Shown here: positions 1-64,000 of the stretch, in pieces
How positions within the stretch are numbered: position 1 is the stretch's first letter
Layout of the letters: the number at the start of each line of letters is the position of its first letter
Assembly: GCA_963675495.1 (NCBI GenBank)
Contig: OY776215.1
Location: forward strand, 1,440,001 to 1,504,000
DNA: 64,000 nt
DNA from: an uncultured Methanolobus sp.
Lineage (GTDB): Archaea > Halobacteriota > Methanosarcinia > Methanosarcinales > Methanosarcinaceae
Reading direction: 5' to 3'
Program-made: the position numbers and the translations under genes
The notes under the pieces: model-generated
Seen by the model: the letters and a program-made list of their open reading frames with translations, nothing else
What the model was told of the DNA's origin: nothing
Databases searched by the model: none

Positions 1-165
1 GAATTCCTTGAAATGATCCAGGGTGCCATGGAAGGCGGTGCAAGAGGTGTTGCAATAGGAAGAAATGTATTCCAGCATGAGAATCCTACAAAAATTACAA
101 AAGCCATAACAGAGATAGTGCACCATAAAAAGTCAGTTGAAGAAGCACTGGAAAAACTGAAATAA
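1..165 (+). CDS. 3' end of class I aldolase (ADH synthase / DhnA family), partial
   Basis: Frame 1 reads [29 protein letters not shown]...KLK*. GxxxGRNVFQ is the class I aldolase C-terminal motif. Lies directly upstream of DHQ synthase II. Confidence 0.85.
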   Translation, partial: EFLEMIQGAMEGGARGVAIGRNVFQHENPTKITKAITEIVHHKKSVEEALEKLK

Positions 166-201
166 AGACAAATTAGTTTCTGTGCTTGCGGATGTGCTCA
201 T

Positions 202-1344
202 ATGAATAATAAGATAATCTGGATAAAAGCCGACGAAGGCAACTGGGATGAACGCAAGGCTGTAATTACCACCGGAATGGAATCCGGCGTTGATGCCATA
301 CTGGTCGATGCTGTCGATGTTGAAAAAGTGAAAGAGCTTGGAAATGTCAAGGTAGCTGCCTTTGCCTCTAATGAGGTCGAAAGAGCAGAAATAATCGTAG
401 TCGGAAAGGGCGGAGAAGGAGACGGAACAAAACCATTGCCACCTGACTACGGCGGATCCCTTGACATCACAACTGCCCTTCGCTTGAAAGAAAAGGGTGT
501 TAAGGTTGCAGGATACGTCATCATCCAGAACAAGAACTACGAGAACTTTGCAGCAGAAATGGGAAACATCTGCGATTATCTCATTACCATAGGTACTGAC
601 TGGCAGGTCATTCCACTGGAAAACCTCATTGCAGGGTTACAGAAAAAGGATGTAAAACTCATATCAGGAGTTCAGACCTCAGATGAAGCAAAGCTTGCTT
701 TCGAGACAATGGAACACGGCACAGACGGAGTAATGCTTGACACAAGAGACCTGAGCCAGATAAAGAAGACTGCAGATATTGCTGAAAGTGCCGGCGTCAA
801 TAACCTTGAGATCAAAACAGCTGTTGTTACAAATGTAGAATCCATAGGAATGGGTGACAGAGTTTGTGTGGACACCTGCAATTTGATGGTCAGAGGCGAA
901 GGAATGCTTGTGGGTTCACAGGCAAACGGCATGTTCCTTGTGCACTCAGAATCAGAGGAAAGCCCGTACGTTGCATCCCGCCCATTCAGGGTCAATGCCG
1001 GTGCTGTACATGCTTACATCAAAGTAGGTGAAAAGACCCGCTACCTTTCCGAGCTTAAGGCAGGAGATCAAGTAACCATAGTTGATGGTGACGGAAAGCA
1101 GAGAACAGGAGTTGTCGGCAGAGTAAAGATAGAAAGAAGGCCACTCATCCTCGTTGAAGCTGATCTCAATGGAAAAATTATCAAGAATATCCTGCAAAAC
1201 GCAGAAACAATTAAACTTGTCACAAAGGACAAAGAACCCGTAGCTGTGACCGATATAAAGGTTGGGGATGAGATACTTGTCCACTCAGAGGACATAGGCC
1301 GCCACTTCGGAATGAAGATAGAAGAGACCATTATCGAGAAATAA
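202..1344 (+). CDS. aroB': 3-dehydroquinate synthase II (archaeal)
   Basis: Motifs WQVIPLENLIA, GDRVCVDTC, RPFRVNAG, GRHFG; aro operon context. Confidence 0.95.
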   Translation: MNNKIIWIKADEGNWDERKAVITTGMESGVDAILVDAVDVEKVKELGNVKVAAFASNEVERAEIIVVGKGGEGDGTKPLPPDYGGSLDITTALRLKEKGVKVAGYVIIQNKNYENFAAEMGNICDYLITIGTDWQVIPLENLIAGLQKKDVKLISGVQTSDEAKLAFETMEHGTDGVMLDTRDLSQIKKTADIAESAGVNNLEIKTAVVTNVESIGMGDRVCVDTCNLMVRGEGMLVGSQANGMFLVHSESEESPYVASRPFRVNAGAVHAYIKVGEKTRYLSELKAGDQVTIVDGDGKQRTGVVGRVKIERRPLILVEADLNGKIIKNILQNAETIKLVTKDKEPVAVTDIKVGDEILVHSEDIGRHFGMKIEETIIEK

Positions 1345-1352
1345 GTAAGGAG

Positions 1353-2066
1353 TTGTCGCTGATGGTAAAAATAGGCACTTTTGATCTTGATAAAAGACCT
1401 GCAATCGTTTCCGTGATAGACGATGATCCGGCAGAGAGTGCAAAAGCTGCAAACTGGCTGGGTGCCAATGTGCTGGAATTGAGACTGGACCTTCTCAATT
1501 TTTCAGACATTGAAGAGGCGAAGAAAACCATTGAGAGGATCAAAGTTAACACCAACCTCCCGTGTATTGCAACCAACAGATTACAATCTGATGGTGGTAA
1601 GTGGGAAGGCAGCGAGGATGAAAGAATTTCAGTATTAACAAATATTCTTCCTTTTGTAGAAGCCATTGATATAGAGCTCAGTTCAAATGCAGACCAGCGC
1701 AGCAAACTCATCGATGCAGCAAAGGCGGCTGGAGTAACAGTTATCGTTTCAGCTCATGATTTCAACGCCACCCCTTCTGTTGAAGAAATGAAGAAGATAC
1801 TCACCAGTGCCCATGATGCAGGTGCCGATATTGCAAAACTGGCAGTAATGGCACAATCAAAACAGGATGTACTTGGCGTGCTTCAGGCAACCACAGACAT
1901 GGACAAACCAGTATGCACTATTGCAATGGGTGAAGTTGGAAAACACAGCCGCATAGTTGCACCATGTTACGGATCACGCCTGACATACGGTGCAATAGCA
2001 AAAGCTGTGGCTCCCGGACAGATTAAGATACATGAACTTAAATCAGCCCTGGAGATTCTTTTTTGA
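1353..2066 (+). CDS. aroD: Type I 3-dehydroquinate dehydratase
   Basis: Motifs ELRLD, SAHDF, ADIAKLA, IAMG, APGQ. Confidence 0.95.
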   Translation: MSLMVKIGTFDLDKRPAIVSVIDDDPAESAKAANWLGANVLELRLDLLNFSDIEEAKKTIERIKVNTNLPCIATNRLQSDGGKWEGSEDERISVLTNILPFVEAIDIELSSNADQRSKLIDAAKAAGVTVIVSAHDFNATPSVEEMKKILTSAHDAGADIAKLAVMAQSKQDVLGVLQATTDMDKPVCTIAMGEVGKHSRIVAPCYGSRLTYGAIAKAVAPGQIKIHELKSALEILF

Positions 2067-2878
2067 GAACTGTTTTCGGAGTATTTGGAGATCCAATAGC
2101 ACATTCACGGTCTCCGAATATGCATAATGCAGCTTTCGCAGAACTTGGCATGGAGTGTACCTACCATGCTTTCAAAGTTAGTCCTGGTAACCTGAAGGAT
2201 GCCCTTCTTGGAGCTAAAGCCATGGGTTTTGGTGGTGTGAACCTCACAGTCCCATTGAAACAGGAAGCATTGAGCATAGTTGATGCCGACCCGCTGGCAA
2301 AGAGCATAGGTGCTGTCAATACAGTTGATTTCAAAAATGGAATGAAAGGCTACAATACCGATGGTCTTGGAGCAAAACGTACCCTTGAGGAAAAAGATGT
2401 GAGAGTAGATGGTTCCAAAGTGCTTATAGTAGGTGCGGGTGGTGCTGCACGTGCAATAGCGTTCCAGTTTGCGAAGGACGGAGCAAATATCACCATTGCC
2501 AACAGGACAGAAAAGAAGGCTATTGACCTTGCAACGGATGTATCGGCAGTTGGTCCCGCCAACGGATGTGGGCTTGATAAATTGAAGGGACTTATCAATG
2601 ACACCGATATTCTTGTTAATTGCACAACCCAGGGAATGCACCCCAATACTGAAGGAAGCATAGCAACGGCAGAGGACATGCACCCTGAACTTGCCGTATT
2701 TGATATTGTTTACAACCCGCTGGAAACCAGGCTTTTGAGAGAAGCAAATAAAGCAGGTGCAAAGGCAGTCACCGGAGAAATGATGCTTGTCTACCAGGGT
2801 GCAGAGGCATTCAGGATATGGACAGGTGTTGAGCCGCCGATCGACGTTATGAAAAGAGCAGTACTGGAGGGGCTCTGA
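2063..2878 (+). CDS. aroE: Shikimate dehydrogenase
   Basis: Motifs HSRSP, NLTVPLK, GAVNT, GYNTDG, GAGGAARA. Confidence 0.96.
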   Translation: MRTVFGVFGDPIAHSRSPNMHNAAFAELGMECTYHAFKVSPGNLKDALLGAKAMGFGGVNLTVPLKQEALSIVDADPLAKSIGAVNTVDFKNGMKGYNTDGLGAKRTLEEKDVRVDGSKVLIVGAGGAARAIAFQFAKDGANITIANRTEKKAIDLATDVSAVGPANGCGLDKLKGLINDTDILVNCTTQGMHPNTEGSIATAEDMHPELAVFDIVYNPLETRLLREANKAGAKAVTGEMMLVYQGAEAFRIWTGVEPPIDVMKRAVLEGL

Positions 2879-2880
2879 AT

Positions 2881-4197
2881 TTGAAAGTCCTTATTATAGG
2901 CGGTACTGGAGAGATGGGACAGTGGTTCACCCCTTTTTTTAAGAACCACGGTTACGAAGTTGTTGTCTGGGGCAGCAGTGGAAAAGTTGAGATAGCAGAG
3001 CGAATGGAAGTCGAATTTGCAAAGGACCTTGATACTGCCATTAGTACAAGTGACATCGTAATCGTCACTGTGCCTATCAATATCACTGAAAAGGTAATTA
3101 GTGAGACTGCACCAAAAATGAAGGATGGCAGTCTGCTTATGGATTTCACATCCCTTAAAGCAGGACCAACTGAAGCCATGAAGAAATACGCACCGGAAGG
3201 TGTGGAGATACTTGGCACACACCCCATGTTCGGGCCATCCATACCAAGCCTGCATGGCCAGATATTCATACTAACACCAATCGAGGGACGATGCGATAAA
3301 TGGTTCCCTGTGATGAGGTCACTTTTTGAAGATAACGGTGCACATATCGAAGTAATAAGTCCGGCTGAGCATGACAGGTTCGTGTCCGTTGTGCAGGGAC
3401 TGACACACTTTGCATACATCACCATCGGTACGACCTTTGAAAGACTTGATTTCAGTGTGAATGAATCAAGGCGTTTTATGAGTCCTGTGTATGACATCAT
3501 GCTTGATTTCGTAGGCAGGATACTGGGACAGAACCCATACCTCTATGCATACATCCAGATGGAGAACCCGGAAGTCCTCAAAGTACATGATGCGTTCATG
3601 CAGCAATGCAGTGAGATGTCATCCATTGTCAGAGAAAAGGATGTTGAAGCATTCACGACTAAAATGAGAGATGCTGCCATTCATTTCGGAGATACGGCAT
3701 CGGCACTGCGTCGTTCTGATAAGCTCATAAACTCAAAGATAGCTGAGTTCGATGAACTGATAGATTCCATTGGTATGGAAAGAGGACTCAAGCATATATA
3801 TTCCAATATTGTCCACATTGGAATAGTAAAAAAGGTTACTCCGAGAGGTGTAGTCCTCTTTGTGGGTAACAGGTTAGTACCCCTTAAAATGGAGAATGTA
3901 CGCCTCCTTTCCGCAGAGGAACTTAAAGCATGGAAAAATAAGATTTTGATGCATCACACAAGAGATATCTCAGTACTTATCCCTCAAGGCTCGAAACCGG
4001 AAGCGATTTGCAATGTAATTGCCTGCAATGACAATATTATCTCCGTCAGGAAGATCGATACGTACACAGGAGTAGAAGGAACGGACAGGACCAGTGTAAC
4101 TTACCGCATCAATATAACCGGAGATTCCGATGCAGCAAGAGTGAACGACGAGATCGTAGAGCAGCTGTGTGGCATAGGCTGTAAACTCAGAACCTGA
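2881..4197 (+). CDS. tyrA: Prephenate dehydrogenase with C-terminal extension
   Basis: GGTGEMG Rossmann fold, HPMFGP, EHD..VSVVQGLTH; about 140 extra C-terminal residues. Confidence 0.92.
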   Translation: MKVLIIGGTGEMGQWFTPFFKNHGYEVVVWGSSGKVEIAERMEVEFAKDLDTAISTSDIVIVTVPINITEKVISETAPKMKDGSLLMDFTSLKAGPTEAMKKYAPEGVEILGTHPMFGPSIPSLHGQIFILTPIEGRCDKWFPVMRSLFEDNGAHIEVISPAEHDRFVSVVQGLTHFAYITIGTTFERLDFSVNESRRFMSPVYDIMLDFVGRILGQNPYLYAYIQMENPEVLKVHDAFMQQCSEMSSIVREKDVEAFTTKMRDAAIHFGDTASALRRSDKLINSKIAEFDELIDSIGMERGLKHIYSNIVHIGIVKKVTPRGVVLFVGNRLVPLKMENVRLLSAEELKAWKNKILMHHTRDISVLIPQGSKPEAICNVIACNDNIISVRKIDTYTGVEGTDRTSVTYRINITGDSDAARVNDEIVEQLCGIGCKLRT

Positions 4198-4300
4198 TGT
4201 CCATTATAGTTGAATTCACAATCAATTGGTCACACTGTTCTGACAATTTATCAGGGTAAACGTTATCAGGCATCTGAACCTACACCAAGTAAGTGATAAT

Positions 4301-4591
4301 GTGAAAGGTTCATCCCCAAGCCCCCAACAATATAACCTGATCTATAAGATAGGTGTCTTTTTTACCGCTGCTTTTGGACTGTACCTGGGAATCTCGGGAC
4401 TTTACCTCATTATAGTTGACGGGAACTTCTTAGCTGGCATACCACTCTTCATTGCCGCAATACTGATAGCACCCCCGCCAATAGGCATATACAGAATGGT
4501 GAAAGATAAGTTCAATGTAGACCTTTCAATGGCCTTACGGATGATAATTGCAACCCTGATGCTGTTCGTTGCATGGTTGAATCTGCGCTGA
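4301..4591 (+). CDS. Small membrane protein, unknown function
   Basis: 96 aa with about three hydrophobic segments; fills an intergenic gap. Confidence 0.7.
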   Translation: MKGSSPSPQQYNLIYKIGVFFTAAFGLYLGISGLYLIIVDGNFLAGIPLFIAAILIAPPPIGIYRMVKDKFNVDLSMALRMIIATLMLFVAWLNLR

Positions 4592-4612
4592 AAAATAAGT
4601 AAGAAAAAATAA

Positions 4613-5296
4613 TCAGACCTTGCTTACAAGGTCTTCAAGTGCAGCTTTAGGGTCTGCAGCTTTTACAATACCTGATGCCAGCAGAACACCGACAGAACCA
4701 AGTTCAAGAGCTGCTGCAAGGTCTTCCCCTTTTGAGATACCTGCGCCACAGAGAACCTCTACTGCCGGGTTGATTCTCTTTACTGCTTCAACAGAACCCG
4801 TTACAACTCCAGGGTCTGCTTTTGATACAGGGATACCGGAACCGATGAGCTCAGGTGGTTCCACTGCAACATAATCAGGACCTAGAGCTGCTGCTGCCGC
4901 TGATGTCGCAATGTTGTTGGTACAGACTATTGTCTTAAGACCTGCACCCTTTGCGGTTGTGATGGATGCATCGATGTTTGCAAGTGTAAGGCGGCATTCG
5001 GAGTGGTTGATGAGAGTTCCAACTGCACCGGCATCTTTGATCGACTGGACAAATGCGCTTCCTGTAAAGCTGCCTGCTCCAACAGGGTCAAGACTCTGGG
5101 AATAGACCGGCAGGTCAACCTGTGACGCAACACGGTAGATATCACAGAATTGAGGTGCGACACCGATCTCGATGCCTGAATCGTCTGCAACTTCCATACA
5201 TGCCTGTGCAACCTTTACGGCGCCTTCACCTGTGCCCTCAAGATATGTCTTAAGGTTCAGGACTATTAGTGTAGAACTCAAATCAAATCTCTCCAA
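4613..5296 (-). CDS. tpiA: Triosephosphate isomerase (archaeal type)
   Basis: Motifs NLKTY, NHSE, VEPPELIG, CGAGI, GVLLASG. True start may be a few codons downstream. Confidence 0.96.
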   Translation of the reverse strand: MERFDLSSTLIVLNLKTYLEGTGEGAVKVAQACMEVADDSGIEIGVAPQFCDIYRVASQVDLPVYSQSLDPVGAGSFTGSAFVQSIKDAGAVGTLINHSECRLTLANIDASITTAKGAGLKTIVCTNNIATSAAAAALGPDYVAVEPPELIGSGIPVSKADPGVVTGSVEAVKRINPAVEVLCGAGISKGEDLAAALELGSVGVLLASGIVKAADPKAALEDLVSKV

Positions 5297-5433
5297 TATG
5301 AATATCAGTATACGTATTATGTATGCAGCAATATAGATGTAACTCCAACTATAAATATAAGAGTGGAAAGAAGATTATAAAGAACCAAGAATCTAAGAAA
5401 AAAAGAAGATAAGAGTGTGGAAATCCCACACGC

Positions 5434-6621
5434 TTAGAAATCAGTCATTACTCTGAACTGGTCGATCTCAGGGTTGTTAAGACCTTCAATGAATTTCTCT
5501 GCGACCTGCCTTACATCCTTTGCGTTGGTGATTGCTCTTCCAACTACAAGAACGTCAGCACCTGCTGAAAGTGCATCAGGCATTGTGTCAATACGTACGC
5601 CACCAGCTACTGCCACCAGAAGTTTTGGTGAAAGCGCCTTGATGTCTTCGATGCTTCCCCATGCATGTGCAGAGGTCTCTACATCGATACCACGGTGCAG
5701 TTCAACTACATCTGGCAGAACATCAAGCTGTTTGAGTACAGCTACAGGGTCATCGCAGTTGAGTGTGTCCATAACAGCATAGATACCTGTCTTGTGAGCT
5801 TCCTCGATTACCTTGTTAAGGGTTGGTATTGGCGCAAGTGCGGAAACAACAATAGCATCTGCGGTTGCGTCTGCGACCATACGAGCCTCGAGGTTACCTG
5901 TGTCGAGGGTCTTAAGGTCAGCAACTATGAATGCATCCGGACGGACCTCTCTGAGCTTGCCGATAACATCTGTACCATAGCGTTTGATAAGAGGTGTACC
6001 AGCTTCGAGAATAACGTGGTCGCTCTTTGGGATCTGCTTGACGATATCCAGAATTACAGGAAGGTTAGGGTTGTCAAGTGCAACCTGAAGATATGGCGGG
6101 TTCCAGAGTCTGGATACCTTGAATCCCATGATAGCGTGACCCATTCTGTCCTTCTCCTTGAGTACTGTGTCAACGTCAGGGAAGCCATCTACTGCGCGCT
6201 TTACAGCGAGTTTTGCTGCTCCGTAGTTGTATCTGTAGATCTTGTTGTAGTCAGTTGCTTCAGGGTGGATGAACACACTTGCGACAACAACTATGTCTTC
6301 AATGTCCATGTCACCGAATGCTCCCTCTTCAAGAGCATCTGCAACAGCTTTGGATACAGCAGCCTGTGCAGGACCGAAGATCTGTGCAGCCTGATCCATG
6401 TTCTTTACTGTGACTTTAGGGACGATAAGTGTTGCTGGCTTTGCAGGAAGGTTTGGACGAATTACTGAAAGCAGAGGTGTGTGACCTACTGACAACTGTG
6501 TAAAACCATTTGCGAATGCCTGGCCCACTGGACCGTCTTTATTGCCGACCATAACGTCAACATGTGCGAGTTCTGGTGCCTCGCCAATTAATGCTTCTCC
6601 GATTAGTAACATGATTCTCAC
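5434..6621 (-). CDS. fae-hps: Bifunctional formaldehyde-activating enzyme / 3-hexulose-6-phosphate synthase
   Basis: N-terminal Fae ([15 protein letters not shown]) fused to HPS ([20 protein letters not shown]). Likely ATG at 6612. Confidence 0.95.
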
Positions 6622-6813
6622 TCTTATATACTAAATAAATATTAGTTCGTTCATTAGTTAATTAATGCTAGTGCAAGTATGAAATTTATCAGTTCTCGTG
6701 CAAAACCAGTGCTTTTTATATTAGAGTTACGGCATAAAACACAAGATTTGTGCTTTATATAGTATATACCGATAAATAGTTTGTTGAAACTATCTTTTTT
6801 AGTTTGAAAAGTA

Positions 6814-7425
6814 TCAGATGATCTTGGGACAGATATCATCCATAATACATTCTTCACATTTCGGGCCCACTGGCCGGCATACATTCTGACCGAACAACAC
6901 CATAAGCCCATTTATGTCCTTCCAGTCCTGTTTTGATATTACCTTTTCAAGCTCTTTTTCCGTTTCATCCGGCTCGGAAGTTTCAACCAGACCCAGGCGA
7001 TTGGATATCCTGTGCACATGAGTATCTACTGCTATGACATCCTGTTCGAAACCATATCCAAGCACACAATTAGCAGTCTTTCTACCCACTCCGGGTAGTT
7101 TAAGGAGCTCATCCATACTGTCAGGCACAACCCCGGCATAATCCTGTAAAATGATGCGGGAAATTTCGATGATGCGCTGGGCTTTCACCCTGTAGAAACC
7201 CACATTTCTGATTAGTTCCTGTATCTCATCAACATCTGCCCCTGCCATTTCCCGGACGGTGCCAAAGACACTGAAAAGTTTCTGGCTTGTGGGAATCGTA
7301 ACATCGTCACGGGTGCGCTGGGACAACACAGTAGATATCAAAAGATAAAAAGGATCCCTGTTAATGTGAAAATATCCGCCCGGATACAGTTCTTTGAGAC
7401 GTGAGACTACATCTTCGACATACAT
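6814..7425 (-). CDS. nth: Endonuclease III (HhH-GPD, 4Fe-4S)
   Basis: Motifs LSQRT, LPGVGRKTAN, VDTHVHR and C-x6-C-x2-C-x5-C. Confidence 0.95.
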   Translation of the reverse strand: MYVEDVVSRLKELYPGGYFHINRDPFYLLISTVLSQRTRDDVTIPTSQKLFSVFGTVREMAGADVDEIQELIRNVGFYRVKAQRIIEISRIILQDYAGVVPDSMDELLKLPGVGRKTANCVLGYGFEQDVIAVDTHVHRISNRLGLVETSEPDETEKELEKVISKQDWKDINGLMVLFGQNVCRPVGPKCEECIMDDICPKII

Positions 7426-7526
7426 AAAAAGATGGAAAACCCCAGCATATAAAATACTTTGTGAATAGTGCTTTCAAAAAGAGTGAAATGCAAACAAGTA
7501 GTATTTTCAGTGTAAAATATGCACTG

Positions 7527-9845
7527 CTAAGTTTTGCTTGTACATTGATTTTTGCTTTTAGAGTAGGAAGGGAAAGATACGTGGACAGTTGTTCCTGCAC
7601 CTTCATCACTTTCGATCCATATTTTACCACCATGTATCTCTGCTATTGTTTTACTGACGTATAGCCCTAATCCGCTCCCGCCATACTTCCTTGACATGGA
7701 ACTATCTATCTGGTAAAAACGTTTGAAAATATTGGATGCCTCATGCTTAGGTATGCCTATTCCGGAATCTTTGATCATTATACGAACATCGTCTTCTTCC
7801 TTAAACGCACGAATAAGAACCTTTGAGCCATTGGAGCTGAATTTTACGGCATTATCAATTATGGATCTGAAAAGATAAGGCATGTACTCTACATCCCCTT
7901 TTATTAAAGGCAGATCCTCTTCAAGATCAAGAAGAAGTATCATATCCTTATCCTGGGATCTGAATGAAAAATATTCAACCACTTTCTTCAAGCTGTCCTC
8001 TATCCTGATGGGGTCCAGTCTGTAATCTACCTTACCTGATTTGACAATGCTCATGTATATTAGTGAGTCCATCAGGAAACTCAAGTGATCATATTTATCA
8101 AGGACCGTTTTCATGGCATTTTTCTGCTTAGGGTTAAGTGGTCCCATAACTTCGTCATAGACAAGCTCACTATAGCCCTTTATAGAAATAAGAGGAGTCT
8201 TGAGTTCATGACTTAAATTGGAAAGGAATTCATTTTTCATCCTCTCAAGAGATTTAAGTTCCTCATTTTTTTGAGATAATTCCTCAGTATACAAACTGAT
8301 TTCCTCATAAGCTTTTTTGCGCTCAGAAATATCACGGGTCACCCCAAGGAAGAACTGGAAATTACCATCGTCATCACAAACAGGGTTTGCAACTGCTTCA
8401 GTCCACACGCGAGATCCGTTCTTGTGAAATTGTTCTACTTCAAAAATCTCTGAATATTGGCCTTCGCCAGCCTTTAATTTCCCATAGAAACTGTTAATTG
8501 CATCAACTACTTTGTTCTTGTGTTCCGGAGGGAAGATATCATCAAATGTCTGGTTGATAACTTCTTCAGGCGTATATCCTCGCAATTTGAAAACAGACGG
8601 ACTGACATATGTGAATTTACCTTCGGGACTCAGAGTCCATATTACATCATTTGCATTTTCAGCAAGAAGGCGGAACTTTTGTTCACTTTCTTTTAAGATC
8701 TTTTCTGTATGTTTACGTTCGCTTATATCCCTTAAGTTGCTCAAAAGAGCATTTGATCCATTATATTCAATTACCCTTACACCCATTTCAACAGGAACAC
8801 GGCTGCTGTCTTTTTTCAAATATGTGAGCTCGAATCTATCATATTTATTTTTAATTACTGCTGCCACCTTTTCATCACAGGTTCCCTGATGTTCCTTGGC
8901 TACAAGATCATGCCTTGTCATCATCAGCAATTCTTCAATTTTATAACCAAGCATATCAGATGCAACTAAATTTGCATCGATAACATTGCAATCAAAGTCA
9001 AAAATAATAATTGCGTCTGCAGCGTTTTCAAACAGCACCCGGAATTTTTCTTCAGATGTTTTTAATTTCATTGAAGCCAGCCGCTCCTCCGTCACATCTG
9101 AACCGGAACTGAGTATTCCTGAAATGTTCCCGTCCTGATCTCTAAAAGGTGAATTGTTCCAATGGATTATCCTTTTTCCTTTATTCTTTGTGAGGATACT
9201 ATTTTCGAACACCTTTGCTTCATCGACATTACCTTTTATTATACTGTTAAAAGCTGAGAGTACAGCATCTTTTTCATCAGGAGGTACAAACATTTCTACC
9301 CAATTTTTGCCAATCAGATCTGATTCTTCGCACCCTACAACCTGACAGCATTTATTGTTGGCAAGTTGTACAGTACCATCCATGTTAAAAGCAATAATCA
9401 TACAACCTGCAGTATCAAGATAATTTTGTGCCCTGTCCCTTTCGAAACTAAGTTCATCATATAGCTGCTTGTTCTTTAACAGGCTCCGTGCCCTTGTAAG
9501 AACCTCAACCCTGTCAATGGGTTTAACGAGAAATTCGTCTGCACCAGCCTCAAGTCCCTTGATCCTGTCATCCTTCGATGACAGGGCAGTTACCATAATG
9601 ACTGGAATAAAACGTGTTGCATCAGAAGTCTTTATCCTGCGACACACTTCATATCCATTCATACCTGGCATCATTATGTCGAGCAGCACAAGATCAATAT
9701 GTTCTGATCCAATGATATCAAGAGCTTCTGAACCACTATAAGCTGCCCGTACAATATAATCCCTTGAAAGAAAAACTTCTAAAAGCTTAACGTTAAGAGG
9801 ATCATCATCAACGACCAATATGGTATATTCGAATTTTTTGTCCAT
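7527..9845 (-). CDS. Hybrid sensor histidine kinase (REC, 3 PAS, HisKA, HATPase)
   Basis: Receiver (VDDD, DIMMP, KP), three PAS/PAC repeats, SHELKTPL H-box, NAVKF, DSGIG, GSGLGL. Confidence 0.93.
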   Translation of the reverse strand: MDKKFEYTILVVDDDPLNVKLLEVFLSRDYIVRAAYSGSEALDIIGSEHIDLVLLDIMMPGMNGYEVCRRIKTSDATRFIPVIMVTALSSKDDRIKGLEAGADEFLVKPIDRVEVLTRARSLLKNKQLYDELSFERDRAQNYLDTAGCMIIAFNMDGTVQLANNKCCQVVGCEESDLIGKNWVEMFVPPDEKDAVLSAFNSIIKGNVDEAKVFENSILTKNKGKRIIHWNNSPFRDQDGNISGILSSGSDVTEERLASMKLKTSEEKFRVLFENAADAIIIFDFDCNVIDANLVASDMLGYKIEELLMMTRHDLVAKEHQGTCDEKVAAVIKNKYDRFELTYLKKDSSRVPVEMGVRVIEYNGSNALLSNLRDISERKHTEKILKESEQKFRLLAENANDVIWTLSPEGKFTYVSPSVFKLRGYTPEEVINQTFDDIFPPEHKNKVVDAINSFYGKLKAGEGQYSEIFEVEQFHKNGSRVWTEAVANPVCDDDGNFQFFLGVTRDISERKKAYEEISLYTEELSQKNEELKSLERMKNEFLSNLSHELKTPLISIKGYSELVYDEVMGPLNPKQKNAMKTVLDKYDHLSFLMDSLIYMSIVKSGKVDYRLDPIRIEDSLKKVVEYFSFRSQDKDMILLLDLEEDLPLIKGDVEYMPYLFRSIIDNAVKFSSNGSKVLIRAFKEEDDVRIMIKDSGIGIPKHEASNIFKRFYQIDSSMSRKYGGSGLGLYVSKTIAEIHGGKIWIESDEGAGTTVHVSFPSYSKSKNQCTSKT

Positions 9846-10038
9846 ACTACTGTAAACCTTGGCGGTGTTATGATAAAATATAAGTTGAGATTATAGATAT
9901 TCAGTAATTGTTAACACGATAATGTGGTTTAAGGAAATGTTCAATTGTTGCATATTATTCTTATATACTTGTTAATATATAAATACCATTCACTGGATTT
10001 TCGATTTTCTTAAAATACCAAAAGATAAGGAACTAAAA

Positions 10039-10506
10039 ATGATAGAATCTCTTTCAGTATCAATAGAAGAACATGCATTTTTTGGACTGTTCATAACAAG
10101 CTTTCTTGCTTCCACAATCTTACCACTTGGATCTGAAGCACTTGTCGTGTTACTTATCAGCAAGGGTTTTGATACCCTGTCAGTCATAATGGTAGCTTCA
10201 ATAGGTAACTATCTTGGAGCGTGTACCACATATTACATAGGACTAAGGGGACGAATGGACATAATAGAGAGATTCTTTTCGATATCCAAAAAACAACTTG
10301 AAAAAGCAGACCAACTTTTTGCAAAATACGGAACCTTCCTGCTTCTTTTAACGTGGTTGCCATTGATAGGAGATGCTATTGCAGCGACTGGTGGACTATT
10401 AAAACTTGATTTTAAGTCATTTTCAATTTACGTGTTCATAGGAAAAATGGCAAGATACGCAGCACTGGCATATATTACATTGACGACGCTGGCAAGTGTC
10501 CAGTGA
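10039..10506 (+). CDS. YqaA/DedA (VTT domain) membrane protein
   Basis: Motifs FLASTILPLGSE, GNYLGA, WLPLIGD, GKMARY. Confidence 0.88.
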   Translation: MIESLSVSIEEHAFFGLFITSFLASTILPLGSEALVVLLISKGFDTLSVIMVASIGNYLGACTTYYIGLRGRMDIIERFFSISKKQLEKADQLFAKYGTFLLLLTWLPLIGDAIAATGGLLKLDFKSFSIYVFIGKMARYAALAYITLTTLASVQ

Positions 10507-10634
10507 AACATATATTTCATGATCAAAATATTTAAAACAATAAAAGATGAAGGAAAAAGTGTTTATAGTGATCATGTTCATATATTTGCATATATATTTT
10601 ACAAATTATAGTAAACACTTTAAACGGGATTAAA

Positions 10635-10829
10635 ATGGCACAATTAGACCTTGATGAAAAATCAATGAAGAAAACTGCTTTGCTCATACCTGTTGCAGTG
10701 ATTCTTGGAACTCTATTGGCAATCATAGCGCATAAGACATTACAATCTACAACAGCGTTGCTCACTATTTTTATAGGAACCATCATTGTAGCTCTTGCCA
10801 CTTACGCCCTGGTAAAAAAAAAGAGTTGA
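10635..10829 (+). CDS. Small two-helix membrane protein
   Basis: 64 aa with two hydrophobic segments and a basic C-terminus. Confidence 0.6.
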   Translation: MAQLDLDEKSMKKTALLIPVAVILGTLLAIIAHKTLQSTTALLTIFIGTIIVALATYALVKKKS

Positions 10830-10892
10830 TATTGGAATAACAAAAAAATTAACGATAACTTTATAGACAGGGAACATAATGTATCTAAGTCT

Positions 10893-10966
10893 GGGCTCGT
10901 GGTCTAGCTGGTTATGACGTTGCCTTCACACGGCAGAGGTCGGGTGTTCGAATCTCCCCGGGCCCA
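10893..10966 (+). tRNA. tRNA-Val(CAC)
   Basis: Acceptor stem GGGCTCG/CGGGCCC, anticodon arm TTGCC-TTCACAC-GGCAG, T-loop TTCGAAT. CCA is not encoded. Confidence 0.95.
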
Positions 10967-11521
10967 TCATAATTCTATTCACTTAAATTTCGCAATGAAG
11001 AGCTTTGTTTTTGTGATTTAGAGCTGACTACCAAGGATTCATTTTTACTGTCAGTGAGGTGTTGAGCGAAGCGAATCACCTCGTTTCGCGCTCCAGATGC
11101 GTAATCTGGAGTATGCAGAAGCATGATCTGGCTTCCTTAGCCCATATGATTTTTCTGATAACGATTTTAAATTATTCTATTTTCATATATCATGCAGAGA
11201 CATTGAACCTGATCCTTTACTTTTTCTCACACAATTTCAAATCTAAAAGCAATGTAAATTCAACAACATGCAATATATTTTTTATTTAGTAAAAAGTCTA
11301 ATATTATTATATATATATACAGCCATAATAATTATGAAATAACTACCCAGGTTTCCATTCACAAACTTCCAAACAAAAAAAGAGATGTTGGCGATGACAA
11401 AAAATGAATATCTGCTACGAAATGCATTCAAGCATTTCATTAATTCAAATGTTGAAGCAACAACATGTATTGACACCTGGCCATGCCAGAAAAAACAGAA
11501 TCATGCATGTGAGGTAATGCT

Positions 11522-13636
11522 ATGAAATATGCAATCCTATTAATCCTGCTTTTGAATATATTTGTAGTATCAGCGTGTGCTGCTCCGGTTTCCGAGTTTA
11601 CTTCCAATGTGACTTTCGGATCATTCCCACTTGCTGTTTCTTTCACTGATCTTTCTGCCAACAGTCCCACCGGATGGGCATGGTACTTTGGTGACGAGGA
11701 TATGTCCGGTTCATGGACCGAGATGAATTCCAGTGCCGGTTGGTCTGGAAGATCATATCATAGCAGTGTTGCACTACCTGATGGTAGCATTGTGTTAATG
11801 GGAGGCTATGCTGCATCTAACGATGTGTGGCGTTCTGTAGACAACGGATCTACCTGGACTGAGATGAATTCCAGTGCTGGCTGGTCTGCAAGATATGCGC
11901 ATAGCAGTGTTGCACTTCCTGATGGAAGTATTGTATTAATGGGCGGGATTGATGCTTCTTTCAATTACAAGAACGATGTATGGCGTTCCACTGATAATGG
12001 TGCTACATGGACTGAGATGAATTCCAGCGCCGACTGGTCTGCAAGAGAAAGCTTTAGAAGTGTTGCACTTCCTGATGGAAGTATTGTTCTGATGGGAGGC
12101 TATGATGGTTCATCTAAGAACGATGTATGGCGCTCTGTAGACAACGGATCTACATGGACTGAGATGAATTCCAGTGCTGGCTGGTCTGCAAGATATGCGC
12201 ATAGCAGTGTTGCACTTCCTGATGGTAGTATTGTGTTAATGGGCGGTATTGATGCTTCTTTCAATTACAAGAACGATGTATGGCGTTCCACAGATAACGG
12301 TGCTACATGGACTGAGATGAATTCCAGCGCCGACTGGTCTGCAAGACACTCTCACACTAGTGTTGCACTTCCTGATGGTAGTATTGTGTTAATGGGCGGC
12401 CTTGATGGAAGTCTAAAGAACGATGTATGGCATTCCACAGATAACGGTGCTACATGGACTGAGATGAATTCCAGCGCCGACTGGTCTGCAAGACACTGCC
12501 TTAGTAGTGTTGCACTTCCTGATGGCAATATCATAATAATGGGCGGCTTGTTTAAAAACGATGTATGGCGCATCAACACAGCCGGATCCAATGGACAGAA
12601 CCCAACGCATACGTATACTCAGGAAGGAACGTATAAGGTAACTTTGAATGCATTCAATGCCGCTGGAAGCAATGCCAACACCAAAGCTTCTTACATCACA
12701 GCTCCTGTTGCTCCGGTTGCCAATTTCACAGCTGATGTAACTTCAGGAACAGCACCTTTGAGTGTTTCTTTCAATGACACTTCCACCAATTCTCCAACTT
12801 CATGGTTGTGGGATTTCGGTGACGGAGCTACTTCCACAGTTCAAAACGCAACGCACACATATACAACTGCAGGCACTTATAACGTCAGTTTAACTGCGAC
12901 AAATGTCGGAGGAAATAATACTAGCATGCAGATAGAACGCATCACTGTGAATCCCGGCAGTTCTGAAAGCTCCAGTCCCAGTAGCTCAGGAACCCGTGTA
13001 TCAGTCAGTCAGGGTCAGGACCCTGAGATAGTTACGGCTACAGTTTCATCTATAATGCATGTCACCGGTGGATCAGGAGTTAACTATGAATTCTCTGACA
13101 GAGACACTCCAGTTGTTAGTATAAGCTTTGATGCAAAGAACGATGAAGGTCTGGTTGTTTCCAAAGTTCAGGTTCTGTCAGAATCGCCTAAAGGCATACC
13201 TTCCCCTTCAGGCACTTACTATCAGTTGATGAGCATAGATGTAGGAAATGAAGGTACAATCTCAACAGAAAATGCTGACAATGTTCTCATCCGTTTCAAA
13301 GTGAGCAGGGAATGGATAGAAGATAACGACATTGATGTATCCACCATACGCATGACAATGTATCATGGCGAGCAGTGGCAGGATCTTCCAACCACTCAGG
13401 TAATTGATGATGGTGAGATAATCTACTTCATCGCTGAAACCCCCGGCTTCTCAATATTCTCCATTGTAGGAGACGAGATGGCCGAGACAGACAATGAAGA
13501 CGAACCCGTGGTGACAGAAGAAACGGTTGAGATTGAAACAGAAGAGCTGGTTGCAGAACAAACTCCTGGCTTTGGTTCATTCTCTGCAACCGGTGTACTG
13601 CTGTCAGCATTTGTCTTTTACAGAAGGAAGGATTAA
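11522..13636 (+). CDS. Cell-surface protein: signal peptide, PKD, six kelch/Asp-box-like repeats, PKD, PGF-pre-PGF domain, PGF-CTERM anchor
   Basis: Repeat unit WTEMNSSAxWSAR..SVALPDGSIVLMGG..NDVWRSxDNG; WxWxFGD PKD motifs; TPGFSIFSI and terminal TPGF-hydrophobic-RRK; many NxS/T sequons. Confidence 0.9.
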   Translation: MKYAILLILLLNIFVVSACAAPVSEFTSNVTFGSFPLAVSFTDLSANSPTGWAWYFGDEDMSGSWTEMNSSAGWSGRSYHSSVALPDGSIVLMGGYAASNDVWRSVDNGSTWTEMNSSAGWSARYAHSSVALPDGSIVLMGGIDASFNYKNDVWRSTDNGATWTEMNSSADWSARESFRSVALPDGSIVLMGGYDGSSKNDVWRSVDNGSTWTEMNSSAGWSARYAHSSVALPDGSIVLMGGIDASFNYKNDVWRSTDNGATWTEMNSSADWSARHSHTSVALPDGSIVLMGGLDGSLKNDVWHSTDNGATWTEMNSSADWSARHCLSSVALPDGNIIIMGGLFKNDVWRINTAGSNGQNPTHTYTQEGTYKVTLNAFNAAGSNANTKASYITAPVAPVANFTADVTSGTAPLSVSFNDTSTNSPTSWLWDFGDGATSTVQNATHTYTTAGTYNVSLTATNVGGNNTSMQIERITVNPGSSESSSPSSSGTRVSVSQGQDPEIVTATVSSIMHVTGGSGVNYEFSDRDTPVVSISFDAKNDEGLVVSKVQVLSESPKGIPSPSGTYYQLMSIDVGNEGTISTENADNVLIRFKVSREWIEDNDIDVSTIRMTMYHGEQWQDLPTTQVIDDGEIIYFIAETPGFSIFSIVGDEMAETDNEDEPVVTEETVEIETEELVAEQTPGFGSFSATGVLLSAFVFYRRKD
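11710..12575 (+). repeat. Intragenic tandem repeats (~147-153 bp, six units)
   Basis: Near-identical DNA units; 11819-12046 recurs 300 bp later at 12119-12346. Confidence 0.92.
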
Positions 13637-13659
13637 TAGTGATCCTTCTAACCTTCTTT

Positions 13660-13912
13660 TTTTTGGTTTTCTGAAGTCACTCGGATTTTACACCAATTTA
13701 TTATCAAAGAAAGAACTCAGAGGGCTTTGATAATTCTGTTTTGTTTGTTCAGATATTTCTCTGAGATGCAACCATTCATAGAATGCAACCTTAGAAGTAT
13801 TCCAAAAATCATTGAGGCATCTATCCTGTATAAGATCAGTAGTAGTTCCAAATGTTTGACTCGGCATTCCGAAAGAAGAAATTGTTGCATTTTCGACATC
13901 ATGAAGCTTCAC
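13660..13912 (-). pseudogene. Truncated N-terminal fragment of a probable tyrosine integrase
   Basis: Reads FYEWLHLREISEQTKQNYQSPLSSFF..LV*NPSDFRK, resembling an integrase N-terminal core-binding helix (S..T...Y...L..F). Starts inside the att repeat, has an internal stop and no catalytic domain. Confidence 0.55.
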
Positions 13913-13953
13913 ACGGCAGAGGTAGGGTGTTCGAATCTCCCCGGGCCCATCAT
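13907..13953 (+). repeat. Duplicated 3' half of tRNA-Val (attR-like)
   Basis: CTTCACACGGCAGAGGTAGGGTGTTCGAATCTCCCCGGGCCCATCAT matches 10924-10970 at 46 of 47 positions. Confidence 0.95.
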
Positions 13954-14002
13954 GCTTATTTTGTGATTCTAAAAGTGCTGAAAGCTGCTTCTCTACAATC
14001 CC

Positions 14003-14852
14003 ATGAAACTGAGATTTAATCTGATTCTGACCTTAATCCTTATAAACCTTGCATTAGCAGGCTGTATTGAAATAGAAAGTGAAAACATACAGCATGAACC
14101 TTCAATATACAACAAAAGTACAAATTGCAATGTTAGTAATTTTTCAATTGTTGATTCACCGGTAAACTATGTTTCTGTCAATGGTGTTGAGATAGGGTAT
14201 CGGGAATTAGGATCAGGGGAACCCCTGTTGATGATCATGCCATTTGCCACGAAAATGGATATGTGTAATACTTCTTTTGTAAAACAGCTATCCAGTAGCT
14301 ACAGAGTTATCCTCTTTGATAACCGGGGAATGGGATATTCATCTGACAATAACGAACCGCTCTCAATATCACTATTATTCAACGATACTGCATGCCTGAT
14401 GGATACACCCGGACTGGATTCTGCATATATATTCGGCTCATCCATGGGATCGGTAATTGCTCAGGAATTGGCTCTTGCCCACCCTGATAAAGTGAACCGT
14501 CTGATCCTTTCATCAACAACCCATAGCCTTGATGCCACAGAGGCAACGATTCTGAAGAACAAACTTCAATACTGTTCTACAGACCCTGATACAGACCTCA
14601 TTCTCAGAAAGTATGCGCAAGTAAATCTGAAGTGGAATGGCACATATGAGTGTCTGCCTGAAATTCAAAATAAAGTCCTGCTTCTACCAGCCAACGAGGA
14701 TGTGCTTACCACACCAGACATTTCCATCAAAATGGCAGAAAAAAATTCCTGATACAAAACTTGTCCTATTTGATGGGGGAGGCTATTTGGGGGAGCAGTA
14801 CCTGACTGAAGAATATGCAAACGAAATACTGTTGTTTCTGGCATCAGAATAG
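14003..14852 (+). pseudogene. Alpha/beta hydrolase lipoprotein, frameshifted near the C-terminus
   Basis: LALAGC lipobox, FDNRGMG, GSSMG nucleophile elbow. An A7 run at 14739-14745 shifts the frame; the tail IPDTKLVLFDGGGY...EILLFL continues in another frame to 14852. Confidence 0.7.
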
Positions 14853-14878
14853 TCAGATAAAATAAGGATCTTAATATG

Positions 14879-16696
14879 TTATCCTGATTCCTGCGTTGAC
14901 CCTAGCGGAATCGAAAAAACAAACATGCTCCCCTTACCAACCTCACTCTCAACCCATATCCTGCCATCATGAAGCTCAACAAATTTCTTAACAAGAGCAA
15001 GGCCAAGACCCGTTCCAGAATGTTCATGTGTGAGATACGAATTTAATTGCCTGAAAGGCTGGAAGAGTTTTTCAACATCCTCTTCAGAAATACCAATTCC
15101 TGTGTCCTTTACACTGACCTGAACCATGTCCCCTGCACATCGTGCATTTATCGTCACTGAACCTTTGTTAGAAGTGAATTTAATAGCATTGCTTACAAGG
15201 TTATACAGTATCTGTTTGAACTTTGTTTTGTCGGCACTGATTCTTTCAAGTTGTTGATCAACCTCAACATCCACCTGAATATTCTTTTTCATGGCAAGAG
15301 GATTTATTAGTGATTTTACCTCGTCAATAGCACCAGAAACGGAGAAAAGTTCATACATAAACTCCATTTTTCCAGCTTCTACTTTTGAGAGGTCAAGTAT
15401 GTCATTTATAAGCTTGAGTAAATGTTTGCCAGCCTGAGAAATATGAGTTACATACTGTGTTTGCCTGCCATTCAGACTGCCAAAGGTTTCATCGAGCAAT
15501 ATATCTGAAAAACCTATAACTGATGTTAATGGAGTTCTTAGTTCATGGCTCATGTTGGCCATGAATTCATCCTTACTTTGGTTTGCAGCCTCGGCAATGA
15601 TCTTGGCATGTAGCAGCGCGTCTTCCGCTAGCTTACGCTCAGTAATATCCTCAATAGTTCCTATGACCGCATTTTTTTCAGCATAGTACTCTGCAACAGA
15701 ATGAACATCACGTATAGCACCATCTATTACTCTTTTTACCTTAAACTGAACGTTGTATGGCACCTGATATCTAATGAGATTTTTTAGAGCATCATCCAGC
15801 ATTGGTCGATAATCAGGCAACGGTACTTTTTGTACTTCAAAAATTGTGAAATTTTTTTCATCCAGCCCATATATCCTGAGAGCTTCCTCAGAAGTAGCAA
15901 CTTTACCGGAATTCAGATCAATCACCCAACTTCCAATATGCCCTATTTTTTGCGCAGTTCGCAGTTGCATTTCCCTGGTTTTTAGCTCCTCTTCCGCCAG
16001 CTTACGCTCAGTAATGTCATGGATAACAGAATACAATAGATTTTGTGAATTTACCATGACCGGGCTGCTGTATACTTCAACATCACGGATTTCCCCGTTT
16101 GCGAGCATGTGCTTGAAAATGAAGTAATTTCTCTTTTCGTTTACAGCAACTTTCATCTCGGCCTGCACTTTTTCCAGGGACATGGTATTAATATCATGGA
16201 TGTTCATGCGCGTGAGTTCTTCCAGTGACCAACCATAGTATTCACACGCTGCAATATTAGCGTCAATTATATCTGAACTTTCAGGGTCGATCAACAACAT
16301 GACTGCCTTATTATATTTAAATAAAGACCTGTAAGTATTCCCTTTATCCAATAAGAATTTATCAGTATGGTTAAGAGCAGTAATGTCCTTTAAAATAAAG
16401 ATGAAAGACGGCTCGGGACATTCTATATATGTAGCGCTTACTTCCAGATCAAGAAGTTGGCCATCTTTTGTATGATGACTAATCTCAAAGTGACCTTTGC
16501 TTCTTTCTATGACATCAGGGAAATCATCAATAAGAGCATGCGCGGAAACACCTGCATCAAGGTCTTTCAACATCATCCCAAGAAGTTCATCTTTCGTATA
16601 CCCACTAAGATGACAGTATGCATCATTTGCCTCCAGTATTTGCCCACTGGCAGATATACGCAAATAAGCATCAAATACAGATACTTTTGAATTCAT
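14879..16696 (-). CDS. PAS-domain sensor histidine kinase
   Basis: Three PAS/PAC domains, SHELRTPL, NAIKF, DTGIG, GTGLGL. Confidence 0.93.
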   Translation of the reverse strand: MNSKVSVFDAYLRISASGQILEANDAYCHLSGYTKDELLGMMLKDLDAGVSAHALIDDFPDVIERSKGHFEISHHTKDGQLLDLEVSATYIECPEPSFIFILKDITALNHTDKFLLDKGNTYRSLFKYNKAVMLLIDPESSDIIDANIAACEYYGWSLEELTRMNIHDINTMSLEKVQAEMKVAVNEKRNYFIFKHMLANGEIRDVEVYSSPVMVNSQNLLYSVIHDITERKLAEEELKTREMQLRTAQKIGHIGSWVIDLNSGKVATSEEALRIYGLDEKNFTIFEVQKVPLPDYRPMLDDALKNLIRYQVPYNVQFKVKRVIDGAIRDVHSVAEYYAEKNAVIGTIEDITERKLAEDALLHAKIIAEAANQSKDEFMANMSHELRTPLTSVIGFSDILLDETFGSLNGRQTQYVTHISQAGKHLLKLINDILDLSKVEAGKMEFMYELFSVSGAIDEVKSLINPLAMKKNIQVDVEVDQQLERISADKTKFKQILYNLVSNAIKFTSNKGSVTINARCAGDMVQVSVKDTGIGISEEDVEKLFQPFRQLNSYLTHEHSGTGLGLALVKKFVELHDGRIWVESEVGKGSMFVFSIPLGSTQESG

Positions 16697-17084
16697 GATT
16701 ATCTTATTTGGAACATATGCATATTTTTCATTATCTGACGCTTATTTTCCATTTGAAACACTCAATTTCATAATGATATGCGATTTTGACAAAATAATAC
16801 CCAATAAAGCCAAAATGACAATAGAGACAATTAAAGCAATTATGAATACCTATATAAGGATTTTTAAGATTTTCATTTTATGTAAGAATAATGGCATGCC
16901 ATAGTAAATTAAATATGCTTTTGTGGAACAGATGTGAATCTAATAAAACAAACGACATAATGAAATATAGAGATATGTCTAAGAATATAGTCATTGAGTG
17001 TGAAAAAATAGCAAGCTACACACAAAATACAATCAGTTAAAACAATAAGGTCATATTTATTTAAAAAACAGAGAGGATTAAAGA

Positions 17085-17318
17085 TTAATCCTCTAAACTA
17101 AAATGCCACGGACAATCGTCTTCGGCCTTGTTCTGAATTAAAGCCTTGTACTGAATTTCCGGCATAAATTCCTCTTTGTAATGAGGAAGGTCTGCACTTG
17201 CATATTTAGGGAAGACAAGAGAAACTTCCTTCTGATAGGTGGCTCCATCCGGGCTCAAACTCACACGGAACAGAATCTCAGGCCTGTTCCCATTTTTAAC
17301 AAGATCCGTACTACTCAT
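17085..17318 (-). CDS. Small hypothetical protein (~77 aa)
   Basis: ATG at 17318 preceded by a GGAGTGA Shine-Dalgarno-like sequence; fills an intergenic gap. Confidence 0.6.
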   Translation of the reverse strand: MSSTDLVKNGNRPEILFRVSLSPDGATYQKEVSLVFPKYASADLPHYKEEFMPEIQYKALIQNKAEDDCPWHFSLED

Positions 17319-17559
17319 ATCATTCACTCCTTTCAATTAAAATTCATTCTATTTTATGAACATGTTTTCGAATCTAACTCTCTGACATACATCAGGGATG
17401 AAAGATCACGAAAACATATCCAAACTCACCATATAACACATAAACAATAACAAATATAAACTAATTGGTTTACAATAATATGCTTTATAGCTAACTTAAG
17501 TTTACATCGATCAGCATCTTGGTCCAAAAAAATATATCATATCAAACAAACCTACCTCC

Positions 17560-18072
17560 ATGACCCTTCTATCTAAAAATGAGCTCAGAGCCATGATCAG
17601 CAGTGAGATACCACTTGTTGAGAAAATGACAGACATTGAGACACAGCTTCAACCAAACAGCGTAGAACTCACACTCAAGAACATAGAAACATACACCGGA
17701 GCAGGAGCTGTGGATTTTGACAACAGTGAAAGAGAAACACCTTCAACAGAACCAATGGATTTTGATGAAAATGGATGGGCACACCTTGCACAAGGCACAT
17801 ACAAGATCACATTCAACGAAATAGTGAACATTCCCCTTGATCTTGCAGCTATCGCAAGGCCAAGGTCTACCCTACTCAGGTGCGGAGCCAATATTGGAAC
17901 GGCGGTATGGGATTCAGGATACAGAGGCAGAAGCGAATCGATGCTCGTAGTACATAATCCACATGGTTTCAAGCTTAAAAGGAATGCCAGGGTAATGCAA
18001 CTGTTATTCTTTAACCTTCATAGCGAACTTACGGAAGGATATTGTGGTAAATACCAGCATGAGAACCTGTGA
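17560..18072 (+). CDS. Trimeric dUTPase / dCTP deaminase family protein
   Basis: Motifs QPNSVEL, RPRSTLLR, AVWDSGYRG, RVMQL, Y.GKYQ. Confidence 0.9.
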   Translation: MTLLSKNELRAMISSEIPLVEKMTDIETQLQPNSVELTLKNIETYTGAGAVDFDNSERETPSTEPMDFDENGWAHLAQGTYKITFNEIVNIPLDLAAIARPRSTLLRCGANIGTAVWDSGYRGRSESMLVVHNPHGFKLKRNARVMQLLFFNLHSELTEGYCGKYQHENL

Positions 18073-18126
18073 CATTGTCCCCAGGTTCACGTTAGAATTA
18101 TCTATAATTAAAGCAATCACCCAAGC

Positions 18127-18915
18127 ATGAGTGAAATTGGCAAATCTGTCAGGATGGAAAGGATATTCGACCGCAATACAGGTAATACCATAATAATTCC
18201 CTTGGACCACGGTGTTGGCGCCGGGCCTATCAGAGGTATAATTGATCTGCCTACCACTGTTAACAAAGTTGCAGATGGCGGAGCAAATGCAGTTCTGGGA
18301 CACATGGGCCTCCCTAAACACGGACATCGAGGATACGGGAAGGACATAGGACTTATTATACACTTGTCAGCATCAACATCCCTTGGACCGGACCCAAATC
18401 ATAAGGTCATTGTCACAACGATCGAAGAGGCCATTAAAGTAGGAGCTGACGCAGTGTCCATCCACGTGAACGTAGGTGCCGAGGATGAAGCAGAAATGCT
18501 CCAGGACATGGGATTTGTTGCCCGTCAGTGCGATGACTGGGGAATCCCATTGCTAGCTATGATGTACCCAAGAGGTGCAAAAGTAACTTCCGAACACGAT
18601 GTAGAGTACGTCAAACATGCAGCCAGAATCGGGGCAGAGCTTGGAGCTGACATCGTAAAGACAAATTATACAGGTGACATAGACTCATTCAAGGAAGTTG
18701 TCAATGGTTGTCCTGTACCAGTGGTCATTGCAGGTGGTCCAAGAATGGATACTGAAAAAGAGCTTCTTGAAATGGTATATGACTCACTCCAAGCTGGAGG
18801 AAAGGGCGTTGCTATAGGCAGGAACGTGTTCCAGTCAGATAACCCTACAAAGCTTGTAGCAGATATTTCAAAAATTGCACACAAAGGAATGACAGTAGAA
18901 GAAGCACTCGAATAA
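18127..18915 (+). CDS. aroA': 2-amino-3,7-dideoxy-D-threo-hept-6-ulosonate (ADH) synthase
   Basis: Motifs [41 protein letters not shown]. Confidence 0.88.
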
Positions 18916-19361
18916 GAGTGAACTTTTATTTTTAATATTCCAGTGGAAACAAAGGGGTTTTGTTTGTTTCCCACCTATACCTTTTTTTTACATCAGTATT
19001 ATAAAAATCCATAGCCAGCCTAGTATGATCAAGAAATCACCACAGATAAAGAACAGAAACTACGTCTAAATTACAGGATAAAAATAATACAAAAGGATAG
19101 GAAGAGCAAGGTCAGTGTTGAAATGACCAATTGAATCATATAAGATGGTGGTACGATATGATATGATTTGATTATATTCGACCTTGCTCAATCATAAAAT
19201 GTATGAACATGCATATAATATTAATGAACCTAGTTTGGAGATATTACGACATGATTCTACTATTTATGAGCATCATGTTTTCAAAGTACTTTCGTTACTA
19301 TTAAATGCAATGGGCATATCGAGAGATTCATAATAATCATTTACAATTTAGAGGATATTCT

Positions 19362-21107
19362 ATGGACAAATACGAGCAGGTAATAGAACTGGCAAAACGT
19401 CGGGGATTTTTATGGAACTCTTTTGAACTTTATGGCGGAACCGCTGGATTTTACGATTACGGGCCCCTTGGAAGTACCCTAAAACGGAGAATCGAACAGA
19501 TATGGAGAGACACATATGTGGTCCAGGAAGGGTACATGGAGATCGAGGCACCAACTATTGGAATAGAAGAAGTATTCGTTGCATCCGGCCATGTTGGAGG
19601 ATTTTCAGATCCACTCTGTGAGTGTAAAAACTGTGGCGAGGCTTTCAGGGCAGACCATCTTGTGGACAAGATAGTAGCTGTTGCAGATGCACTCAGTAAC
19701 GAGGAACTTGACAGAGTTATCAGGGAAAACAACATAAGATGCCCTGAATGTGAAGGCGAACTTGGTGAACCATATGAATTCAACCTAATGTTCAAGACAG
19801 ACATAGGCCCAGGCTCCGGTAGACAGGGATACATGCGTCCTGAAACTGCACAGGGAATGTTCGTCGATTTCCTGAGACTTGCACGTTTTTACCGTGAAAA
19901 ACTCCCATTCGGTGCAACCCAGATTGGAAAATCATACCGTAATGAGATATCACCAAGACAGGGAGTCATCAGACTTCGAGAATTCACCCAGGCAGAAGCT
20001 GAGATATTCATTGACCCTAATGAGAAGAGACATTCCAACTTTAGCAGGTTTGCTGATACCGTGGTCAATCTCTATTCAGATGAAGCACAGGACAAGGGTG
20101 CAGTAGAGAAGATGACACTTGGTGAAGCTGTTGAGAATAGTATCATTGCACACGAATTCCTTGCTTATCAGATAGGACTTACCAATCATTTCCTTCAGCG
20201 CATAGGTGTTGCAGGTGACAAACTGAGATTCAGACAGCACAAGAAAGATGAGATGGCTCACTATGCTATTGACTGCTGGGATGCAGAGATCGAGACCGAC
20301 AGATTCGGATGGGTCGAAGTTGTCGGAATAGCAGACAGGACAGATTTTGACCTGAAGGCACATGCAGCAGTCAGCAAGACCGAACTTTCCATTTACAGAG
20401 AATATAGCGAACCTAAAATGGTTACCCAATTCGTAATCAAACCCAATATGGGCAAACTTGGACCACTCTTTAAAGGCAAGGCAAAAGCTGTGGCTGATGC
20501 ATTGAAGGCTCTGGGCCAGGAAGAGCTGGAACAGGACAACATCATAGTCATGGTTGACGGTGAAGAATTCACAGTTCCAAAAGATATCGTTGATTTTGCA
20601 GAAGAAACTGTAAAGATCAGCGGAGAGAACATCATCCCACACGTTATAGAACCTTCCTACGGCATTGACAGGATATTCTACTCTACAATGGAGCATGCTT
20701 TTGAAGAGGAGATGGTTGCCGGCAAAGAAGATTCCGAAGAAGAGGCAAGGATAGTGATGAGACTAAAGAAAGAGGTAGCTCCAGTACAGGTAGCCATCCT
20801 TCCACTCCTTACAAGAGAAGAACTCATCAATCCGGCAAAGGGCATTGAAGTACAGTTAAAACAGAAAGGACTGCTCGTATCATATGATGATTCCGGAACC
20901 ATCGGAAGACGTTACAGGAGAAACGATGAGATAGGTACGCCGTATTCTATCACCATCGACTACGATACACTTGAAGACAACACTGTGACCATAAGGGACA
21001 GGGACAGCATGAAACAGGTGCGTGCCCCAATTGAAGGAATAGCAGACCTTGTCTATGAAATGATTTACATGAACCGGGATTTTGAGAGTGCCGGAAAGGC
21101 ACTCTGA
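19362..21107 (+). CDS. glyS: Glycine--tRNA ligase (alpha2 type)
   Basis: Motifs RPETAQG, RNEISPRQGVIRLREF, IEPSYGIDR, IGRRY. Start placed at the ATG after a GAGG RBS. Confidence 0.96.
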   Translation: MDKYEQVIELAKRRGFLWNSFELYGGTAGFYDYGPLGSTLKRRIEQIWRDTYVVQEGYMEIEAPTIGIEEVFVASGHVGGFSDPLCECKNCGEAFRADHLVDKIVAVADALSNEELDRVIRENNIRCPECEGELGEPYEFNLMFKTDIGPGSGRQGYMRPETAQGMFVDFLRLARFYREKLPFGATQIGKSYRNEISPRQGVIRLREFTQAEAEIFIDPNEKRHSNFSRFADTVVNLYSDEAQDKGAVEKMTLGEAVENSIIAHEFLAYQIGLTNHFLQRIGVAGDKLRFRQHKKDEMAHYAIDCWDAEIETDRFGWVEVVGIADRTDFDLKAHAAVSKTELSIYREYSEPKMVTQFVIKPNMGKLGPLFKGKAKAVADALKALGQEELEQDNIIVMVDGEEFTVPKDIVDFAEETVKISGENIIPHVIEPSYGIDRIFYSTMEHAFEEEMVAGKEDSEEEARIVMRLKKEVAPVQVAILPLLTREELINPAKGIEVQLKQKGLLVSYDDSGTIGRRYRRNDEIGTPYSITIDYDTLEDNTVTIRDRDSMKQVRAPIEGIADLVYEMIYMNRDFESAGKAL

Positions 21108-21179
21108 ATACTTTCACCTTGCTTAGCTCAAGTTTAAAAGTGTAAAGAGTGTATATATGGCAAACCCAGAGCCATAAAT

Positions 21180-23447
21180 ATGCCAGAATATATCAAACAT
21201 CCTTTGATCAAAGCAGATGCCGTAGAGCAGCGACTGTATCAGCTTGACCTGGCAGGCAAGGCACTTGACACGTCCACACTGGTCGTACTTCCCACAGGCC
21301 TTGGCAAAACGATCATATCCCTGCTTGTAATGGCCTCCCGGCTTGAGAAATACGGCGGCAAAGTAATCGTGCTTTCACCTACAAAACCACTTGTTGAGCA
21401 GCATGCTTCTTTTTTCAAAAATGTTTTCAAACTTCCGGAAGAAGAGATTCTGACATTCACAGGCAGTGTGGGCCCAGCCAAAAGGGCAGACATGTGGAAA
21501 AAAGGAAAGGTTATCATTTCCACACCCCAGGTGATAGAAAATGACATACTGACAAAGAGAATAAGCCTTGATGACGTCACCCACATCACTTTTGATGAAG
21601 CTCACAGAGCCGTTGGCAATTACGCTTATACATACATCGCTGAAAAGTACTTTGAAACCGCAAAGAATCCCCTGTGCCTTGGAATTACGGCAAGTCCCGG
21701 AAGCAAAGATGAAAAGATAGCCGAGGTATGCGAGTCATTACATGTGGAATCAGTTGCTGTCAAAACAGAATCAGATAAAGATGTACTACCATACATACAT
21801 AAAAAAGAGATAGAATGGAAACGCATCAACCTGCCCGATGGCATGAAAGACATAAAGGATCTGCTTAACAAAGTGCTTGAGGACAGGTTCAAAAAACTCA
21901 CTGAGCATGGATACCCAATATACAACCAGAAATATGTCTCAAAAAAAGACCTTCTGGGTCTACAGGCAAAACTTCAGGGAGAATTAAGAGGCCTTCCCGA
22001 TTCTTCTGTCTACGGAGCAATATCAATACTCGCAGAGATCATGAAAGTGAACCATGCAGTCGAGATAGTAGAGACACAGGGCCTCGAATCACTGCGAATG
22101 TACATGGAAAGACTTGAAAATGAGGCTTACTCAAAAAGTGGTAGCAAGGCATCCAAACGTCTCGCTGAGGACCTTTACATCAGACAGGTAGCGCACCGGG
22201 TGAAAGACTGTGACCTTGAGCACCCCAAACTTGAGTATGTGAAGAGAATAGTTGTTGAAGAACTTGAGAACAAGCCACATTCCAGGGTGATAGTCTTCGC
22301 GAACTACCGCGACACTGCTGAGATGATCACAAATGAGCTCGCAGAGGTAGAAGGAATTCGTCCTGTGAGGTTTGTGGGTCAGGCATCGAAATACAAAGAT
22401 AAAGGCCTGACACAGAAGCAACAGGTAGAGATTATCGAACAGTTCAAGGCAGGAGATTATAACGTCCTTGTGGCAACTTCTGTTGCCGAGGAAGGACTTG
22501 ACATCCCATCCACAGATCTTGTCCTTTTTTACGAACCCATCCCTTCAGAGATAAGAAGCATCCAGAGGAAAGGCAGGACCGGAAGAAAGCACGAAGGACG
22601 TGTTGTCGTGCTGGTCACAAAGGGAACCCGAGATGAGGCATATTACTGGAGCAGCCTTTCCAGAGAAAAGAAGATGCAAAGCAATATGAAACAACTTCAG
22701 GAAGCTATGCCTGCAAGGAAAAATAATTCAATTACAAAGGAATTTGCAACTGACATACCTGATGAGGAACAGAAGACACTGTTCGAGTATGATGGTGAAA
22801 ACAAGAACATCAGAATAATCGTTGACCAGAGAGAGATACGCAGTTCAGTTGCCCGCAACCTTGACAGAAATGGTACTGAAATAATCGTTAAAACCCTTGA
22901 AGTCGGAGATTACATCCTTAGCGACCGCATAGCTGTTGAAAGGAAGGAGTCACAGGATTTTGTCAGTTCGCTCATAGATAAAAAACTCTTCGAGCAAATT
23001 GCGAATCTCTCCAGAGCGTATGAAAAACCAGTGCTTATCGTTGAAGGCGAAAGCCTGTTCAACTGCAGAGGAATAAATCCCAATGCAATTCATGGAACAT
23101 TGGCCTCAATATCCCTTGATTTCGGTGTTTCTTTATTCTACACCAGAGATGCAGAAGACACCGCAGCCCTCCTGTTACAGATAGCAAAACGTGAACAAGT
23201 AGATGAAAAAAGAGAAGTGAATATGCACGGGAAGAAATCTGCACTCATGTTGCCGCAACAACAGGAATATGTTATCTCATCGATATCAGACATTGGACCA
23301 AAGGCTGCGCGCAATCTGCTACAACATTTCAGCTCAGTAGAGAATATTATGAAAGCAGATTATGAAGAATTATTAAAAGTAGATAATATCGGACCAAAGA
23401 CCGCAGCCAAGATCAGAGAGATAGTTAGTAGCGAATATAAAAGATAA
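21180..23447 (+). CDS. hef: Hef (FANCM-like) DEAH helicase / ERCC4 nuclease
   Basis: Motifs PTGLGKT, DEAH, TASPG, QRKGRTGR, GDY...ERK...D nuclease site, C-terminal HhH. Confidence 0.94.
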   Translation: MPEYIKHPLIKADAVEQRLYQLDLAGKALDTSTLVVLPTGLGKTIISLLVMASRLEKYGGKVIVLSPTKPLVEQHASFFKNVFKLPEEEILTFTGSVGPAKRADMWKKGKVIISTPQVIENDILTKRISLDDVTHITFDEAHRAVGNYAYTYIAEKYFETAKNPLCLGITASPGSKDEKIAEVCESLHVESVAVKTESDKDVLPYIHKKEIEWKRINLPDGMKDIKDLLNKVLEDRFKKLTEHGYPIYNQKYVSKKDLLGLQAKLQGELRGLPDSSVYGAISILAEIMKVNHAVEIVETQGLESLRMYMERLENEAYSKSGSKASKRLAEDLYIRQVAHRVKDCDLEHPKLEYVKRIVVEELENKPHSRVIVFANYRDTAEMITNELAEVEGIRPVRFVGQASKYKDKGLTQKQQVEIIEQFKAGDYNVLVATSVAEEGLDIPSTDLVLFYEPIPSEIRSIQRKGRTGRKHEGRVVVLVTKGTRDEAYYWSSLSREKKMQSNMKQLQEAMPARKNNSITKEFATDIPDEEQKTLFEYDGENKNIRIIVDQREIRSSVARNLDRNGTEIIVKTLEVGDYILSDRIAVERKESQDFVSSLIDKKLFEQIANLSRAYEKPVLIVEGESLFNCRGINPNAIHGTLASISLDFGVSLFYTRDAEDTAALLLQIAKREQVDEKREVNMHGKKSALMLPQQQEYVISSISDIGPKAARNLLQHFSSVENIMKADYEELLKVDNIGPKTAAKIREIVSSEYKR

Positions 23448-23485
23448 AAAAATAAAGAAATGATCAATTTGATCTTATATCCACA

Positions 23486-23962
23486 TTATAATAAGCCACG
23501 CATTTTGGCCACTGTATCCATACAACGGCCGATCATGTCAAGATAATCAGTGATTTTCCTGACATCTTTTTCATCCTGCATCTCACTTGCCAGAGATATC
23601 ATCTTTTTAATCATCAGGGACTCAAGTTCAGGAACAGATAGCTGTACCGGAGCAACGGCATTCACCGGTTTTTCTTCCTGCACATTTGGACATGGAGATT
23701 GGTCAGAGATTGCCGCAACTGGAGTTTCCTTTTCTTTTATAGAAGATGGGGCAGTCATTGGAGATGAAGAGGTATCTGCAGTTGGAGGTGCTTGCATGCC
23801 CCTGCGTGGGTCACGAATATCCTCACAAACCGGACAAAGGACACGCCCCTGATAACGGAAGAGAGGAGCACCACAATTATCACACTGTTGGGCCAGCATT
23901 GTACCGCCAATTTCAAGCATCTTAGATATTTTCACTACATTATCATCATTAGTATTTGACAT
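23486..23962 (-). CDS. UPF0148 / SSSCA1-like zinc-ribbon protein
   Basis: GGTMLAQQCDNCGAPLF...CPVC. Confidence 0.85.
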   Translation of the reverse strand: MSNTNDDNVVKISKMLEIGGTMLAQQCDNCGAPLFRYQGRVLCPVCEDIRDPRRGMQAPPTADTSSSPMTAPSSIKEKETPVAAISDQSPCPNVQEEKPVNAVAPVQLSVPELESLMIKKMISLASEMQDEKDVRKITDYLDMIGRCMDTVAKMRGLL

Positions 23963-24080
23963 TTTATCTCCTCGTTTTTCAAAACATATATAGCAATGAA
24001 AGTCTTTTTATAGAATATAATTATTTAGGAGTTAATTAAGCAATCTTATTTTGATTTCAAGGTTATCAAGGTGATCCTAC

Positions 24081-24347
24081 ATGTCAAATTTTGAACAAGT
24101 TATTGATGAGTGCAAGCAGAAATTAGAGTATATCGCAAACGATAATTCAGTACCAAGGAATATAAGACGTTCTGCAAATGAAATTCTGGATACATTAAGC
24201 AAAAAGGATGAACCTCTCTTTTTGAGAACATCATCCAGCATATCCATTCTTGAAGACATAAGCAACGACCCTAACATCCCGGTCCATACAAGGACGCTCA
24301 TATGGGATGTTGCAAGCCAGCTCGAGACCATACCGGTCGACGAGTAG
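24081..24347 (+). CDS. UPF0147 family protein
   Basis: Motifs [23 protein letters not shown]. Confidence 0.9.
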
Positions 24348-24512
24348 GCAAGTACAGGAAGTAATAATTATTATTTCCTTTTTTAATCTTTTTTGTTTCT
24401 TACCTTCATTATAACACTTGCAGTAATCTATTTTGCATACATAATTGTCCGTTTTCACGCAAGCTTTCGAAAAAGTGTTTATACAAGGCTGCGAATGAAC
24501 TAAAGGATTGTA

Positions 24513-25148
24513 ATGATCAATAAAATTGCCAGCAGGATCAAGGACAATTTCGAGGAAAAAGATAAAGCAAGAGAGAGTACTTTATCGATTTCCAGAGATG
24601 TCGTGCGCAATTGCAGGACTGCAATGTACAGCATACATAACAAGGATTTCGAAAAAGCCAGCTCACTTATTAAAAAGGCTGCAGAGATGCTTGGTAAAAT
24701 AGACACTTTGCTCCAAAATTATCCTGACATATATTTTGCCGGATTTCTGGAACATGCACAACAGGAATTTGTAGAATGTACGATAGTTTACGGAATTCTC
24801 AACAAGGATGAGGAGAATAAAGCCACATCCGGACCTGAAGAACTCGATGTAAGCGATGTGGCATACCTGAACGGACTTGGGGATGTGAGCGGGGAACTCA
24901 GAAGACATATACTTGACCTTATTAGAAAAGGAACTCCAGAAGATGGAGAATCCCACCTTCAGCTGATGGAAGATATCCATAATTGTCTTATGATGTTTGA
25001 TTATCCGGATGCTATGACACATGGACTTCGCCACAAAACGGATACGACAAGATCCATTATAGAAAGAACCCGGGGAGACCTTACAAACGCGATACGCCAG
25101 CAAAAACTGGAAAAAGCTATGAAGGACTTTGAAAATCGGATAAATTAA
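24513..25148 (+). CDS. Translin/Trax (C3PO) family RNase
   Basis: Motifs RE...SR, QEFVE, YLNGLGDVSGELRR, LRHKTD. Confidence 0.88.
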   Translation: MINKIASRIKDNFEEKDKARESTLSISRDVVRNCRTAMYSIHNKDFEKASSLIKKAAEMLGKIDTLLQNYPDIYFAGFLEHAQQEFVECTIVYGILNKDEENKATSGPEELDVSDVAYLNGLGDVSGELRRHILDLIRKGTPEDGESHLQLMEDIHNCLMMFDYPDAMTHGLRHKTDTTRSIIERTRGDLTNAIRQQKLEKAMKDFENRIN

Positions 25149-25179
25149 ATTCATATTATTACTTTTACGAGGAAAATAC

Positions 25180-26799
25180 ATGAAATTCAATCCTGATGAT
25201 ATCAAGAAAGCAGCAAGCGAAGATTTTGACGCTGCGTGGAACACGGGGAAGGATTATATCAGTGAAACAAAACTGAATGATCAGTACCCACACATGACCC
25301 TCAAATACGGCAAACCGCACCCAGTATATGACACAATATCAAAACTTCGTGATGCGTACATGAGAATGGGATTTGAGGAAATGATGAACCCACTCATAGT
25401 AGATGAGAGAGAGGTTCACAAGCAATTCAGCCATGAGGCACTTGCTGTTCTTGACAGGTGCTTCTACCTTTCAGGACTTCCACGCCCCAATGTGGGAATA
25501 TCCGACGAACGTATCAGTAGTATCAGGCAAATTCTTGGTGATATCGATGATGAAGCCATTGAAACCATAAGGAAGATACTTCACGCATACAAGAAAGGAG
25601 ATGTGGAAGGAGACGACCTTGTTCCTGAGATCGCTGCCGGAATCAGTGTTTCTGATTCACTGATTGTTGAGATGATAGACCAGGTATTTCCCGAGTTCAA
25701 GGAACTCATACCCCAGGCAACAAAGAAGACACTTAGAAGTCACATGACATCAGGATGGTTCATCAGTCTTGCATCTGTCATCGAACGCGCAAATCCACCA
25801 TTCAATTTCTTCTCCATTGACCGTTGTTTCAGGAGAGAGCAAGCAGAAGATGCAGCACGTCTCATGACATACTACTCTGCATCCTGCGTCATAATGGATG
25901 AGAACGTAACCATAGACCATGGTAAAGCAGTTGCACAAGGTCTGTTATCTCAATTTGGTTTTGAAAAGTTCATGTTCAGACCTGACGAAAAGCGCAGCAA
26001 ATACTATGTACCTGACACACAGATAGAGGTCTTTGCCTATCATCCTAATCTGGTGGGTTCTAACACAAAATACTCCGATGGATGGATAGAGATAGCAACC
26101 TTTGGTATTTACTCGCCTACAGCCCTTTCACAGTACAATATACCCTGTCCTGTGATGAACCTCGGCCTTGGAGTTGAAAGACTGGCAATGATCCTCCACG
26201 ATGCGACTGACATCCGTTCACTTACTTACCCACAGATAACGCAATACTCTGAATGGAAGATGACCGATAATGAGCTTGCAAGGACGACATATGTGGAGAA
26301 TGTCCCTGAAACTGCCCAGGGCAAAGATATCGTAAAAGCAATTGTAGCGGTTTGTGAGGAATATGCGGCAACTCCAAGCCCATGTGAATTCCCTGCATGG
26401 GAAGGAACCATCAACGGAAAGACAGTAAAAGTGTCTGTCATCGAACCTGAGGAAGAGACAAAGCTCTGCGGACCTGCTGTGTTCAACGAAGTCGTTGCCT
26501 ATGAGAGTGACATTCTGGGAGTACCTGACAACAAGAAATGGAGAAAGGTACTTGAGAACCACTCCGCAAGAACAGGTGTCAGGTTCCTGGACGCATTTGC
26601 CTGCCAGGCTGCAAAGGATATCGAGGATGCCGTTACAAATGGTGAGAGTGAAGTTGAAACAAGGGTAAGGATAGTCAAGGTCCCTTCAGAGATCAACATT
26701 CGTCTTGAGCCTCTTGCACAGCGTTTCATTACCAGCAACAAAAAGAAGATAGACATTAGAGGACCTGTTTTTACAACCGTAAGAACAACTATTGAGTAG
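25180..26799 (+). CDS. sepS: O-phosphoserine--tRNA(Cys) ligase
   Basis: Motifs EALAVLDRCF, LRSHMTSGWF, DRCFRREQ, SKYY.PDTQ.EV, NLGLGVERLAM. Confidence 0.96.
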   Translation: MKFNPDDIKKAASEDFDAAWNTGKDYISETKLNDQYPHMTLKYGKPHPVYDTISKLRDAYMRMGFEEMMNPLIVDEREVHKQFSHEALAVLDRCFYLSGLPRPNVGISDERISSIRQILGDIDDEAIETIRKILHAYKKGDVEGDDLVPEIAAGISVSDSLIVEMIDQVFPEFKELIPQATKKTLRSHMTSGWFISLASVIERANPPFNFFSIDRCFRREQAEDAARLMTYYSASCVIMDENVTIDHGKAVAQGLLSQFGFEKFMFRPDEKRSKYYVPDTQIEVFAYHPNLVGSNTKYSDGWIEIATFGIYSPTALSQYNIPCPVMNLGLGVERLAMILHDATDIRSLTYPQITQYSEWKMTDNELARTTYVENVPETAQGKDIVKAIVAVCEEYAATPSPCEFPAWEGTINGKTVKVSVIEPEEETKLCGPAVFNEVVAYESDILGVPDNKKWRKVLENHSARTGVRFLDAFACQAAKDIEDAVTNGESEVETRVRIVKVPSEINIRLEPLAQRFITSNKKKIDIRGPVFTTVRTTIE

Positions 26800-26835
26800 A
26801 GTGAACTGAGTGAAATATTCGATGCTGGTGTCTGA

Positions 26836-27462
26836 ATGAACTCATGTAAATTCCCCAATATCGAATCACTTATGGACAATGGAGAGCCGGTGTGCATTAC
26901 ACTATCCGACGAGGATGCTGACACATCGGACCTTCTTTACTGCGAACTTATCCACAAAGCAAGACATGGAGAAGCATCCCTCATAAGTCATCAACGTTGC
27001 AGACCTGGGGATTACGTACTTGGGATCAGCGAGAACAGCCCTGCAGACTACTATTTGAAGTCAGGCAGATACAAAGATACTGAAGCCGCTGAAAAAGCAG
27101 CAAGCAATCTTCCCAGAATAAAAAAAGGATTTAAATCTTTAAGAATTGAGCCTTTGAAAGAGAACAAAGGAAAATTCGATGTACTTTTACTTTACTTAAA
27201 ACCGGAAAAGGCCATGAGGATAATACAGGCATATGCATATAATTATGGAGAAGGCATAACATCAAGATCCATCGGTGCTGCATCCATATGCGGAGATTGC
27301 ACAGCAAGACCACTTCACGAGGGAATTGGTATTTCTTATGGCTGCAAAGGTTCCAGAAAACATAGCATCTACGCTAATGAAGAAGTACCTTTAGGCATCG
27401 GCTGGGATTTAGTAAAAACAATAGAAGAGGGATTAAAAAATATCCCTGCAACATTTGAATGA
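26836..27462 (+). CDS. DUF169-like conserved protein
   Basis: Cys pattern YCE...RC...ICGDCTA...SYGCKGSR. Confidence 0.75.
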   Translation: MNSCKFPNIESLMDNGEPVCITLSDEDADTSDLLYCELIHKARHGEASLISHQRCRPGDYVLGISENSPADYYLKSGRYKDTEAAEKAASNLPRIKKGFKSLRIEPLKENKGKFDVLLLYLKPEKAMRIIQAYAYNYGEGITSRSIGAASICGDCTARPLHEGIGISYGCKGSRKHSIYANEEVPLGIGWDLVKTIEEGLKNIPATFE

Positions 27463-27471
27463 GTTTTTGTC

Positions 27472-27861
27472 TTATCTGGCATTGTAAAGCGGAATCTCTT
27501 CCGCATCGACCTTTGTGGTTTCACCTATTCTGTTGTTCAGAACTTTACGCACACGTGCAATGCACTTTGGGTCAAGCTGCAACCTTAGGCATGTAGTCTC
27601 ACGTTCTTCATAGTAAAGTTCATTGCTCTGTGTTATTCGATGAGTTGATATCTGATGTTTGACCAATTTCGCAATTATCCCCATACTTCCGCCTGTGACA
27701 TCTTCGGGACTTGTGTGAGTAAGTAATAACATATCCCCTACACTTGAATGCAGAGCAGCCATGAAATTATACGGGTTTCTTATTTCAATAGTCAGAAGCC
27801 TGTTTTGCCTTAGATCAGATATAACACGCTCAGATATTCCCGTTAAAGCAACATATTCCAT
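27472..27861 (-). CDS. DUF473-like conserved archaeal protein
   Basis: Motifs ALTGIS, TIEIRN, YYEERE. Confidence 0.7.
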   Translation of the reverse strand: MEYVALTGISERVISDLRQNRLLTIEIRNPYNFMAALHSSVGDMLLLTHTSPEDVTGGSMGIIAKLVKHQISTHRITQSNELYYEERETTCLRLQLDPKCIARVRKVLNNRIGETTKVDAEEIPLYNAR

Positions 27862-27865
27862 ATCA

Positions 27866-28627
27866 TCACCCGTACATAGGGAACTCTTTTCTTGGTCCGG
27901 CAGGCTGTTCAGTTGTTCTTACATCCTCAGCGAGCCGTTGCATTTCTATTTCTATCTTCTCAGCCTGTTCGATGAGACCTTCGGTGTCTATCTTGAAATC
28001 ATATAGAAGATTCAATACATCAATTACCACTGCTGCAGCCCTTGGATCGGGATTCTGACTCATGGTTGAACCAAGGAGACTTATTGCGGGCATTTTGCTT
28101 ACAAAGCATTCCCCCATAATACTGCCTGATATGCCGGAAATTGTACCCATCTGGAAAAGCTCCACTTTGTCCTTTATCCTTTCAAGCATTTCAAGGGTGG
28201 TCGCGGCACCAAAGACCTTGTGGTCTTCGCTCATGGTTGCAATACCTGCCAGAGAGATGATTTCCTTAACATTGATAGACTGTGCCCACTCAAGAAGCGC
28301 CTTGCTTATATCATAGGCTACCACCGGATTGATAGGTATGTCTGAGACGATCATGACCATGTTGTGTTCTACACTTTCGTATATCCTCACAGGCATATTT
28401 ATAAGTCCTTCATAAAGAACCGCGATTGGCGGGAAATGTCTTGAATCAATGGACCCCATATATTCCATTTTCAATTCATCGATAATCTGCTGGCTTGCAA
28501 TATTGCCTACAAGACCAATGCCCGGAAAACCCTCGATCAAAATCGGGTTTTCTGATTTTATATCTGCGGTTATGATCTTTACATTGTTATTATCATAATC
28601 TGTTACTGCCAAACTATCACCTTTCAA
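27866..28627 (-). CDS. PAC2-family proteasome assembly chaperone
   Basis: Motifs EGFPGIGLVGNIA, PVRIY, PDPRAAA. Confidence 0.9.
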   Translation of the reverse strand: MKGDSLAVTDYDNNNVKIITADIKSENPILIEGFPGIGLVGNIASQQIIDELKMEYMGSIDSRHFPPIAVLYEGLINMPVRIYESVEHNMVMIVSDIPINPVVAYDISKALLEWAQSINVKEIISLAGIATMSEDHKVFGAATTLEMLERIKDKVELFQMGTISGISGSIMGECFVSKMPAISLLGSTMSQNPDPRAAAVVIDVLNLLYDFKIDTEGLIEQAEKIEIEMQRLAEDVRTTEQPAGPRKEFPMYG

Positions 28628-28799
28628 AAATATGACTTACTAAACTCCCTTATATTAATATAACAGCCAGCTTATAGATAAGAGCATCGTTTGCCGACAT
28701 GAATAAATCTGTATTGTGATGGTAAGAACCGATTTCTTTACTGCAGTTATAGTGTTTTTCGCTTAGCATATTACGCAGTTGACCCTACAACCCATGTAA

Positions 28800-28857
28800 T
28801 GACTGAACAGTCACTCAATATGTTTAAATACTATTATATGTAATGACTGATTAGTCA
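28800..28857 (+). promoter_or_regulatory. Two palindromic operators flanking a TATA box upstream of the SDR operon
   Basis: TGACTGAACAGTCA (28800-28813), TTTAAATA (28823-28830), TGACTGATTAGTCA (28844-28857). Confidence 0.8.
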
Positions 28858-29004
28858 ATTTGGTTAACTCGAACAATCATATGCATAAACAAAAGGTGAA
28901 AAAATGAACGATATAGTCGAAAAAGACGGTATCACAATGGAAATGAATGGAATGATCAGAGTAAAATCAATTGAATACTAATTATAAATTAAGGGGTTTG
29001 CATT

Positions 29005-29958
29005 ATGACTAAGAATAAAAGATTTGGAAAGGAGGGCTGGACACCAGAGCGACTCGGTTCCCTCGCAGGCAAAACATATGTCATCACCGGTACAACTACC
29101 GGTACAGGATTTGAGGCAACGCGTGTGTTCCTGTCCAAAGGGGCAAAAGTGGTGATGCTGAATCGTAACGGAAATAAATCCGCTGCAGCCATTGCGAAAC
29201 TGAAACAGGAATTTGGTAGTAATGTTGACGTAACGTTCATTCACATGGATCTGTCAATGCTGGATTCAGTACGAAAAGCGGCAGCAGAAGTATTAGAAAA
29301 GGTTCCCCATATCGACGCGCTTATTTGCAATGCCGCTATCGCCCAGCTGGCTAAACGGGAGTTCACCATAGACGGCTTTGAATGTCATTTTGGTGTAAAC
29401 CATTACGGTCATTTCCTCCTGTGTGGATTACTCTTTGATCGAGTTGAAGAATCGAGAGGACGTATCGTGGTTGTGGGTAGTGCGGCGTATAAACTAGGCT
29501 TGAAGAAAATTCAGTTTGAAGATATCAATCTTGATAAAAATTACACTCCCTGGGATGCCTATGCTCATAGCAAACTAGCTGAGATGATGTCCGCCTATGA
29601 GTTGCAGCGCCGGGTGCAGGCTGCAGGCAAGAGTGTACAGGTTCAGGTTTGCCACCCAGGTGCGTCACGAACGGATCTGATCAAGGGTGAAAATGTCAGC
29701 CTATTCATGAAAATCCTTTGGAATCTATTCTTCTCTCCTATTGTCGCACAACCTGCAGAAAATGGTTCCTGGCCTGAAGTTATGTGTGCAACAGAAGATG
29801 GATTGGAGTTTCAAAAACTCTATGGTCCTACAAAAAGAGGAGAAACGGTTGGTCCGGTAGACGAATGTACGATTGCGGAGCTTGTACTGGATCAGGAAGT
29901 GGCAGCCAAACTCTGGACACTCTCTGAAGAAAATACCTCCTTTAGCTGGTCAGTGTAA
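29005..29958 (+). CDS. Short-chain dehydrogenase/reductase (retinol-DH/WWOX-like)
   Basis: Motifs TGTTTGTG, CNAA, GVNHYGHF, YAHSK, HPG. Confidence 0.92.
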   Translation: MTKNKRFGKEGWTPERLGSLAGKTYVITGTTTGTGFEATRVFLSKGAKVVMLNRNGNKSAAAIAKLKQEFGSNVDVTFIHMDLSMLDSVRKAAAEVLEKVPHIDALICNAAIAQLAKREFTIDGFECHFGVNHYGHFLLCGLLFDRVEESRGRIVVVGSAAYKLGLKKIQFEDINLDKNYTPWDAYAHSKLAEMMSAYELQRRVQAAGKSVQVQVCHPGASRTDLIKGENVSLFMKILWNLFFSPIVAQPAENGSWPEVMCATEDGLEFQKLYGPTKRGETVGPVDECTIAELVLDQEVAAKLWTLSEENTSFSWSV

Positions 29959-29986
29959 TTCGACATGAGAAGAAAGGTGATAAAAA

Positions 29987-30781
29987 ATGAAAATACTCTA
30001 TTTTACAGCAACTGGTAATAGTCTATATATTGCAAAATCAATTGGTGGAGAATTGTATTCTATACCCCAGATGGTTAAAGAGGGAATCTATGACTTTACT
30101 GACGAAAAAATAGGCATTGTATTCCCTCTCCATGCATGGGGAGTGCCTTCTTATGTGGTAGATTTTCTGAAAAAAGCGACCTTTAACTGTGACTATCTCT
30201 TTGCTGTCACAACCTATGGCATATACTCTGGTGCAGTGGCGAAGCATTTAACGGACATTGGCAATGAGGCAGGGTTCACTTTCGATTATATCAATAAAAT
30301 CAAGATGGTGGACAACTATGTACCTACCTGCGATATGAAGAAACAGATTGAAAAGGAGCCTAAAAAGCAGATTGAAAAACATTTGGCAGCGGTCAGATCA
30401 GATATTGAAGCTTGTAAAAAATGGATCTTGAAAGAATCGTTCCTACATAAAGCGTCATTCAACTATATGGCCAGAAGAGGTAGCAAACCTTTCAATGAAA
30501 AGAGGTTAAAAGTTCACGTCTATGGTGAAGGGATTGAAAATTATATCTCTGTAGAAGATACTTGTACGCAATGTGGGATCTGTGCTCGCGTATGCCCGGT
30601 AGATAACATAGAGATGAACCAGGAAAATGGAAAGATATCTTTAAGTGATCGCTGTTTCATGTGTTTCGCATGTGTACATCATTGTCCTTCAAATGCTATT
30701 CATATTAAAGGGGAAGTTAGTGGAAATAGATTTAGAAATAGTCATATCAAGTTACAGGAAATTATTGAGGCTAATAAATAG
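29987..30781 (+). CDS. EFR1-family flavodoxin-ferredoxin fusion
   Basis: YFTATGNS flavodoxin start, MVDNY, two CxxCxxCxxxCP motifs. Confidence 0.9.
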   Translation: MKILYFTATGNSLYIAKSIGGELYSIPQMVKEGIYDFTDEKIGIVFPLHAWGVPSYVVDFLKKATFNCDYLFAVTTYGIYSGAVAKHLTDIGNEAGFTFDYINKIKMVDNYVPTCDMKKQIEKEPKKQIEKHLAAVRSDIEACKKWILKESFLHKASFNYMARRGSKPFNEKRLKVHVYGEGIENYISVEDTCTQCGICARVCPVDNIEMNQENGKISLSDRCFMCFACVHHCPSNAIHIKGEVSGNRFRNSHIKLQEIIEANK

Positions 30782-30892
30782 AATTGTAATATCAGTTTAT
30801 CGCACAAGCTGCTGAAAAGGGCTCTGGGTGTTTTCTGAACAAAAAACATCCCTGAGCTGATCGCTGTAGTTTCACTAGAAAAGAGATATACT

Positions 30893-31354
30893 ATGCAGAA
30901 TACTAAGAAAATACATTACGAGCTTGAGCATTTCTATCCTAATGTTGACAGGCAAAAATTCTGGGATCTATTTGTCGACCATGAGGCCTGGTCAAACTCG
31001 GAATTCTTACCAGGGGAAATTACAATCATCAAACCCGGTAAAGACCATCCTCAAGGAGCAGGCGCTGTTCGATCCGTGGTAACGGGATCAATGAATATCA
31101 TAGAGGATATTGTAGGTTTTCATCCGCCGGAGTGTTTTAGTTATGTAACCCATAATGGCAGCATGCCAGTGAATGATTTTGGTGGCGAATTGTTCTTTGA
31201 AGAGCAGAAAGACGGGCTGCTCGTAAGGTATAAAGGCAGCTTTAATCCCAAATACTTTGGTACTGGTTGGATTTTTAAATATTTTTTGCGCTCGGCACAG
31301 AAATCAGTTTTTCAAAAGCTTGGAAAAGCGTATAAAGCTTACTATGATGTTTAG
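30893..31354 (+). CDS. SRPBCC (START/polyketide cyclase) family ligand-binding protein
   Basis: W..F.DHE.WS, GAGAVR, E.IVGF.PP..FSY pattern. Confidence 0.8.
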   Translation: MQNTKKIHYELEHFYPNVDRQKFWDLFVDHEAWSNSEFLPGEITIIKPGKDHPQGAGAVRSVVTGSMNIIEDIVGFHPPECFSYVTHNGSMPVNDFGGELFFEEQKDGLLVRYKGSFNPKYFGTGWIFKYFLRSAQKSVFQKLGKAYKAYYDV

Positions 31355-31521
31355 CACACAGTCAATGAGCTTATCTAATTAGCTCCTAAATCCCTTCATT
31401 CTAATTAGACAATTATTTTCAATAAAATATCCCAAATGAATTTCTTTTCATAACCCTATTTTGCACTTCTGTACTCTTTTTGAATGACACAAAAACAATC
31501 TGTAAACTGAAAACAAAATAA

Positions 31522-31710
31522 CCATCCTCCGAAGGCGGCACATTCCAATATTTCTGCACAGAATACATTTTTAAAAATGATTGGAGTCATGTTGGTACAT
31601 TTCTGAGTACGATGAAATTATTTATTCCATTTTTTGGGAAAACGCCGGCTTCGCCGGGCCCTTCGGGATAATTTAAGTTATTCATGTGATGGCAGAATTT
31701 CTACAGAGCC
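31522..31710. repeat. GC-rich hairpin element with an IS-like terminus (possible MITE relic)
   Basis: CCTCC-GAA-GGCGG, CCGGC-TTC-GCCGG and CCC-TTC-GGG hairpins in AT-rich DNA; ends ATTTCTACAGAGCC. Confidence 0.45.
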
Positions 31711-31892
31711 CAAAAACCAAGTCTGCTTTTTTCAGGGATAAAAGTAACTCACATTTAAATATAATAAAATATATTATTTTTAATATTAATATTGGCAAAG
31801 ACGGCAAATATGCTACAGAGAACCAAAACCCATTGCAAATCTTATGGCAAGGGCCATAGACTTGATGGAAAGACCTACAAGGACTTGATGAA

Positions 31893-32228
31893 ATGGCAAC
31901 ATATAGCGCATACGGAGGCCTTTACAGAGGCAAGGACGAAAAGAATTTCACATACTCTTCAGGACCATTCCTTAAATTAAAGGCGGACTCGAACAAGATC
32001 ACAATAAAAGGAATACTGACACGAGTAGAGCTCAGGAAGGAGAACGTCGTTGTCATCAGCAGGCATAAAAAGACCAGGCGGGATGATGATGGCGGCGTAC
32101 AGACACACGTCGGTTTTCTGATAGAACACAACAATGTGAAAGAGAAAGCTTACATCGCATTCATACCATCCTTCGGGAAGAAGATATTCAATAACCTGAG
32201 AGATCTTGGGTACAATGTTGTTGATTAA
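31893..32228 (+). CDS. Hypothetical protein (111 aa, basic)
   Basis: Fills an intergenic gap, AT-rich promoter-like region upstream, T-rich tract downstream. Confidence 0.6.
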   Translation: MATYSAYGGLYRGKDEKNFTYSSGPFLKLKADSNKITIKGILTRVELRKENVVVISRHKKTRRDDDGGVQTHVGFLIEHNNVKEKAYIAFIPSFGKKIFNNLRDLGYNVVD

Positions 32229-32325
32229 GTAGGGTAGATCGGGGGCATATTTTTACTTTTTATTGATGTTCTTCACACGCATCAATTCCATATCATAATC
32301 ATTGATCTTCCTGCTGCATGAAAAA

Positions 32326-32359
32326 AAGCAAATATCCACGTTGTTCAGGATATTTGCTT
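32326..32359 (-). terminator. Hairpin plus U-tract after the aldo/keto reductase
   Basis: AAGCAAATATCC / GGATATTTGCTT 12-bp inverted repeat followed by a T run on the minus strand. Confidence 0.6.
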
Positions 32360-32378
32360 ATACTTGAATCCAAAAATC

Positions 32379-33590
32379 TCAGACATCCTTGTTCGCCAGG
32401 AACATCTTTGCCATCCCGATCCTTTCTTCAAGGTCAGGTCCCTCAAAATCCTCTACCACGGATTCGAGAAGAGTTGGGATATCAAGATGCTGAGGACATT
32501 TGTCTACACATTCCCCACACTGTATACATTGGGATGCAAATGAAGGTTCATCGCCTGTCATTAGACCGCTCATCCCTGATGCATATATGAACTTTGCCAT
32601 GTCTGCATCGTCAAACATGTGCAGATTGTTATAAAGTTCAAAACAGTAAGGAATATTCACACCTTCCGGGCAGGGCATACAATAAGCACAACCAGTACAG
32701 CCAGCTTTCATAAGCTCACGGTACTTCTTCTCGGATCTCTTGACAAGCTCAAGCTCGGTTTCGGTAAGAGAATCTGCGAGAGCTTCCCCTGCGATCTTCA
32801 GGTTCTCCTCCACATGTTCTTCCTCGTTCATACCCGAAAGTACAACCGTAACTTCGGGATGGTTCCAGACCCAGCGAAGTCCCCATTCTGCAGCTGTTCT
32901 CTTAACAGGAGCCTCGTTCCATATTTCCTCTACAGCAGCCGGAACTTTACCTGCAAGACTTCCTCCACGCAGAGGTTCCATGATGATAACTCCAATGTCT
33001 TTTGAGGCTGCATACTCCAGTCCTTTGGTTCCTGCCTGGTTCTTTTCATCCAGGAAGTTGTACTGTATCTGGCAGAAGTCCCAATCATAGGCATCCACGA
33101 TTCGGTTAAAGTCCTCAGGTGCACCGTGGTAGGAAAAACCGGCATTGATTATGCGGCCATCAGATTTTGCTTTGTCAAGGAATTCAAGGACTCCCAGTGG
33201 TTCCACTTTATCCCATAATTCACCTTGCAGAGCGTGAACGAGGTAGTAATCGATGTGATCGGTGTTGAGTTTCTCAAGCTGTGCGTTCAGGAACTTGTCC
33301 ATGTCCTCAAGACTGTCGATCATCCAGGTAGGGAGTTTTGTTGCAAGCTTTACTTTTTCCCTGTAACCATCGGAAAGTGCACGACCGATGAATGGCTCGC
33401 TCTGCCCCATATGGTATGGCCAGGCGGTATCCACATAATTCACACCCTGGTCAATAGCGTAGCGAATCTGTTTTGTAGCTCTTTCCTCATCGATGCTTCC
33501 ATCTTCATTCATAGGAAGACGCATAGCCCCGAATCCAAGTATTGAGAGCTCGTCACCGTTCTTTGGCATTGTTCTGTATAACATTCCCAT
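32379..33590 (-). CDS. Aldo/keto reductase with C-terminal 4Fe-4S domain
   Basis: Motifs LGFGAMRLP, YVDTAWPY, ATKLP, MEPLRGG; CTGCAYCMPCP and CIQCGECVDKCP. Confidence 0.93.
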   Translation of the reverse strand: MGMLYRTMPKNGDELSILGFGAMRLPMNEDGSIDEERATKQIRYAIDQGVNYVDTAWPYHMGQSEPFIGRALSDGYREKVKLATKLPTWMIDSLEDMDKFLNAQLEKLNTDHIDYYLVHALQGELWDKVEPLGVLEFLDKAKSDGRIINAGFSYHGAPEDFNRIVDAYDWDFCQIQYNFLDEKNQAGTKGLEYAASKDIGVIIMEPLRGGSLAGKVPAAVEEIWNEAPVKRTAAEWGLRWVWNHPEVTVVLSGMNEEEHVEENLKIAGEALADSLTETELELVKRSEKKYRELMKAGCTGCAYCMPCPEGVNIPYCFELYNNLHMFDDADMAKFIYASGMSGLMTGDEPSFASQCIQCGECVDKCPQHLDIPTLLESVVEDFEGPDLEERIGMAKMFLANKDV

Positions 33591-33634
33591 TCTCCTTGTA
33601 TCTCTTATTCTAATGAAAATTGATAGTATTAATT

Positions 33635-33648
33635 TGATTGACTGGTCA
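33635..33648. promoter_or_regulatory. Degenerate operator upstream of the aldo/keto reductase
   Basis: TGATTGACTGGTCA, 11 of 14 match to TGACTGATTAGTCA. Confidence 0.6.
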
Positions 33649-33668
33649 CTTATAGTACATTCAAAAAA

Positions 33669-34241
33669 TTATATATTTGCCATGCCCTTCCATAACATCC
33701 GGAATCCATCCTCGATGATCTCATCCATATTTTCCTGAAAACCTGTATTCAGAATAAGCTCAACCACTGCCCTGCTGGATTGGTAAAATATCGCCATGCT
33801 CAGTTCCATTGAGTAAGCTTTATCTTTTCCGAAAATATTCTCCACCAGATCAAGCATGAATTCATTTTCCTTCATGGTTTCTTCACGGGTGAACTTTGTG
33901 ATATAAGGGGAAGAACTGAACTGTGCTACAAAAAGAAACTCTTCAGGTTTGTTTACACCACATCTGATGAAACTCACCCATAGTTGCTTTATCTGTTCCT
34001 CAGAAGATGCTTCAGGATCAAGTCCTCCTTTTACACAGGTGCTCAACCTGCTTTTAACCTCAAAATAGAGGCTGTTTATAAGCTCCTCCTTGGTGGCGAA
34101 GTAGTTGAAAAGACTACCTGTGGATACACCTGCCTCCTTTGAGATAAGTGCGGTGGACGTACCGTGAAAACCTCTTTCTGTAAAGAGTTTCAGGGCGGCA
34201 TTCATTATTGCGGTTTTCTTATCCTTGACCTGATTATTCAT
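33669..34241 (-). CDS. TetR/AcrR family transcriptional regulator
   Basis: AALKLF.ERGFHGTST..I..EAGVSTGSLFNYF.TKEEL helix-turn-helix. Confidence 0.95.
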   Translation of the reverse strand: MNNQVKDKKTAIMNAALKLFTERGFHGTSTALISKEAGVSTGSLFNYFATKEELINSLYFEVKSRLSTCVKGGLDPEASSEEQIKQLWVSFIRCGVNKPEEFLFVAQFSSSPYITKFTREETMKENEFMLDLVENIFGKDKAYSMELSMAIFYQSSRAVVELILNTGFQENMDEIIEDGFRMLWKGMANI

Positions 34242-34263
34242 GTTTTTACTCTCGTGGTTATAG

Positions 34264-34277
34264 TGACTAATCAGTCA
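34264..34277 (-). promoter_or_regulatory. Operator upstream of tetR (putative autoregulation)
   Basis: TGACTAATCAGTCA is the exact reverse complement of the site at 28844-28857; TATA-like TTTTATAT on the minus strand at 34290-34297. Confidence 0.8.
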
Positions 34278-34525
34278 TCAGTGTTATTGATATAAAAACT
34301 TTGCTAAAAAGAGATGAAAAACCAAGACAAATGAATCTATACAAGGAACACATAAACCAGACAGCTACTGTGTTATTTTTTAAAAATGTTTGATTAAGTT
34401 CCCATTAGAGAACTATCATTTTATTTTGCATAGGACGTACCTATAAGATTTTTGAGTGCCTTATTTTACGAAGATGCTCGTATTTTGCTCTTTACTTCTA
34501 CATCAACCTGATAACAAAAAAATAA

Positions 34526-35125
34526 TCACAGATTTTTTGTGATGAGATCCACAAAATCAACAAATCTGTGCCCATCCTTGTTCGAGAAGTGCTCAAATAT
34601 CGCTGCATCGTCTTTTATTTCTCCAAGTGTCCTTTTCAATGTTGCCACATATTCCAAATTAGTAGCATCTGAATTTACAAATATTATCTCGGATTCTGCT
34701 ATTTGATTAATTACGATATTCGGGATGAGTTCGGCCTTACTTTCCAGATTCCTTACATCAAATACGTGGACCATTGGTGCAATGGACATGCCAGGGAATT
34801 TGAGATTAGATACACCTGTCTTTATTTCAGTTGGCAACGCATTGAAAGGTATCTCGAGAATTATAGAATCAAATGCGTCCTCTTCGTAAATTTTCTGCAA
34901 CTCATTCGTCAGATCGAAAATAAAACTACAGGGGACACAACTGCTGAGTATTTCCTTTACAACCACTTCTGGATTTGTCTTGACCGGTTTTCCCGTCTTC
35001 TTCCCCAGATGGTCAGTGATCACGACAACGACTTTTTTATCTATTGAACTGATCTCATTCCCGACAGAAAAGAGTGTATTCTTCTTTTCTATTCCAGTGA
35101 AGCCGCTTATCATTATTATTTGCAT
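34526..35125 (-). CDS. CobW/HypB/UreG-like protein with degenerate P-loop
   Basis: ISGFTGIEKK in place of GFLGSGKT, CVPCS metal motif, NQIAESEIIFVN. Confidence 0.65.
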   Translation of the reverse strand: MQIIMISGFTGIEKKNTLFSVGNEISSIDKKVVVVITDHLGKKTGKPVKTNPEVVVKEILSSCVPCSFIFDLTNELQKIYEEDAFDSIILEIPFNALPTEIKTGVSNLKFPGMSIAPMVHVFDVRNLESKAELIPNIVINQIAESEIIFVNSDATNLEYVATLKRTLGEIKDDAAIFEHFSNKDGHRFVDFVDLITKNL

Positions 35126-35862
35126 TTAATCTCCCCACAATTGAATTTGGATACATGGTTTATAAGATTATCACAGGACAAAGATAAATCATCTTGTTAT
35201 GCTAACCGGATCAATCATTCCATTCTCGTAGTTCATTGTGATTTCAACGAAGACCTTTTACTAGTTTGACAGTGTTCTCTCTTTTCTGAATATAATGTCT
35301 ACTCTTTCAACCAAATTTTTCATCTTTTTGCCGGGGTAATCTATTTGGCAGTTCGTGCATTTTCATGGCACATGCTACTATTTCACCCATTTTTGACTTA
35401 AAATCAGTGTATTTACGGTATCAAAACTTCCGGAGATGGAATAAAATGTTTTCTCCCTGAAAGCTTGTAAGCTTGGAAAGGACAGAACTTATCTTAAGTT
35501 TTAAATTTCTACACGGTTGTTGTCAATTGTTTCACTGTCAACAGAATCTTGCTTGATAAGAGCTGCATTCTTCTGCAGCATATCTGTGAAAAATAGCCTT
35601 CGTTAATCAAGTCTTTCACATTTCCTGAACACAAACAGCTAGTAAAAATAATCTGAAGTGGCATAAACAAATTCAAACTATGAATTATTCAGGAAACTCA
35701 CTAAATCAGTGAAAAAATCCACCACAAACATTCTTATGACATAAAATCAAGAAAATAAGCAATTCCACTGCAATTGTAAATTGCCGCTTTGCTCCGTAAA
35801 CATCATTAAGAGTGGAACATTAGTTTATTCAAAAACCTGAGATTCAATTCAGAGGCGATAAT

Positions 35863-36456
35863 ATGGAAAAGACAATCACATACTTTGACGATGTTGGAAA
35901 AGCAAACACAGAAGAAGTAATGAAATTATCTGCAAAAAGAGCAGCAGAGCTTGGAATCAAGCACGTCGTGCTTTCAAGTACAAGCGGGGAGACTGCACTC
36001 ATAGCTGCAGAGGCATTCAAGGACTTGGACGTAAAAATCATTGCCATAACCCACCAGTATGGACTTAAGGAAAGCGGCAAGTGGGAAGTTGATGAGGACA
36101 AACTTGAGAAACTAAACGAACTTGGCGTTGTAATGACCACACAATCCCATATGTTCTCAGGTGTTGAGCGTGCGATCTCAAAGCGCATAGGTGGTGCCAG
36201 CCGTGCAGATGTGATATCTGACACATTACGCGCTGTTTTTGGAAAGGGTTTCAAGGTAGCTATTGAATGCGCAATGATGGCAGCAGACTCAGGCCACATA
36301 CCGGTATCTCTGGATACAGAGATAATAGCCATCGGGGGAACAAGATGGGGTGCTGATGTCTCTGTTGTTGTCAGACCTGCACATTCATTTGACTTCTTCA
36401 GCCTTCAGGTAAGAGAAATAATAGCAATGCCAAGGGCAAAAGAAGAGCCAAAGTAA
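35863..36456 (+). CDS. Pyruvate kinase C-terminal-like domain protein (DUF1867/MTH1675-like)
   Basis: Motifs YF...GKANT, SSTSGETA, TH..G, H.FSGVER, FGKGFKVAIEC..MAADSG. Confidence 0.85.
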   Translation: MEKTITYFDDVGKANTEEVMKLSAKRAAELGIKHVVLSSTSGETALIAAEAFKDLDVKIIAITHQYGLKESGKWEVDEDKLEKLNELGVVMTTQSHMFSGVERAISKRIGGASRADVISDTLRAVFGKGFKVAIECAMMAADSGHIPVSLDTEIIAIGGTRWGADVSVVVRPAHSFDFFSLQVREIIAMPRAKEEPK

Positions 36457-36485
36457 CTATAATATTTTTTGATTTTTAGTGGGAA

Positions 36486-36662
36486 CTAATTCCCATCGTC
36501 TTTTTTTGTAGCACTATTATCTTTGTCATCGATCTCATTCTTCAATTTAGCTTTGCTTGCTTCTTTATTCATGTACAATGTAGATTTAATGAAATAGGCC
36601 GTTAAAAGAACGAAGATAACAAAAGCTGCTGCAGCAATTAAGATAACAGTAAGAGCATCCAT
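36486..36662 (-). CDS. Possible 58-aa single-pass membrane protein (below the ORF-track cutoff)
   Basis: MDALTVILIAAAAFVIFVLLTAYFIK followed by a charged tail; ends in TAG; fills the gap downstream of mtd. Confidence 0.45.
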   Translation of the reverse strand: MDALTVILIAAAAFVIFVLLTAYFIKSTLYMNKEASKAKLKNEIDDKDNSATKKDDGN

Positions 36663-36693
36663 AAAAAAGAGAAAAGAAGTACCTTAAAGGTAC

Positions 36694-37515
36694 TTACTGT
36701 GGCTTCTCATAGAGAGCTGTCTTGGTCATCAGGTGGCCCTTCTTAGCGTGTGGCTGCCTGAATACACTGTCGTTTGATTTTTCGATCTCTCTTGCATCGA
36801 TTGCCAGCTGAGCTGCTGCGCGCATCATCTCATGACCTGCTGCTGTTGTGAGAGTGACCTGCTCGATCTCCTTCATCATGAAGCATGCTGGGAAGTTGAT
36901 CTTTGCGACCATATCAGCCATGTGAAGAGCTGCGAGAGCCTTTGCCTTTGCGTATGGGTTGTTAAATCCTGCTCTTGCGATACATTTCTCTGGCTTTGCG
37001 AGAATGTGTGGAAGTTCGAGTGCCTTACCTTCGTCTGCCTGTGCGGCAACTTTGTCGAGCTCTTCCTGAATAAGCCTTACAACACCACATGTTGAAAGTA
37101 CTTTCATTGCATCTGAATTAAATGAAGCCATCTCTACAGCGTCAAGGAATTCGGTCTTTGCGCCGATGAGTGGATCAACGGTCATGATAATATAACCAAA
37201 GCCTGCTTCCTCAAGTGCTGCACGGTCGTCCTTCTTTGTTGGACCGTCTGAGATAATGATGCATGGAACGTCCTTGTATATCTCACGAGCTGCTGTTGGA
37301 CCTGGTGCGCTTGAGTTGGGGCTGATCATTACGTAGAAATCAGCATCGAATTTTTTGAGTTCTTCTGTTGCTGCTGCTTCGTCTTTGCCCATTTTAGGAC
37401 CGGTTCCGAAAGAACGGATAGTAATTCCTTCTCTTGCTGCGATCTCATCCTGAACGAGGTCTATTACCTGGCTCATTCCTAAGTTACCTAGTTTAATAAA
37501 TCCAATCTTTGCCAT
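36694..37515 (-). CDS. mtd: F420-dependent methylene-H4MPT dehydrogenase
   Basis: Motifs KLGNLG, DEIAAREGI, SPN...PGP, DPLIGAK.EFLD, NPYAKAKA, R.PH. Confidence 0.95.
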   Translation of the reverse strand: MAKIGFIKLGNLGMSQVIDLVQDEIAAREGITIRSFGTGPKMGKDEAAATEELKKFDADFYVMISPNSSAPGPTAAREIYKDVPCIIISDGPTKKDDRAALEEAGFGYIIMTVDPLIGAKTEFLDAVEMASFNSDAMKVLSTCGVVRLIQEELDKVAAQADEGKALELPHILAKPEKCIARAGFNNPYAKAKALAALHMADMVAKINFPACFMMKEIEQVTLTTAAGHEMMRAAAQLAIDAREIEKSNDSVFRQPHAKKGHLMTKTALYEKPQ

Positions 37516-37714
37516 GTAAAATCACAGTAGTGCAATGGGCAGTGTAGCATATATTAGTTTTGGAATGGAACTAATGGAATGCATCATCCTGAAAAAATGA
37601 TTATTCATATAGTGATTCTGCCCGAAAACCTTAAAAGCAATGTAGCGTATTTCAGAATAATCTCGGCACTTAAATACTGTTTCAATGCGGGATTGAAATT
37701 CCAGGTTTGATGAA

Positions 37715-38413
37715 GTGAGTCGTACCAGCAATAATTCTCATAGGATAAAGTTAGTAGTTTTTGATATGGACAGCACCCTTATTGATGCTGAGACCATTGA
37801 CGAACTCGCACATGCGGCAGGAGTGGGAGACGAAGTCGCTTCCATAACAGAAAAAGCAATGCGTGGAGAACTTGATTTTTCCCATGCACTTTTTGAGAGA
37901 GTAAGACTACTAAAAGGACTTTCGCTCAATAATGCTCATGATGCGCTTGACAAAATGCCTTTCATGCCCGGTGCGAAAATACTCGTTGATTACCTGAAAT
38001 CCCAAGGATATAAAACTGCAATGATATCCGGTGGATTTACCATAGCTGCAGAGCGTGTTGGTAAAACACTTGGAATGGATCATGTCGTTTCAAATGAACT
38101 ACTGGTAGACGAAGGATGTCTGACAGGAGAGGTAAAGGGACCCCTTACAGGACAATGTTCCAAGGAACATGTTCTTGAAGAAATTTCCCGGAAATATGGA
38201 GTAGAACCTGAAAATTGTATAGTGGTTGGTGACGGCGCCAATGACATATGCATATTTAAAAGAGCAAAATATGCCATAGCTTTTAATTCCAAACCAATCC
38301 TCCATGAGCATGCTGATATTGTCATAACAGAAAAGAACCTTGAAGCAGTTATACCGGTAATCCAATTACTGGAATCGGAAAAAGGCCAAGTATCGTGCAT
38401 TAGAGATGCATGA
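37715..38413 (+). CDS. serB: Phosphoserine phosphatase
   Basis: Motifs FDMDSTL, ITEKAMRGELDF, SGGF, GDGAND. Confidence 0.94.
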   Translation: MSRTSNNSHRIKLVVFDMDSTLIDAETIDELAHAAGVGDEVASITEKAMRGELDFSHALFERVRLLKGLSLNNAHDALDKMPFMPGAKILVDYLKSQGYKTAMISGGFTIAAERVGKTLGMDHVVSNELLVDEGCLTGEVKGPLTGQCSKEHVLEEISRKYGVEPENCIVVGDGANDICIFKRAKYAIAFNSKPILHEHADIVITEKNLEAVIPVIQLLESEKGQVSCIRDA

Positions 38414-38453
38414 AATGCCAGCTCTTTTGCTGGATCGGGAGGATACATAAGAA

Positions 38454-39314
38454 ATGATAAAAGAACTGAACGACAAGAAGACTGAGCTTAGAACCCAGTC
38501 CGAAGAATATAAAGAGAAACGTAACGGGCTTAACGCAGAGGCAAGCACACTTGCATCAAAGCGAAATGAGCTGAACAAAAAGACCAAGGACCTTATCAAC
38601 GAAGCACAGGAATACAAGGTACTCCGTGACGAGAACAACGAGAAGGTAAAGGAAAACAAAGTACTCCGCGATGAGGTCAACAACAAGGCAAACGAAGTAT
38701 TTGCTAAGATAGACCAGATACGCAATGAGAACAACCTTGGCGGCCCTTCGATCAAAGATATCCGCAAGGAAATCGACAGGCTCGAGTTTGCACAGCAGAC
38801 AGAAGTCCTCACAACCAACAAGGAAAGAGAACTGGTCAACAAGATCACTGAACTCCAGAAGCAGTATGTTGTAAAGAAACAGCAACTTGAAGGAAATGAA
38901 GAACTCAAGACACTGTTGACAGAAGCACAGGAGATCAGGGACGAAGCTTCAAATCATCACGCTACACTTTCAGAGTATGCACAGAAGGCACAGGAATATC
39001 ATGACAAGATGATCACTACCTTCAAAGAAGCCGACAAGATTCGCGCAGAATCTGATGCTGCTCACAAAGAATTCGTTCAATTCCAGGAAAAAGCTGACGA
39101 ACAGCACAAGCTCTTCATTGCAGCACAGAAAGAGATCCGCGATATAGACAAGGAACTCCGCAAGATGAAGAAAGGAGATTTCGATGGAAAGAGAGAAGCT
39201 GCCAGAGCAGATGCACGCAAGGATGCAGAAGACATCTTTGATAAGTTCAAGTCTGGTGAGAAGCTTACCATGGAAAACCTTATGGCACTCCAGAGATCTG
39301 GCTTCCTGAAATAA
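38454..39314 (+). CDS. Conserved archaeal coiled-coil protein (COG1340-like)
   Basis: Heptad-rich K/E sequence, LEFAQQTEVL, C-terminal FKSGEKLT. Confidence 0.85.
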   Translation: MIKELNDKKTELRTQSEEYKEKRNGLNAEASTLASKRNELNKKTKDLINEAQEYKVLRDENNEKVKENKVLRDEVNNKANEVFAKIDQIRNENNLGGPSIKDIRKEIDRLEFAQQTEVLTTNKERELVNKITELQKQYVVKKQQLEGNEELKTLLTEAQEIRDEASNHHATLSEYAQKAQEYHDKMITTFKEADKIRAESDAAHKEFVQFQEKADEQHKLFIAAQKEIRDIDKELRKMKKGDFDGKREAARADARKDAEDIFDKFKSGEKLTMENLMALQRSGFLK

Positions 39315-39382
39315 TCAAACTTAAGAGGGTGAACTTCACCCTCGTTCAACTGTTTTTTATTGAAAAATGTTTTTTTAATAAA

Positions 39383-40528
39383 TTATTGCTCTAGTCCAAG
39401 GTGGACTTTTCTAAACTCAGAATCCCTCATAAGACAGGGACCTGAAGTGAAAACAGGGTCTTTGTATATCTTTTTCCATATCGATGCTAAAGATTCATCG
39501 TGAATATTACCATATGGTTTCGGCATACATGCACACGGAAGTACATCGCCTTCAGGAGTTACATGAAGCCATTTCCTGCCTGCAAAACATCCCATTTTTC
39601 TTATGATCTGAGGAATAGGGAAAACGCGTGGTCCTTCAGCGTAAGATGTACGTTCTACAAAATCATCGAACTTTTTCAGGCCTTCGGGTGAAAGGACTTC
39701 ATTCCCATGGTCCAGCCACCTTCCAGTAGGAACTATCTCATAGAAAGAGAGTTCATGCACACCCAGCTCTTTTGCAAGCTCATAAAAATCGTCAAGCTCA
39801 TCAACATTTCTTGGCGAAAGAACAACATACATGCCAACTAAAAGACCGGCATCCAGACCGTTCTTTATGGCATTTACGGCATCATTGAATACACCAGGCC
39901 TTCCACGCATAAAATCATGTCCTTCTTCGTTTGCACTGTCAAAACTCACGCTTAGCATGGAAAGACCAGCATCCTTAAGGCTTGATGCACGCTGCGGAGT
40001 CATCCCCACACCAGATGTGAACAGACCCGCAATTGCGCGTGAACTATCTACATAGCTGATGAGCTCTTCAAGACCGTCATATAACAAAGGCTCGCCACCA
40101 TCGAATATAATGAGAGTGGTGCCCATATTCTGAGTCTGGTCGATGATACTCTTAACAACATCAGGACTGAGCCTTGCTTTGTTTTTAGTATCCGGGAGAG
40201 CACAGTGAATGCATCTGTTTGGACACTCTTCTGTAATTGAGATAGTGATCTGTTCCGGAATGAATTTGCCCCTCATTGCACTCATCTGGCTTGAAACAAG
40301 CCGGTCAAATGCCTTGCTGGGTATAGGAGGCATCCAGGTGGAGTATATTAACTGATCATTTTCCACTTTTGAGGGTTTTGTATCCTCAAATATCTCCATC
40401 ATCTCTGAAACATAAGAACCCATTATGGATGAAGCAATGCCGGAGGTCTTCATTTTCACCCGATCATTCTCTATCTGGGCATATACTTTGAAAAATGGAT
40501 TTTTGTAAAAGTAATATTTGTTCTTCAT
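39383..40528 (-). CDS. Radical SAM protein with SPASM/twitch-like C-terminus
   Basis: Motifs CPNRCIHC, GGEP, CFAG...TPEGDVLPC, GNI. Confidence 0.92.
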   Translation of the reverse strand: MKNKYYFYKNPFFKVYAQIENDRVKMKTSGIASSIMGSYVSEMMEIFEDTKPSKVENDQLIYSTWMPPIPSKAFDRLVSSQMSAMRGKFIPEQITISITEECPNRCIHCALPDTKNKARLSPDVVKSIIDQTQNMGTTLIIFDGGEPLLYDGLEELISYVDSSRAIAGLFTSGVGMTPQRASSLKDAGLSMLSVSFDSANEEGHDFMRGRPGVFNDAVNAIKNGLDAGLLVGMYVVLSPRNVDELDDFYELAKELGVHELSFYEIVPTGRWLDHGNEVLSPEGLKKFDDFVERTSYAEGPRVFPIPQIIRKMGCFAGRKWLHVTPEGDVLPCACMPKPYGNIHDESLASIWKKIYKDPVFTSGPCLMRDSEFRKVHLGLEQ

Positions 40529-40531
40529 AGT

Positions 40532-41689
40532 TCACTTCGTCCTGAAGATAGCCCTGTACGAAAGTATTGAAGAGGGATTGTTTTTCAGTATCATCTTTGA
40601 CACCTGCAATGCCTGATTAAAAGGACTACCTCCAAGTACCTTCAAGTCCTCTCCTTCAAAGACCTTCATCATTTCGTCGATCTCCTTGTCGGTCATTTTC
40701 CTGAGAGTCTCCATGGCAAATCTTCCAAGGTAGTACTCTGTCCTGTATTCAGCATTCCATTTTCTTCTGTATTCAGAAAGGAAGCTCTTTGAAGTATCGC
40801 CTTTTGCAATTGCATCAGCTGCAACATCACCGCACATCTGCCCTGCATGCATACCATACCCGATGCCCGACTGGGCAGCAGAACCACCCACCACCATTAC
40901 ACCATCAGTGACTATATCACCGGGAATTGCAACAATTGGGTCACCACCTACAGATTTGCTGATTATCTTTACTTCATCAAGACCCTTTAATTCCTTGAAC
41001 TTTGCAAGCCAGTCATCAAAGAAATCAGAGACATCACGTCCGTGCCTTCGGACATACATTCCAAGGGTCGCCCTGTTACCACCACATGGTGAATAGGTGG
41101 ATTTCCACCCAGGAGCATGATTACCAACATAGTATTCGAACAGGTCTGGTTCACCAATGCCTTCTGCTTCGATCTCTGCTTCAAGGGACCAGGCTATGTC
41201 CTGTGGATATTTGATAGGTTTCATTCCAAGAAGGGCACTTATCCGTGAGTTTATCCCATCTGAAACAATAACGAGTTTGCACTTGATCTTACCCTTTGAT
41301 GTGCTTACTACAAATCCCCCATCAGCCCTTAGAACATTAAGTACCTCAATTCCGAAGCGAACATCTGCACCTGCTTCCTCAGCCTGATGAATGTAGAATT
41401 CATCGAATTTCTTACGGTCAAGGAAGTAAGCATCACCTTCAAAGATGACATTCTTACCAGAAGGTGATATTATGTAGGCACCTTTCAGGTTTTTGATGAC
41501 ATAACTCTGGTCTACTTCTTCACCTGTGCGGTCAAACATTCCTTTGAAAAATGTGTTTGCCGGATGAGGAGGTACACCTACTGCTTCCTTTTTATCGAGA
41601 AGGATAACTTTACAGCCTTTGGCTGATGCATTCCTTGCTGCCATGACTCCGGCAGGGGAAGCCCCTATTACAATGATATCTGCATCCAT
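40532..41689 (-). CDS. Geranylgeranyl reductase-family FAD oxidoreductase (atypical)
   Basis: DIIVIGASPAG FAD site, LDRKKFD, SDG..S, YYVGNHAPG, GIGYG...G..A. Confidence 0.88.
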   Translation of the reverse strand: MDADIIVIGASPAGVMAARNASAKGCKVILLDKKEAVGVPPHPANTFFKGMFDRTGEEVDQSYVIKNLKGAYIISPSGKNVIFEGDAYFLDRKKFDEFYIHQAEEAGADVRFGIEVLNVLRADGGFVVSTSKGKIKCKLVIVSDGINSRISALLGMKPIKYPQDIAWSLEAEIEAEGIGEPDLFEYYVGNHAPGWKSTYSPCGGNRATLGMYVRRHGRDVSDFFDDWLAKFKELKGLDEVKIISKSVGGDPIVAIPGDIVTDGVMVVGGSAAQSGIGYGMHAGQMCGDVAADAIAKGDTSKSFLSEYRRKWNAEYRTEYYLGRFAMETLRKMTDKEIDEMMKVFEGEDLKVLGGSPFNQALQVSKMILKNNPSSILSYRAIFRTK

Positions 41690-41714
41690 TTTGAACCTCT
41701 GGAACAACTAATTA

Positions 41715-42674
41715 TTACCATAATATACCGGAATATGCCGGAACAAGTATGCAAAGTATTACATCAAGTATAAGAGAACCAAACATGATACCCCTGTATC
41801 TGGAGCCCTGGAGAAACAGCCTGCCTCCACGCTCTTGTGTAGGGTTCTTAATAAAATCAAATGACTGTGTGAGCATCCACCCACCTGCAAGCAGTGCGCC
41901 TGCAAAATATATAGGTCCGATCTTTGCTGTAAGTCCGATGGCAATTGACGCTATGACACCTACAACCCACATTAGAGTTACGAACTTTGAGGTTGCAGGA
42001 ACACCAAAAGTAACCGGAAATGTCGGAGCACCCCGGGCCCTGTCGCCCTCTACATCCCTGGCAACACCAGAAAGAGTGAAACCCCAATCGGTGAAACACA
42101 TCATCAAGCCAAGGAATATAGCAGGAAGAGGGAGTATGGATCCATAATCGGGGCTCTTTAGAATACCGGCTGGATCAAACGCCAGCCAGATACCTATAGG
42201 CACGAGCCCGTAAGCTATCCCCACAGGCACAAAACTAAGAAATGTCATTCTTTTTGCAAGTTTTGAGTATACACTTATAGTAACGACTGCTATCACCAAA
42301 ACCACAAATGATTCAGGATTCAGGTAGAGGGCTGCTATGCTTGCAATTAAGAACAGCACACCTGCATACTTCATAGCTTGCTTACGGCTGAGTTTATTAG
42401 ATACAAGAGGACGATTCGGAAGGTTGATCGTGTCTATATCAACATCACAACAATCATTGTACACATAGGAACTTGTGATTGCGGCATAACCTCCTATAAC
42501 AGCTATAATAAAGAGCATTAGTTCCGGAAACGCACCTGTTGCAAGATAAGAAGCAAGTAAAGCACTTGCAGCAGGGAGGGCAAAATCCATGTCCGCTATT
42601 TCCGGCCTTAACATTTCAAGATAAGGATTTCGTGTTTTAGAGCCTGAAGTCGAAACCAAGTATATCATCACCAA
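41715..42674 (-). CDS. UbiA-family membrane prenyltransferase
   Basis: NDCCDVDID.IN.P.RP and RDVEGD...G..T.P aspartate motifs, YS..K, about nine TM segments. Confidence 0.92.
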   Translation of the reverse strand: MVMIYLVSTSGSKTRNPYLEMLRPEIADMDFALPAASALLASYLATGAFPELMLFIIAVIGGYAAITSSYVYNDCCDVDIDTINLPNRPLVSNKLSRKQAMKYAGVLFLIASIAALYLNPESFVVLVIAVVTISVYSKLAKRMTFLSFVPVGIAYGLVPIGIWLAFDPAGILKSPDYGSILPLPAIFLGLMMCFTDWGFTLSGVARDVEGDRARGAPTFPVTFGVPATSKFVTLMWVVGVIASIAIGLTAKIGPIYFAGALLAGGWMLTQSFDFIKNPTQERGGRLFLQGSRYRGIMFGSLILDVILCILVPAYSGILW

Positions 42675-42768
42675 TAGATTATAGGTTCTAATCTTCGGTA
42701 TTGTATATTAGTATTAGGGTAGTGTGGATTAAAAAATAGGATTGTGCTTAAGAGGAAAAATGGCAAAT

Positions 42769-42806
42769 ATCTGAATATCCACAGCATAAATTAAAGATAT
42801 TCAGAT
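42769..42806 (-). terminator. Inverted repeat between tgtA and the UbiA operon
   Basis: ATCTGAATATC / GATATTCAGAT 11-bp arms followed by a T-rich tract on the minus strand. Confidence 0.55.
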
Positions 42807-42824
42807 GTGTTCTCAAAATAGAGA

Positions 42825-44294
42825 TTACTCACTCTTCGGAGGAACAATTGTAAAGTTATCAAATTCTGCAAGTTTCTCCACCAGAGGATGATCGAACCTG
42901 TCATTCATAAGGAAAGTGAAGGTTGCCTTAGGGTTCAGTTCCACAAGCTTGATGGTATTCTGATAGGCAGTTTCAAGTGATTCATAGTCAGGGGTCCTTA
43001 CAACTTCTGCGTTAAGCGGATAGACCTCTGCAAGCTCCTGCGGATAAGAACCGAATGGTGGTTTGAACATCATGACATTGTCATAGTCACTGTCCTTCTT
43101 TGTTGGGTATGCCCTTATGAGCACAGAACCTTCTATGGTAAGTCTTTCAAGCTGCTTGCCAAAACGCAGAACTTCAGGACGCCTGGCAGACTCCGGACCA
43201 CAGTAGAATAGTGTGGATTTGGTTGAAGGGTCACATTCTTCCAGCCACGAGGAATAAGTGTACATCTGCTTAAGTGCTTCAAGCATTCTTGGATGAGCCC
43301 TGCACCTCTGCTCCACAAGTTCAAGGAGGTTGCCTTCCCATATGGCTTGCTTGACCTCGCGTACCTCTTCAAAAGTTACGTAAAGATTGTGTCTTGCAAG
43401 AAGTTCAGTACAGTTGTGAGCCTTTTTCAGGTCTTCCGCGCTGTGAGCTATACATACAGGACATGAACATGGCAGATACTTGAGCTGGTCTACATGATAG
43501 GTTCCTCTGGAAGTGATGTAACGCCTGTCCTTTGCATACAGGGCATACGCTGCTGAATCAAACAGGTCACATCCAAGAGCAACAGCAAGTGCGAACATCA
43601 TCGGATGTCCTGCACCAAACAGGTGGACAGGTGCTGTTGGGTCAAGTCCTTTCTTGGCTGAAGCAATTACATCAACAAGATCAGAATAACGGTAAGATTC
43701 CATCAGCGGGACCACAGCTCCAAATGGATAGACATCAAAGCCTACTTCTGAAAGTTCCCGGGCACACTCTTCACGGAGATCCTTGTAAATAGCACCCTGC
43801 ACCGGACCTGCCAGGAGCATATCACCTTTTACGAGTTCCCTTGCCTCCTTGAGACGCTGTATTGTGATATCCATATCTTCCTTTGCCTTTTCATAAGACA
43901 CATCAGGGTGTGTGGGAATATCCAGAGGAACGCCAATGTCAGTTCCGATCTTCTGCTGGAAATCGATTATCATCTCATTTGTGACCTCGACCTCACCATA
44001 AACTGACAACTGAAATGAGCCGGAGTCGGTCATTAGAGGACCATCAAAGTCAAGCAATGCGTGCAAACCGTCTTTCAATGCTTTTTCCCTTAATTCGTCC
44101 TTACGGTAAATGATGTATGAATTCGTGATAAGTATCTCAGCACCGAACTCCCTCATTTCAGAGGGTTTTACTGTCTGGATATTAGGATTGATAACAGGCA
44201 TTACAGTAGGGGTTTCAACCACTCCGTGTGGAGTTGTGAGCTTACCGATACGCCCTGCTGCATCCTTATGGATAATATCAAATTTTGATGACAT
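42825..44294 (-). CDS. tgtA: Archaeosine tRNA-guanine(15) transglycosylase
   Basis: Motifs TPTVMPV, MTDSGSFQ, HLFGAGHP, DLFDSAAY, CSCPVC, HNL. Confidence 0.95.
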   Translation of the reverse strand: MSSKFDIIHKDAAGRIGKLTTPHGVVETPTVMPVINPNIQTVKPSEMREFGAEILITNSYIIYRKDELREKALKDGLHALLDFDGPLMTDSGSFQLSVYGEVEVTNEMIIDFQQKIGTDIGVPLDIPTHPDVSYEKAKEDMDITIQRLKEARELVKGDMLLAGPVQGAIYKDLREECARELSEVGFDVYPFGAVVPLMESYRYSDLVDVIASAKKGLDPTAPVHLFGAGHPMMFALAVALGCDLFDSAAYALYAKDRRYITSRGTYHVDQLKYLPCSCPVCIAHSAEDLKKAHNCTELLARHNLYVTFEEVREVKQAIWEGNLLELVEQRCRAHPRMLEALKQMYTYSSWLEECDPSTKSTLFYCGPESARRPEVLRFGKQLERLTIEGSVLIRAYPTKKDSDYDNVMMFKPPFGSYPQELAEVYPLNAEVVRTPDYESLETAYQNTIKLVELNPKATFTFLMNDRFDHPLVEKLAEFDNFTIVPPKSE

Positions 44295-44433
44295 GAGCTT
44301 TTAGATGATAGTTAAGATATATTTAAGCTTCCTTTCAAGAGCTTAAACTATGAATAGACATTTCCAAAATGAATAGAAGTCTCCGGGATATTCCATGATA
44401 TAATTTATAATGCAGCAACCATCATTATATATT

Positions 44434-45891
44434 ATGTACGAACTGCACACGCCTGTTAATCACAAAGCTGTAGTTAAGTACATCGGATATTATCTAATAG
44501 CTTTTACATTTGTATTGGTTGTTCCAACAATTGCTGCGCTGATACTTGGAAATGTAGCAGCGGCCATCGACTATGGAAGCACTGCTGTTGCGGTGTTCAT
44601 CATAGGCTCTATGATATATCGAGCTCTTCCGGACTATGAGCTTGAAACAAAGGAAGCGCTCATCATCGTTGCACTGGTTTTCCCAATATCTGCACTCCTT
44701 AGTGCAATCCCAATGTCACTTACAACAGGAATGCCTTTTATCGATGCTTATTTTGAAAGTGTGTCAGCTGTTACGACAACAGGGCTGAGCGTTGCACCGG
44801 CAGATGTCGGACCAGTGTTCCTTTTTGCACGTTCCTGGGGGCAGTGGGTAGGAGGGATAGGAATAATACTTGTGGTGCTCTCAGTCCTGATAAGACCGGG
44901 AACTACTGCATCAAGGATATACAAGGCAAACTATGGAGATATGAAGATAAAACCAACTGTTATATCCACTACCAGAACACTTGGAAAAGTCTACATCATA
45001 ATAACATTAATCTCCATGCTGCTGCTTCTGATGAGTGGTATGTCTCTATTCGATTCTATATGCCATGCTTTCTGTTGTGTATCTACAGGCGGATTCTCAA
45101 CACGTGCTGAAAGTATAGGAGCATATCAGGGAAGCCTGATACCCACTGCAATAAGTATATCGTGCCTTCTGGGAGCAGTCAGTTTTGTACTTTACCCACA
45201 TCTGTTCAAGAAACCTGAAAAGTTTTTCAGGAACCTGGAACTTAAATATTTTCTGAGCCTGGCAGCCATAGGAGCAATATTATTTGCTTTTACGCTTTCA
45301 AGAAACAATATTGATTACAAGCCTATTCAGGACAATCTTTTCCATATAATCTCAGCTCTCACTACTGCAGGATTTTCTACAATAGACCTTTCCATTATAT
45401 CTGATGCTTCAAGAGCCGTGTTGATATTTATGATGTGGATAGGAGGTAATATGGGATCTACAGCAGGCGGTATTAAAGTATTCAGAATACTGTTGCTCAT
45501 TAAAGTGGGCCATAATGTATTGTTGCGATTGTTCCTCCCAAGAGAGACCATTACACCGATAAAGATAGAGGACCACATTATAGAGAGTGATGAGATATAC
45601 AATCTTGTGACCTTTATGCTGCTTTACACATTAATACTGGTTGCATCATCTTTCGTTTTTATGACCTATGGAGTTGACACTAACAGTTCTGTTTTTGAAG
45701 TATCAAGTGCCTTAAGTACTGTGGGGCTTTCCGCAGGAGTGACAAGTGCTGCAATGCCTGTGGGTCTTAAGTTAGTACTGATAATTGACATGTTATTTGG
45801 AAGGATAGAGATAATACCATTGATATTGCTTTTCATGCCTGGAACATGGATCAAAAGAAAAAGAACCAATAGAAGGAATGTGAAAATATGA
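44434..45891 (+). CDS. trkH: TrkH potassium uptake membrane subunit
   Basis: Four pore loops (TTTG, STGGF, TTAGF, STVG), GSTAGGIK, GRIEI. Confidence 0.94.
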   Translation: MYELHTPVNHKAVVKYIGYYLIAFTFVLVVPTIAALILGNVAAAIDYGSTAVAVFIIGSMIYRALPDYELETKEALIIVALVFPISALLSAIPMSLTTGMPFIDAYFESVSAVTTTGLSVAPADVGPVFLFARSWGQWVGGIGIILVVLSVLIRPGTTASRIYKANYGDMKIKPTVISTTRTLGKVYIIITLISMLLLLMSGMSLFDSICHAFCCVSTGGFSTRAESIGAYQGSLIPTAISISCLLGAVSFVLYPHLFKKPEKFFRNLELKYFLSLAAIGAILFAFTLSRNNIDYKPIQDNLFHIISALTTAGFSTIDLSIISDASRAVLIFMMWIGGNMGSTAGGIKVFRILLLIKVGHNVLLRLFLPRETITPIKIEDHIIESDEIYNLVTFMLLYTLILVASSFVFMTYGVDTNSSVFEVSSALSTVGLSAGVTSAAMPVGLKLVLIIDMLFGRIEIIPLILLFMPGTWIKRKRTNRRNVKI

Positions 45892-46547
45892 GAGTAATTG
45901 TAGTCGGGGCCGGTTCACTTGGAATAAATCTCACGAAGAATATGATCCAGCAGGGTAAAGAGGTCATACTGATAGAGAAAGATGAATCAGTAGCCAAAGA
46001 ACTGGCAGAGACCCTGGATTGTACGGTCATAAATGCCGAAGGCACAAGACCGGATATCCTTGAAAAAGCCGATCTAGTCAATGCAGATGCAATTGTTGCC
46101 TGCACGAGCAACGATCAGAATAACATCCTCATAGGGTTAATAGCCAGAGATGCAAAAGTTGAAAAAGTAATCCTCATGATAGATGACAAACAATTCATGG
46201 ATGTTGCAAATAAGCTTGGTTTCTATTATATGATCAACCCATCCAGCATCTCTTCCAGATATATATCGGATGTTCTTAGAGGAATAAATACGATCGAACT
46301 CAGCAACCTGGTCCGCTATGATGTGCGTTTTATGGGCGTCATGGCTACAGATAAAATAATTGATATGAAAATGTCTGAGATCTCGTTGCCTGATGGGAGT
46401 GCATTCATTGGTGTATATCGTAAAGATGAATTCATTCTCGCAGAAAAAGATCCAAAATTACATGAAAAGGATGAACTGATTCTCGTCACCAGAGCGGATC
46501 AGATTCAAAATATAAATGAAGTATTGGGCAGAAATATGAAAGAATAG
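45888..46547 (+). CDS. trkA: TrkA NAD-binding RCK subunit
   Basis: GAGSLG, DQNN, RCK-C domain; overlaps the trkH stop. Confidence 0.93.
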   Translation: MRVIVVGAGSLGINLTKNMIQQGKEVILIEKDESVAKELAETLDCTVINAEGTRPDILEKADLVNADAIVACTSNDQNNILIGLIARDAKVEKVILMIDDKQFMDVANKLGFYYMINPSSISSRYISDVLRGINTIELSNLVRYDVRFMGVMATDKIIDMKMSEISLPDGSAFIGVYRKDEFILAEKDPKLHEKDELILVTRADQIQNINEVLGRNMKE

Positions 46548-46618
46548 AAAGTGTGAGATGTTTAGAGCATGTCATAACTTTCTTAATTATAGAGTAATCC
46601 TTCCAGTTGTAACAACGT

Positions 46619-47758
46619 CTAGTTATCTGAAACGTTCATTAAAGCCGCAAGTTCTAGGCCTTCACTACCAATGTCAGATAGCTGTTTGAACACCTCTGCT
46701 CTTGAGATGTATTTTTCTGTTCTTGTTTCGTCCGGTCGTTCTATTTTTATGGTGATCTCTTCCTTATTATAACCCTTATCGATACATTCTTTGATCAAAT
46801 CACCATAGTCTGCAGCGATTATTTTGAGACAATCGAATACCATGTTGCCATCTATTGCATCTTTTCCATCTATGAGCACGCGTGTGAGCACACGGGATTG
46901 AACAGCTACAGAAAAATACTGTTTCATTTTTTTCACCAGGAGTTGAATTTCTTCCTCTTCGAGGGATTCTGCTAGTACCTCATCAATAGTTATGTCATGA
47001 TCATTGTGGAATATCATAAAGGTGTTCTCATCAGCTATTATCTTGAATACATGATCAGAGTCATCATCTTTGAGAACTGCTTCGATGTGCTCATCCCCAT
47101 CATATTCCATTGATACGATATAATGGTCAGACAGGTCTATTTTTTTCACCTTATCTTCACGATGCAGTAAACCACCTGGTACCCACACCGGTAGCATTAA
47201 TTTTTTATAAATATCGTCTATTTTAAGTTCTTTGCTATTGAACTTTAGTTCAAACCAATACTCCATGTTTTCAGCAGAACAAATCTGCTTACCGCTGATA
47301 ATCTCATTTTCTTGTAAAAATGAATAGGTATCTATCGAATTATAGATAGATTCTTCAAAAAATGGATTAAGAAGAGATATTATCTTAGAGTTAAGTTGAT
47401 CTAGTTCAAAATCAGCAGTTTTCACATTCTCTTCGAGTTGCTTGCCTAAATCAATTCGTTTTTTGGAAGAAACGGAGACCATTGCTGCACTAATTTCATC
47501 CTTCATGTCTGTGATACCCAAAGATTCAATATTTGTAGCCAGATTCTGAACTGCCGCTGCAATACCTGTTTCAAATTCGTCTATACCCTTAATTTGAGAC
47601 TCAGTTGAAATGGTGTTCTTTTTCTTTTTTTCATTAAGTAGCCGTGCTGCTTTTTCAATAGGAATTGTTTCCTGCGATAATTTGATGAAATCCTGCAGGT
47701 CTTTAATAAAATCTCGCTGCACTGGCAATTCTGTTGAATCCTGAAATGTATATTTCAT
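46619..47758 (-). CDS. Hypothetical protein (379 aa, acidic, N-terminal coiled coil)
   Basis: Long ORF with a GGGG RBS-like sequence; no recognisable motif. Confidence 0.8.
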   Translation of the reverse strand: MKYTFQDSTELPVQRDFIKDLQDFIKLSQETIPIEKAARLLNEKKKKNTISTESQIKGIDEFETGIAAAVQNLATNIESLGITDMKDEISAAMVSVSSKKRIDLGKQLEENVKTADFELDQLNSKIISLLNPFFEESIYNSIDTYSFLQENEIISGKQICSAENMEYWFELKFNSKELKIDDIYKKLMLPVWVPGGLLHREDKVKKIDLSDHYIVSMEYDGDEHIEAVLKDDDSDHVFKIIADENTFMIFHNDHDITIDEVLAESLEEEEIQLLVKKMKQYFSVAVQSRVLTRVLIDGKDAIDGNMVFDCLKIIAADYGDLIKECIDKGYNKEEITIKIERPDETRTEKYISRAEVFKQLSDIGSEGLELAALMNVSDN

Positions 47759-48020
47759 TCAATAAACCCCGTCCTAGTATGTTGTTTACGAATAAATACT
47801 ATTGTAATAAAAAGCTACAACCTGAATCATTTGAAAATACGAAAAATAAGGAAAGCATATTCAGCCAATGTCAGAATCAATAAGAATTATCGTCACAAGC
47901 ATGCATACTCAAAACAATATTAGTTTAGATAACAAAAATCAATAATACCATAAAAAAAAATAGATTAGTTCAAGTTAAAATCATTGTAGAAAAAGAAAGC
48001 TAATAGTTAGTGTTGAGTGA

Positions 48021-48143
48021 GTTGGCAGCGATCCAGAGTTCCCGAAGACTCTCATACTTCAGTACAGTAAGGAACGCTGGCAGGCTTATCTTCTGTGTTC
48101 GGGATGGGTACAGGAATTGCCCCGCCGCTATGGCCGCCAATCT
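48021..48143 (-). rRNA. rrf: 5S rRNA
   Basis: Minus strand TTGGCGGCCATAGCGGCGGGG...CCCATCCCGAACAC...GCTGCCAA; ends approximate. Confidence 0.95.
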
Positions 48144-48169
48144 CTCTCATGATGAATTGTAAATGGTAA

Positions 48170-48241
48170 AGCCAAGGTCCGGATTCGAACCGGAATGGAA
48201 TCGCTCTGCAGGCGATTGCGTAGCCGCTCCGCCACCTTGGC
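48170..48241 (-). tRNA. tRNA-Cys(GCA)
   Basis: GCCAAGG/CCTTGGC acceptor stem, U73 discriminator, anticodon loop CTGCAGA, T-loop TTCGAAT. Confidence 0.96.
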
Positions 48242-48344
48242 AATGAGCGATTCATGATTGAATCCATTGAATTTATACTTTACCATAAGATTGCGTATAT
48301 TAAACATGCACATATCAGATTTCGCCTGGACAAAGCAAGACGGA

Positions 48345-51259
<2,915 letters not shown>

Positions 51260-51387
51260 AGAGTCCATCTCACTTTGTCCAGTGAGCGTCTGATATATGC
51301 ATGCATATACACGATCTCATTGCAGCTGTCGTTGCTTCAGCCACTTCATCCTTCCCCGAAGAAATTACTCTTCAGGTGCACTAATAA

Positions 51388-51460
51388 TGGACTTGTTGGG
51401 ATTCGAACCCAAGGCCTCCGCCTTGCAAAGGCGGCGATCTTCCAACTGATCTACAAGCCC
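51388..51460 (-). tRNA. tRNA-Ala(TGC) in the 16S-23S spacer
   Basis: GGGCTTGTAGATCAG...TTTGCAA...TTCGAATCCCAACAAGTCCA. Confidence 0.96.
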
Positions 51461-51564
51461 CTCTTGGACCCCTTTTACAGTGAATCCATGTAATTTTTCT
51501 CGGATCTGACAGTTTTTCGATTTCTGACCGGTTAGTGGTGATGGACTTTGTGTCCATCTTGCTT

Positions 51565-53039
<1,475 letters not shown>

Positions 53040-53763
53040 TGTTGATCTCACACAAAAGTTTAATGCATTTTGGAAGTCATTTAAGGAATTTTTAGGAAAG
53101 AACTCTCACTAGAGAATTTCTTTACTTTGCACATTAGTTGATTAATTCCTTATATGGTAGTATATTATACACTACCGGCCAGAATTAATCGAACTGCCAA
53201 ATCCAACGTCAGACAAGAAAGAACTCTTGCCTCCACTTAATAAAAGGCGGTGATTGTAAGTGTTTTCGCGCATTCACGCGGACTCCTTCAAAGGATACCA
53301 TCATATATATACCTTTCGAACCATGAGATTCGAAGGCAAAGAAGGAACCTTTGATGAATATATGATTATCCACCACCCACTCGGATTACAACATTATATT
53401 TTAATCGTATATGGGGTTAACGGTAGATGTAATTTCACACCGATCAAACAGACAGCTTACCTAAGCAAGTATCCACCCGCATCGGAGGGATTTCATAGAT
53501 ACACACCATAAGATATAAACGTAACGTATTTAATTAATTTTGTTTTTATTTAAACTACTAGCTCACCAATTTGAAAGTATAAACCAAAACACAAGCAGAG
53601 ATACGCAAACTTTAACAATATAAGTGACATAGCAGTACTCTATTATATAAAAAGAACAAGGTGTCTGCCTGCACCCAAAATAAGAAGGACGATGCTATAA
53701 TATATCCACCTACAGGTAAAATCTAGGGACTTTAAAGAATACCTGAAAGGATAAACAGGAAAC

Positions 53764-54549
53764 ATGAAAAAAGAAGTAACCAAAAAAGTGAAGCGTATAG
53801 ACACAGATGTCGACAAACTACGCATGAAGCGCAAGGACACAGATACGCTCAAAGTAACAGACAATGTATTTGATGATCCCACCCTGAAAACTCTTTACAC
53901 CTTATCTAATAAAGGAATAATCAGGGCTCTGGGCGGCCCTATTAGCACTGGAAAAGAGGCAAATGTATTCCTTGCAGAAGGAGAAGAAAAAAACGTTGCA
54001 ATTAAAATTTATAGAATATCATCAAGCACTTTCAACTCAATGGAAGACTACATTTTAGGAGACCCACGTTTCAGGAACGTGAGACATTCCAAACGTGACA
54101 TTATTTTTGCATGGACAAAAAAAGAGCAAAGAAATCTCATACGTGCTAAAGAAGCAGGCATTCGAGTCCCCGAACCAATAATTGCTGAACGTAATGTCCT
54201 CGTAATGGAATTTATGGGAAAAGACGAAAAACCATACCCTCAGCTAAAAGACGTCCGTCTTGAAAAAGAAATGGCAAGGACAATATTTGATTCAATCGTA
54301 CATTACATAGACCTCCTGTACAACGAAGCAAATCTTGTGCATGGAGACCTGAGCGAATACAACATATTAATAATTCCAGAAACAGGCGAAACTGTGTTCA
54401 TAGATATGGGACAATCAGTAACCAGTGAACACCCCCGTTCAAGAGAATTCCTGTTAAGAGACATAGAGAACATCATACGCTACTTTAAAAAATACAGCAT
54501 CGATGAAGATTCACAACAATTATATTCATCGATCCGGAACAAAGAATAA
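53764..54549 (+). CDS. rio1: Rio1 atypical serine kinase
   Basis: Motifs STGKEANV, AIKIY, YILGDPRF, HGDLSEYN, IDMGQ. Confidence 0.95.
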   Translation: MKKEVTKKVKRIDTDVDKLRMKRKDTDTLKVTDNVFDDPTLKTLYTLSNKGIIRALGGPISTGKEANVFLAEGEEKNVAIKIYRISSSTFNSMEDYILGDPRFRNVRHSKRDIIFAWTKKEQRNLIRAKEAGIRVPEPIIAERNVLVMEFMGKDEKPYPQLKDVRLEKEMARTIFDSIVHYIDLLYNEANLVHGDLSEYNILIIPETGETVFIDMGQSVTSEHPRSREFLLRDIENIIRYFKKYSIDEDSQQLYSSIRNKE

Positions 54550-54592
54550 AAAATACGAATTATTGATTTATAATTATCAAAGGTAGATTTAT

Positions 54593-55129
54593 ATGACACA
54601 CATTAAAATTCCTAAAGAGCGAGTTGGCGCCATAATTGGACCAAAAGGCCGCGTCAAGCAGATAATAGAAAGCAAATCAACAGCTAAACTGGACATAGAC
54701 AGTGATAGCGGAGTTGTAGAGATTATCCCCGGAGATGATCCAGTTGGCGCAATGAAAGCTGCAGACGTAGTCAACGCCATTGCCAGAGGCTTCAATCCGG
54801 ACAAGACATTTACAATGTTCGATGATGACATGCTAATGCTCGAAGTGATTGACATTTCAAAACATGCAAATACACAAAAAGACCTGCTTCGCCTCAAAGG
54901 AAGGATAATAGGAAAAGGCGGAAAGACAAGGGAAATAACTGAGAGACTGATAGGCATAAAGATGTCGGTCTATGGAAAGACCGTAAGTGTAATCGGAACA
55001 CCCGAACAGAACCAAATAGCAAGAACATCCATTGAAATGCTCATAGAAGGAGCAAACCATGGAAGCGTATACAGCTATCTTGAGAAAAAGAGACAGGATT
55101 TGATTCAGTCCCAGCTTGACTCCTACTAA
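54593..55129 (+). CDS. Dim2/Pno1-like double-KH rRNA processing protein
   Basis: Motifs GAIIGPKG, AIARGF, GRIIGKGGK, HGSVY. Confidence 0.92.
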   Translation: MTHIKIPKERVGAIIGPKGRVKQIIESKSTAKLDIDSDSGVVEIIPGDDPVGAMKAADVVNAIARGFNPDKTFTMFDDDMLMLEVIDISKHANTQKDLLRLKGRIIGKGGKTREITERLIGIKMSVYGKTVSVIGTPEQNQIARTSIEMLIEGANHGSVYSYLEKKRQDLIQSQLDSY

Positions 55130-55202
55130 GAGATATGACACAGTAGTATGTCTCCCAGAAAATATTAATACTTCTTAATCATAATTTATTAGAGGCACAC
55201 AG

Positions 55203-55898
55203 ATGAGAGGATATACTAATAGTTCCGAAATAAGAACCTATGCAGCGTTCATGCTAATATTGCTCCCTACGGCAGCACTTTGCTACAAAGGACAGCTATC
55301 TATCGGAACTATTGGCTCTACACCACTTATTATACTTATTTTCACAATGATCAGTGGATCTGTAATAGAGATACCAATAACAACAATACGCTCTAAAAAA
55401 CCGGAGCAGCTTTTCAAATACGCACCTATTCTTGAAGATATTTACTCGGTCCCAATAGTGAAAGAACTAAGCATTGGAAAACAGAGAGTTTTTGATACAA
55501 CACTAACCATAAACGTAGGAGGGGCAATTGTACCAGCCCTTGCATCAATATACCTGTTGCTAACGCAACCTAACAACACAGCTCTTGAAATTATGCTCAT
55601 TGTGCTAGTTTCAGTTATCCTGCTATCAGGACCAATAGCCGGAGTTGGAACAATAATACCCGAATACATCGGGCTAATAGCACTCCCATTTGCACTCATA
55701 ATCGCACCGGAAAATGCAGCATCAATAACATTCATTGCAGGAGTTGGAGGCATAATTATTGGCAATATAATATCAGTTGTTACGTTCAATAAAGAAAAAA
55801 CAGGTAGTGCTTTTATAAGCATTGGAGGAGTCGGGGCTTTCAAACCCATATACATTACAACAATAATTGCCAGTTTGATATCATATTTCATCTATTGA
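55203..55898 (+). CDS. DUF1614-like membrane protein
   Basis: Motifs GS.IEIP, INVGGAIVP, SIGG.GAF; multiple TM segments. Confidence 0.75.
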   Translation: MRGYTNSSEIRTYAAFMLILLPTAALCYKGQLSIGTIGSTPLIILIFTMISGSVIEIPITTIRSKKPEQLFKYAPILEDIYSVPIVKELSIGKQRVFDTTLTINVGGAIVPALASIYLLLTQPNNTALEIMLIVLVSVILLSGPIAGVGTIIPEYIGLIALPFALIIAPENAASITFIAGVGGIIIGNIISVVTFNKEKTGSAFISIGGVGAFKPIYITTIIASLISYFIY

Positions 55899-56789
55899 CA
55901 TGCCCAGCCTCTCTGCCCGACGCTTTTCAATTCTATCCTGTAAGACCTTAGAAGGGATATTAAGAGCTCTGTATTTAGCTATGCCATTGTTTGTAAAGCG
56001 GAATGGCTGAGGAGTATGATCCACACGAGTTGCCCTCATTTTCTGAACTGCCATTACAGGCATAGGAGTCGTGTCAATATCATTTGTCTGAATGAAGTCA
56101 AGGAAGATGACACCATCACCCAGAAAATCAAAATCATCATATTGTTTTGTTTCAATACCATAAGCCTTTTCAGTTACAAGAATCGCAGTGGTCATATTCT
56201 TTTTAAGCAATCTGTGAAGACCACGCCATGAAGTAGAGGTCCTAAAATCACCGGGCGCAGTAAGGACATTCATAGAATCAAAAACTACCCGATCAGGTTT
56301 ATGCGAATCAAGTATTTCCATCATTTCTTCAGAAGTAAGCATAGATATCCCGAATATCTCAAGATAACCATCATCAATATACTTGCCAACATCCCATCCA
56401 AATCGTGCAAAATGTTGGACAAGCTGTTGTGCCCTTTCTTCGAATGAAAAGAAAATACACCTTTCACCGTTTTTGGCGCCTTCCATTAAATACTGCATGG
56501 ACAGAGTAGTCTTACCAGTGCCAGGAGGACCAGTTATAACTACAGAAAATCCTTTAGGAAAGCCCCCCTCCAGAAAATCATCCATCCCAGGGACACCAGT
56601 AGTCACCCTTTTGATCAAACGATCGATATTCTGAGTATCAAGCTTTGCTTTGAAACGTGTAGAATCAAGATTAAGAAGTGCTTTTTCAAGTACTACATTT
56701 TTTGCGCCAAGTTCCTTCTCATATCTCTCAAGGACTTTTATTGCATCTGCGCTCAATGTAGTATGGATTGGGAATTTGGTTTTCATCAC
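55881..56789 (-). CDS. KaiC/RAD55-like ATPase with N-terminal extension
   Basis: TGVPGMD..LEGGFP, GPPGTGKT Walker A, FEE, VFDS, KMRAT. Confidence 0.9.
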   Translation of the reverse strand: MMKTKFPIHTTLSADAIKVLERYEKELGAKNVVLEKALLNLDSTRFKAKLDTQNIDRLIKRVTTGVPGMDDFLEGGFPKGFSVVITGPPGTGKTTLSMQYLMEGAKNGERCIFFSFEERAQQLVQHFARFGWDVGKYIDDGYLEIFGISMLTSEEMMEILDSHKPDRVVFDSMNVLTAPGDFRTSTSWRGLHRLLKKNMTTAILVTEKAYGIETKQYDDFDFLGDGVIFLDFIQTNDIDTTPMPVMAVQKMRATRVDHTPQPFRFTNNGIAKYRALNIPSKVLQDRIEKRRAERLGMSIDEI

Positions 56790-56869
56790 ACCACCATATG
56801 CACATAATACGCCATTATATATTTAAAGTGTTATGGTAATGTGAACATACATAAATTATTATGAACACA

Positions 56870-58231
56870 TCAGTCTGAGATAAAACCTTCACCAGGAAGG
56901 AAATTTCCGCGGCCTCTTGATGCTATTAACTCCCCATCCCATACCACCTCACCTCGCGCTATCGTGAATTCTGGGAAAATACCATCCATACCTTCATAGG
57001 GCGTCCATCCAGCTTTACTATGAAGATCATCACCTTTTATTTCAGTGACATTCCCCGGGTCAACTACTATAATATCAGCATCAGAGCCTTCGGCAAAAAC
57101 GCCCTTAGAATATCGATCAAGACCGAATATCCTTGCAGGATTCCTGCTGGTCACTTCTATCATGCGCCCCAGAGGAATAAGGTTCCTTTTGACCGCAACA
57201 AGCATCAGAGGCATTAATGTTTCAACGCCCGGGACACCAGAAGGAGCAGTTTTGATATCCTGATCCTTTTCAGCTTCTGTGTGCGGCGCATGGTCAGAAG
57301 CCACTACATCTATAGTGCCATCATTAAGAGAATTCAGAAGCATTTTGACACTCCTGCGGTCCCTGAGAGGAGGATTCATCCTGCCAAATGAGCCCAGTCT
57401 TTCCCAATCCTTAGTTGAAAGGAACAGGTGATGCGGCGCAGCTTCACTTGTAATAGTAGGAGATATACCACTTTTAGTAGCAAAATATCGTTCTTTGCGC
57501 AAAAGTCCAGTGGATTCAAAAGCACTTATGTGACAAAAATGAGCCTTAGCACCATTCTTCTTAATCAACTGTATAGCTTTTTCAACAGCAAAAGCCTCAC
57601 AGTGATTAGGGCGCGCCCTTGAGTGAGAGTCGGGCGACATGTCATTTTTCAGGAAAGCCTCACATTCAAGCCTTATCTTATCATCTTCAGCATGAATACA
57701 GGCAAGTGCATCAAGCTGCTTAAGTACAGCCAGTGCTTCATCAAGACATTTCTCATCTATATTCAAAGCGCCTGTGGATTCGGCCATAAATATTTCTCCA
57801 AAGGCACTTGCCCCAAGCTCCCAAAGCTCAGGAAGTTTTTCAATGTTACCCGTAACTCCCCCATAAATACCGAAATCCACAACTGAATTACGATTTGCAA
57901 TCTTCAGTTTTTCCTTGAAAGATTTTCTGTCGATGGTCGGAGGAATGGTATTTGGGTGATCAATAACCGTCGTTATTCCACCTGCTGCTGCCGAACACGA
58001 ACCAGTGTACCAGTCTTCTTTTTCAGTCAGGCCAGGGTCCCTGAAATGAACATGGACATCTATCCCCGCAGGTAATGTCAATGAACCTTTTGCATCAATT
58101 GTCTGGTTCAACCTCTGGGCATCTATCTTTTTAGATATTTGAATGATCTTGCCATCTTCAATCAGGACTTCGGCTGGCTGAAGATAATTATTGAAAAATA
58201 CTTTTGTGTTCTTGATCAGAATATCAGGCAT
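56870..58231 (-). CDS. pyrC: Dihydroorotase
   Basis: Motifs DVHVHFRDPG, PNT.P, HAED, HIS, NPPLR, SDHAPH, GVPG. Confidence 0.93.
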   Translation of the reverse strand: MPDILIKNTKVFFNNYLQPAEVLIEDGKIIQISKKIDAQRLNQTIDAKGSLTLPAGIDVHVHFRDPGLTEKEDWYTGSCSAAAGGITTVIDHPNTIPPTIDRKSFKEKLKIANRNSVVDFGIYGGVTGNIEKLPELWELGASAFGEIFMAESTGALNIDEKCLDEALAVLKQLDALACIHAEDDKIRLECEAFLKNDMSPDSHSRARPNHCEAFAVEKAIQLIKKNGAKAHFCHISAFESTGLLRKERYFATKSGISPTITSEAAPHHLFLSTKDWERLGSFGRMNPPLRDRRSVKMLLNSLNDGTIDVVASDHAPHTEAEKDQDIKTAPSGVPGVETLMPLMLVAVKRNLIPLGRMIEVTSRNPARIFGLDRYSKGVFAEGSDADIIVVDPGNVTEIKGDDLHSKAGWTPYEGMDGIFPEFTIARGEVVWDGELIASRGRGNFLPGEGFISD

Positions 58232-58444
58232 AGTGTCCTATATCCTATTGGAAGTATATGCCCTTTATGATAGTAACCAACAAGACAAATTAGTGACAGT
58301 AATATATAGATATATAGCGACTATATATACATACCATTCAAACATAGATTCTGTATGCATATATATTGTACAGACATAACCCTTATGTATCGATTTTGTT
58401 ATGATTCACTGACAAGTTAAATTAACGAAATGGTGAACTAGAAT

Positions 58445-59341
58445 ATGATATCTGGAAAATTATTAAAGAACATTACAATTTGTTCTATGGTACTGTTAAT
58501 TATTGCAACTGCATTCATTGGAATCGGTTGTGTCGACCAGGAAGAAACAAGCGCAGGCGAAACAGAGGATGTTGCATCAGAACCTGCAAGTATGATCATA
58601 AAGGGTTCAGACACTGTGCTCCCACTTTCCCAGGCAGAAGCTGAAGAATTCATGTACGCTAACCCCGACACAAGTATCACAGTTATCGGTGGTGGCTCTG
58701 GAGTAGGAATTGCTGCACTTATCGATGGTGAGATAGAGGTTGCAATGGCTTCAAGACAGATCAAGGACTCCGAGATGGAAAATGCACAGGCAAATGGAAT
58801 TAACCCTGTAGAACATGTTATTGCATGGGATGGAATCGCAGTCGTAGTAAACCCTGAGAATCCAGTAACAGAACTCACATTCGAACAGCTCAAGAGCATT
58901 TATGACGGAAGTGTAAGCAACTGGGCAGACGTAGGTGGTGAGGATCTTGCAATCACAGTAATCACACGTGACAGCAGTTCAGGAACCTACGGATACTTCC
59001 AGGAAGAAGTACTTCTTGATGAAGAATATCGTCAGGATGCACTTGTACAGCCAGCTACCGGTGCGATCGTACAGGAAGTTGCACAGAACACAGGAGCCAT
59101 AGGATACATCGGCTACGCATACCTTGATGAAAGTGTCGCAGCACTCGCACTTGATGGTGGAGAAGGTTTTGTAGAAGCTACCCCTGAGAACATTATGAGC
59201 GGTGACTACCCACTTGCAAGACCACTTCACTACTACACTAACGGTGAACCAGCAGGACTTGCAAAGGAATACCTTGACTACGTATTAAGTTCCACAGGAC
59301 AGGACATAGTTTCTGATGTTGGATACTTCCCGGTGAATTAA
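58445..59341 (+). CDS. pstS: Phosphate ABC transporter substrate-binding lipoprotein
   Basis: IGC lipobox, GSDTV.P, GGGSGVG, ASR, RD.SSGT, YPLARPL. Confidence 0.94.
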   Translation: MISGKLLKNITICSMVLLIIATAFIGIGCVDQEETSAGETEDVASEPASMIIKGSDTVLPLSQAEAEEFMYANPDTSITVIGGGSGVGIAALIDGEIEVAMASRQIKDSEMENAQANGINPVEHVIAWDGIAVVVNPENPVTELTFEQLKSIYDGSVSNWADVGGEDLAITVITRDSSSGTYGYFQEEVLLDEEYRQDALVQPATGAIVQEVAQNTGAIGYIGYAYLDESVAALALDGGEGFVEATPENIMSGDYPLARPLHYYTNGEPAGLAKEYLDYVLSSTGQDIVSDVGYFPVN

Positions 59342-59365
59342 AATCATCCGGTATCAGAGGAATAG

Positions 59366-60253
59366 ATGTCGAATAGATACCTTAAGGAAAAGGGCATTGA
59401 GTCATTGCTCTTTGCATCAGGAGCGGTGGCAGTAGTTGCCCTTTTCCTCCTTTGTATATTTTTATTCCGCGATGGATTACTCCTATTTGAAGAATATCCA
59501 TTCAGTAGTTTTTTAACTGATACAAAGTGGTTCCCTACATCAGATCCCGAACATTTCGGGCTTTTACCACTATTTTTGGGATCCCTGATAGTAACTGTAG
59601 GAGCAATACTATTTTCAGTACCACTGGGAATAGCAGCAGCAATATACATATCAGAACTTGCTAACCCGAAAGTTGCCAGTTTTTTAAAACCAATTACCGA
59701 AATACTTGCAGGCATACCATCTGTGGTTTATGGATTCTTTGGCCTTGTAGTACTGGTCCCTGTTGTCCAGAAAACACTGCAAATACCAACCGGACAAACA
59801 GCCCTGACCGGATCTATAATGCTTGGAATAATGGCATTACCCACAATAATATCCATATCAGAAGATGCCATCAGCTCAGTTCCAAGAGCAATAAAAGAAG
59901 GATCACTTGCGCTTGGATCCACAAAATGGCAGACAATATACAAAGTAACAGTACCTGCAGCGCTTTCAGGAATATCAGCAGCTGTCATGCTTGGAATTGG
60001 AAGAGCTATCGGCGAAACAATGACAGTGATGATGGTAACAGGAAATTCAGCCGTAATCCCGGGATTCCCCTCTGGACTGTTTGCACCTGTTAGAACCATG
60101 ACAGCTACCATTGCACTGGAAATGGGAGAAGTGCCCCAGGGAAGTGATCACTTTCATGCACTTTTTGCAATCGGTTCTGTACTTTTCATAACTACATTCA
60201 TAATCAACATCATAGCCAACTACATAAAAAGGAGATATAGGTTCGACCTGTGA
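59366..60253 (+). CDS. pstC: Phosphate ABC transporter permease
   Basis: Motifs LAGIPSVVYG, EGSLALG, GRAIGETM. Confidence 0.95.
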   Translation: MSNRYLKEKGIESLLFASGAVAVVALFLLCIFLFRDGLLLFEEYPFSSFLTDTKWFPTSDPEHFGLLPLFLGSLIVTVGAILFSVPLGIAAAIYISELANPKVASFLKPITEILAGIPSVVYGFFGLVVLVPVVQKTLQIPTGQTALTGSIMLGIMALPTIISISEDAISSVPRAIKEGSLALGSTKWQTIYKVTVPAALSGISAAVMLGIGRAIGETMTVMMVTGNSAVIPGFPSGLFAPVRTMTATIALEMGEVPQGSDHFHALFAIGSVLFITTFIINIIANYIKRRYRFDL

Positions 60254-61116
60254 TAACCATGTTCTCCAATGCAAAACTCAATGAAAAAATAGCCTTTACG
60301 CTATTAAAAATCGCAACTGGAATGGTTGTTGCATTTGTACTGGTAATCCTGTATTATATCATATCCAATGGATACAGTGCCCTCAGTTTCGAATTTATAA
60401 CCAGCATGCCCAAAAACAGAATGACAGAGGGCGGCATTTACCCGGCAATAGTAGGAACCATGTACCTGATAGCAGGTTCAATGGCAGTTGCCCTGCCACT
60501 AGGAATGCTAGCTGCCATTTATCTTACAGAGTACGCAAAGCCCGGAAAAACCACATGGGCAATTGAAATGGCAATCAGTAACCTTGCAGGAACACCTTCT
60601 GTAGTCTTCGGGCTGTTTGGTCTTGCAATGTTTGTGAAATATCTGGACCTTGGAGCCTCCATACTTTCTGCCTCTTTAACACTCGCACTGTTGATCCTGC
60701 CCGTAATAATAAGAGCAAGTCAGGAAGCCCTCCTGACCGTTCCCAAAGAATATAGGGAAGCTTCACTTGCGCTTGGGGTCACTAAGTGGGAAACCATCAG
60801 AAGAGTAGTTCTGCCTGCTGCAATTCCCGGAATGATAACCGGTGCAATACTTAGTATTGGAAGAGTTGCAGGAGAAACTGCACCAATATTGCTTACAGGA
60901 GCAGCCTACTTCCTCCCAAGACTGCCAAATTCTGTGTATTCACAATTCATGGCATTACCATACCATCTGTATGTACTTGCTACCTCAGGCACAAGCATTG
61001 CGCAGACAAGACCAATACAATACGGCACAGCACTCATACTGCTTATAATCGTACTTTGTGTGAACGTTGTTGCAGTAAGTCTAAGATCACACTACAGGAA
61101 AAAATTACAGAGATAA
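60250..61116 (+). CDS. pstA: Phosphate ABC transporter permease
   Basis: Motifs LAGTPSVVFG, REASLALG, RVAGETAP. Confidence 0.95.
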   Translation: MITMFSNAKLNEKIAFTLLKIATGMVVAFVLVILYYIISNGYSALSFEFITSMPKNRMTEGGIYPAIVGTMYLIAGSMAVALPLGMLAAIYLTEYAKPGKTTWAIEMAISNLAGTPSVVFGLFGLAMFVKYLDLGASILSASLTLALLILPVIIRASQEALLTVPKEYREASLALGVTKWETIRRVVLPAAIPGMITGAILSIGRVAGETAPILLTGAAYFLPRLPNSVYSQFMALPYHLYVLATSGTSIAQTRPIQYGTALILLIIVLCVNVVAVSLRSHYRKKLQR

Positions 61117-61162
61117 TTCCAGTCAACTCCCAATTTTACATAAAGATCAAAGAGGATAATAC

Positions 61163-61933
61163 ATGCCAGAAACTTACGAAAACGGTACAGAAATAGAGGT
61201 CAAAGACCTTAACCTCTGGTACGGAGATAACCATGCTCTCCACGACATATCAATAGATATTCCAAAAAATAGCGTCACTGCATTTATTGGCCCATCAGGA
61301 TGTGGAAAATCCACATTCCTAAGGTGTCTGAACAGGATGAACGATCTAATTCCAACTTGCCGTATAGAAGGCCAGGTAAACATTAGTGATGAGGACATAT
61401 ATACTAAAGAAATGGATGTCGTTGACCTCAGAAAAAGAGTAGGCATGGTATTCCAGAAACCAAATCCATTTCCAATGTCCATTTTCGATAATATTGCATA
61501 CGGTCCTCGTATCCATGGAATGGATAAAAAGAAGATGGGAAAAATTGTGGAGAATGCACTTGAATCAGGTGCACTTTTTGATGAAGTATCTGACAGGTTG
61601 AATGTTTCAGCGCTGGACCTAAGTGGTGGTCAGCAACAGAGATTATGCATTGCAAGAACACTCGCAGTAAAACCTGAGGTCATACTTTTTGATGAACCGT
61701 GCAGCGCACTGGACCCCATATCCACCAGTAAAATTGAAGATCTTATATTAGAGCTTAAAAAAGAGTATACAATTGTTATTGTAACACATAATATGCAACA
61801 AGCTGCCAGGATATCTGACTATACAGCATTCTTCCTGCTGGGCGATCTTATAGAATTCGGAAAGACAAACCAAATATTTGAAAATCCACAGATGAAAGAA
61901 ACGGAAGATTATATCACCGGCAGATTCGGGTGA
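61163..61933 (+). CDS. pstB: Phosphate ABC transporter ATPase
   Basis: Motifs [32 protein letters not shown]. Confidence 0.96.
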
Positions 61934-61939
61934 ACTAAA

Positions 61940-62590
61940 ATGACACGCACATTGTTTCAGCAAAACCTAGAAAGCCTTAAAGGATACATCAGTAAAATGG
62001 GAGAACTATCCCATGAAGCACTCGTTAATTCAGTACAAGCCCTTAGTACACATGATTTGGAACTTGGAGAAAAGGTCATTCAAGGCGACGAAATAATTGA
62101 TGAGTACGAATTAAAGATTGAAAAATGTGTCACACAATTGATCTCACGCCAGAATCCAACAGCAGGAGATATGAGACTTGTGATTTCCTGCTTCAAAATA
62201 GCAATCGATCTCGAAAGAATGAGTGACCTTGCTGTGGATATTGCCAGCATTACCAAGTGCATAAAACAAGAAAACACAGAACCATTAGACAATATATTAA
62301 AAATGGCTGAACTGTGTGATGAAATATTGAAACAGACACTCAAAGCATTTGAGATACTTGATAAAGAACTGGCACGTGCAACTGCCTTAAAAGATGACGA
62401 GATTGACAAGCTATTTTATGGAACACAGACAAAACTCATTGAAATGATGCGTGAAGACAAAGCAATGATCAGCAATGCATCTTACCTTCTACTGATACTC
62501 CGCTACCTTGAAAGATTCGGAGATCACGCATGTAATATATGTGAAAGTATTTTCTATATTACGGAAGGTCAGAGAGTAGATCTCAATTAA
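61940..62590 (+). CDS. phoU: Phosphate signalling protein PhoU (copy 1)
   Basis: Motifs P.AGDMR, DLERMSDLA, LERFGDHACNICE. Confidence 0.94.
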   Translation: MTRTLFQQNLESLKGYISKMGELSHEALVNSVQALSTHDLELGEKVIQGDEIIDEYELKIEKCVTQLISRQNPTAGDMRLVISCFKIAIDLERMSDLAVDIASITKCIKQENTEPLDNILKMAELCDEILKQTLKAFEILDKELARATALKDDEIDKLFYGTQTKLIEMMREDKAMISNASYLLLILRYLERFGDHACNICESIFYITEGQRVDLN

Positions 62591-62959
62591 GTTCAGAGCA
62601 AATTGTAGATAGCACTCATAAAAGTCCGGCAGGAAATAGAGACCTGCTATCTACAATAAACGACCATTTTACTTTCTTTTTTATAAAAATATGGGAAAGA
62701 ATCCCAAACATTCTGGAATTAAACTTCCTTTAAATTAATACTGTTTATGGCATTTGCCATATAACCATCAGCTCGTTTCATAAATGCCCCTGAAGAGTAA
62801 ATCCAGATACTCACAAATAATATTGTTGCGTGAATATTAATATGGAAAATGATATATACAAAGCAAATAAATAAACTATATATACCTATATATGACTAAA
62901 TAAAATAAATATGGCAGACCAATGCAAATCAAAATAATAAGAAAGATTCAGGTGAAAAA

Positions 62960-63610
62960 ATGACACGTACAAAATATCATGAAACACTCGATGTTTTAAA
63001 AAATGACGTAACAAATATGGGCAATCTCGCACATGCTGCCATAAATAACTCCATTATATCTTTGAAAGAACTAGACATTGATCTTGCAGAAAGCGTTATT
63101 GAAGGAGATCAGGAAATTGACGATTATGAAATGAAAATCGAGAAAGCCATTTCCCAGATCATAGCACTTCAAAGTCCTACTGCAGGAGACATGAGACTGG
63201 TTACATCATGCCTTAAAATAGCAATTGACATCGAAAGGATGAGTGATCTCGCAGTAAATATCGCAAAGATAACTGAGGAAATCGAAGGAGAACATGTCAA
63301 GCCTCTTGTAGACATACCAAAAATGGCAGAATCCGCCAATATCATGCTTGAGCAGGCAATGAAAGCTTTTGCAAATAATGATATGGAACTGGCAGAGTCA
63401 ACTGCAAAAAGAGATGATGAGATCGATAGAACATTCTATGCAATAGAAAAAGATTTAATTGAGATGATGATAAAAGATGACAGCATAATAACCAATGCAT
63501 CGCACCTTCTGTTCGTACTCCGCTATATTGAAAGGATAGGTGACCACGCCTGCAACATTTGTGAAAGTGTGGTATATAGCGCATCTGGAAAAAGATTAGA
63601 TCTGAATTAA
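62960..63610 (+). CDS. phoU: Phosphate signalling protein PhoU (copy 2)
   Basis: Motifs PTAGDMR, DIERMSDLA, IERIGDHACNICE. Confidence 0.94.
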   Translation: MTRTKYHETLDVLKNDVTNMGNLAHAAINNSIISLKELDIDLAESVIEGDQEIDDYEMKIEKAISQIIALQSPTAGDMRLVTSCLKIAIDIERMSDLAVNIAKITEEIEGEHVKPLVDIPKMAESANIMLEQAMKAFANNDMELAESTAKRDDEIDRTFYAIEKDLIEMMIKDDSIITNASHLLFVLRYIERIGDHACNICESVVYSASGKRLDLN

Positions 63611-64000
63611 AAGTCGAACAGAGAACTCTGGGACTTTTTATCTTCAGATAAATTCGGAGCTTGTGCCTCCACTTCTTTTTTGTTAATACGCTTGATAGAA
63701 GAATCTTGAGGTTTTTCTGAAAAATCGAACAGGCCTTTTTGCTTGGAATCATAGTCAAGGTTTGCCATATCGACACCAAATACACCAAGTATCCGCTCCA
63801 CCGGAGGCAGTAGCTGCTTCTTTATGTAGTAGTCCACATCAATAGGAATATTGTTCTCCCTGACGTATTCAGGATCCTCAGCACGATCCACAAACAGACC
63901 CTTTCCTGCCACAATTACAAATGGTATTCGTTCCCCCACAGGAGGAGGAGAGCCAGTCCTGCGCTCAATTTTTTCTGCAACTGTCAGATGAGGCTGTTTG
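63607..64000 (-). CDS. polB: 3' end of family B DNA polymerase, partial
   Basis: KQPHLTVAEK...GERIPFVI...DYYIKKQLLPPVERIL thumb domain and terminal PIP box; the frame is open to the window edge. Confidence 0.92.
   Translation of the reverse strand, partial: KQPHLTVAEKIERRTGSPPPVGERIPFVIVAGKGLFVDRAEDPEYVRENNIPIDVDYYIKKQLLPPVERILGVFGVDMANLDYDSKQKGLFDFSEKPQDSSIKRINKKEVEAQAPNLSEDKKSQSSLFDF

Follow-up and report, generated by a model that had tools for sequence, protein, structure and literature searches.

A UbiA, flavoprotein and radical SAM operon as a candidate core of methanophenazine biosynthesis

This analysis indicated that three genes on the minus strand of the window, the 64,000-nucleotide stretch of an uncultured Methanolobus genome analysed here, probably form the core of the methanophenazine biosynthesis pathway, for which they are a strong but unproven candidate. 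Methanophenazine, a prenylated phenazine ether, is the membrane electron carrier of cytochrome-containing Methanosarcinia. The operon encodes a UbiA-superfamily membrane prenyltransferase (41715..42674), a flavoprotein of the GGR fold whose active site is non-canonical (40532..41707) and a radical SAM/SPASM enzyme of 381 aa (rSAM0; 39383..40528).

Layout of the operon and families of its proteins

The list of minus-strand open reading frames bore out the original prediction of three packed, co-oriented genes, with a gap of 25 nt between the UbiA and flavoprotein genes (7 nt with the longest reading frame) and of 3 nt between the flavoprotein and radical SAM genes. The UbiA reading frame encodes 319 aa when begun at a TTG, but the true start is likely the TTG at 42659, because the resulting 314 aa fit the length of the named orthologs. 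The flavoprotein frame runs to 391 aa from a TTG; its orthologs start at the Met corresponding to residue 7 of this frame, whose ATG at 41689 is the likely true start and would leave 385 aa. The order UbiA, flavoprotein, radical SAM was colinear under strict criteria at 70 of the 73 named Methanosarcinaceae loci with enough flanking sequence, and at the remaining three all three genes still stood in order. Such clustering is more than chance.

Upstream of the operon lies tgtA (42825-44294; TIGR00432, 645 bits). A terminator-like hairpin had been predicted between tgtA and the UbiA gene, and the 150-nt spacer does hold an 11-bp inverted repeat without mismatches, enclosing a 16-nt loop (42769..42806, minus strand, read directly), followed by T runs, which may be the tgtA terminator; however, its fold is not striking (-13.7 kcal/mol, z = -1.68, with 14 of 200 shuffles equally good), and it is missing from the sites returned by the terminator scanner. 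A possible terminator of the operon itself, found in that scan, is an 8-bp, G+C-rich hairpin (39325..39343, minus strand) in the 68-nt spacer between the 3' end of the radical SAM gene and a convergent DUF7121 gene; with five sites returned against 4.3 expected, it is weak by itself.

The prenyltransferase is a member of the UbiA superfamily (PF01040, 150.1 bits against a gathering score of 34.2), and its Asp-rich motifs, N73DxxD77xxxD81 and D207xxxD211, are invariant across 12 orthologs. No NCBIfam equivalog score was reached. The best NCBIfam matches are lipid-ether synthases, namely PRK12884 (111 bits) and the DGGGP synthase models NF009521 (88.1 bits, cutoff 296) and NF009522 (81.8 bits, cutoff 353), while the MqnP models gave 55-70 bits against cutoffs of 375-430. 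Among PDB sequences the closest is a DGGGP synthase (6M31, E 3e-14), followed by a chlorophyll synthase (E 3e-5). DGGGP synthase shares with the window protein the fold family and both Asp-rich motifs, and it couples an allylic diphosphate with a hydroxyl group in an ether bond, the chemistry proposed here. The window gene is not simply a DGGGP synthase, an outcome named in the original prediction as one that would overturn it. It falls well short of the model cutoff, its 21 orthologs form a clade of their own, set apart by a long branch from the DGGGP synthase of the same genome (SH-aLRT 95, in a quick tree only), and that genuine enzyme is encoded elsewhere (G000:C1:1301092-1301940, 373.7 bits). 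The two proteins are 28% identical by BLASTP, and their alignment upholds the earlier remark that the second motif is atypical, since REIVKDIEDIEGD in the DGGGP synthase corresponds to a shortened VARDVEGD in the window protein, with a 7-residue gap. Moreover, the window gene was not found in Methanoperedens, unlike ether-lipid synthesis, which this genus must retain. Some sources annotate orthologs of the window gene as 'protoheme IX farnesyltransferase'.

A functional precedent, by description only, is CnqPT1. This enzyme, whose name occurs in a preprint on UbiA O-prenyltransferases, probably belongs to the UbiA superfamily; it uses a short prenyl donor and serves a bacterial secondary metabolite, not a C25 respiratory carrier. 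It is described, in the marinophenazine pathway of Streptomyces sp. CNQ-509, as a membrane-bound non-ABBA O-prenyltransferase acting on a hydroxyphenazine (PMC4650096).

The flavoprotein matched FAD/Rossmann Pfam families, and its three-domain fold is that of GGRs, closest to 3OZ2 from T. acidophilum (Z 41.0, rmsd 2.8, 374 residues aligned), then to SaGGR (Z 35-36; 3ATQ, 35.9), with halogenases as the next group at about 30. Its best NCBIfam match, TIGR02032, remained under the cutoff (127.2 against 158.8 bits), and PF22578 (GGR_cat) did not match it. All active GGRs carry Cys47 (SaGGR) or Cys45 (TaGGR), YxWxFPx7-8GxG and GGG (PMC6309074). In the flavoprotein, the position of the active-site Cys is taken by Pro within the loop H48-P49-A50-N51-T52, conserved in 13 orthologs, and the other two motifs are replaced by KSTYSP...GMY and QSG, respectively, their place being taken by a signature, PGWKxTxSPxG. 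Its dinucleotide motif reads GASPAG at the GxGxxG position, with an invariant Ser, and GASPxG and PGWKxTxSPxG are invariant both in orthologs and in distant homologs from the compact clusters described below. The flavoprotein thus combines a GGR fold with none of the canonical catalytic motifs, as the expectation of an atypical GGR had it; given the missing motifs and the GxSPxG signature, its reductase activity is an assumption.

rSAM0 is a radical SAM protein with a SPASM-type C-terminal domain (PF04055, 82 bits, threshold 29.5; PF13186, 35.3 bits, threshold 21.5). The motif C102x3C106x2C109 is invariant in 14 sequences spanning three radical SAM paralog groups, as are C314, C332 and C365, while C334 is limited to the rSAM0 group. 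A full two-cluster SPASM domain has more Cys residues than these, and the C-terminal domain may therefore be twitch-like, possibly with an open iron site. The structural model (pLDDT 91) shares its radical SAM core and C-terminal auxiliary-cluster domain (Z 22-26) with SPASM/twitch enzymes such as SkfB, PqqE, MoaA, BlsE and AhbC/AhbD. The fold matches, SkfB (Z 26), SuiB, BlsE, viperin, PqqE and MoaA, cover residues ~65-380 only. rSAM0 reached no equivalog and has a conserved N-terminal domain of its own (about 65-90 residues), with an invariant STWxPPxP motif, which matched nothing. Of the two hallmarks of RiPP-type peptide maturases, a peptide-recognition (RRE) domain at the N-terminus would have to be this strand-strand-strand-helix unit, and a precursor-peptide gene finds no room in the 3- and 25-nt operon spacers.

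Distribution of the genes and of the respiratory carriers

The original prediction placed these genes in producers of methanophenazine and not in menaquinone users, a profile that was indeed found. It was followed in 151 genomes of the order, grouped in families f1 to f6, and in 401 genomes of the phylum. Family f1 is the Methanosarcinaceae; identical proteins label f2 and f3 as 'ANME-2 cluster archaeon' and f4 as 'Methanoperedenaceae archaeon', with Methanoperedens (g11) inside f4. In the order sample, the UbiA gene was detected in 48/48 f1, 18/20 f2 and 25/27 f3 genomes, in 1/48 of f4, 0/1 of f5 and 0/6 of f6; the flavoprotein counts per family were identical. The radical SAM gene was found in 48/48, 20/20, 27/27, 1/48, 0/1 and 0/6, respectively, mostly with three matches per positive genome. 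Neither UbiA nor any of the three radical SAM paralogs was found in the 44 Methanoperedens genomes. The distribution of the MqnA/D family in the same genomes is the mirror image of this, with none in f1 (0/48), f2 (0/20) and f3 (0/27), hence 0/95, and 45/48, 1/1 and 5/6 in f4, f5 and f6.

In the phylum sample, a UbiA ortholog was restricted to f1 (52/52), f2 (2/2), f7 (12/12), f10 (3/4) and f33 (3/3); 328 of the 401 genomes, including every other family, gave no match. Identical proteins label f7 genomes as Methanothrix thermoacetophila and M. harundinacea. Of the five UbiA loci in the Methanolobus genome, the DGGGP synthase is one and a copy interrupted by a stop another; a third is patchy (present in 22 of 44 Methanoperedens), and a fourth is confined to 23 of 48 f1 genomes. 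Among those whose distribution was followed, the window gene alone tracks the division between the carriers.

ANME-2a/b/c and ANME-3 are described as probable methanophenazine users (PMC9012536), Methanothrix is believed to use it as an electron acceptor, reducing methanophenazine (PMC12918732), and Methanoperedens is reported to have the futalosine pathway, with enrichments described as free of methanophenazine (PMC5244752). The trio is thus present in lineages credited with methanophenazine and absent from menaquinone users, the carrier being mostly inferred in this literature. This order-level anticorrelation may stem from just one or two events, relatives being non-independent, and a gene loss at the root of the Methanoperedenaceae would give the same picture whatever the gene.

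The only f4 genome with the trio, G141, is the sole genome of its genus. Its trio is followed, on the same strand, by genes for the small and large subunits of a [NiFe] hydrogenase and a cytochrome b (Vht-type). Along its entire length, the large subunit shares 56-60% identity with a pair of paralogs found in each of three large Methanosarcinaceae genomes (g4, g7), whereas two Methanoperedens genomes gave fragments only and no match, respectively. No MqnA/D, MqnC or MqnE was detected in G141, an absence that is not secure because the assembly is 67% complete and the CofH-type match of its relatives is also missing.

Pathway parts beyond the operon

The pathway seems to reach beyond the operon, an extension that the first reading of this DNA had missed, to two radical SAM paralogs, a C25 synthase and probably another radical SAM gene, the fourth. 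The paralogs, rSAM1 and rSAM2, co-distribute with the trio. rSAM1 abuts a synthase gene matching NF040627 (GFPS_Meth) with 338 bits over the full profile, the next model reaching 157, and this adjacency was seen in 17/17 f1 genomes with coordinates for both genes, in both tested Methanothrix and in both tested f10 genomes; two Methanothrix and two f10 genomes hold all parts of the pathway. The C25 synthase of M. mazei is the only one of its kind tied to methanophenazine (PMC3017947, PMC8546582). The link between C25 synthase and trio is not universal: rSAM1 had no such neighbour in two f2 genomes, no synthase homolog was found at 1e-45 in f2 (0/2) or f33 (0/3), and homologs occur without the trio in f9 (63/64) and f15 (10/15).

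In small-genome archaea of families f12, f21 and f19, the homologs that best match rSAM0, rSAM1, rSAM2 and the flavoprotein lie together in a single compact cluster, along with one more radical SAM gene, the fourth (56% identity to G000:C1:1526099-1527073), a UbiA gene and an NMT1/THI5-like binding-fold protein. Its flavoproteins carry the same unusual signature as the window protein, and its radical SAM genes are one-to-one best matches of rSAM0, rSAM1 and rSAM2. The joining of these parts in one cluster argues for a single pathway. Flavoprotein homologs were found without the UbiA ortholog (E 1e-25) in f12 (3/3), f17 (4/4), f19 (7/7) and f21 (3/4). The parts list resembles that of the futalosine (Mqn) pathway, with several radical SAM enzymes, a UbiA protein and a binding-protein-fold protein; both pathways presumably end in a prenylated redox carrier of the membrane, and their distributions are complementary. 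The two pathways are not homologous at the family level, as the radical SAM genes match other families better than MqnC and MqnE and the binding-fold protein is NMT1/THI5-like, as opposed to PF02621 for MqnA and MqnD. To our knowledge, the Mqn pathway also has no GGR-fold flavoprotein.

These clusters bear on the possibility that, in at least some lineages, the carrier is methanophenazine-like but different, the genes attaching and reducing its side chain and the radical SAM enzymes having an unrelated shared role. The cluster UbiA is highly divergent (PF01040, only 43-45 bits), in f33 the cluster takes a different form, in which just one radical SAM gene is joined by a ThiC-family gene and a second UbiA, and one genome with the compact cluster has proteins labelled 'Met12', the name of an organism reported without Mcr, HdrDE and Fpo. 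Although the match of genomes rests on that label, the wider family would therefore not be tied to known methanophenazine-dependent enzymes. The role given to the radical SAM enzymes comes solely from neighbourhood and co-distribution; yet their one-to-one best matches and the co-occurrence of all three with UbiA in the order sample fit one shared pathway better, and we hold this alternative to be unlikely.

Proposed route and remaining alternatives

A lineage-specific membrane lipid or structural isoprenoid is a somewhat fainter prospect. The UbiA enzyme would then prenylate a glycerol or polyol acceptor, the flavoprotein adjust saturation and the radical SAM enzyme modify the chain, in keeping with the closest matches of the first two in sequence and fold, which are lipid-ether synthases and lipid reductases, respectively. 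Archaeal lipids are indeed described as substrates of radical SAM enzymes (PMC9433317, PMC8941075, 10.1101/2025.10.20.683597), and GDGT-MAS is among the fold matches of rSAM0 (Z 20.6). However, the lipid enzymes described in the last of these sources bind B12, for which rSAM0 has no domain, and the gene family credited with hydroxyarchaeol synthesis is another one (PMC10821996). Nor would a lipid role predict the mirror image of Mqn, the hydrogenase and cytochrome b next to the trio in G141, or the pairing of rSAM1 with the C25 synthase, and the flavoprotein is devoid of any canonical GGR motif. We know of no C25 lipids in Methanosarcina.

A chlorophyll-type parallel exists for the order of steps, since ChlG attaches a polyprenyl chain and the GGR-family flavoprotein ChlP reduces it; the window genes score 59 and 77 bits on these models (cutoffs 313 and 343), the ChlG acceptor is a tetrapyrrole carboxylate, and ChlP reduces three distal bonds. 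That another prenylated cofactor, such as a tetrapyrrole with AhbC/AhbD/NirJ-like side-chain chemistry, merely co-occurs with the cytochrome chain is very improbable: it would accommodate this logic, the chlorophyll synthase match, the farnesyltransferase label, the fact that, among NCBIfam models, all three radical SAM paralogs match AhbD and NirJ2 best, and the hem/ahb cluster adjoining rSAM1 and the C25 synthase (a layout also noted in PMC3017947), but heme O synthase models gave only 52-79 bits on UbiA (cutoffs 210-285), a heme role leaves the complementarity with Mqn unexplained, and Methanoperedens, described as cytochrome-rich (PMC13748539), has neither UbiA nor the paralogs. The paralogs themselves are not AhbC or AhbD, with 76-146 bits on these models (97.6 and 124.2 for rSAM0, the latter its best equivalog score, against cutoffs of 650 and 500), both genuine enzymes being encoded elsewhere in the genome (741.2 and 601.8 bits).

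Methanophenazine biosynthesis is, in our view, the better-founded role, and we infer its product and steps as follows. Geranylfarnesyl diphosphate would be supplied by the C25 synthase encoded elsewhere, and UbiA would use it to O-alkylate 2-hydroxyphenazine or a precursor by ether chemistry like that of DGGGP synthase. The flavoprotein would then reduce the proximal unit only, a double bond that would be saturated only after transfer because UbiA-type transfer needs an allylic donor; this regiochemistry, opposite to that of canonical GGRs, would explain the rebuilt active site. rSAM0, its two paralogs and probably the fourth radical SAM enzyme would build or tailor the aromatic head group, in steps resembling those of the futalosine (MqnC/MqnE) and F420 (CofG/CofH) pathways. 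The genome, which is closed and 100% complete, gave no hit to PF02567 (PhzF), while the control for this family was positive in 10/14 genomes, and a non-bacterial route to the head group is therefore needed; PF03284 (PhzA/B) likewise had no match, but neither did its control anywhere.

The roles that the original reading gave to each enzyme (ether formation by UbiA, proximal-bond reduction by the flavoprotein and head-group chemistry by the radical SAM enzyme) keep the standing of proposals, against which speak the missing GGR motifs and the homologous cluster in the Met12-labelled genome. That reading is thus supported in part, as regards the identity of UbiA, the profile and the atypical GGR.

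Organization of the operon and nature of its products

The ORF listing and Pfam families placed three genes on the reverse strand of the window, encoding a UbiA-family protein (41715-42674), a flavoprotein resembling geranylgeranyl reductases (GGR; 40532-41707) and a radical SAM/SPASM protein, hereafter rSAM0 (39383-40528). The gaps between them, counted from ortholog-type starts, are 25 and 3 nt, which bears out the three-gene operon proposed in the original prediction. None of the three proteins reached an equivalog in NCBIfam (June 2026). The host genome, Methanolobus G000, is closed (2.87 Mb); the window occupies G000:C1:1440001-1504000, and the proteins encoded in it are nearest to Methanolobus. 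The G+C content of positions 48001-52000 is 0.51, compared with about 0.42 in the remaining window. Upstream of the operon lies tgtA, and the spacer between tgtA and the UbiA gene holds an 11-bp inverted repeat with no mismatches, after which come T runs. This repeat is energetically ordinary (z = -1.68; 14 of 200 shuffles fold equally well). A convergent gene for a coiled-coil-like DUF7121 protein (38454-39314; 209 bits) follows downstream. Of the named Methanosarcinaceae loci whose flanks are long enough, 63 of 69 have this gene next to the operon and 58 of 70 have tgtA upstream of the operon; the neighbourhood probably reflects plain synteny.

The simplest alternative, that the window UbiA is the DGGGP synthase of membrane lipid synthesis, does not apply. 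Five UbiA-family loci were found in G000, one of which (1301092-1301940) passes the DGGGP synthase equivalog with 373.7 bits against a cutoff of 296, whereas the window protein scores 88 bits on the same model and is 28% identical to the DGGGP synthase of G000. In a quick tree, 21 UbiA orthologs from all lineages formed one clade (SH-aLRT 95), set apart by long branches from the remaining UbiA paralogs, DGGGP synthase included. The window protein retains both Asp-rich motifs, and the second indeed deviates as originally noted, being shortened relative to the DGGGP synthase of the same genome. Two other paralogs were distributed differently: the PRK13591-type paralog is patchy (39/48 Methanosarcinaceae, 2/20 and 4/27 in the ANME-2 families f2 and f3, 22/44 Methanoperedens), and another occurs in 23 of the 48 Methanosarcinaceae genomes and nowhere else in the order. 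The fifth locus (G000:C1:1834178-1834899) is split by an in-frame TGA into ORFs of 204 and 105 aa, which may point to pseudogenization, to an error in the sequence or to recoding.

The flavoprotein has the full GGR fold (Z score of 41 with 3OZ2 and 35-36 with SaGGR, compared with about 30 for unrelated halogenases). According to PMC6309074, all active GGRs share an active-site Cys, a YxWxFPx7-8GxG motif and a GGG motif; each of these is missing here, the Cys being replaced by Pro and the two motifs by KSTYSP...GMY and QSG. The nucleotide motif reads GASPAG. In the radical SAM enzyme, the CX3CX2C motif and three C-terminal Cys are invariant, one further C-terminal Cys is specific to rSAM0, and a conserved N-terminal domain carries an STWxPPxP motif. 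Its structure model (pLDDT 91) was matched by SkfB, SuiB, BlsE, viperin, PqqE and MoaA over residues 65-380 only; Foldseek and VIA searches with the model gave no structural match for residues 1-65, and the N-terminal 92 residues fell into no family of the protein atlas (best score 0.87, under the lead threshold). The B12-type lipid radical SAM enzymes considered as an explanation (10.1101/2025.10.20.683597) belong to a different class.

Distribution of the genes and of the menaquinone pathway

In a search of 151 genomes of the order, the UbiA and flavoprotein genes were each found in 48/48 Methanosarcinaceae (f1), 18/20 and 25/27 genomes of f2 and f3, 1/48 Methanoperedenaceae (f4), 0/1 in f5 and 0/6 in f6. 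The radical SAM query, which mostly gave three matches per positive genome, was positive in 48/48, 20/20, 27/27, 1/48, 0/1 and 0/6, respectively. The MqnA/MqnD family (PF02621), which belongs to the futalosine menaquinone pathway, showed the exact mirror image of this distribution in the same genomes (0/48, 0/20, 0/27, 45/48, 1/1 and 5/6). Exact-protein look-ups labelled f2 and f3 as 'ANME-2 cluster archaeon', the f4 genome G141 as 'Methanoperedenaceae archaeon', and f7, a family of the wider phylum, as Methanothrix thermoacetophila and M. harundinacea. Given the G141 label, the genus g11 of f4 should be Methanoperedens; each gene of the operon was found in 0/44 of its genomes. In a sample of 401 genomes from the phylum, the UbiA ortholog was confined to f1 (52/52), f2 (2/2), f7 (12/12), f10 (3/4) and f33 (3/3), and named orthologs were also found in Methermicoccus, Methanimicrococcus and Methanolapillus.

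Earlier reports indicate that methanophenazine is probably used by ANME-2a/b/c and ANME-3 (PMC9012536), that Methanothrix is believed to reduce it (PMC12918732), and that Methanoperedens encodes the futalosine pathway, with no methanophenazine in its enrichments (PMC5244752). The phylogenetic profile thus turned out as predicted, with the genes present in lineages credited with methanophenazine and in none of the 44 genomes of menaquinone-pathway Methanoperedens. Related genomes are not independent, and the order-level pattern may reflect few events; G141, f10, f33 and the fused cluster described below are supports independent of it. A profile for HdrE (PF02665) matched none of five f10 and f33 genomes; the control Methanosarcina acetivorans, which has HdrE, was likewise unmatched, and the negative was therefore discarded.

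G141 is the sole Methanoperedenaceae genome with the three genes. At this locus (L106, G141:C245, 8716-15682) they are adjacent, and 75 nt after them, on the same strand, start the genes for a [NiFe] hydrogenase (the small subunit, then the large one) and its cytochrome b (b561). This gene order is the Vht/Vho layout, in which cytochrome b hands electrons to methanophenazine (PMC11176372). Three large Methanosarcinaceae genomes (g4, g7) each encode two paralogs with 56-60% full-length identity to the large subunit; of two Methanoperedens genomes, one gave fragments only and the other no match. The locus resembles a module that could be transferred with both carrier and hydrogenase genes. Searches for MqnA/D, MqnC and MqnE were negative in G141 and positive in four relatives. 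The pathway is likely, rather than certainly, absent, because this genome is 67% complete, also lacks a CofH-type match and is the only one of its genus in the sample.

Other neighbourhoods vary. In two ANME-2 genera (L109, 11477-13841, in G013; G008:C177:2534-4664), cofG, encoding an F420 FO synthase subunit (429 bits), immediately precedes the flavoprotein gene, whose start it overlaps, and in G013 DNA-repair, toxin-antitoxin-like and cofG genes stand between the UbiA and flavoprotein genes. This adjacency may be an F420 link for the flavoprotein or chance; cofG was not counted as a pathway member because it also occurs in the Methanoperedens genome G003. The f33 genomes carry a variant cluster (L102, G389:C270, 8847-14305), in which the UbiA ortholog (46% identity) is accompanied by another, divergent UbiA, one radical SAM gene, a ThiC-family radical SAM enzyme (568 bits) and a flavoprotein similar to GGR (33%). 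Contigs of 5.6-7.0 kb labelled 'bacterium' and 'Planctomycetota bacterium' carry two further orthologs (P0194 and P0204), which share 50-52% identity with the UbiA of f33; mis-binning is the likely cause and gene transfer a less likely one.

Radical SAM paralogs, the C25 synthase and a compact gene cluster

Two paralogs of rSAM0 with 39-40% identity are encoded in G000. The gene of rSAM1 (2386658-2387902) abuts a polyprenyl synthase gene whose product matches the model of the Methanosarcina-type geranylfarnesyl diphosphate synthase over its full length with 338 bits, the next model scoring 157 bits and the curated cutoff being 600. In the literature covered, the M. mazei enzyme of this type alone has been linked to methanophenazine (PMC3017947, PMC8546582). 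The rSAM1 and C25 synthase genes are adjacent in all 17 Methanosarcinaceae genomes with coordinates for both, and in 2/2 Methanothrix and 2/2 f10 genomes tested; adjacency was not found in two f2 genomes. The hem/ahb and ATP synthase genes around the pair are arranged as reported from Methanohalophilus mahii (PMC3017947). G000 has separate genes for the heme radical SAM enzymes AhbC and AhbD, both of which pass their cutoffs. Between ahbD and the C25 synthase gene, a 126-aa membrane-anchored ORF (G000:C1:2385423-2385803) ends in C-P-S-K-Y, presumably the archaeal CcmE heme-chaperone signature. As a phylum-wide marker the C25 synthase was rejected, since at E 1e-45 it was positive in f9 (63/64) and f15 (10/15) and negative in f2 (0/2) and f33 (0/3).

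Directly upstream of rSAM2 lies a KaiC-domain ATPase gene (G000:C1:2228033-2228818), which was dismissed as its partner because the adjacency is not kept in Methanothrix or f10. A 324-aa radical SAM gene (G000:C1:1526099-1527073) is located about 22 kb past the window end; its best model is the PTO1314 family, with 135 bits against 306. Orthologs of all parts, genomically scattered, were found in two Methanothrix and two f10 genomes.

At the phylum level, flavoprotein homologs with 32-42% identity were found in f12 (3/3), f17 (4/4), f19 (7/7) and f21 (3/4), families in which the phylum sample gave no UbiA ortholog. Here, a compact cluster holds three SPASM-type radical SAM genes, whose best G000 matches are rSAM2 (41%), rSAM0 (34%) and rSAM1 (32%). 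A fourth radical SAM gene shares 56% identity with G000:C1:1526099-1527073 and reaches no equivalog; the other members are a flavoprotein homolog (39%), a divergent UbiA (PF01040, 43-45 bits) and an NMT1/THI5-like binding-fold protein. All seven genes were present in L128, L129 and L132, part of them in L130 and L133, and a lone flavoprotein in L131. The cluster flavoproteins have the unusual signature of the window flavoprotein. The G000 match to the NMT1-like protein was rejected as an ortholog, being an SsuA-family transporter subunit (180 vs 163.5 bits). In G218, a KaiC and small-GTPase fusion lies upstream of the cluster (L129, 3786-4949). As parts scattered in Methanosarcinia are contiguous elsewhere, the cluster provides independent neighbourhood evidence for one pathway. 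MqnA/D was found in 0/6 compact-cluster genomes. One of them carries proteins labelled 'Met12', and an organism of this name has been reported to lack Mcr, HdrDE and Fpo. In these lineages, the cluster may make a related carrier that serves a different purpose.

A candidate route to methanophenazine

Methanophenazine synthesis by the operon, as originally proposed, could proceed as follows. The C25 synthase would supply an allylic diphosphate, from which UbiA would form the aryl ether, a step with a precedent in CnqPT1, a membrane-bound phenazine O-prenyltransferase (PMC4650096). The flavoprotein would reduce only the first isoprene unit, and would do so after transfer, since transfer needs an allylic donor. 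Canonical GGRs leave the first unit of free diphosphates unreduced (PMC6309074), so an enzyme reducing only that unit should differ in its active site, as the window flavoprotein does. PhzF was not found in the closed G000 genome, which implies another route to the head group; PhzA/B (PF03284) gave no match in G000, a result voided by a profile that matched no control genome either. Obvious candidates for making the head group, by analogy with MqnC/MqnE and CofG/CofH, are the radical SAM enzymes, three or four in number, that share the distribution of the operon.

A bolder joint reading, which we consider rather unlikely in its entirety, is that archaea assemble a phenazine nucleus by a radical SAM route unrelated to bacterial phz. 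The tricyclic head would be built by rSAM0, rSAM1 and rSAM2, twitch-type paralogs of ancient divergence, together with the fourth radical SAM enzyme and, in certain lineages, the NMT1/THI5-like enzyme. A UbiA dedicated to this pathway would attach the C25 tail, whose first unit would be reduced by a GGR-fold flavoprotein adapted to the task. In that case, the seven-gene cluster of the small-genome lineages would encode, in complete and portable form, a third type of pathway to a prenylated respiratory carrier, in addition to Men and Mqn.

The biosynthesis of methanophenazine was called undeciphered in 2018 (PMC6315138) and 2021 (PMC8546582), and no pathway was found in the literature covered, which included titles and abstracts of 40 of the 72 papers since 2024 that mention the compound and represented subscription journals only in small part. 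New here are the mirror-image Mqn distribution, the elimination of other UbiA paralogs, the hydrogenase link in G141 and the homology of the scattered genes to the seven-gene cluster. These offer a short, testable gene list for organisms with good genetics: UbiA, the flavoprotein and rSAM0, the C25 synthase and rSAM1, rSAM2, and perhaps the fourth radical SAM gene. If radical SAM chemistry does make the head group, phenazines would have a biosynthetic route not seen before. The gene set could also serve as a genomic marker of a phenazine-type carrier as opposed to menaquinone in uncultured archaea. The C25-synthase homolog, which has served this purpose until now, seems less specific, as it is also matched in lineages that lack the rest of the set. 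Much of the global acetate- and methyl-derived methane passes through methanogens and methanotrophic archaea whose membrane electron carrier is methanophenazine, and models of redox potential and energy yield in anaerobic methane oxidation change with the choice of carrier.
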